In this document: positions 1 to 36,140 of the stretch, in pieces
Position numbering within the stretch: the first letter of the stretch is position 1
How the letters are laid out: each line of letters starts with the position of its first letter
DNA from: an uncultured Nitrososphaerota archaeon
GTDB taxonomy: Archaea; Asgardarchaeota; Njordarchaeia; Njordarchaeales; Panguiarchaeaceae
NCBI GenBank assembly: GCA_964636085.1
Contig: CAZWPQ010000010.1
Span: 1-36,140 of the forward strand
DNA length: 36,140 nucleotides
Reading direction: 5' to 3'
The notes under the pieces: model-generated
What the model was told of the DNA's origin: nothing
What the model saw: only the letters and a program-made list of their open reading frames with translations
Database searches by the model: none
Position numbers and translations under genes: made by a program

Positions 1-329
1 TTTTCTTTGTTTGTCTCATCTAACCATTTACCCTCGGCGATCTCTCTCGCCACTATTACGGCAATCTCCTCTAGCTCTAGACCCCTAGATTGTAGTTCTC
101 TTATTTTTTCGGCGATCCCCTTCGGGCCGACCATAGCCTCGACCCTTGATGCTAGATCATATGCCAGTGATATTTCTGGCGTCAATTTTGGATCTATTCC
201 TCTACTCCTGGCCAATAGTGCAATCTTATAGGCCTCTTTTGTCTTACTTATTAGCTCCTCGAAATATATATCATATTCTTTAGGTCGCGCTAAATTGTCA
301 GGAATTTTTATTTCTGGTATTGTATCCAA
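1..329 (-). CDS. polC: DNA polymerase D large subunit DP2, N-terminal part (runs off the window start)
   Basis: My translation from TTG at 329 gives MDTIPEIKIPDNLARPKEYDIYFEELISKTKEAYKIALLARSRGIDPKLTPEISLAYDLASRVEAMVGPKGIAEKIREL. This matches the DP2 N-terminal pattern YF..L......Y..A..AR..G.DP....EI..A.D.A.RVE..VG..G.A..IREL. A GGTG SD-like motif lies upstream. Absent from the ORF track because it is truncated. Confidence 0.93.
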   Translation of the reverse strand, partial: MDTIPEIKIPDNLARPKEYDIYFEELISKTKEAYKIALLARSRGIDPKLTPEISLAYDLASRVEAMVGPKGIAEKIRELQSRGLELEEIAVIVAREIAEGKWLDETNKE

Positions 330-419
330 TATCTACACCAGCCTGTTTTAACCTTTTTTCTGATTTTGATTATGGAATATTATGAATTCAAAGCTTTAGG
401 TTTGTAGTACGTGAGATGA

Positions 420-1343
420 ATGCTATATTTGGTTAAGGATCCACTATATAAATCCATCCGAATAAATTCCTTCATAGAATATGGTTTCAAAATGGTTAAA
501 TTGGAATATAAAGAATTCCCTGATGGTGAAGCATATATTAGATTCCAAGATTCAATAGATCCCGAAGGCACATACGTTGTTCTTGCAAGAGGTTTTCCTG
601 ATCAGGATAGAAACATCATTAGAAGTATGCTTATTACGCATACACTTAGGGACTATGGAGCGCAAAGGATTTACTTCTGTATGCCTTATTTTCCTTATTC
701 TAGACAGGACAAAAGATTCTTGGCGGGGGAGGCCATATCTGCCAAAATCATTGCTGAGAGTATAGTCTCAAATATCGACACTCTCATTACTGTTGATGTG
801 CATAATCCTCTCGCTTTTGGTTACCTAGGAGCCAAATTTATCGATATTAGAACCATCGACCTTTGGTCTGATCTTATCAAAAAAAACTACGGAAATAAAA
901 AATGTGGCCTTGTTTCTCCAGATGTTGGAAGAAAATCGTTCGTTGCAGAGATTGCAAGAAAATGTAAGGTTCCAATGGCCTCGTTTGAGAAAAGAAGAGA
1001 TCTGTCTACGGGAAGAATAATATCCCATGAGCCTGAGGATTTTGATTCATATAAGGGAATTATCGGAGATTGCGAAGTAATAATCATCATAGATGATATT
1101 ATTGCGACTGGTAGTACTATTGCGAATATCTCCCTAAAACTGCGATCTGACGGATTTAAGGGAAAAATAGTTGTTGCGGCCACACATGGTTTACTCCTAG
1201 GAAACTCCTATGATCGATTAGTTATGGCGGGGGTCAACGAGATTATCTGCTCGGATACCGTTGAAAATCCATTCATTCATAGGGATGCCCTCGTTGGCCC
1301 GTATATCACTAGAACTATAGATAGACTTATTCAGAGTTACTGA
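420..1343 (+). CDS. prs: Ribose-phosphate pyrophosphokinase (PRPP synthetase, archaeal class)
   Basis: Motifs FPDGE, PYFPYSRQDKRF, VDVH, SPDVG and the PRPP-binding loop IIDDIIATGST, plus ATHG. Confidence 0.95.
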   Translation: MLYLVKDPLYKSIRINSFIEYGFKMVKLEYKEFPDGEAYIRFQDSIDPEGTYVVLARGFPDQDRNIIRSMLITHTLRDYGAQRIYFCMPYFPYSRQDKRFLAGEAISAKIIAESIVSNIDTLITVDVHNPLAFGYLGAKFIDIRTIDLWSDLIKKNYGNKKCGLVSPDVGRKSFVAEIARKCKVPMASFEKRRDLSTGRIISHEPEDFDSYKGIIGDCEVIIIIDDIIATGSTIANISLKLRSDGFKGKIVVAATHGLLLGNSYDRLVMAGVNEIICSDTVENPFIHRDALVGPYITRTIDRLIQSY

Positions 1344-1403
1344 GAGTTAAATATATACAAAATTATTTTTTCATTCAGTCTGATTTTGGTTATGGTGATG
1401 CTT

Positions 1404-2609
1404 ATGCCTAGCAAAACTCCACACTTTGTTAAGTATAACCTCTATTTTAAAATGCAGATAAATGGGTTTGTGGAGAAGAATGACATTATTGGAGCTATAT
1501 TTGGCCAATTAGAGGGGATATTGCCGCCCGAACTTGATCCACAAAATCTTCTCAATACTGGGAGAATTGGAAGGATAGAGGTATCCCTTGTACACAGGGA
1601 AGGAAAAACATTTGCAGAGATAATGATCCCTTGCTCTCTTAATAAAGTTGAGACCTCAGTTTTGGCGGCTGCGGTCGAGACAATAAATAAGATAGGGCCT
1701 GCATCGGCTGAAACACATCTCGATAGAATCGAGAATGTATTGGAGGAAAGAAGAAAAGTAATTGTTGAAAGGGCTAGCGAGATCCTTGGAAGCTGGTATA
1801 GTTATGAGAAAACAGAAATACCACCCGAGAAAATACCTAAACTGATCGAAGAAAGGGCAAGAAAAACCAAAATGATAACTATCGGTTCTGAGAATCTCCC
1901 TGCAGGCATCGGTACCCTAAAAAGCGATGAGATCATCATCGTGGAGGGTAGAGCTGATGTCATTAATCTAATCAGGTATGGCTTTGATAATGTTGTTGCA
2001 GTCGGTGGGTCAGGGACAGTCCCACAAACCATAATAGATCTCTCTAAGAAAAAAACTACAACCGCATTTGTAGATGGCGACCGTGCAGGGTTACTTTTGC
2101 TTAAGTCCTTATTACAGGCCGCCGACATAGACTACATAGCCATCGCTCCCAGAGGAAAGGAGGTTGAAGAACTAACCTTTAAAGAAATCAAGAGGTCATT
2201 AGACAATAGAATACCAACCGAGAACCTTTCCTTAGACCTCGACCGCTTGGAGAAGGTAATTGAACACTATTTCCTCAGGATTGAGGAGAAAGGCAAGATT
2301 GAGCCCGAAGATTTCGAACTCATGATCGAAGCCAAGCTGGATCGAATTTCGGGAGGGAGAAAATTCATTGCTGTGGATGACACAATGAATGAAATAATTT
2401 CTGGAAATATTGCCCTTCTCGATTCACTTATTGATCACTTACCAGCTAATGTAAGTGGAATAATCACAGATGTTGAGCTCAATGAAAGCCTTATTGAGAA
2501 AATACGAGAGAAAGGAATAGAATTTATTGCATACCGCGGCAAGAATAATAGCATCGAGGTCATTCGCTTCAATGAACAGATAAATAGTCGTCAAACCTCA
2601 AAGAGTTAA
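1404..2609 (+). CDS. dnaG: Archaeal DnaG (TOPRIM primase-like, exosome-associated)
   Basis: DIIGAIFGQLEG, GRIGRIEV, TOPRIM IIVEGRADV and AFVDGDRAG, APRGKEVEEL. ATG 1404 follows a GGTGA SD; the ORF extends to 1386. Confidence 0.95.
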   Translation: MPSKTPHFVKYNLYFKMQINGFVEKNDIIGAIFGQLEGILPPELDPQNLLNTGRIGRIEVSLVHREGKTFAEIMIPCSLNKVETSVLAAAVETINKIGPASAETHLDRIENVLEERRKVIVERASEILGSWYSYEKTEIPPEKIPKLIEERARKTKMITIGSENLPAGIGTLKSDEIIIVEGRADVINLIRYGFDNVVAVGGSGTVPQTIIDLSKKKTTTAFVDGDRAGLLLLKSLLQAADIDYIAIAPRGKEVEELTFKEIKRSLDNRIPTENLSLDLDRLEKVIEHYFLRIEEKGKIEPEDFELMIEAKLDRISGGRKFIAVDDTMNEIISGNIALLDSLIDHLPANVSGIITDVELNESLIEKIREKGIEFIAYRGKNNSIEVIRFNEQINSRQTSKS

Positions 2610-3548
2610 AACATCCCCATCATTTGGTATGATCACCCTTATTTTTCCTTTGGTTATTTCTTGGATTATATTAATGACTTCATTTATCTTTTTTTGATAC
2701 CTAGGAGATAAATGAACAAGGGCTACAGTTTTAACACCACTTTTTAAGGCTAGTGAGCATACATCCTCTATTGTTGAGTGATATCTTTCATCAGCATAGG
2801 CTTCATGCGACTTTTTTAGATATGTTGCTTCATGTATAAGTAAATCCGCGTCCTTAAAGATCGATACAAACCTCTCGCTTACCTTCGTATCACCTGTATA
2901 TATAATCTTTCTTCCTTCAACAACCTTTATTACCTCCAATGGATCCACAATGCGGTCTCCAATCCTAACTCTTTTACCCCTTATGATTTTCTTCCTCAAT
3001 GGGCCTTCAGGTATTCCCAGTTTAGAAGCCTTGTCTTTATCGAATTTTAGCCAATCTTTTTCTCTAAAAATGTAGCCGATAGATGGAATATTATGTATTG
3101 TCGGGAAAGCATATATCTCAAATCGCTTTTCATTTATGATCTTTTTTGTGAATTCGTGTTGCTTAAAATTAACTTCAATTAATTCTAGCTTGTGTCTAAT
3201 ATTGTCTATACCAAAAATACTGGATATTCCGTCTATAAATGACATCAATCCAGTTGGCCCTATAATTACTAATTTTCTCATAAATTCTCCTAGACTATAT
3301 GTATGGAGGAATGTGGGGAGTCCTCCAACATGATCTGCATGAAAGTGCGTAATTAGGATATACATATTGCTCCGAAATGGGTGAAGCCCACCTCTAAGAA
3401 GACTGTATTGGCAATACTCACCAAAATCGAATTGGATCAAATAATTTTCATATTTTATCGAAATACACGGCATGTTTCTCAAATTATACGGAGCTGTTCC
3501 TCCTGTTCCATGAAAAAACACCTTAATCGGAGGTGGCACGAAGATCAC
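2598..3548 (-). CDS. rnz: Ribonuclease Z (tRNA 3' processing, metallo-beta-lactamase fold)
   Basis: HGTGG, ITHFHADHVGGL (HxHxDH), exosite LGIPEGP, YTGDT, HEATY, HST, LVHLSPRY. Confidence 0.95.
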   Translation of the reverse strand: MIFVPPPIKVFFHGTGGTAPYNLRNMPCISIKYENYLIQFDFGEYCQYSLLRGGLHPFRSNMYILITHFHADHVGGLPTFLHTYSLGEFMRKLVIIGPTGLMSFIDGISSIFGIDNIRHKLELIEVNFKQHEFTKKIINEKRFEIYAFPTIHNIPSIGYIFREKDWLKFDKDKASKLGIPEGPLRKKIIRGKRVRIGDRIVDPLEVIKVVEGRKIIYTGDTKVSERFVSIFKDADLLIHEATYLKKSHEAYADERYHSTIEDVCSLALKSGVKTVALVHLSPRYQKKINEVINIIQEITKGKIRVIIPNDGDVLTL

Positions 3549-4127
3549 ATGTTGACCTTAGCAAATTTATTACTCAAACTGAAACTATAATTATGGAAAC
3601 AATATTTGAAAAGATAGGGGTAAAATATTGGCATCAAGGGGGCTAATCAAAATCTCTGGAAGTTGTCTAAACATATTCATAACTGCAACACTGACCCAAA
3701 TATTTCCAGAATTCCTATCCAACAGCTACCTTCGAATCTTAACAATCCTGAATATATTTGCCTCGATCTGTATACACCTTACGGTATTACTCTTGTTAGT
3801 AAGTCTGGAGCAACCAATAATAGTACTCCTATGGGATCTTTGCGGAGGACAAAATTCTCCCCTAGCCCATATATTCATAGTTGGATGCATAATTCATATA
3901 GTAATAATAAAGAACCAATTTCTTGCTGAGATTATCTAATTTAGAAACATAATAATCTCATGTTTAAAAAACATATGTCGGTTTTTGGCTCCTTGTTTCT
4001 ATTCGCGATATAGGAGCTATGATTCTATTGCAGTTATCTATCTTAAGCATTCTAAAGAACAACTATATGCATCAAAGGAGAAACAAGACACCAATACTGG
4101 CAAAGGATACCCGGAAATTGACATATA

Positions 4128-4141
4128 GAAAAAAATAGAAA
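4128..4141 (-). terminator. Oligo-T archaeal terminator after the por operon
   Basis: A T7 tract on the minus strand lies a few nt after the porB stop. Confidence 0.45.
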
Positions 4142-4143
4142 GG

Positions 4144-5130
4144 CTATATAATCCCTGCAAGTTTTAGTAGATAATTCCATTCCCTGTCCACACGTTGCTG
4201 TATTTCTTCGATGAGATCCTCCCTCCTCACTGGTTTAAATAAATGTCTAAATCTACCTTGGGTTTTTAGGTACTCCTCTATTGGTAATTTCTTATCTGGG
4301 TTCTTGGCTATGTATAATGACCGGTCAGTAATCCTGTATTCCCTCGTGTCTGGATCAAATTCCCATAGCGGATGCAAACATGTCTCTGTCGCCAATTTAG
4401 ATATCTTCATCGTCATACTGCTCTCAAAGCGCCATCCCCTAGGACACGCAGATATCGAATGAATAAACGCTGGACCATCATATTCGATCGCTTTCCTTAT
4501 CTTTATCACTAAATCCCGCCAGTAGTAAGGATTTACAGTAGCTACATACGCATTATGATGAGCAGCAATAATAAATCCTATTGGCTTCTTCCACTCTAAT
4601 TTACCTGGAATTACTCGCCCAGCGGGAGAAGTTGTCGTACTAGCATATTTGGGCGTAGAGGAGCATCTCTGAATACCCGTATTCATGTAAGCCTCATTAT
4701 CATAAAGAACATACACAAACTTATGTCCCCTCTCTACAGCTCCACTTAGAGCTTGGATTCCGATGTCATAGGTACCACCGTCGCCACCAAAGACTATAAT
4801 TGTGGGTAATTTGTCCTTCCAGACTCCCTTCCTTTTTAATGCCTTAAAGGCTGCTTCTATTCCCGAGGCTGTTGCAGCTGCATTTTCAAATGCGTTATGG
4901 ATCCAAGGAACGCTCCAAGATGTATACGGATAAATAGTTGTTGCAACCTCCAAACATCCAGTAGCATTTACAACAACAACATTTCGGGGATCAGGGACAG
5001 CCTTCATTACAAGTTTAACGATGACCGGTGCGGCACAACCAGCACATAACCTATGACCAGGAAGTAATAAATCTGGAAGTTTAGCTAAATCGTATTGTGT
5101 TGGGCTCCACGACTTGCTCATATCCCTCAC
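4144..5130 (-). CDS. porB: Pyruvate/2-oxoacid:ferredoxin oxidoreductase beta subunit (TPP-binding)
   Basis: GHRLCAGC, NATGC, HNAFENAAATASG, GGDGG, YDNEAYMNTGIQ, ACPRGW. The real start may be ATG 5121 behind a GAGGTGA SD. Confidence 0.95.
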   Translation of the reverse strand: MRDMSKSWSPTQYDLAKLPDLLLPGHRLCAGCAAPVIVKLVMKAVPDPRNVVVVNATGCLEVATTIYPYTSWSVPWIHNAFENAAATASGIEAAFKALKRKGVWKDKLPTIIVFGGDGGTYDIGIQALSGAVERGHKFVYVLYDNEAYMNTGIQRCSSTPKYASTTTSPAGRVIPGKLEWKKPIGFIIAAHHNAYVATVNPYYWRDLVIKIRKAIEYDGPAFIHSISACPRGWRFESSMTMKISKLATETCLHPLWEFDPDTREYRITDRSLYIAKNPDKKLPIEEYLKTQGRFRHLFKPVRREDLIEEIQQRVDREWNYLLKLAGII

Positions 5131-5131
5131 C

Positions 5132-6382
5132 TCACTCTCTCACCCCCAAATATTTCTTTATGAATGGCTTCTCTTTACCCTCCTTTATTCTTATGAGTTC
5201 ACCAAATGCCTTTGCAATTAGTTCTGGGGGCAAATCCCGCCCACCTAATCCATAGACATAATTAACAACATTCCTTGGACGATCCTTAATGTAATATAGA
5301 GCTGCCAACGTCTCCATGAACAGTGGGCCGCCCAGAGCACCCTGATCCTGAACACGGTCGAATACAGCAACTACCTCTTTCCCGCTTAGTACTTTTTGCA
5401 AATCCTTCCACGGGAAGGGCCTAAAGAGTCTAACCCTGAGAATCCCTATTTTTACACCCTTCTCTTCCCTATACTTCCTAGCCACATATCTCATCGTCCC
5501 CGCACTACTACCCATCACTACTACCACTATATCAGCATCATCAACATTCCATGGCACTACTCTTCCATTTCCATAACTCCTACCACTTATTTCTGCATAT
5601 TCCTTATTAACAGCCTCAACAATTTCTGGCACTTTACCCATAGCCTCTATTTGTTGCCTCTTGAATTCAAAATAGTAATCATAATACGCAAACGGACCAA
5701 ATGTCAATGGGACTGGGTTCTTAGGAGACAATGAAAATTCCACCTCCTTACCCATTACCTCTATCTTTGGTACAGCTCTGCACTCCCCCACGAACTCCTT
5801 TACTACTTTATCATCCTTGAAAACCTTCACATTCATAGCGGTATGAGATACTAGGAAACCATCCAGACAGACCATTATTGGCAATAAAACATTTGGGTTC
5901 TCACTTATCCTAAAGGCCTGTATACTGGTGTCGTATGCCTCCTGAGCGTCCTCAGTAAACATCATAATCCATCCCATGTCCCGCTGGGCCATGGCGTCCG
6001 TGTGGTCGCAGTGGATGTTTATTGGACCAGAAACGGCTCTATTCGCTATAGCCATCATAACGGGTACTCTGAGAGATGACGCAATAGATAGTATCTCATG
6101 CATGAGTTGAAGCCCATTTGCAGCGGTTGCAGTTGCCGCTCTAGCGCCCGCGGCTGCTGCGCCAACAACAGCTGTTATTGCACTATGCTCGCTCTCAACA
6201 GTAACGAACTCTGTTCTTACATCCCCATTGGCTACAAATTCACTAAACTTCTCCACTATCAATGTTTGAGGAGTTATTGGAAAAGCTGCAACTACATCGG
6301 GCTCTACATGCTTCCAAGCCCATGCGACGGCATGGTCTCCATTTAACAACATATTTAGCTGTTCAGCCACCACACTTCTCAC
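5132..6382 (-). CDS. porA: Pyruvate/2-oxoacid:ferredoxin oxidoreductase alpha subunit
   Basis: AAFPITPQT, VESEHSA, ANRAVSGPINIHCDH, DGFLVSH, RLFRPFP, YGLGGRD. Confidence 0.95.
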   Translation of the reverse strand: MRSVVAEQLNMLLNGDHAVAWAWKHVEPDVVAAFPITPQTLIVEKFSEFVANGDVRTEFVTVESEHSAITAVVGAAAAGARAATATAANGLQLMHEILSIASSLRVPVMMAIANRAVSGPINIHCDHTDAMAQRDMGWIMMFTEDAQEAYDTSIQAFRISENPNVLLPIMVCLDGFLVSHTAMNVKVFKDDKVVKEFVGECRAVPKIEVMGKEVEFSLSPKNPVPLTFGPFAYYDYYFEFKRQQIEAMGKVPEIVEAVNKEYAEISGRSYGNGRVVPWNVDDADIVVVVMGSSAGTMRYVARKYREEKGVKIGILRVRLFRPFPWKDLQKVLSGKEVVAVFDRVQDQGALGGPLFMETLAALYYIKDRPRNVVNYVYGLGGRDLPPELIAKAFGELIRIKEGKEKPFIKKYLGVRE

Positions 6383-6681
6383 CTCCTTTCTAATTCCATT
6401 CTAATAGCTTTAACTGGACACTCCTCCGCACATATACCACAGCCCTTACAGTAATTATAATCAACCTCAACCTTCATGGGTTTTGTTTTATCCTCATTCC
6501 AAATAACCTTTATCGCCATCTCTGGACAATATATATAACACTGAAGACACTTCACACATTTGGCATCATCGATTATTGGGCGCCTAGATCTCCAGTCCCC
6601 AGTTTTATACTCAGTTGAGTATAACCATGGGATACCAGCAATCGGTACCTCCCGCCAAGATTTTAATTCGGCCCCACTCAT
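6379..6681 (-). CDS. porD: Pyruvate/2-oxoacid:ferredoxin oxidoreductase delta subunit (2x[4Fe-4S])
   Basis: KTGDWR, CVKCLQCYIYCP and YCKGCGICAEECP. Four-nt overlaps with both neighbouring ORFs. Confidence 0.95.
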   Translation of the reverse strand: MSGAELKSWREVPIAGIPWLYSTEYKTGDWRSRRPIIDDAKCVKCLQCYIYCPEMAIKVIWNEDKTKPMKVEVDYNYCKGCGICAEECPVKAIRMELERR

Positions 6682-7265
6682 TCTTTTTTCACCTCATTAT
6701 ATGCTCTCTTTATTGCATTTATATTGCCCTCAACAACTTTTTCAGGATACCTCTCACCAAGCACAATTTTTGTAGCCTCCATTAGATCCTCCAAGGAAAC
6801 ATACTTTATCCCATGTTCCTGAAGTATTTTTACTAGGGATCCTAGAATAGCCGTGTTTGCTATTGGTCTACCAAGCGTCTCTAAAGCTATTTTAGTACCA
6901 TCAACCGTGTACACTTTGACGGATTTTGAGAATCCATACTTCTCCCGAGTCTCCTTAGGACTCAATGCCGTGTTTACTATGACTATGCCGTTCTCTCTAA
7001 CTAGTGATCTAGCCTTACCAATTAATGTACCATCAATAACGGCAACGACATCAGCCCTTGTAATTCCAGCATGTATCTCGATTTCTTTATTCCAAATTCT
7101 AGCATATGCCCTAACTGGAGCACCCGACCGCTCTGGACCAAACTCTGGGAACGATTGGGCATACATACCAGCATTTACAGCCGCTTGGGCTATTAAAATA
7201 CTAGCTGTCCACGCCCCCTGGCCTCCTCTGGCAAGAAATGTTACCTCGAATGGACGATCCGACAT
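6678..7265 (-). CDS. porG: Pyruvate/2-oxoacid:ferredoxin oxidoreductase gamma subunit
   Basis: ARGGQGA, QSFPEFGPERSGAPV, GRPIANTAILG. ATG 7265 follows a GAGGTG SD; the ORF extends to 7274. Confidence 0.93.
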   Translation of the reverse strand: MSDRPFEVTFLARGGQGAWTASILIAQAAVNAGMYAQSFPEFGPERSGAPVRAYARIWNKEIEIHAGITRADVVAVIDGTLIGKARSLVRENGIVIVNTALSPKETREKYGFSKSVKVYTVDGTKIALETLGRPIANTAILGSLVKILQEHGIKYVSLEDLMEATKIVLGERYPEKVVEGNINAIKRAYNEVKKE

Positions 7266-7367
7266 AAACCCCACCTCATATCTATAATTAGGAGAAAAAT
7301 CATTGTGATATATGCATGAATATATAGATAGGATAATGAAATAGGTGAAATCTTAAGGTACTGCGAA

Positions 7368-7685
7368 ATGGTAAGAAGAAAATATCGTTGGATATTCATT
7401 GAGATAATTAGTGAAAAAATCCCAGATAGAACACATCTCGAAAACACACTACGTAGAAAATCGCTTGAATTATTCGGAACGCTTCGAGCCCCCCAATTTA
7501 AGCTTGTTAGATACAATCAAGAAAAGGGAGTTGGAATAATAAGATGTCTAAGGGAAGATCTCAACAAAGTGAGACTGATACTTGCATTCACCAGAACCAT
7601 CGATAATTCAAAAATTGTAATTAACGATGCCCTAGTCTCTGGGACATTCAAGAAGCTCAGAGACAAAATAAAATTAAAGATATAG
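7368..7685 (+). CDS. rnp2: Ribonuclease P protein component 2 (Rpp14/Pop5 family)
   Basis: RRKYRWIFIEI at the N-terminus, LFG, GIIRC and VSGTFKKL at the C-terminus, typical of Pop5. Confidence 0.88.
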   Translation: MVRRKYRWIFIEIISEKIPDRTHLENTLRRKSLELFGTLRAPQFKLVRYNQEKGVGIIRCLREDLNKVRLILAFTRTIDNSKIVINDALVSGTFKKLRDKIKLKI

Positions 7686-7718
7686 TAAAATTACATGGTA
7701 CTGATACTGGTGTAATGG

Positions 7719-8030
7719 TTGAGCAGTGACTGCGATCCAAACCTAGTATTTGAGCTCATCTCGGATATTTCGGATGCCCTTAAGGAAAAACCTGAAATGG
7801 AAGTATACCGCTACCTTAATATTCTTACTAGCTATCTTAAGGGCAAAAAATGCCCCAAGGAAGTTCTAGATAGAGCAATTAGAATACTAGAATCCCACTA
7901 TCCAAACCTCTCAGAGGGACGAAGACTCCTACTAAAGGAAGTTATAGATAAGATCCGTAAAGCGGGGAAATCTAGAAGAAGAACCAAAAAGGCTAAGAGA
8001 GGGAGAACTCGAAAATACCGAAGGCACTGA
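7719..8030 (+). CDS. Hypothetical small helical protein with a highly basic C-terminal tail
   Basis: 103-aa ORF directly after rnp2 with a GGTG SD-like site. Its 3' end overlaps the convergent PglZ-domain gene by 38 nt. Confidence 0.6.
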   Translation: MSSDCDPNLVFELISDISDALKEKPEMEVYRYLNILTSYLKGKKCPKEVLDRAIRILESHYPNLSEGRRLLLKEVIDKIRKAGKSRRRTKKAKRGRTRKYRRH

Positions 8031-10350
8031 AGGTTTCCTCAGGCGACAATCCACCGTGATATACGGCTCCCCTCCCTGGTAGGAACTTACGGTTTCCTTT
8101 GGGAAAAGCAACAATCACGCTATCTCCGCTTTTTATCCTTGTTAAAACTTCTGTACCTTTTCTCCTAAACTCAATCTCCTTCAATCCTAATTTGCCTCCA
8201 GTTGTAATCCAGAACCCCTCCCTGTACTCGTCATTGTTGGTGTATATTTGACGCGCACCCATGCTCAGTGACTCATCTTTTAATGGTATTATCGCATACC
8301 TCTCTCTTATAATTGGTTCAACGCCGACATCTATATATCCCTTCCGCTTTAAATCCTCCACATAATCCTCTATAGGCACATGCCTCAAAAAAACCCCTAG
8401 GCCATGATCAGAACATATTACAAGTCTTAGAAAGTTATATTGCTTGGATAGCTCCGTCATAATACACATTATCAACTCGACTATGCTATCAAGATACTCC
8501 TCAACAAAATGAACCATTATAGATTCAGTTGCTCCATGCATTGATTTTTCCAATTCACTTAATATAAAAAAGATCTTGTCGGAGTGTATAGACTGCCTCC
8601 TAAATCTGTTTATCATCATACCTATGGGGCCATAATAATATTCTACATCACCATATTTAGCCTTTATTATATCCTCCTCTCTTTGCCTATATTGCTTACT
8701 AAATACTAAGCTCCTAACTGCTTCCCCCAACATTATGGATGTTCTAGATATAATTGTAATTGATGGGAGTAGAGATATCTTAGGACCCAATTTAACAGGT
8801 TTAAGTCCGGTACGAATCAACTTAGGGACAAGACCCAAAATGAAATCATCATACCTAAGTCCATCTATTATAAGAGCCACATTGACCACTCCCTTTGGGC
8901 TTCCATTATAGAATACATCCATAAGTGCGCTGGAAGTAAAAATATCAAGCCTCAACTTTGTAAGCTCGTTATATGAGTTCAATAGTAGATACTCCCAACG
9001 TTTGCTTAGCTTATCATAGACATTATTAATTCTCTTCATTACCCTTATTAAAGCTGGGGTATCGCCAAACAAACGCTTCACCTTAGAGGAAAAAACATTA
9101 GCTAGACTCCTTGATTCCATAAAACAAGCTATGGGGTCAATTAAATCTTCAATTTTTTTAGGAGTTAGATTAACAAACTTTTCCGCCTTTGCCAGCGATG
9201 ATAAAAACTTCTTTAGTAATAGTAAACGCTGAGGAGGCCTAACATGCGCGTCCTTAAAGTATTTACAGACCTTCGTAACATATTTTCTAATTGCTAGCAC
9301 ACCCCCTTGAAGCTCCCAAGGTATTACCAGTGCTATACCCCTTGGTTTCAGCCTTAACTCATATAGAACATCATTGATTCGTCTTAGCCTATATTTTCCT
9401 CTACGAATGGATAGAGCTATAATTCTCTTAGAAGAAAAACCCCGATAGGAATTAACTAATGTTGCCAACTTTACAATTTTTGGCAATATACTACTAGAGA
9501 TTAATTGCCTCGCCAATAAATAAAAACTCCAGCCACCATGAATCTCCGCGATTCTTTGCAGATATATAGCGTCCAATAGAAGGCCTACATTAGAGTCGCA
9601 AATAAATTCCAGAATATCAAACAGGACACTAATTGGATAGCTCTGCTCATTAGATTCGACTAGTTGATTAAAAATCTCCTCAATAATCAATAGTTTTAGT
9701 GGTTCCTTTATGGAGCAGGTAGCTACAAATACGGATAAAACTATACCCTCGAGTATGTTTATTGATCTACGGTCCCTAGATGAAAAAAAATGTTGTATTA
9801 TTCCATCATTAATATCACTCAGACCCCTACCATATAACAATCGAATTGCTAGGTCCAATCTTTGAAAAGGAGCAACAAAGGAGTTAGCTTTTGTTATTTT
9901 CCCCAGTATCGATTTAACTTCATCTAGCAAAACTAGTAAATCTAGTTTGGATGCCCTATCGATTTGTAGCATAACCTCCTTTCTAGGGATAATACCAATA
10001 CTATGAACAACTTGGCCACCCCTGAGAAAACCCTCAATCAAAAACAACAAATCCCTTATAGCATCACTGTTCCTTGTCTGTATATATTCCCTCAATAACA
10101 TAAAAAAAGTTTTAACGAGATCCTCTATACTCAAGCCAGCAATATACCTGGCGCATTTCTCTATGAAATCTAATTGTTTTTTATCAGTAAACCATACGCG
10201 CTGGAGCAAACCTAGATCCCTTATTATTTCGTCTGAAAGCTCCCTCCTTCTCGCTGGATCCTCATGAATCATAGAATGAATAACTATCAACAGCTCTGAT
10301 ATGGGCGGGATTAGTCTGTCTAAGGTAGCGATTACAGCCTCCAACCTCAA
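7993..10350 (-). CDS. PglZ-domain (alkaline phosphatase superfamily) protein, standalone
   Basis: The C-terminal ~300 aa carry the PglZ motifs in order: ALIIDGLRYD, SLLPSITIISR, ELEKSMHG, ICSDHG, YHGGLSPEE. The N-terminal ~480 aa look alpha-helical and are unrecognised. Confidence 0.85.
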   Translation of the reverse strand: MRLEAVIATLDRLIPPISELLIVIHSMIHEDPARRRELSDEIIRDLGLLQRVWFTDKKQLDFIEKCARYIAGLSIEDLVKTFFMLLREYIQTRNSDAIRDLLFLIEGFLRGGQVVHSIGIIPRKEVMLQIDRASKLDLLVLLDEVKSILGKITKANSFVAPFQRLDLAIRLLYGRGLSDINDGIIQHFFSSRDRRSINILEGIVLSVFVATCSIKEPLKLLIIEEIFNQLVESNEQSYPISVLFDILEFICDSNVGLLLDAIYLQRIAEIHGGWSFYLLARQLISSSILPKIVKLATLVNSYRGFSSKRIIALSIRRGKYRLRRINDVLYELRLKPRGIALVIPWELQGGVLAIRKYVTKVCKYFKDAHVRPPQRLLLLKKFLSSLAKAEKFVNLTPKKIEDLIDPIACFMESRSLANVFSSKVKRLFGDTPALIRVMKRINNVYDKLSKRWEYLLLNSYNELTKLRLDIFTSSALMDVFYNGSPKGVVNVALIIDGLRYDDFILGLVPKLIRTGLKPVKLGPKISLLPSITIISRTSIMLGEAVRSLVFSKQYRQREEDIIKAKYGDVEYYYGPIGMMINRFRRQSIHSDKIFFILSELEKSMHGATESIMVHFVEEYLDSIVELIMCIMTELSKQYNFLRLVICSDHGLGVFLRHVPIEDYVEDLKRKGYIDVGVEPIIRERYAIIPLKDESLSMGARQIYTNNDEYREGFWITTGGKLGLKEIEFRRKGTEVLTRIKSGDSVIVAFPKGNRKFLPGRGAVYHGGLSPEETFSAFGIFEFSLS

Positions 10351-10481
10351 TAACTTACTTATAGACCTAGAATAAAATAGATCAGAAATAATGTCCTGAT
10401 TTATAATATTACCTAAGAATCGCCCTATATGCCCCCAGACATCTTCTATGAGAATTCACCAGAAAAAACAGTATCCAGGCC

Positions 10482-10745
10482 TCATGCACTCCGGCGTTTC
10501 TCAGAAAATTCGTATGCCATTTTCTCTAACTCAGCTACCCTTTGGGCCATCAACAAGAGTTGATCCTTGAGATACCTGGAATCCGTCGCGAAAATACCCA
10601 CGACCTCATTCGCAAATCTCTTTATGTTATCTATCTCCATATCGATATTATCGGCTGTCTGTCTCATTTCTTTCACAATATTCGCTATGTGCTCCAATAC
10701 AAGATCGTGGCTCCTGTCCTTCTTTTTTGGCAAGTTACCCACCAA
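10482..10745 (-). CDS. Hypothetical small coiled-coil/helical-hairpin protein
   Basis: 87-aa ORF with heptad-like amphipathic pattern (IANIVKEMRQTADNIDMEIDNIKRF; LLLMAQRVAELEKMA). Same strand as, and upstream of, the PglZ gene. Confidence 0.6.
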   Translation of the reverse strand: MVGNLPKKKDRSHDLVLEHIANIVKEMRQTADNIDMEIDNIKRFANEVVGIFATDSRYLKDQLLLMAQRVAELEKMAYEFSEKRRSA

Positions 10746-10864
10746 CTATAACTACTATTACCATAACACTTTTAATAAAAAATTTTCATTAAATAGGTGT
10801 ACCTTTACATCATTTATTAAGTCAACTTTGGGGAATACAATTCCAGAATCCAGGCTGGTATGAA

Positions 10865-11773
10865 ATGTTAGTACTAATTCCCCTGGTACTTGTAGCGATC
10901 TTGATGACGATAATCATTATCAGAACTGATGTCGATGCTAATAGTTTTATCTTACTAGGATCAGTAATTGCGGGAATATTATATCTCTCATTTTGGGAAA
11001 AACCAACATATAACCTTCAACTTTTATTGGTACTGGCACTCTTCATAATAGCCCCTATTATAGGCATCGCTATATTTCTCGTCGATTATTTTTCAAAAAG
11101 ACGCAAGAAGGACTACGCATCCTGCTATGAGGACGAGATCAGGAGAAAAGCATTCCATTTCGTAGGATTTGCCGTATTTCTCCCAAAGACCGTGTATTGG
11201 ACCGCATATAACTTGGCGGTCACAGGCTTCAGCAATACATTCAACACAAGTATAGAGAACATGGGTCTTAATCATTCTGGGTACATTAGCTTCGTAATTT
11301 TCTTGATAACCTATCCACTACTGGTATTATTTACAATAACGGAGTTTGTAAGACTGAACTATAAACACGATCTATTCATCTCCTTGGTTAGAAAGGACGA
11401 ATCGAATAAAATGGCTTCATATTTGCATTCAACAGCATCCATATTCATCGTTTCATTACTGTTTTATCCATACAATAATATTGTTTGTGCTGCAATAGCT
11501 ATGGGGCTATTAGCCGATTTGGCAGCCTGTATTGTTGGTAAGAGGTACCACAAAATCGCATATAAAGATAGAAGTCTCGAAGGATTCATGGCTAACTTCT
11601 TAGTGGGGGCCATTGCAGGTTATTTCTTTGTGGGGGCAATAGCGATTATTGTTGGACTATTAATCGCCACCATAGATTTCCTCAATGGGGCACTTGAATT
11701 AAAGCTAAATGACAATTTCCTTTTCCCTGTACTAATCGCATTATTCCTATATCTCTTCCTCGTCGGCATTTAG
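10865..11773 (+). CDS. CTP-dependent polyprenol/diacylglycerol kinase (dolichol/phytol kinase family), integral membrane
   Basis: EIRRKAFH, R..E, ADLAACIVGK, RSLEG and LNDNFLFP, with many TM segments. Confidence 0.85.
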   Translation: MLVLIPLVLVAILMTIIIIRTDVDANSFILLGSVIAGILYLSFWEKPTYNLQLLLVLALFIIAPIIGIAIFLVDYFSKRRKKDYASCYEDEIRRKAFHFVGFAVFLPKTVYWTAYNLAVTGFSNTFNTSIENMGLNHSGYISFVIFLITYPLLVLFTITEFVRLNYKHDLFISLVRKDESNKMASYLHSTASIFIVSLLFYPYNNIVCAAIAMGLLADLAACIVGKRYHKIAYKDRSLEGFMANFLVGAIAGYFFVGAIAIIVGLLIATIDFLNGALELKLNDNFLFPVLIALFLYLFLVGI

Positions 11774-12237
11774 GTTATCTCATCATACAGAACAATTCGA
11801 TTTTGATCCACTTGAACCGTCTCACACAGATAGGGGGCTAACCTGAACTTTATATTTCTACCTTGTCTTCTAGACAAGAGTATTCCCTCTTTCTCCATTC
11901 TTCTAAGGTAAGTTATGACCGTTGACTGCTTTAGTTCGATATCATTTAGGTCTTGATAGGCCTCCTTGGCATCTCCAGATGTAAACCATTGACCATATCG
12001 GAACACCGACATTATTGTTTCCTTAAAGGAGGAGTATATACTCTGTTTTGCTTGGGTCGAGATGTTAGTTCTAGATGTTTCACGGATTCTTGGGTGATCT
12101 CTTCTAGTAAAAATATTGGAAGCGATGGGATATATCAAATACTTTATCGCATCCAATGTAGCTCCATCAATATCCCCCTCTGCCTTAACATCTACCTCTA
12201 TGTCTCCAACTTTCAATCTTATATGTAGCTTGGGCAT
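11770..12237 (-). CDS. Winged-helix DNA-binding protein
   Basis: C-terminal wHTH (QWFTSGDAKEAY...STVITYLRRMEKEGILLSRRQGRNIKFRL) and a short N-terminal beta-hairpin domain. Confidence 0.75.
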   Translation of the reverse strand: MPKLHIRLKVGDIEVDVKAEGDIDGATLDAIKYLIYPIASNIFTRRDHPRIRETSRTNISTQAKQSIYSSFKETIMSVFRYGQWFTSGDAKEAYQDLNDIELKQSTVITYLRRMEKEGILLSRRQGRNIKFRLAPYLCETVQVDQNRIVLYDEIT

Positions 12238-12320
12238 TGATTAACCTTCCGTCTACCTTCTAACTCCCCATTACCTTAACTTATAAATACATATATGCCA
12301 TGAGGAGTTCACTAGTAATA

Positions 12321-12950
12321 CTAGAGTGAAAGATCTTTATCCCATTCAAATATAAAATACTTGATTGAGCCATCATATACACAAGCCATGACCCAACGCT
12401 TTCTGACACTCCACGATAATCTGCCAGAACGCAAAAAATCCTGTCCCCTCAACCTTATATTCTTGCTGAAAACACTCACGACAAAGGGCGAGTGATCTAT
12501 TCCAGGGCCATAGACATATACAACAAAATCTGCCCCATACTTCAGTCCCGGTTTAACGACAAATCCACTATCCCTAAGATCCTCATATACCATATATTTT
12601 GGATCAAAATCATCGATAACGCTAGAGGCCACTTTCCTTAACTCATCACAACTTATTTCCCTATCTTTATGAACAATTCTTATGATTCCCCGTTTTAGTA
12701 GATAGAGAGAATCATAAAAGGACAATTCATATGGAACCTTATACCGTACTAACTTTGGCTTCCTTATGCCCATTGGCTTGCCAAAGAATGCTGATGAATA
12801 TAGGGAATAACCATGATCTGGATTCCAAACAACTACCCTATATCCTTCGAGGACACCCACTATTTTAAGTTCTCTTAATTTCTCCATCTTCGCCCTTCTT
12901 TCGAGTACAACATCATTAGGAATAAAGGACGCCCAGCTCATTATAATCAC
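12321..12950 (-). CDS. endA: tRNA-splicing endonuclease, catalytic (alpha) subunit
   Basis: ELSFYDSLYL, YMVYEDLRDSG, GLKYGADFVVY, GPGIDHS and VRK. The Tyr/His/Lys catalytic triad is present in a single unit of 209 aa. Confidence 0.92.
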   Translation of the reverse strand: MIIMSWASFIPNDVVLERRAKMEKLRELKIVGVLEGYRVVVWNPDHGYSLYSSAFFGKPMGIRKPKLVRYKVPYELSFYDSLYLLKRGIIRIVHKDREISCDELRKVASSVIDDFDPKYMVYEDLRDSGFVVKPGLKYGADFVVYVYGPGIDHSPFVVSVFSKNIRLRGQDFLRSGRLSWSVRKRWVMACVYDGSIKYFIFEWDKDLSL

Positions 12951-13897
12951 TCAAACATATCAGTCAGTATACTCACTAATAGTGCCATTCTGATATAGAG
13001 CCCCCATTTTGCCTGCTTATAGTACAACGCATAATCTGTCTTATCTATACTAGGATCTATCTCCTCTAATTTAGGCAATGGATGCATTATCCTCATAGTA
13101 TCCTTGGCCCTCTCTAGATAATCCAAGGAGACGTAGTACGAACCCTTTATCCTCTCATACTCACTAGGGTCAGGAAATCTCTCCTTTTGAATTCTCACTA
13201 CATACAATATATCCAACTCAGGGATAACATCTTGCATATCATCAACAAACTCATAGTCTATCCCCGATGCCTTTAACAAATCTATAACCATCTCCCTAGG
13301 TCGCAAAATAGGCGGAGATATCAAATAAATCTTCTTAGGCCTAAACATGCACAAACCCATCAAAAAGGAGTTCGTGGCTCTAGCATACTTCAAATCACCT
13401 AAGACCCCAACAATAAGCCCATCTACACCTCCAAACTCCCGATATATCGTATAAAGATCCAACATCGTCTGAGTAGGATGCTGAAATTTTCCATCTCCAC
13501 CATTAATTATTGGGCATTCACATACTTCGGCAGCTAATCTAGCCGCCCCCTCCAACGGGTGTCTAATCACTATAACATCACAATAAAGATCAAGCATCCT
13601 CAGAGTATCAATCATTTTTTCCCCTTTCCTCAAAGACGTTACCATAGGCTGGGCAAAACCGACTGTCTGCCCCCCCAATCGCTTCATTGCAGCCTCAAAA
13701 CTCAGCCTAGTTCGTGTGGATGATTCAAAAAAAGCATATCCTAGTATCCTATTCTTCAATATATCCGTGTATTCTCCGATATCCTCTACAATTCGATCAG
13801 TAACCCTGAATAACCACTCCAAATCCTTCCGAGAGAAATCAGTTATACCTATAACATCACGACCCCTAAATGGATTCAACAATACCCCCCCTAACAA
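12947..13897 (-). CDS. pyrB: Aspartate carbamoyltransferase catalytic subunit
   Basis: FFESSTRTRLSFE, IRHP, INGGDGKFQHPTQ, GDLKYAR, RIQKERF, MHPLP. Confidence 0.96.
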   Translation of the reverse strand: MLGGVLLNPFRGRDVIGITDFSRKDLEWLFRVTDRIVEDIGEYTDILKNRILGYAFFESSTRTRLSFEAAMKRLGGQTVGFAQPMVTSLRKGEKMIDTLRMLDLYCDVIVIRHPLEGAARLAAEVCECPIINGGDGKFQHPTQTMLDLYTIYREFGGVDGLIVGVLGDLKYARATNSFLMGLCMFRPKKIYLISPPILRPREMVIDLLKASGIDYEFVDDMQDVIPELDILYVVRIQKERFPDPSEYERIKGSYYVSLDYLERAKDTMRIMHPLPKLEEIDPSIDKTDYALYYKQAKWGLYIRMALLVSILTDMFE

Positions 13898-13951
13898 ATT
13901 ATGAGGATAAATATTTTTTTAAGTTTAGTTATCGATATATAGTGATGAAAC

Positions 13952-14263
13952 ATGGTCATCGACATGATCATACAAGCCCTATCATCACAATTCTCAATAC
14001 TAATACTATACCTCCTAAACAAATATGAAGAAATGAAACTAACAGAAATACTTGGAAAAATCGGATTCTCAAAGTATAAATCAGTAAGAAAGACAATAAT
14101 GCTCCTAGCCAAAGCAGGCCTCGTATCCATAGCAATCAAAAAAATAACACCCCGAGTAAAAGCATGGAAAATAAAAATAACAAACAAAGGAAAACAAATA
14201 ATAGAAGCCCTAGTAAAAAACATAAGCCCACAAGACGAACAAAAAACTAATACACCCAAGTAG
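13952..14263 (+). CDS. Small winged-helix (MarR/ArsR-like) transcriptional regulator
   Basis: ILILYLL...LAKAGLV...IKITNKGKQI wHTH pattern. Divergent from pyrB. Confidence 0.7.
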   Translation: MVIDMIIQALSSQFSILILYLLNKYEEMKLTEILGKIGFSKYKSVRKTIMLLAKAGLVSIAIKKITPRVKAWKIKITNKGKQIIEALVKNISPQDEQKTNTPK

Positions 14264-14531
14264 GTCGTTATTCTGCATCATAACTTCCAAATAGCATATG
14301 AAGACAGAGCTTATGTGGTTCGATAATAAAGTTCTTTGTTGCGATGGTGCCATTGTTACATAAAATGTCTAGTGTTATATAAGGTCTAGTTTATTTATTT
14401 TCTAGGGGAGAAAATTTGAAGAAAGATTCCATGAAGTGTTTATGGAGAAAGAAGATATTCTATGATGACATACTCATAAGTCGGAGAAAAAGGGATAAAA
14501 GAACTGTTGTTCTTGACCATTATCTCGTGAG

Positions 14532-14981
14532 GTGCAGAAGGATATGCAGGAAGAAACAAGAGCCGTGATTGAGAGAGGTGTTTGGATACCCATAGAGATA
14601 CGCAAGAATAACATTATCGAGAGAACATCGGGTCTTGTCAATGGAGGGTATAGGACAGAGAATCCAGCAATAGCTCTCCCAATACCACTCTGTAATAAGC
14701 TTGGGGTTACAGCTGTAGAGCCAACAGAAGAGCCTAGTCTATGGCTGACAAATACCTTTGTGGACATCAGGATTCTCGTAGAGGATAAAGATACTGAGTG
14801 GATAGGGGCTGAGGTGCATGCACACATGATAAGGCCATACGTAATAATAAGTACGCCCCTCGCCAGCAGAATGAATATCGGAATATGGGATCTAGACGAG
14901 GGGACATGGTTCTTTAGGGATGAACCGTCAAAAATAAGGCTACCAACAAAACCAAGAATATATTCTTTTATAATCCCTTAA
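14532..14981 (+). CDS. Archaeal clan-AA aspartyl-protease-like protein (catalytic D replaced by N)
   Basis: GLVNGGYRTENPAIALP resembles the ALV(D/N)(T/S)G(F/Y)...P.I.IP motif. The C-terminal IGIWDLDEGTWFFRDEP resembles the same archaeal family. Start codon uncertain (ATG 14544 possible). Confidence 0.55.
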   Translation: MQKDMQEETRAVIERGVWIPIEIRKNNIIERTSGLVNGGYRTENPAIALPIPLCNKLGVTAVEPTEEPSLWLTNTFVDIRILVEDKDTEWIGAEVHAHMIRPYVIISTPLASRMNIGIWDLDEGTWFFRDEPSKIRLPTKPRIYSFIIP

Positions 14982-15049
14982 CTTATATTCTCTATATCTA
15001 TAGGATACATGGAACCAACACAACCAAAAAATCATACAACCCCCACCAA

Positions 15050-15135
15050 GCGGGGGTTCCGGAGAGGTCAAACGGGCTAGGTTGAGGACCTAGTGGCGTA
15101 TGCCTGCGCGGGTTCGAGTCCCGCCCCCCGCACCA
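15050..15135 (+). tRNA. tRNA-Leu (anticodon GAG), intronless, CCA encoded
   Basis: Acceptor stem GCGGGGG/CCCCCGC-A-CCA, anticodon arm CTAGG-TTGAGGA-CCTAG, long variable arm and T arm GCGGG-TTCGAGT-CCCGC. Confidence 0.96.
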
Positions 15136-15244
15136 ATTTTGAATGAGGATAATAAGCAAATACTTTCTAATCCTATAGTCCCATTCCAGCTTTAGGATCG
15201 CCAATATAGGTTGGCTATCGTTTATATTTCTCTTTTTATCAATT

Positions 15245-16996
15245 TTGGTTTACTCTTCCAGTTATTTTTCGGTGAGAGGGCTGAGACGGGGGCCTAAAAC
15301 TACACTCGTGTCGAGTGGTATTTTTATGCTGATAAGGAGTTTATATTTACATAGATACATGAGTCTGAGTAATAAGAGTTGTAGGGGAAAGAGAATACTT
15401 ATTAATTATCCTAGGATGGATAGGCTTACATGCATAACACTTAACAATATGAACATTAGTGGTATACAGATTGGGCTCTTGCTCAAGAGTCTTTGGAATT
15501 TAAGAGATATGGGTTTTCTCGATTATAAGAAACATTCAAGAAACAAGATAACCATCCGTCTTAATGAGCGTGGTTATGAGTTGATCGAGGCCCTTGTGGA
15601 GCTCTACGATAACTTGGGATCCCATAATTTTGAGCTAACTTTTAATGACATTAAAATCCTCTACATAATAAATTCCAATGGTTTCTTTCTGAGTGCATCG
15701 AGGCTATCCAGATATTTGGGGATCTCCAAGCAAGGCTGTGTAAAAATACTGAAAAAAATCAGGAAAATCGGCCTTATTGGAGATAAGGGGCTCTTAACAT
15801 GCATTGGACAAAAAATATTAAACATATTCATTCCATACATACAAAACAAAGAATCATTCAGACCCGCTCACCCAGCAAATTCCATATATGGTTCGGACGA
15901 AGAAATGCATAGACAATCGGCCAATTCAATACGTGTATTATTTGAGAAAATAAGTCAGGTCATAGAAATTAACCAGTCCCAAGGCTATCTCGATGAAAAA
16001 TTAGATATCTCAATACTCGCTATAGGTAGTGATAGAACATTCGATGCTGCCTATGCCCTATACAATTCGCTAAAGACAACCCCACATAGGATACAAAAGA
16101 TACTTCTCGTAAACGATCCTAACTACAAAAAATATGCTCCTATCCATAATGCTCACATGGATCCCAATATGGATTCCGATTATCTCGAAAATCTCATGAG
16201 CGATTCCTATATTCGCAAAAATGTAGACCTCCTCATAGCGATATTAACACCAGCAATGGCGAGTATTATGCAACGCATCGCAGAGCGCCTCAGAATAAAA
16301 GTGATTATGATAACCAAGATATCCAACTATTTACTAGATTTAGACAACGATATTGAATCCATCAGAGTTTTATCGTCACAGATCTTCGCAACAATAAAAA
16401 AAGCACTTAATAATGGCTCAGAAATTGTGCTGAGTTGGGGCAAAAAAAACGAAAAAAGCTACATAAAAATCAGACCCATGGAAATACCTAGGGATCTTAT
16501 AGAGCTAACACTAAGATCCAGCAATGGACTCTTGAATAACTACTCATGTGAAATACCTTATGGAAAAATCACAATCGACCTCAAAACCATATTAAGTTTT
16601 GTAAAGATTTCCGGCAAGATACGCGTAAGAGGCAACCCCATATATGGTTTAAAGGGGCCCTACAACCACTGGCCGCATAGGTCATGCAGATATAGCTACT
16701 GCAATATACGCATAGAGCAAAAAGAACATACACACGAATTATCTCACGAACAATCAACAATCAAAAACATCACAAAAGTCATTCATGGCTCAAAATTAGA
16801 GTCGATTTCTCTTGGACTCAACAATATCATCAACGCCAAGATAGAAAACATAATAACAAAGGCCCCCTTTCTACTACCATACATAAGAGGATACATATCA
16901 CTCAACATAAAACCACAAAACACCAACCATATAAAATACCAATATGTAGGCTACAAACCAACCATCAAAACCAGTAAACATAAAATTGAACTCTAG
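15245..16996 (+). CDS. Hypothetical protein with tandem N-terminal wHTH domains and a central Rossmann-like alpha/beta domain
   Basis: 583-aa uninterrupted ORF. wHTH1 LRDMGFL...IRLNERGYELIEALV, wHTH2 SASRLSRYLGISKQGCVKILKKIRKIGLI...LTCIG, then alternating beta/alpha segments (ISILAIGS, ILLVND, VDLLIAIL, IKVIMI). Start uncertain. Confidence 0.7.
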   Translation: MVYSSSYFSVRGLRRGPKTTLVSSGIFMLIRSLYLHRYMSLSNKSCRGKRILINYPRMDRLTCITLNNMNISGIQIGLLLKSLWNLRDMGFLDYKKHSRNKITIRLNERGYELIEALVELYDNLGSHNFELTFNDIKILYIINSNGFFLSASRLSRYLGISKQGCVKILKKIRKIGLIGDKGLLTCIGQKILNIFIPYIQNKESFRPAHPANSIYGSDEEMHRQSANSIRVLFEKISQVIEINQSQGYLDEKLDISILAIGSDRTFDAAYALYNSLKTTPHRIQKILLVNDPNYKKYAPIHNAHMDPNMDSDYLENLMSDSYIRKNVDLLIAILTPAMASIMQRIAERLRIKVIMITKISNYLLDLDNDIESIRVLSSQIFATIKKALNNGSEIVLSWGKKNEKSYIKIRPMEIPRDLIELTLRSSNGLLNNYSCEIPYGKITIDLKTILSFVKISGKIRVRGNPIYGLKGPYNHWPHRSCRYSYCNIRIEQKEHTHELSHEQSTIKNITKVIHGSKLESISLGLNNIINAKIENIITKAPFLLPYIRGYISLNIKPQNTNHIKYQYVGYKPTIKTSKHKIEL

Positions 16997-17139
16997 TAAA
17001 GATACATAATAGCAGAAAATCCGACGGGAAAATCAGAGGAAGAGAATATTTAAAAAAATGTAATTGTTAATATTCTGTAACTACACTTTTTTATATTTAA
17101 AAAAAATATTAGTAATGAACTCTTCCATGGGGGATAAAT

Positions 17140-17661
17140 ATGGAGCTAGAAACAAAAGCCATTCTCCCAATCATAGGCTCAGTCCTAATGATCGCCAGCT
17201 TCTTCATAGGGCCTATACTAAAAATATTATGGAAAGTTGGAACTTTAACAGCCGCCACATTCACACTAAAGGGCAATGGAAAAATACTATGGGAAACAGG
17301 GGGTGTTGAAATGGAACTCGATTGGTCCTATGCATATCTAAGATTTGTAGTGATGGGGCTGGCAGGACTCTGCATTCTTATAGCAATACTAATCATGATT
17401 GGGAGTCTTGGGAAAGACACTGGAAAGAAGTTATTAAATGGACTTTCAGGCCTTACATTTCTAGTGTGGATACTCTTTGTTGGTTTCTTCTTCATCGGAA
17501 TGGGAACCGTCTCCCCGCCATTTGGTATCCTCGATCGACTAGGGGATATCTATAATTATTATAGCACTGGAGGCGCAACTATAGGATTCGGTATTGGGAA
17601 TGGGCTGATAGTATTCTTAGTTGGCTACATCTTGAATGCTATTGGGAGCAAAATTATGTAG
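17140..17661 (+). CDS. Hypothetical four-TM membrane protein
   Basis: 173 aa with four hydrophobic segments. GGGGGA SD before the ATG and a T-rich terminator after the stop. Confidence 0.8.
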   Translation: MELETKAILPIIGSVLMIASFFIGPILKILWKVGTLTAATFTLKGNGKILWETGGVEMELDWSYAYLRFVVMGLAGLCILIAILIMIGSLGKDTGKKLLNGLSGLTFLVWILFVGFFFIGMGTVSPPFGILDRLGDIYNYYSTGGATIGFGIGNGLIVFLVGYILNAIGSKIM

Positions 17662-17663
17662 CC

Positions 17664-17679
17664 TTCTCTTTTTTCTTCT
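17664..17679 (+). terminator. Pyrimidine/T-rich terminator
   Basis: TTCTCTTTTTTCTTCT immediately after the stop of 17140..17661. Confidence 0.5.
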
Positions 17680-17975
17680 ACCTCCCCTTCAGAGAGCTCC
17701 TAATTCATTTATTTCTAGTCGACACAAGCCCTCGTTAGGAAACAATCAGTCAGACATAGCTGATGAATATTGAATAAACTCTGCATAAAACTTGTGATGT
17801 TTGGAGCTTTATTGAACCCAGCATAGTAGTACTATACATTAATTTCAAATAAGATTCCATATTACTGGCAATGATTGTTGTTCTATGTATAACCCATGTC
17901 TTACATAAACCACAACAAAAATTTTAAGAAAGCCTCGACGTTATTAAAAATATCAAATAAGGGCACAAATCTAAT

Positions 17976-18863
17976 CTATCTCTTATAGATTTCGAGAATA
18001 ACCTCATGGTCCAAATTTACTTCAAATCCAAGCCTTTCTTTGATTTCCTCCACCATTTTCTGTGGTGCACGGAATCCAAGTACATCGGTTAGATCCGCTG
18101 TGAGTTTTTCCCCTATATCCAGTGCACTAAATTTTGGCTTGAGTTGTTGAGCGAGTTTTTCCAGCTTGTCTATTATTGATCTGGCCTCACTCATACATTT
18201 TCCCTTCCCGCTTCCCCTACATGTTCCATCTCCTATATAGATACATGGAGGGCCTGCGCCATCGAATATATTTGGATGGACAATAAGACCAGCCAGCAAC
18301 AAGGCATATGCGACCGTTCTTATCTCCCATTGCGCGTCAAAACATGTTCTCTGATAAATTATGTGTAGAAGCTCCTCTGGATCGAATGCAGATGATATAT
18401 GGGTCTTTACACCTATGGGCAGAGCAAATCTAGCATCCTCTGGGGGCACACCAGCCTCCAGCAATCTCAGATATATCTGACCGCACCTTATATTGTTCTC
18501 TATATAGTCTATGACTGCATCAACCCCCCTCCTTGTTATTTCAGGGGGGATAATAAACCAATCAGTACTCTTTGTGTCGACCTTGACATATCTTAGGCTT
18601 TGTTGCATATGGGCCGCTATCCTATACCTGACCCATTGATGGGTAAAGCTCCTCGAAACACCACTTATAGATACAATATAATAACCAAAATCAAGCACAG
18701 AGGAAAGTCTAAGCTTCTTTGTGATCCTTATCATCTGTCCTATCTGCTTATCGCTTACACCAATGTCTGGCCCAGGTAACCTAGATCTCGTTGCTAGGGC
18801 ACCTTTTACCATTATCTCCTCAGCGTCCCTTATGTAGTCCCATAATATAATCCTCATAGTCAT
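17976..18863 (-). CDS. thyX: FAD-dependent thymidylate synthase ThyX (divergent)
   Basis: ISGVSRSFTHQWVRYRIAAHMQQSLRYV (a variant of RHRx7SxR), EDARFALP, AQWEIR and a C-terminal GPPC...C...C motif. Coupled to glyA. Confidence 0.9.
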   Translation of the reverse strand: MTMRIILWDYIRDAEEIMVKGALATRSRLPGPDIGVSDKQIGQMIRITKKLRLSSVLDFGYYIVSISGVSRSFTHQWVRYRIAAHMQQSLRYVKVDTKSTDWFIIPPEITRRGVDAVIDYIENNIRCGQIYLRLLEAGVPPEDARFALPIGVKTHISSAFDPEELLHIIYQRTCFDAQWEIRTVAYALLLAGLIVHPNIFDGAGPPCIYIGDGTCRGSGKGKCMSEARSIIDKLEKLAQQLKPKFSALDIGEKLTADLTDVLGFRAPQKMVEEIKERLGFEVNLDHEVILEIYKR

Positions 18864-20103
18864 CCACCTTGAAACAGTATTTTACCTCTCTAAATCTACT
18901 TCTTAACTCAATAACCTCTCCAATAACATGCTTGCCCTTGTCCAGAATCTTATCAAACAGCTCGGCTATATGCGACATTTCTTCTTCCTTCATCCCAAGC
19001 CTAGTCATTTCTTGGACCCCTATTCTTATCCCGCTTGGATTTAATGTTGCATCTTTATCTGAATCCCATGGCAACGCGACTTTAGTAACAATAATATTAT
19101 TTTCCTCCAGTTTATCCGCCACGATTTTGCCCCCTCCCAACTCTCTAACATCAATCAAGACTTGATGGGATTCGGTAAAACCCTTATGTGGACAAAGCAC
19201 CTTAAAACCATACGAATATAGCTCTTCGGCAAGTTTTTTAGCATTCCTTATGACTTGTTCCGCATATTCTTGCCCAAACCTATTCATCTCGAGAATCGTA
19301 ATTGCTAGAGCGGGTAGCCTGTGGATATGATGATTATAGATAACTCCTGGAAAGGTAACCCTCTCAATTTTTTTCCAGACATTCTCCTCGAGATCCCTTC
19401 TTGCTATTATTATCCCGCCTTGAGGCCCAGGAAATGTTTTATGTGTAGACGAGGTAAGAATGTCCGCACCTTCACTAAGCGGATCTTGGAATTTACCTCC
19501 CCAAATAAGACCAAATATGTGTGCAACATCATATACTATCTTTATCTTTGGATCAATCGAGTCCCTTATCTCCTTAATAGGTTCTGGGAAAAGAACAACA
19601 GATCTACCAAAAACAACAATTTTTGGTCTTACATTGTTGATAAGTTCTATCGTCTTATCCACATCCATAACCATGTTCTCCCAATCAAAAAATGCCGGTA
19701 CCTCACCTATCCCCAAAATCCCTGCAACACCATACCTCGTATGGGAAACATGCGCACCAGCAGTCAAACGAGGGGACACTAAAATATCCCCTGGTTTTGT
19801 TAATGCCTTGAAGACAATAAGATTCGCGATCCCTCCACTTAGAGGCCTCGGCTCCACATATCTAGTATCAAACCTTTCTCCTACAAGCTCTTTCACAAGG
19901 GCCTCTATCTCCATAGCATACTTTGTGCCCTGGTAGTGGCTTTCACCATTATGTTCATTATATCTGCTCATAAAATCCGAGAGATACACGGCTTCCGCGA
20001 GAGGAGACATTAGATTTTCCGAGGCAACAAGGTTTATACATTCGTACCTTCTCCAAGTATTCTGGGAATTCACAATATCTAATACGTGCTTTACATCAAT
20101 CAA
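18820..20103 (-). CDS. glyA: Serine hydroxymethyltransferase (archaeal type)
   Basis: INLVASEN, GAHVSH, YDVAHIFGL, PLP-lysine motif SSTHKTFPGPQGG, NHHIHR, SGIRIGVQEMTRLG. Confidence 0.94.
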   Translation of the reverse strand: MIDVKHVLDIVNSQNTWRRYECINLVASENLMSPLAEAVYLSDFMSRYNEHNGESHYQGTKYAMEIEALVKELVGERFDTRYVEPRPLSGGIANLIVFKALTKPGDILVSPRLTAGAHVSHTRYGVAGILGIGEVPAFFDWENMVMDVDKTIELINNVRPKIVVFGRSVVLFPEPIKEIRDSIDPKIKIVYDVAHIFGLIWGGKFQDPLSEGADILTSSTHKTFPGPQGGIIIARRDLEENVWKKIERVTFPGVIYNHHIHRLPALAITILEMNRFGQEYAEQVIRNAKKLAEELYSYGFKVLCPHKGFTESHQVLIDVRELGGGKIVADKLEENNIIVTKVALPWDSDKDATLNPSGIRIGVQEMTRLGMKEEEMSHIAELFDKILDKGKHVIGEVIELRSRFREVKYCFKVDDYEDYIMGLHKGR

Positions 20104-20245
20104 AATCGATCACCCACAAAGACATTTAACTACCACAAAAAATAATGGAATTACGCTAGCATTACCTCCAAAAGATTAACTTTTTCTGGTTTGATTTATC
20201 CTTCGTTTTAGATATATGTGACATAATATATTACTGGGGGAGAAA

Positions 20246-21526
20246 GTGAGAATACACGTAATTACGACCGGATGCTCCATCAACCGGGCCATGGGAGAGA
20301 TACTCAAGAGTATAATTTCCAAGCACTACACGCTAAGTGATCTAGGTTCTGCTGATTTTGTGATTCTAAACCTATGCACCATTAAAAAGGCTACGGAGGA
20401 TAAAGGAATAGAACTCGCCAAAAAAATTTCAGGAATGGGTAAAAGGGTCATAGTGACTGGATGCTTGGCTGAGAGTTCATATAGTAGAATCCAGAGACAA
20501 GTTCCTGATGCAAGTATTATTAGCGCTGGATATTTCCTAGAAACAAACATCGTAGAAATCATCAATTCCATTCTCCAGAGAGGCAAACTAATAATTGTTG
20601 GGAAAGACCTAGATCTCCACTATCCTATTGACTACATCCCCGACAACCAATATATTGGGATAATACCAATCGCTTTAGGATGCACCAATAATTGTAGCTA
20701 TTGCATCGACGTAAGAATCTGGGGCCGAGTAAGAAGTATACCACCCAACGAAATAGTCAAACAAGTAGAAAAACTTATACAGCATGGAGCAAGGGAGATC
20801 AGATTAACAGCACACGATACCGCTGCCTATGGAATCGACATAGGATACAATCTTGCGGATCTATTGGAGCGAATTCTTAGCATTGATTACGAATTCAGGA
20901 TCAGAATAGGTATGGCCTCTCCTAATACATTTGAATTGATCTCTGATGCGCTCCTAGACATAATCTCGAAGGAAAGAAGAATCTATAAATTTGTTCACAT
21001 ACCAGTTCAATCAGGATCAAATAGAATACTCAAACTGATGAATAGGCCCTATACGGTCGAAGAATACATAAGTCTATTCCAAAAGATCAGAAGAAAGCTA
21101 GGCGAAACAGCTACAATAGCTACAGACGTAATTTCTGCATTCCCAACAGAAACCGAAGAAGACCATAAAGCAACTATGGAGCTACTCAAAAAATTAGAAC
21201 CTGACGTTGTTAATTTATCCCGGTATGGCGACCGACCAGGAACACCATCGTCAAAACTACGTCCTAAAATACATAGCAAGATCGCTAAAAGAAGAACCAG
21301 AGAACTCTTTGAACTCATCAAGAAGATCGCATATAAGAGAAATCTGGCATTCCTCGGCAAGAAAATCAATGTATTATTCCTTGAAAAGAAGGGCCAATAT
21401 TGTGGAAGATCATTCAACAACAGACTCGTATTCACAAACGACCCTGTGAAACTAGGTGAATTCAAAACAGTTAAGATAACAAACGTGACTTGGAAATGTC
21501 TCTATGGAACCCCAGAAACTACTTAA
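20246..21526 (+). CDS. tRNA methylthiotransferase, MiaB family (archaeal MtaB/CDKAL1-like; UPF0004 + radical SAM + TRAM)
   Basis: TTGCSIN, NLCTIK and VTGCL (UPF0004 cysteines), CTNNCSYC radical-SAM motif, HIPVQSGS, FPTETEED and a C-terminal TRAM domain. Confidence 0.92.
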   Translation: MRIHVITTGCSINRAMGEILKSIISKHYTLSDLGSADFVILNLCTIKKATEDKGIELAKKISGMGKRVIVTGCLAESSYSRIQRQVPDASIISAGYFLETNIVEIINSILQRGKLIIVGKDLDLHYPIDYIPDNQYIGIIPIALGCTNNCSYCIDVRIWGRVRSIPPNEIVKQVEKLIQHGAREIRLTAHDTAAYGIDIGYNLADLLERILSIDYEFRIRIGMASPNTFELISDALLDIISKERRIYKFVHIPVQSGSNRILKLMNRPYTVEEYISLFQKIRRKLGETATIATDVISAFPTETEEDHKATMELLKKLEPDVVNLSRYGDRPGTPSSKLRPKIHSKIAKRRTRELFELIKKIAYKRNLAFLGKKINVLFLEKKGQYCGRSFNNRLVFTNDPVKLGEFKTVKITNVTWKCLYGTPETT

Positions 21527-21853
21527 CAATGTGAATAAAGATACAGGCATTCATAGCCCCAACACGTAGCGTAAATACCATGAAATATGGGATATACATA
21601 TCCTGATGATTACCCACAAGGTCACTGACTCCCTTCTTACATATGGAGCCTCTAAAAAAATATATGCAATCAGATATCCAAAAAAGCGGCCCATAGAAAA
21701 GGCCTGATAGCCAAAAATCTCGGCTAAACAGAAAGCATGATAAGGAAAAAATGCAGAAGAAAGAAATTGCCTCGTAGAACACACAGGTTCCTAAAATAAA
21801 ACTAAGGTGTAGCTAGAGTATTACAGGACCAAGCTAATATGTATCTATATACA

Positions 21854-21871
21854 TCCAGTAGAAACGAGGGG
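21854..21871 (+). promoter_or_regulatory. Origin recognition box (ORB) with G-string
   Basis: TCCAGTAGAAACGAGGGG fits the archaeal ORB consensus TCCA.t.GAAA....GGGG. Confidence 0.75.
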
Positions 21872-21986
21872 CCGTAGAGTAACTGAACTCCAAAAATAGT
21901 AGTAAAACAGCATCAATCATAGTAGTTCTTGGGGTTAACTATTATTTCACAAATGAGTTAAGAATACTGTCCTCTACGTCAGGAGA

Positions 21987-22006
21987 CCCCTCATTTCAAG
22001 TGGAAC
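21987..22006 (-). promoter_or_regulatory. Origin recognition box (ORB) with G-string
   Basis: Minus strand reads GTTCCACTTGAAATGAGGGG. It is 15/18 identical to the ORB at 21854 and inverted relative to it. Confidence 0.8.
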
Positions 22007-22125
22007 ATCTTGTCTTGATCATTCTGATGTTTTTTTATGTTAATCTCGACAAAATGAGGTTTTTTCATTATATTCAAAGCAAAAAAACGAGAATATTGAC
22101 TAATACCGATAATTTGCCTTGATTT

Positions 22126-22140
22126 TCTTCCACTGGAAGA
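22126..22140. promoter_or_regulatory. Palindromic mini-ORB-like element
   Basis: TCTTCCA-C-TGGAAGA is a perfect dyad. The minus strand reads TTCCAGTGGAA, the ORB core, without a G-string. Confidence 0.5.
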
Positions 22141-22147
22141 TCCGTGT

Positions 22148-22729
22148 CTAGTAAATCTTGTTTACGGCTACAATATAGCCGGCTCCAAGAGCAAATATAC
22201 CCAATGGGAATAATAGCGCGGAACAAATCACCATATGGAGGGGCAGGAATATCCACGCGAGGAGTATTGGAATTATGAATAATATCCCTATCAGTGTTGC
22301 TTCTAAACTTCTAAAGAACACTATTCCGAACCCAATAAGTAGGATTGTTCCAATAATCCCCAATATTCCAATAAATACTAGAAATAGCCAAAACAACAAT
22401 ATATCCCCAACGAGCTCACTAATAGTCTCAGCCTCTTCCGCTCCAAAGTCTATAATCAACAAACCGAAGAAGGAAATGCTAAATCCCATGAATCCATGCG
22501 AAATAGATAGTCCTGTTGCTGCAGATCCTGATCCAGCCTCTCGTAGCGATATTGGACCAAGAAGCCCTGAGGCGAAAAGTATTCCAGAAATAACCATTAA
22601 ATATCCATATGTAATCAAACTGATCGCTTCAATGAGTACTAAACTGTTTGCGACTAGTTGTATTATTCCTCCAGTAATCGTGAGTATTCCTCCAAATAAT
22701 CCAGTTTGTTTCGGTTCCACATTTACCAC
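22148..22729 (-). CDS. Hypothetical Gly-rich multi-pass membrane protein
   Basis: 193 aa, almost entirely hydrophobic, about 5-6 TM helices. Start may be GTG 22720. Confidence 0.75.
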   Translation of the reverse strand: MVNVEPKQTGLFGGILTITGGIIQLVANSLVLIEAISLITYGYLMVISGILFASGLLGPISLREAGSGSAATGLSISHGFMGFSISFFGLLIIDFGAEEAETISELVGDILLFWLFLVFIGILGIIGTILLIGFGIVFFRSLEATLIGILFIIPILLAWIFLPLHMVICSALLFPLGIFALGAGYIVAVNKIY

Positions 22730-22806
22730 CTTTTTAATGCTTCAATATCTAAAAAATACTAATAAGAAATCATTGGATCATTGTAGATTCTAGTATGTAC
22801 CCTTGA

Positions 22807-25449
22807 TTGATAGTGATCGATGTGGGGTCGGATAGGAGGATCCTAAGAATAAGGAAGAGGCCTCCGAGTGATAAGGAGATATACTCGCTGTTGAGGCCAT
22901 ATACAGCTGAGTGGTTTAGAAGGACATTTAGAAGATTTTTGGAGCCTCAGCGTTATGCTATCCCGCTGATAAAGGCTAAGAAGAATGTATTGATTTTCTC
23001 GCCGACTGGGAGCGGGAAGACTTTGGCAGCCTTTTTAGGGATTCTGGATGAGTTATTTAAACTGGGGGAGCAGGGCCGATTGGAGGATAAGGTCTACTGT
23101 ATCTATGTTTCTCCTCTCCGGGCTCTTAGTAATGATATAAGGAAGAATCTTCAGATGCCCTTGGATGGTATAAGGACTGTGGCAGAAGAAATGGGCTATG
23201 AGCTTCCTGAAGTTAGAGTTTTTGTAAGGCATGGTGATACTTCATCTTCACAGCGTTCTAAGATGCTTAGAAAACCGCCTCATATTTTGATTACTACCCC
23301 TGAAAGCCTGGCCAATATGCTTCTTGCACCGAAATTTAGGTATAAGCTATATGATGTTGAGTGGGGGATTATTGATGAGGTTCATGAGCTCTCGGATAAT
23401 AAGAGAGGAGTCCATCTAAGTCTTTCTTTGGAGAGGCTACATTATTTCTCTGGTGGTTTTGTAAGGATTGGTTTATCAGCAACACAGGCCCCAGTAAAGG
23501 AAATCGCCAAGTGGCTTGTTGGTTTCGAAGATGATGGTAGGCCAAGGCAGTGTTATATCGTTCAAGTATTGGGTATCAAAAAGTTGGATTTGAAAGTTCT
23601 CTGCCCAACGGAAGATCTTAGGCGGAGGGAGTTTTCCTCGAGGAAGATGTATGGGATGCTTAAGGAGATCGTTAGGAGATACCATACTACTCTAATTTTT
23701 ACGAATACTAGGTCTGGTGCTGAGGCTGTTGCGTATAAGTTAAAGAAAGAGCTTGGGAAAAGGTGGAGTAAAAAAATTGGTGTTCATCATTCATCTCTAG
23801 GGAGGGAAATAAGACTTGGTGTTGAGGATGCCCTAAAACAGGGAAAATTGAGGGCCGTTGTTACTTCTACATCGTTGGAGTTGGGCATAGATATTGGCTA
23901 TATTGACCTGGTCGTCCAAATAGGTTCTCCTAGATCCGTTATTAAGGGTCTTCAGAGGATTGGAAGGGCTGGCCATGCTATACATCGGGTGTCTAAAGGT
24001 AGGTTTATGGCCTTAGACGAGGATGATTTAGTAGAGTTGCTGGTTTTGACTAAGTGTGCACATGAAGGGAAATTGGATCGGATTACAATACCCAAGAATT
24101 GTTTAGATATACTTGCGCAACACTTGGTTGCGATGAGTATAGAAAAGAAATGGAATGTCATGGATGCATATCGTGTTGTGAAAAGGTCGTATAATTTTCA
24201 CGATTTAGAGTACGGCGAGTTTCTTTCTGTTCTGTACTACCTTGCAGGTAAGCATGTTGATTTAGAATATCAGAAGGTCTATCGTAAACTATGGTTCGAT
24301 GAGAAAGAGGGTGTTTTTGGCAGAAAAAGAATGGCCCGCATGATCTATTATTTGAATCAAGGCGCGATTCCAGATGAAGCGGATTATAAAGTTTATCTAA
24401 GACGGAATAGCCGGAGAATCTGGATGGGGAACCTATCCGAACCATTTGTTGAGAGGCTTATTCCAGGAGACGTATTTATTTTGGCTGGTCGGAAATATAA
24501 GGTCAATGGAATAAAGAGCGATACTGTGATAGTAACGGAGGCCAAGGAGGCGAATCCTACAGTTCCATCTTGGATAGGCGAACAGCTACCGCGTTCCTTT
24601 GATCTATCATGGGAAATAGGCAAATTTAGAGAGAAAATTGAGCGTCTTATTAGGAAGGGAGATATCGATACTGCTAGGGGAATATTGAGGGAAGAGTACG
24701 GAGCTGATGAAAACATTATCAATAATGTGCTAAGGTATTTCCGGGATCAGATAAGATATCTGGGTCGTGTACCAACTCATAAAAGGATCATTTTAGAGAA
24801 GTGGATTGACGAGTATGGTCGCGTTCATGTAATATTTCATGCTGCTTATGGCCGGAGAACTTGTGATGCCCTAGCTAGATTTTTTGCCTATGTTGCATCA
24901 GAGATCTATCTATGTAATGTAGGGATAGGTGTGACTGATAACGGTTTTGACCTGATTTTTCCCAAATTTGTTGATCCCGTACCGAGTAGGATAATAGAAA
25001 AAGCAATGGGAACGGATTTTGAGCTTGCTTTAAAGAAAGCCATAAAGAATACTGAGCTCTTTGTTAATAGGTTTAGGCATGTTGCCAATAGGTCATTTAT
25101 GATATTGCGGAGGTATAAGGGTACGGAGATATCTGTGAGGAAGCAGAGAATAAAAGCTAGTACGTTGGTTAGGCTTCTTCCAGATGATTTTCCAGTTATA
25201 AGGGAGACATATAGGGAAGTGTTGGAAGATTATATGGATTTGAATCATGCTAAATATGTTTTTGACGCTATTAAGAGCGGTATGATTAAGGTTATATATG
25301 CCGAGAAAAAAGATTCGAGAACACTAAGTCCGTTTGCTCATGGTATTGTTCTAGCGGCACTCAGTGATGTGCTGACTATGGCGGACCGGGAGAGATGGAT
25401 CCTGGCGATGTATGAAAGAATTAAGAAGCTATTTGGGGATAAAGGTTAG
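22807..25449 (+). CDS. lhr: Lhr-family SF2 helicase (archaeal Lhr core)
   Basis: SPTGSGKT, YVSPLRAL, RHGDT, ILITTPESL, DEVH, GLSAT, VHHSSL, SLELGIDIG, QRIGRAGH, PTVPSWIGE and RFRHVANR. Confidence 0.95.
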   Translation: MIVIDVGSDRRILRIRKRPPSDKEIYSLLRPYTAEWFRRTFRRFLEPQRYAIPLIKAKKNVLIFSPTGSGKTLAAFLGILDELFKLGEQGRLEDKVYCIYVSPLRALSNDIRKNLQMPLDGIRTVAEEMGYELPEVRVFVRHGDTSSSQRSKMLRKPPHILITTPESLANMLLAPKFRYKLYDVEWGIIDEVHELSDNKRGVHLSLSLERLHYFSGGFVRIGLSATQAPVKEIAKWLVGFEDDGRPRQCYIVQVLGIKKLDLKVLCPTEDLRRREFSSRKMYGMLKEIVRRYHTTLIFTNTRSGAEAVAYKLKKELGKRWSKKIGVHHSSLGREIRLGVEDALKQGKLRAVVTSTSLELGIDIGYIDLVVQIGSPRSVIKGLQRIGRAGHAIHRVSKGRFMALDEDDLVELLVLTKCAHEGKLDRITIPKNCLDILAQHLVAMSIEKKWNVMDAYRVVKRSYNFHDLEYGEFLSVLYYLAGKHVDLEYQKVYRKLWFDEKEGVFGRKRMARMIYYLNQGAIPDEADYKVYLRRNSRRIWMGNLSEPFVERLIPGDVFILAGRKYKVNGIKSDTVIVTEAKEANPTVPSWIGEQLPRSFDLSWEIGKFREKIERLIRKGDIDTARGILREEYGADENIINNVLRYFRDQIRYLGRVPTHKRIILEKWIDEYGRVHVIFHAAYGRRTCDALARFFAYVASEIYLCNVGIGVTDNGFDLIFPKFVDPVPSRIIEKAMGTDFELALKKAIKNTELFVNRFRHVANRSFMILRRYKGTEISVRKQRIKASTLVRLLPDDFPVIRETYREVLEDYMDLNHAKYVFDAIKSGMIKVIYAEKKDSRTLSPFAHGIVLAALSDVLTMADRERWILAMYERIKKLFGDKG

Positions 25450-26226
25450 TTTTTTAGAATTTACAAATAATCCCATAAATAGGCCAATTATCCCACTCCA
25501 AACACTAAGAGAGCTCGCTAATACCAACATTTCTACGAGCGAGGGCCTGGATGTCATTGCTGTAGCGATTGTAGATCCTATATAGGCCGATATTCCACCA
25601 GCTTTTGCTCTTCCACTTATTATCCCTGAAATAATCCCTATAAGGCAATACTGGGCAAGCATTGCGGGGGTTATCAGGAATAGTTCACCGGGAGGTATGT
25701 TGGCATAGATGTATAGGAATAGTCCGTTAATAATCATAGCAAACACGAATGTTAATGGTATTGAAACTGGTAGGACTTTTTTGTCATCGGATCTTATTTC
25801 TGGTAGGATTCTTGTTGATTTTCTGATTATTTTATTGACTATCCCATTGAGTTTTTTCTCTATGTCCTCGGACAATATGGAGAATCCCTCTACAGCACTG
25901 GCCTCGAGAAGCAACTCTTCTGCTTCATGTACAAAGTTTTTTAGGAAATTTATTGTGGCTTGTCTAGGATCTAGAGCGTCGGATAGAATTGTGAACCAGA
26001 AGATTCTGTCTCGCATTTTTAGAGGAAAGAAGCTCATTGCTATATCTCCAAAATCTATTCTTTGAGGCCTCGCAATTATTTCGTGGCCAAATTTGATGAT
26101 GGCGCTAATGAAACCAGCAATCATTGTTGGCTCATACTTCTTGAGCAAATCTCGTGGTGCTTTGGGATGAAGCCATGAATATACTAGCGTCCCTGAGGAA
26201 TCGATAACGAGTATATTCCATATTAT
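25429..26226 (-). CDS. Longin-like domain protein with four C-terminal TM helices (probable non-canonical ATA start)
   Basis: The frame stays open upstream of the ORF-track TTG (26148), giving IIWNILVIDSSGTLVYSW...EPTMIAGFISAIIKFGHEI...IDFGDIAMSF...FWFTILSD. This beta-beta-alpha-beta-beta-beta-alpha-alpha pattern resembles longin domains. SD-like GTGAGGGG lies 6 nt before ATA 26226. Confidence 0.7.
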   Translation of the reverse strand: MIWNILVIDSSGTLVYSWLHPKAPRDLLKKYEPTMIAGFISAIIKFGHEIIARPQRIDFGDIAMSFFPLKMRDRIFWFTILSDALDPRQATINFLKNFVHEAEELLLEASAVEGFSILSEDIEKKLNGIVNKIIRKSTRILPEIRSDDKKVLPVSIPLTFVFAMIINGLFLYIYANIPPGELFLITPAMLAQYCLIGIISGIISGRAKAGGISAYIGSTIATAMTSRPSLVEMLVLASSLSVWSGIIGLFMGLFVNSKKLTFIPK

Positions 26227-26293
26227 TTTCGACCCCTCACTTCTCCATCCTTGATTAATAAAAATTTGTTTAATAATTATCCAATTAGGGGAT

Positions 26294-27094
26294 ATGAAAA
26301 TGTTGGGCTCTGCCAGTAGTGATATCAGGCGTGCACGATCGGGATTTTATAGTGTGGGTGTGGCCTATGTATTCGCTATAATCACATTAATTGCTGAAGT
26401 TATTTCTGCAATGCTTGTATTGCTCCAGTCATCTGGGCTATTGGAACAAAGTATTGTTATTGATTACATTACGATAAGCTCTCTTATCGCCGCGTTTGTA
26501 TGTGCTGCCATTGCATTGTTTGTTTTAGGTAAGATGATCGTATACATTGTACGGTTATTTATATCGTTATTCTTGGTATGGGTTACGCTTGGATATATAT
26601 ATTATGTGAGTTATTCTAGTAATAGCAGTGAAATGCAGTTGGCATCTATTGTTTCCCTAATACTGTTTGCAGTGATTACCGTGATATTCTATGCATCTGT
26701 TATTATTCAGAAGGGAATGCTTAATCTTATAAATGAATACAAGGTCTCAATAGAGCGTTTAGAAGACCATTTAACTCGTGTTGCACCAAATATCTCTAGG
26801 GATGATGCGGCTCAACTGCTAAAATTTTTGGGAGGAGCCAAGAGGACATGGAGTTCGTTTATTAAAAGTACTGTTGCTGGTTCTGATGTAGCGAGAGTGT
26901 TCTATAAGTCTTTGCTAGTTACTAACATATTCTTCATGACTTCGCTATTCCTGAGTGATATGGGGGTAGTAGATTTTATGAGTACCTATGGCATGGATGT
27001 GTTGATACTGTTGATCGTTTTTACAATTGTTGTCACTATTTTGGATGTTACAAGGGTTGAAAAAATGAGGAAGCGAATCATGGGCCGTGCCTAG
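26294..27094 (+). CDS. Hypothetical multi-pass membrane protein
   Basis: 266 aa: about 4 TM, a soluble helical insert, then about 2 TM. Divergent from the longin-like gene. Confidence 0.8.
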   Translation: MKMLGSASSDIRRARSGFYSVGVAYVFAIITLIAEVISAMLVLLQSSGLLEQSIVIDYITISSLIAAFVCAAIALFVLGKMIVYIVRLFISLFLVWVTLGYIYYVSYSSNSSEMQLASIVSLILFAVITVIFYASVIIQKGMLNLINEYKVSIERLEDHLTRVAPNISRDDAAQLLKFLGGAKRTWSSFIKSTVAGSDVARVFYKSLLVTNIFFMTSLFLSDMGVVDFMSTYGMDVLILLIVFTIVVTILDVTRVEKMRKRIMGRA

Positions 27095-27705
27095 TATTTC
27101 ATCATTTTTTCCCACTTCTTGATTATGGCTTCTCCGATAGCTCTAGCCATCCCCACTTGGATCTTTCTGGCCCTCTCAGCTCTCTGTCGCCAGTATTCTG
27201 CAGGTACAATAACACTATGCCCAGACGGATCTTTTAATAGAAGTGTAAGTTTACCAGAAGGTTTCTCAATTTCTTTCTCTAGGAGTTTAATTATATTTTT
27301 GGCCTTAGTTTTGTCCTCCGCATATTCTAGCAGTGACCGTGTTGCCTCTAAAATCTCTAGGAGTATTCCCTCTATTGTGGTTATATGTGATGCGTCAAAG
27401 TTTCTAATTTCAATTTCGGCTCCTATTTCGGGTATTATGATTGTTGCACCTGCACTAGCGCATACAAGATTATTTATCGTATCTTCAGAGATCTTTATTG
27501 TGTGTAATTGCTTATAGTTTCCCTTATCCATTATTGTCCAGATATCTGATACCTTAAATTTGCAAGTGTTACATATAATAGTGGTGATGAGTAACTGGCC
27601 TATGTAGGGGATGTTGATGTTTTTGTATAGCATTAAAAGTGTATCTTTTTTACAAAATGGACAGTTAATTTTTAGATTAGTTGTTTCAAACTGTGTATAA
27701 CTCAT
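27091..27705 (-). CDS. ZPR1-type zinc finger protein
   Basis: CPFC...IPYIG...CNTC, IIIPEIGAEIE, ITTIEGIL, LLLKDPSGHS. Confidence 0.92.
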   Translation of the reverse strand: MSYTQFETTNLKINCPFCKKDTLLMLYKNINIPYIGQLLITTIICNTCKFKVSDIWTIMDKGNYKQLHTIKISEDTINNLVCASAGATIIIPEIGAEIEIRNFDASHITTIEGILLEILEATRSLLEYAEDKTKAKNIIKLLEKEIEKPSGKLTLLLKDPSGHSVIVPAEYWRQRAERARKIQVGMARAIGEAIIKKWEKMMKY

Positions 27706-27729
27706 AAATATCCACCATGGTAAGTTCCA

Positions 27730-29712
27730 ATGAGTGGTATTCCCGACAATGTTAAGCAGAGATTATGTGAAATTTTAAAGATAAGCTTAGATGAGCTGGA
27801 CACTAAGATTAAAGATGTAACTAGGAAACATGATGTAGACGAGGTCGTTGCTGTTATTCACATATTAACGAAGGAGGGACTTATAGAAGTTGCAAGAGAT
27901 ATAATTGAAGATCTGCTCCTAAAAAGAAGTGTAGCACGGTTATCTGATCTAAAAATCGGCATGAAAGATATGACTATTGTTGGCCGCCTAGAAATATTGA
28001 AGGTTTTTGAATCCTCCGATAAATACTATGGAGTGATTCTTATTAGTGATGGGAAGACGTTCGGACAGATCTACATACCCAAAAGCTTGGCTAGCATTGT
28101 TCCAGAAGACTTAGCATTAAATGATATAGTGCTTGTGACAAAAGTTAATGTTGCTAGTATTCTAAAGAATAAAGTTTTAAGACTCTATCTGTCAGAGAAC
28201 GGCAAAATCGTAAAACTGTCTCCCGACAAAGCTAAAGAAGTAATGGGGACTGTTCCTCCACCAATACACATATATGGCGTAGCAGACCTACAGAGTGTTG
28301 ATGAAGGTGACTCTGCATATTGCCATATAAGGGGTATCCTGGTTAGGATTATAGGAGAAAAAAAATTCAATAATGCTAAATATAGCCAAGAGAATCTTCT
28401 TGTTCTCCTTGGCGACATCGAAAGTTTTTGTACTCACAGAATTTTATGCGTTTTGAGTGGCCGGGCAATTGATGAATTTAATAAGAACAAGCCTCTGCCA
28501 GGTGACATAATAGTAATTCATGGTGCCGTCGTCAGAAAACGGGAATCTAGATCATACGTTGTTGCTAGGAATATGGCTGTGATTGAGAAGATGGAGCCAC
28601 AACCAATTTCTCCAAGCGAGATAATGGAAGGTGGGATGTATTTGTTTAGGCTCTATGTGAGGTCATATCCAAGGATAAGGACATATTTAAAAGATTCAGG
28701 AGAATATAGATATGCTACCTTTCTCTGTAGTTCAGAATCCGATCAAAACGTTAGGGTTGTTGTGTGGAACGAATCATTGTTGGAAAAGGTTTCCAATCTC
28801 AAAGTTGGTTACATGGTTCGAATATGTGGTCTGGTTAGAAAGGGGACGCAGGTTGTGGAGATACATGTCCATAAAAATACTGGCGATATATCGGTAATTA
28901 GTACTGAAGAAAAACCCATATTTCCTATGTCAAAACGCGCTATTACAAGCATCTCTGACTTCAAACCTAACACGTTTGTTAATGCTATCTTAAGACTAGA
29001 TGATGTCAAGGAAATAGGAAGTGAAAAGCTAGCAGGTATTGTGACATTAACTGATGGGCTAGATAGAATAAAAATGCTGGTATGGGATAAGGACATGATT
29101 AGTAGGTTTACCAACCTAGTTGGAGATCTTATCCTTGTTAGAAATGCAAGAGTTACAGTCGAGAGAGATGTTGGTAATGTTATTCTCGCCACAACTAGGA
29201 AGACGGAGATAATTGAGTTAGCCAAAGATTTCAAGTATTGGATCCCTAAAGAATATCTAAGAAAAATAGGGCGATTTTGGATGATCTCGGATATTGAGCT
29301 AAATGTGGATTGTACAATTTCAGGAACAATAGTTAGGCTAGATTGGGTGGGGAAAATGTATTTTTGTAAAATATGTGGAGGCCTAATAGTGAACCCAGAA
29401 AAGGGAATATGCGAACTTGGTCACGTGGGAGATATTGTGGAAAAAACTGTTGTTTCAATCATTATTGATGATGGATTCGGAGAAATTAATGCCATTATAC
29501 CGAGTAGCGTCTTGAGAGTTGAAGAAGCTTCCACAGGCCTCGATGCTTCTCTATTAGGAACTCAAGTTTTTTTAAGTGGAATCCTAAAGATCGATTATAG
29601 CAGTGGCACTCCAGTGAAGGTCTTTATGGTCGAAAAACTAGAAGAGGAGAATGGGATCAAGTTTTTCCTCCAGAAAATGATAGACTATGAAAAGCAATTG
29701 CTTCAAAAGTAG
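27730..29712 (+). CDS. rpa: Replication protein A large subunit (multiple OB folds plus Zn finger)
   Basis: Repeated OB-fold signatures (LSDLKIGMKDMTIVG, VRVVVWNE, LTDGLDRIKMLVWD, IIIDDGFGEINA), C-terminal CKIC...CELGH Zn finger and an N-terminal helical domain. Confidence 0.82.
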   Translation: MSGIPDNVKQRLCEILKISLDELDTKIKDVTRKHDVDEVVAVIHILTKEGLIEVARDIIEDLLLKRSVARLSDLKIGMKDMTIVGRLEILKVFESSDKYYGVILISDGKTFGQIYIPKSLASIVPEDLALNDIVLVTKVNVASILKNKVLRLYLSENGKIVKLSPDKAKEVMGTVPPPIHIYGVADLQSVDEGDSAYCHIRGILVRIIGEKKFNNAKYSQENLLVLLGDIESFCTHRILCVLSGRAIDEFNKNKPLPGDIIVIHGAVVRKRESRSYVVARNMAVIEKMEPQPISPSEIMEGGMYLFRLYVRSYPRIRTYLKDSGEYRYATFLCSSESDQNVRVVVWNESLLEKVSNLKVGYMVRICGLVRKGTQVVEIHVHKNTGDISVISTEEKPIFPMSKRAITSISDFKPNTFVNAILRLDDVKEIGSEKLAGIVTLTDGLDRIKMLVWDKDMISRFTNLVGDLILVRNARVTVERDVGNVILATTRKTEIIELAKDFKYWIPKEYLRKIGRFWMISDIELNVDCTISGTIVRLDWVGKMYFCKICGGLIVNPEKGICELGHVGDIVEKTVVSIIIDDGFGEINAIIPSSVLRVEEASTGLDASLLGTQVFLSGILKIDYSSGTPVKVFMVEKLEEENGIKFFLQKMIDYEKQLLQK

Positions 29713-29815
29713 CCCATTAAGAATTCCTGGAGCCTAAACAGTACGAAAAAGATTCACTATTCATAGAACTCAATCCGTTTTATACGCTTTTTTATAAAAT
29801 TACTTTGGTGGTTGT

Positions 29816-30733
29816 ATGGACACCAGAAGCCCAGCAGTTGCGGGATTTTTCTACCCAGCCAAGCGTGACAAACTGTTAGAATCTCTGAAATGGTGCTTTA
29901 AGCATAACTTGGGTCCAGGTATGCTACCCGAAGAGGTATCTTCCGAGAACAAGTATAAAATCAAAAGTGCAGTCGTTCCTCATGCTGGATACATCTATAG
30001 TGGTCCTTGTGCAGCTCACACATACCTAGCAATAAAGGAAGACCGCATACCAGATACGGTGATATTGATAGGTCCTAATCACCGGGGACTAGGTGCACCA
30101 GTCGCAGTATATCCTAGAGGAATATGGAAAACCCCCATAGGGGATGTAAATGTCGATGAAGAAATAGCTACAAAACTTATAGGCTATGAGGTTTTCTCAT
30201 CAGATATAACGGCTCACTTAGAGGAGCACTCTCTTGAGGTTCAGTTGCCGTTCATGTTGTTTACTTTTCAGAAGGAGTTTAAAATTGTCCCTATAACAAT
30301 GATGGACCAGAGATTAAGGACAGCTAGAGAGATTGCGGGGATCATTGCGGATATTATGGATGAATCATCGAAGGATATAATCGTGATTGCCAGTAGCGAT
30401 ATGTCCCATTATGTTCCTCATGAAGAGGCCTATGACAGGGACTGGATGGCGCTAGAAAAAGCAGAACGTTTGGATGTAGAAGGATTTTATGAAGTTATCG
30501 AAACAGAAAATGTATCTGCATGCGGTGTAGGCCCCATAGCCATAGCGATGTTGGTAGCTAAGTTTTTTAATAAGAGGGGCGCGGTTCTTCAATATTATAC
30601 AAGCGGCGATATAACGGGGGATAAGGGACTCGTTGTTGGTTATGCGAGCATTATATATGGGGATCTAATGATAATTCCCAGGAGAGCCAAACGGAAGAAG
30701 GAGGCAATATATGAAGCACCGCTGATAGCATGA
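29816..30733 (+). CDS. MEMO1 family protein (AmmeMemoRadiSam protein B)
   Basis: RSPAVAGFFYP, VPHAGYIYSG, GPNHRG, EHSLEVQLPF, ASSDMSHY, SACGVGP, VVGYAS. Confidence 0.95.
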   Translation: MDTRSPAVAGFFYPAKRDKLLESLKWCFKHNLGPGMLPEEVSSENKYKIKSAVVPHAGYIYSGPCAAHTYLAIKEDRIPDTVILIGPNHRGLGAPVAVYPRGIWKTPIGDVNVDEEIATKLIGYEVFSSDITAHLEEHSLEVQLPFMLFTFQKEFKIVPITMMDQRLRTAREIAGIIADIMDESSKDIIVIASSDMSHYVPHEEAYDRDWMALEKAERLDVEGFYEVIETENVSACGVGPIAIAMLVAKFFNKRGAVLQYYTSGDITGDKGLVVGYASIIYGDLMIIPRRAKRKKEAIYEAPLIA

Positions 30734-31194
30734 TCCCAATAAAAATTAGGAAAGCCGATCTCGGGGATATAAAAGCTATAGCGAACATAGAGGATCTAAG
30801 CTTTGAATACCCTTATCCTAAAGAGTATCTGATATACCTATTACGTAGATGTGAATTTTTCTACGTGGCGGAGCTATCATGTCATAGATCGATAATCGGT
30901 TATGTCTGTGGGGATTTAGAATATAGGAGAGGTAGGGTCTCTGGACATATATATTCAATTGCTGTTCATCCAATGTTCAGGAAGAAGGGAGTAGGAACAG
31001 CTCTTATGGAAGTGATAATAAGATCGTTTATGAATGCTCGAGCGCATGAGGTATATCTTGAATGCAGAAAATCAAATTTAATTGCTCAGCGATTTTATAA
31101 GAAACTAGGATTTAGCCCAGTAGGAGTAATTAAAAGCTACTACACCAATGGGGAGGATGCGATTATTTTTAAAAAAGATTTAGAGAGAGAATAG
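30730..31194 (+). CDS. rimI: GNAT N-acetyltransferase, RimI/Ard1 family
   Basis: GHIYSIAVHPMFRKKGVG, YLECRKSN, AQRFYKKLGF, YYTNGEDA. ATGA overlap with the MEMO1 gene. Confidence 0.88.
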   Translation: MIPIKIRKADLGDIKAIANIEDLSFEYPYPKEYLIYLLRRCEFFYVAELSCHRSIIGYVCGDLEYRRGRVSGHIYSIAVHPMFRKKGVGTALMEVIIRSFMNARAHEVYLECRKSNLIAQRFYKKLGFSPVGVIKSYYTNGEDAIIFKKDLERE

Positions 31195-31206
31195 AGGAGA
31201 GTAAAG

Positions 31207-31605
31207 ATGAGTTTTGGGTTGGAAATAGAGATCTCCAACGTGAGGCTAAAGGAACATGTAAGAATTGAGAGAAGTGAAAAAGGTCATAGGCTTTCCTTCG
31301 CTCCGTTTCCATTCAGCGAGATAATAGTGAAGGGCAATAAGTTCATTGGTAGGCTGTTAACTAGATTCTCCAGTCTAGATGGCGTTACACCAAATCTTAA
31401 TGCTATATTAAGGGCCATCGAAACTTTCTCTGAATATGATACATTAAACCTGAAGATTGGGACCTTCTATGAGCTCCAGATAGACAAGAGGAGGGGGATC
31501 GTCACGGCGATAGGTCTGGCAGATATGAGAAGGAAGGTGTTTAAGCTATCTGATATACAAAAGCTAGAGTTGGGGAAGATATGGAGAAAAATCTATGAAT
31601 TCTAG
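31207..31605 (+). CDS. Hypothetical protein
   Basis: 132 aa with a GAGGAG SD, third gene of the MEMO1-rimI run. No motif recognised. Confidence 0.7.
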   Translation: MSFGLEIEISNVRLKEHVRIERSEKGHRLSFAPFPFSEIIVKGNKFIGRLLTRFSSLDGVTPNLNAILRAIETFSEYDTLNLKIGTFYELQIDKRRGIVTAIGLADMRRKVFKLSDIQKLELGKIWRKIYEF

Positions 31606-33407
31606 GATCCCAGATAATAGTACTCGCCCCTTGATTTTTGTTCCATGTCTAATCTTGAGCCTATCTTATTGATTCTTGGTCTATATGTATCAGGATCTCT
31701 TCTAAACGTGATATCCAGATATTTAAGGAATCTATTCATACCGCTTCGCAAATCCATTGGTTCCAACGCCAAGCCCAATTTGCCAGGAACTCCCTCAAAC
31801 ACCATAATTCTGTCACTGAGATAGTCAAGGAGGAGGATATCATGTTCAACAACTAGGGTACTGCATCCTTTATGTTGCACAAGTTCTCTTATAGCCTTAG
31901 CTATCAAGAATCTATCCTCCGAAGATATGTATGCTCCTGGCTCATCTAGGACGTAGATATCAGCATTTTTTGCGAAGCATGATGCTATCGCTACTTTTTG
32001 TAACTCTCCACCAGATAAATTATCAAGTGTTCTATCCAATAGGTACTCTAGATTGAAAGGCTTCATGACGAATGTCCTGAACCATTTATCCGATAATGCA
32101 TGGGGATTTATTTCTCTGATGACTTCGCTAACCATCATCCATGATTTCTCTCTATAAAATTCCTCAAGGTATTGGGGTTTATATGATATCGTGATGTCTT
32201 CTGGCGGCTTATAGTTATTGTTATCGGGTTTTATCTCTCCTATGATGAGTCTAAGGAATGTTGTCTTTCCGATGGAGTTCGGTCCTGCTATCCCAATGAC
32301 CTCGCCACCATAGAATTGCCCTGGTTTGACCTTAAGTGTGAATCCGTTCAGCGATTTTTGCATAGCAGGGTATCTTATTATGATGTTCTCTCCACTAACA
32401 GAAGCTTTAGGCGCATATACCTTAAATTTTATTGGAGTGTCCCTAAAGAGAACATTCTCGACGGGATCATAGCCCTCAAGAAATATGTTTATCCCCTCCC
32501 TTGCTCCTTTGGGTTTTGTAACGATCCCAAAGGCACCAGGGATACCATAGTAGATGCATATTTTGTCGCTAAGATAATCCAACATAGCTAGGTCGTGCTC
32601 GGCTACTACAACTGTTTTAGAATGGTTTTTTGCGAGTTCATATATGATTTTAGAAACACGAAGTCTTTCCCTTATGTCTAAATAGGATGATGGTTCATCG
32701 AAAAGATACAGATCGGCATCCTTGATTATGGCCACTGATATCGCTAGTTTTTGTAGTTCTCCTCCAGATAGATGAGATGGCGTCATATCTAGGATGTGCC
32801 TAAGGTTAAGTTCGTCAGTAATATATTCAGCTATGCCTCTTTCATCGCGCCGAATTAAAATATCCCTAATAGGCTCCTTGATGATATAGGGGATTTTGTC
32901 GATATGCTGTGGCTTATAAACTACCCGTAATTTTCCATTCGCTATTGCCTTGAAGTGATCTTGAAGAGTCGTACCTCTAAAACGCTTAATTATTTCATCA
33001 TAACTGGGAGGATTCTTGTAGTCACCAAGATTAGGTTTTATTATTCCTGCCAATATTTTTAGTGATGTTGTTTTACCAGTGGCGTTTTGTCCAACAAGCC
33101 CCGTAACTTGGCCAGGGCTTATAATGGGCAACCTGTACAGTTCAAATTGATTTGCCCCATAACAGTGGACAATTTCGTCTTCAATAGGTGCGGGGAGTTT
33201 AGCGATTTTAATTGCCTTAAAGTTGCATGCTTTTACACACAGTCCACATCCAATGCATAGTTTTTCATCAATGAGAGGATAACCATCCTCGGAGATTTCA
33301 AATACCTTCTTTCCTGCTCTCTGTGGCGGGCATACTCTCATACAATTGTATGGACATTTTTTAGGATTACATCGATCTCTATCTATTATTACTATCCGTT
33401 TTGTCAT
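31602..33407 (-). CDS. rli: Ribosome recycling ATPase ABCE1/Rli1
   Basis: N-terminal Fe-S domain (CNPKKC...C...CP; CIGCGLCVKAC), two ABC cassettes (GQNATGKTT, LSGGELQ, DEPSSYLD; GPNSIGKTT, LSGGELQ) and a C-terminal TFRRD...RPRINK. Confidence 0.96.
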   Translation of the reverse strand: MTKRIVIIDRDRCNPKKCPYNCMRVCPPQRAGKKVFEISEDGYPLIDEKLCIGCGLCVKACNFKAIKIAKLPAPIEDEIVHCYGANQFELYRLPIISPGQVTGLVGQNATGKTTSLKILAGIIKPNLGDYKNPPSYDEIIKRFRGTTLQDHFKAIANGKLRVVYKPQHIDKIPYIIKEPIRDILIRRDERGIAEYITDELNLRHILDMTPSHLSGGELQKLAISVAIIKDADLYLFDEPSSYLDIRERLRVSKIIYELAKNHSKTVVVAEHDLAMLDYLSDKICIYYGIPGAFGIVTKPKGAREGINIFLEGYDPVENVLFRDTPIKFKVYAPKASVSGENIIIRYPAMQKSLNGFTLKVKPGQFYGGEVIGIAGPNSIGKTTFLRLIIGEIKPDNNNYKPPEDITISYKPQYLEEFYREKSWMMVSEVIREINPHALSDKWFRTFVMKPFNLEYLLDRTLDNLSGGELQKVAIASCFAKNADIYVLDEPGAYISSEDRFLIAKAIRELVQHKGCSTLVVEHDILLLDYLSDRIMVFEGVPGKLGLALEPMDLRSGMNRFLKYLDITFRRDPDTYRPRINKIGSRLDMEQKSRGEYYYLGS

Positions 33408-33497
33408 GGCATAATACCTCTAGAGTTTATTGCATTATTAATTTTCAGAAAAAATTGATTAAACGAATATTTGGATCTATTAACCGAGGTTGTGTTT

Positions 33498-34238
33498 ATG
33501 AGGACTATTGTGATTATTGGCCCAGCGGGTTCTGGGAAATCCCTGTTGGCAGGGGCGCTTTGTCATCATTTAAGAAATAGCGGATTCGACGCTTTAATAT
33601 TAAATCTGGATCCTGCAGCGATAGCGTATCCCTATGATCAACCAGATATAAACATAAGGAGATACGTCAGGACAGAGCGCGTAATGAGGAAGTATGGACT
33701 TGGCCCTAATGGGGGTTTAATAGCATCAATGGATATAGCTGTTAGATTTTCTAAACATCTTAAGAGAGAGATTGTCTCTATGGCGCCTGAGATCATGATT
33801 GTTGATACTCCAGGTCAACTTGAGATTTTTGTTTATAGACAAGCAGGGGTTTCCTTATTAAAAGAAGCAGTTCTAGATATTGTTGATAATAATTCGATGG
33901 CTATATTTTTATTTGATCCCTTTTTGTGTGATTCTCCAAGCTCAATGTTATCTCTTTTATTGCTTGCAACGAGTACATTTCTCAGGATAAAAATACCTAT
34001 GATTGGCGCTCTAACAAAGACTGATCTTTTAGGTGCAAAAGAGAAAAAGAGGATATTGGACATGCTGAATGATCCGAAGCAGATAATTTCAAGTGGGGAG
34101 ATTGGTGGTATATTATCTGCTATTAGGAGGATAAATCCTTGGGCCATAAAATTTGATATATGGCCAATATCCAGCGTTACGGGGGATGGGCTTAGTGGTC
34201 TAACAATGAAGATCGAGGATATTCTAGGGGAGGAATAA
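33498..34238 (+). CDS. GPN-loop GTPase
   Basis: GPAGSGKS, NLDPA, YGLGPNGGL, DTPGQLE and TKTD. ATG 33498 follows GAGGT; the ORF extends to 33471. Confidence 0.93.
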   Translation: MRTIVIIGPAGSGKSLLAGALCHHLRNSGFDALILNLDPAAIAYPYDQPDINIRRYVRTERVMRKYGLGPNGGLIASMDIAVRFSKHLKREIVSMAPEIMIVDTPGQLEIFVYRQAGVSLLKEAVLDIVDNNSMAIFLFDPFLCDSPSSMLSLLLLATSTFLRIKIPMIGALTKTDLLGAKEKKRILDMLNDPKQIISSGEIGGILSAIRRINPWAIKFDIWPISSVTGDGLSGLTMKIEDILGEE

Positions 34239-34246
34239 TGTGAATG

Positions 34247-35746
34247 TCAGATTGTAATTTCTTCTGCAATAAGTTCTTTGATGTCTTCGCACTTGTCTAG
34301 GATATATTGCAGACCGTCCTTTTCAAGCCATTCTTTGTATTTATTGGCTAAGTTCTGGGCAAATTCTAGGAGTCTTGTGGATATAGCTCCTTGTTCTTGA
34401 TATTTCTGGAGTTTTTGTCTATCGAGTATTAGTATCTCTCCTTCGTATGTCCTAACAACATCTATTTCGAGGTCAACATATCTTATTGAATTGGGGTAGA
34501 CTTCTATAGGAGTATTTATGTTTATATAGATGCCTTTGAGATTAGAGTTCATGTCAAAATAGGCCGTGATTAGTTTTGTGTCTCTCTCCTGTGCAATCGT
34601 CACACCATAATCTCCTGACTCCTTTGGGGCGTTTATTCCATCATAATATCCGCCAGGACTGAATTTTCTAAACAAGATATATTCGGAGACACCATCAGTT
34701 TCTTCAATACTTATAATTCGTGCGGGCCCTAGGATTATTCTCTTAAGAGACGGTTTAAGATGATGAATCCTTATTATATCCCCGACTTTTGGCATAACGC
34801 TCTTCTTGACATAATCAAGAACAAGGCTCGATATTTCATTGAAGTCTAGGCTTGGGAGTTTGGATATGTAATCCTCAACGAAGTCTACGAGATAACTTGT
34901 GGTTCGCCCTACGGCCTTGAGCCAATGATGGCGTTTTATCGTGGGAGTAACTGATGACCTAATTTTATCTAGTTTTTCTTTAGAACCATGTGGGAAATAT
35001 GCTAGCAAGATATTGATTCCTTCTCTAATTTGAGTAAAGGCAGGAGCCTTCTTTGCTTTTTCAATAAGTTCCTCTGCATGCTCCTTGAGACTACTCATCT
35101 CTTCACTTATTTCTTCGGTATCTGCATACATGGCTGAAGTCCTAAATATTGCCCCCCAGCCAGGTGGCCTGAGGATGTTTCCTATATCCATTAGTTCTAT
35201 TTTCTTGCCTCCCTTTATTTTTCTTGAAACCTTTATTGTCTCTTTCTTTATCAGCACAACAAATTCTCCTGGTATGGACACAGTATCAGTTAGGAGTATT
35301 CGATTGTTTTTCTTGTCAAAATCTTTAACTTCAACAACTATAAGGTCTCCCTCATGATAATGTTGCGATGCATCGCTGTTTGGGAGGAATCCCTCATTAT
35401 TAATGGAATAACGAACGATATATCCATCCTTAGTCCGTCGAGTAATTATTCCCTTCCATATGCTATTTTTGATCATGATGTGTTGTTGTATGATTATATC
35501 ATCAAAATTATTGAGCAACAATTCTTTGACACGGTCTGTGTAGCGCTGAAGAGTTTCTATTGTCGCTCTAGATCCCTTTGACTGAATATCTATATGCGGG
35601 CTCAAATAACTGGGATTATCTATATTGAATCTCGAACATATAGTGGGACTAGGCTGTGTGATTTCAAAGCCATTGTCAAGGAATAATCTAGTTAGAGCCG
35701 TCGAAAATATCCCCCGCACTCGTACTCTAATGGTGTCATCCCTCAT
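34247..35746 (-). CDS. fau-1: RNA-binding protein/ribonuclease FAU-1 (RNase E/G-like N-terminus plus DUF402)
   Basis: VRVRGIFSTALT, S1-like region, VTPTIKRHH, GGYYDG, GIYININTPIEVYP, RYVDLEIDVV. Start set at MRDDT; the ORF extends to 35827. Confidence 0.9.
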   Translation of the reverse strand: MRDDTIRVRVRGIFSTALTRLFLDNGFEITQPSPTICSRFNIDNPSYLSPHIDIQSKGSRATIETLQRYTDRVKELLLNNFDDIIIQQHIMIKNSIWKGIITRRTKDGYIVRYSINNEGFLPNSDASQHYHEGDLIVVEVKDFDKKNNRILLTDTVSIPGEFVVLIKKETIKVSRKIKGGKKIELMDIGNILRPPGWGAIFRTSAMYADTEEISEEMSSLKEHAEELIEKAKKAPAFTQIREGINILLAYFPHGSKEKLDKIRSSVTPTIKRHHWLKAVGRTTSYLVDFVEDYISKLPSLDFNEISSLVLDYVKKSVMPKVGDIIRIHHLKPSLKRIILGPARIISIEETDGVSEYILFRKFSPGGYYDGINAPKESGDYGVTIAQERDTKLITAYFDMNSNLKGIYININTPIEVYPNSIRYVDLEIDVVRTYEGEILILDRQKLQKYQEQGAISTRLLEFAQNLANKYKEWLEKDGLQYILDKCEDIKELIAEEITI

Positions 35747-35810
35747 CGGTATGGAACATATCCATGGTTGCATTCTTTGTCCCCAAATAGGACGGTTTAA
35801 AGGATCGTTG

Positions 35811-36140
35811 CTAGGTTGAGATGTCAAGGGTCGTAATTTTTATATATTTGTTAATTTCTTGAGGCGAAAAAATATGAAAACCTTCTTTGTCTGTTATAAC
35901 GGCTATATCGATCCCATCTCCACTAAATACATCCCTTCTAATAGCAGATCGTAACGCCTGGAGAGCCAATATGATCCCCTCTCTTTTAGATAAATTCTCT
36001 TTGTAACCATCCTCAAGCACTCCCAGTGCTATGGGAGAACCGCTTCCTGTTACAATATATTTCTCTTCTTGTATGCTTCCAGCATGATCAAGAAAAACGA
36101 TATGGGATCCAAGTCTATCGACTCCTCCAATAATAAAATG
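35811..36140 (-). CDS. psmB: Proteasome beta subunit, C-terminal part (runs off the window end)
   Basis: My translation gives HFIIGGVD...FLDHAGS...YIVTGSGSPIALGVLEDGY...ALRSAIRRDVFSGDGIDIAVIT. Confidence 0.93.
   Translation of the reverse strand, partial: HFIIGGVDRLGSHIVFLDHAGSIQEEKYIVTGSGSPIALGVLEDGYKENLSKREGIILALQALRSAIRRDVFSGDGIDIAVITDKEGFHIFSPQEINKYIKITTLDIST

Follow-up and report, generated by a model that had tools for sequence, protein, structure and literature searches.

Archaeal replication origins typically lie beside the gene for their initiator, and this cis linkage is dispensable for haloarchaeal ARS activity (PMC4010727). In Sulfolobus oriC1, Orc1 monomers occupy inverted ORBs with a defined polarity and recruit MCM to the DNA between them, within a 130-bp ORB3-DUE-ORB2 core (PMC12141716); the winged helix of the initiator reads the dyad, and its AAA+ initiator-specific motif (ISM) reads the G-rich part (bioRxiv 10.64898/2026.08.15.744077). 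An ORB element of this class is made up of a TTCCAGTGGAAA-like dyad, the mini-ORB, with a G-rich run after it (PMC4153887, Table 2; PMC1904270), and a TTCC/GAA core is important for Cdc6 binding in Pyrococcus (PMC1904270). The origin of Odinarchaeum was placed by skew alone (PMC9246712); in the literature searched, Asgard origins have so far been placed by skew only, and no paper discussing a Njordarchaeales origin was found.

Here, we analysed the first 36,140 bases (the window) of the 66-kb scaffold C10 from a 2.41-Mb Njordarchaeota MAG (G000; 102 contigs, 83% complete). With high confidence, a non-coding spacer in this window (Table 1) is predicted to be a chromosomal origin of the canonical archaeal oriC1/ORB type, served in trans by an Orc1-1-type initiator encoded on contig C6, and is probably the principal or sole origin of this genome. 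The spacer resembles oriC1 of Sulfolobus/Saccharolobus in being intergenic, in having two full inverted ORBs about 115-130 bp apart together with a further ORB, and in the Orc1-1-type AAA+/winged-helix initiator assigned to it (PMC12141716, PMC4010727); ORB-spacer-ORB spans 151 bp here, against the 130-bp Sulfolobus core. However, Sulfolobus oriC1 lies directly upstream of orc1-1, whereas the orc1 gene considered here is on another contig, and the Sulfolobus inter-ORB region is highly AT-rich and carries the essential ucm motif, whereas the inter-ORB spacer of the window is not AT-rich. The oriC of Pyrococcus abyssi likewise combines long ORBs and 13-bp mini-ORBs with a TTCC...GAA core, an inverted pair and a skew switch (PMC1904270), but it adjoins cdc6/orc1 and contains many mini-ORBs, whereas the window has three elements only. 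An ORB-type (ORB/DUE/ORB) origin without a neighbouring orc1/cdc6 or other initiator gene has been described in Hyperthermus butylicus (bioRxiv 10.64898/2026.08.15.744077, Fig. 1 legend), so an origin lacking an adjacent initiator gene is not unprecedented, although H. butylicus belongs to a different phylum, Thermoproteota, the likeness is one of description, and the Njordarchaeota case is computational. The orc1-adjacent ORB clusters of other Asgard families (L035-L051, L142) share with the spacer a near-identical word (TCCAGTGGAAAYGAAGGG versus TCCAsTnGAAAyGAGGGG), an orthologous initiator and co-occurring TTCACA hexamers; in those families about 2 kb at most separates the ORBs from orc1, a linkage absent from this order and from the loci sampled in families f9 and f27.

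Table 1. Features of the predicted origin, its surroundings and the two initiator genes. Positions are those of the window unless another contig is named.
Feature	Position	Strand	Details
Putative left replichore segment	1-21853		Plus strand C-rich whatever the gene direction; GC3 skew -0.16 (+ genes), -0.32 (- genes)
MiaB-like-B tRNA methylthiotransferase (left flank)	20246-21526		TIGR01578, 348 bits
Predicted oriC	21527-22147		Whole 621-bp non-coding spacer, 3' ends of two convergent genes on either side
Conserved island	21812-21822		GCTAGAGTATT, 11 nt, shared unchanged by G000 and G002; ~30 bp to the left of ORB1
ORB1	21854-21871	+	Dyad core TCCAGTAGAAA and G-run GAGGGG, G-run rightward; 18-mer TCCAGTAGAAACGAGGGG
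Inter-ORB spacer	21872-21986		115 bp; one TTCACAA element at 21946-21952
ORB2	21983-22006	-	GTTCCACTTGAAATGAGGGGTCTC, G-run leftward
AT-rich tract	22007-22125		T7 and A7 runs, 73% AT
Palindromic mini-ORB	22126-22140		TCTTCCACTGGAAGA, TTCC...GAA core, without G-run
Putative right replichore segment	22141-36140		Plus strand G-rich whatever the gene direction; GC3 skew +0.30 (+ genes), +0.08 (- genes)
Polytopic membrane protein (right flank)	22148-22729	-	
orc1/cdc6, full-length	C6:22848-23927		AAA+, lid and Cdc6_C winged-helix domains; 387 bits (TIGR02928, Cdc6_C)
orc1/cdc6, full-length	C1:175117-176232		AAA+, lid and Cdc6_C winged-helix domains; 215 bits (TIGR02928, Cdc6_C)

The coordinates of ORB1 and ORB2, their 15/18 identity, their inverted, face-to-face G-runs and the 115 bp between them had been given in the original prediction, and all proved exact; the third dyad that it had placed beyond a T/A-rich stretch, and the methylthiotransferase and membrane protein that it had named as flanks, were also recovered. 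The reverse complement of 21987-22006 in ORB2 is GTTCCACTTGAAATGAGGGG, and the 18-mer itself occupies 21987-22004 (-). Except at 2-3 dyad positions and for one base less between dyad and G-run, the two 18-mers follow the ORB consensus published for archaea (CTTCCAGTGGAAACGAAAGGGGT) and for Methanomassiliicoccales (GTTCCAGTGGAAATGG-AGGGGTA; PMC4153887, Table 2), and the TTCC/GAA core is present in them, ORB1 lacking the first T of TTCC. A dyad with a G-rich run and an inverted pair of ORBs, as in the Orc1/Cdc6-dependent ORB-type class, are thereby both found in the spacer, while the features of a WhiP/Cdt1-type origin (Sulfolobus oriC3), namely a neighbouring whiP gene and an IR/ucm/IR layout that lacks ORBs, are not: canonical ORBs exist, and the flanking genes encode the methylthiotransferase and the membrane protein, not whiP. 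In the 2.41 Mb of the assembly, the pattern TCCAnTnGAAAyGAGGGG has two matches at 0-1 mismatch, both in the spacer, and three at 2 mismatches; the spacer is also the sole place in the genome where two TCCAnTnGAAA cores occur within 600 bp, so that ORB-like pairs, rather than being common genome-wide, are represented by this one alone.

The spacer is long for its setting, with convergent gene pairs of this genome separated by a median gap of 28 bp and gaps reaching 620 bp in 8% of cases, and because its flanking genes converge, it contains the promoter of neither. A known ncRNA was ruled out by an Rfam search that returned zero spacer matches at the gathering threshold or at E<=0.01. Two small minus-strand ORFs (21519-21782 and 21551-21784) were treated as non-coding, no conserved counterpart being present at any locus or elsewhere in the genome, and the small ORFs of the spacer yielded one sub-threshold PEN-2 match and nothing more.

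Profile searches with TIGR02928 and Cdc6_C detected two full-length orc1/cdc6 genes on other contigs (Table 1) and none on the whole of scaffold C10, which extends to the 66 kb the absence that had been noted for the window. The contig ends put a minimum of ~45 kb between the C6 gene and the ORBs, and orc1 and the ORB cluster are on different contigs in 5/5 relatives tested, as expected for the origin served in trans that the original prediction had proposed. Neither ORBs nor a skew switch were found beside either orc1 gene of this genome; upstream of the C6 gene there is just a loose TTCCACCAACTGG, and the C1 gene is preceded by an aIF1A-like gene, with no large spacer. Directly downstream of the C6 Orc1-1-type gene lies an archaeal RNase P RNA (RF00373, 123 bits; locus L001, 1048-1367, -). 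Our survey of 251 Asgard genomes revealed TCCAsTGGAAAyGAGGGG (at most one mismatch) in 54 and a control pattern in 3, the commonest Asgard form being TCCAGTGGAAAyGAAGGG, and the canonical ORB word is thus conserved over much of the phylum. An ORB lies within ~2 kb of an orc1 in six Asgard families (f7, f8, f10, f14, f15 and f20), and the distance to the closest orc1 is 4.3 kb in family f22. The ORB-linked Asgard proteins share 41-47% identity with the C6 protein versus ~27-33% with the C1 protein; the C6 gene is therefore orthologous to the initiator that is linked to the origin elsewhere, and its position away from the ORBs is a derived state. This separation is not unique to the order, since no orc1 occurs within 8-9 kb of the ORBs at the loci sampled from families f9 and f27; among Asgard families, some have lost the initiator-origin linkage and others have retained it. 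Family f9 (L140, L141) also displays two ORB-bearing sites ~4.2 kb apart.

Our analysis of strand composition revealed that most contigs are uniformly all-minus or all-plus in GC skew over 30-180 kb, and this replication-type asymmetry is unusually clear for an archaeon; the coding strand accounts for much of the uniformity. Coding-strand GC skew is +0.20 for genes on the G-rich strand and +0.076 for genes on the other strand, and 67% of 1,147 genes (29 contigs) lie on the G-rich strand, which was therefore assigned as leading, a minus-to-plus flip thus denoting an origin. When the coding-strand effect was subtracted and a single change-point scan was run over 34 contigs, the strongest change-point was that of C10 (t=8.4; residual -0.089 to +0.097, minus-to-plus), located at the gene boundary 22729/22807, within ~0.8 kb of the ORBs, and its t value was reached in 0/2000 permutations. 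The runner-up contig (|t|=4.2) had the opposite polarity, and no significant minus-to-plus change-point was present on the other contigs scanned. The resolution of the change-point is about one gene, and the membrane gene immediately right of the ORBs still has a left-like composition. The switch occurs inside one contiguous, gap-free contig and is independent of gene orientation, and the plus-strand-G-rich pattern right of the ORBs runs through the remainder of the scaffold. Weaker plus-to-minus change-points on C27 (~17.1 kb) and C2 (~92 kb; t=-3.1 and -3.4, respectively) are terminus-region candidates. Strand asymmetry of this kind offers a way of placing MAG contigs on replichores and of testing assemblies.

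Within the order, the 18-mer (GAAm allowed) was found in 9/14 genomes, at one locus per genome, and the reversed-pattern control gave 0. Of the eight relatives' loci, seven carry 2-4 clustered ORB-like elements and one, that of G004, a single element; six contain an inverted pair (one plus-strand element, then one minus-strand element) with a gap of 45-118 bp, and in G006 the second element is weak. The spacing is conserved, at 115 bp in the window and 117, 118 and 114 bp in G002, G013 and G010. In family f3, extra minus-strand elements are often present ~250 bp to the left and ~150 bp to the right, and, like the mini-ORB of the window, an ORB-like element follows the main minus-strand ORB at ~140-160 bp. 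The relatives' clusters retain the syntenic position, their neighbours being those seen in the window (MiaB-like, Lhr, EndA and a small wHTH gene), with local rearrangements. Alignment with G002, from the same genus, exposed conserved islands amid diverged DNA, namely the ORB1 core (ATCCAGTAGAAA, identical in G002 with diverged surroundings), ORB2, the mini-ORB, kept in position and sequence (TTTTTTCCACTCGAA), and the 11-nt block left of ORB1. The MiaB-ORB cassette of G002 (L027, 8301-9975) is inverted, compared with window 20246-22147, relative to the SHMT/ThyX and Lhr blocks; this inversion between G000 and G002 is small and centred on the origin. G011, from another family, shares a 24-nt ORB2 block at 96% identity, and blastn of the whole spacer against 40 relatives returned this block and two short chance-level matches only; the spacer is otherwise not conserved beyond the genus. 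The skew flip, independent of gene strand, recurs at 8/8 relatives' ORB loci. On 400 kb of contig C1 of G009, from another family, the lone sign change (t=6.7) lies 3-5 kb from the lone ORB cluster, and all nine 40-kb blocks left of that cluster (360 kb) have negative residuals, with gene orientation balanced (163+/162-); G009 thus has skew without a gene-orientation bias.

The main alternative to an origin is a satellite or regulatory Orc1-binding site, in which the ORBs would be real and replication would start at another place, such as in the 17% of the genome that is not assembled. A non-origin ORB cluster of this sort is documented in the Pyrococcus dp1 gene (PMC1904270), and in a MAG that is 83% complete, another origin or an orc1-linked ORB set could reside in unassembled DNA. 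Nevertheless, the only strong origin-polarity switch of the assembly coincides with the ORBs, as it does at 8/8 relatives' loci and on the 400-kb contig, no ORBs are near either orc1, and the convergent flanking genes leave no promoter of theirs in the spacer to regulate; we regard a satellite site as unlikely. We consider it highly unlikely that other sites of the chromosome fire too, in the manner of Sulfolobus or haloarchaea, with the spacer being just one origin among them or an origin that was silenced recently. Archaea commonly have more than one origin (PMC4010727), this genome encodes two orc1 paralogues, and skew is mixed on contigs C8, C15 and C17, but the assembly contains neither a second significant minus-to-plus change-point nor a second ORB cluster, and uniform skew on contigs up to 179 kb, and over 360 kb in G009, suggests few origins. 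Inverted 18-mers can serve as operators and MAG contigs can be chimeric, but a chance inverted repeat or unrelated transcription-factor site, with the skew switch arising from rearrangement or an assembly chimera, is excluded for practical purposes because of the conservation data, the motif equalling the published ORB consensus (PMC4153887) and standing beside orc1 in other Asgard families, and the flip recurring at the same motif in nine independent assemblies and falling within a gap-free contig here.

For the spacer as an ORB-type origin, we infer Orc1 binding to the ORBs, an unwinding site and firing by analogy with Sulfolobus oriC1. C6-encoded Orc1-1-type monomers would bind ORB1 and ORB2 in opposite polarity, with the winged helix on the TCCAnTnGAAA dyad and the AAA+ ISM on the G-run, and the palindromic mini-ORB would provide a third, weaker site. 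The bound initiators would then load MCM onto adjacent DNA, either the 115-bp spacer, which the G-runs face, or the 75%-AT tract that separates ORB2 from the mini-ORB, and forks would depart bidirectionally from the spacer. In Sulfolobus and Aeropyrum, the AAA+/G-run side faces the unwinding element, a polarity that would point to the 115-bp spacer as the unwinding site. The inverted dyad/G-run ORBs agree with the oriC1-type architecture of the original prediction, and the AT-rich tract lies outside the pair. At 64% AT, the inter-ORB spacer does not differ from the non-ORF background, and the AT-richest stretch of the whole spacer (22015-22114, 75% AT, 99.2nd percentile of the genome's 100-bp windows) falls between ORB2 and the mini-ORB. 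Both the inter-ORB spacer and the AT-rich tract of Table 1 are therefore uncertain candidates for the unwinding element, and AT content near the ORBs varies inconsistently among relatives. A ucm-like homology was rejected as too short, the Sulfolobus ucm (ATTATACAAAC, read from the oligonucleotides of PMC12141716) agreeing with ATTTCACAAAT of the spacer at 8/11 positions. The locus thus provides two defined components that can be tested without culture: a cis element of 150-290 bp and, as candidate trans factor, the C6 Orc1.

When all 6-mers of the nine ORB regions were compared without bias against the flanks, TGTGAA/TTCACA occurred 35 times versus 2.6 expected (13.6-fold), in 9/9 loci, and ranked alongside the hexamers of the ORBs. 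Around the ORBs of other Asgard families (25 loci), it occurs 6.1 times per kb versus 0.9 times per kb in the flanks; across the loci (L027-L034, L035-L059), it often forms inverted pairs, and only the hexamer core is conserved. The window spacer has two copies, at 21530 and 21946, the latter near the middle of the inter-ORB spacer. TTCACA is possibly a second cis element of the origin, comparable to the Sulfolobus ucm. A wHTH gene homologous to one in the window is the immediate neighbour of the ORB cluster (~200-600 bp) in families f3, f9, f14 and f20 and in the same-genus G004 (L028-L034, L045-L051, L141), at least five families in all; its product is a candidate origin-associated factor, and together this gene and the hexamer hint at a possible accessory origin factor. 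The window copy (11770-12237, -) is situated 10 kb from the ORBs; its 155-aa product has weak similarity to PadR/ArsR/BlaI-type winged helices, and its close homologues come only from Njordarchaeota-like contigs. That Asgard origins carry TTCACA as a second, phylum-wide cis element with a linked accessory wHTH gene, as an analogue of Sulfolobus ucm/UBP, is a tentative and still rather doubtful proposal; the authors of the ucm/UBP study ask whether other lineages possess such accessory factors (PMC12141716). If it were true, the coupling of orc1 to the origin would have been broken in Njordarchaeales, with the wHTH/TTCACA partner largely retained.

Several other genes of the window were noted. 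The only match of the 785-aa protein encoded at 7993-10350 (-), to a PglZ domain (E=4.7e-4), falls short of the Pfam cut-off. The Lhr-type helicase (22807-25449) has as its closest named match a contig of 'Candidatus Njordarchaeota archaeon B13_G17' (75% identity), on which no ORB occurs within 6 kb either side of lhr; the lhr-ORB linkage is therefore not universal. Together with ThyX and SHMT, this helicase belongs to a group of DNA-metabolism genes near the predicted origin (17976-29712), with EndA and PyrB farther to the left, and a 660-aa OB-fold protein in the same region (27730-29712) has weak similarity to replication factor A.
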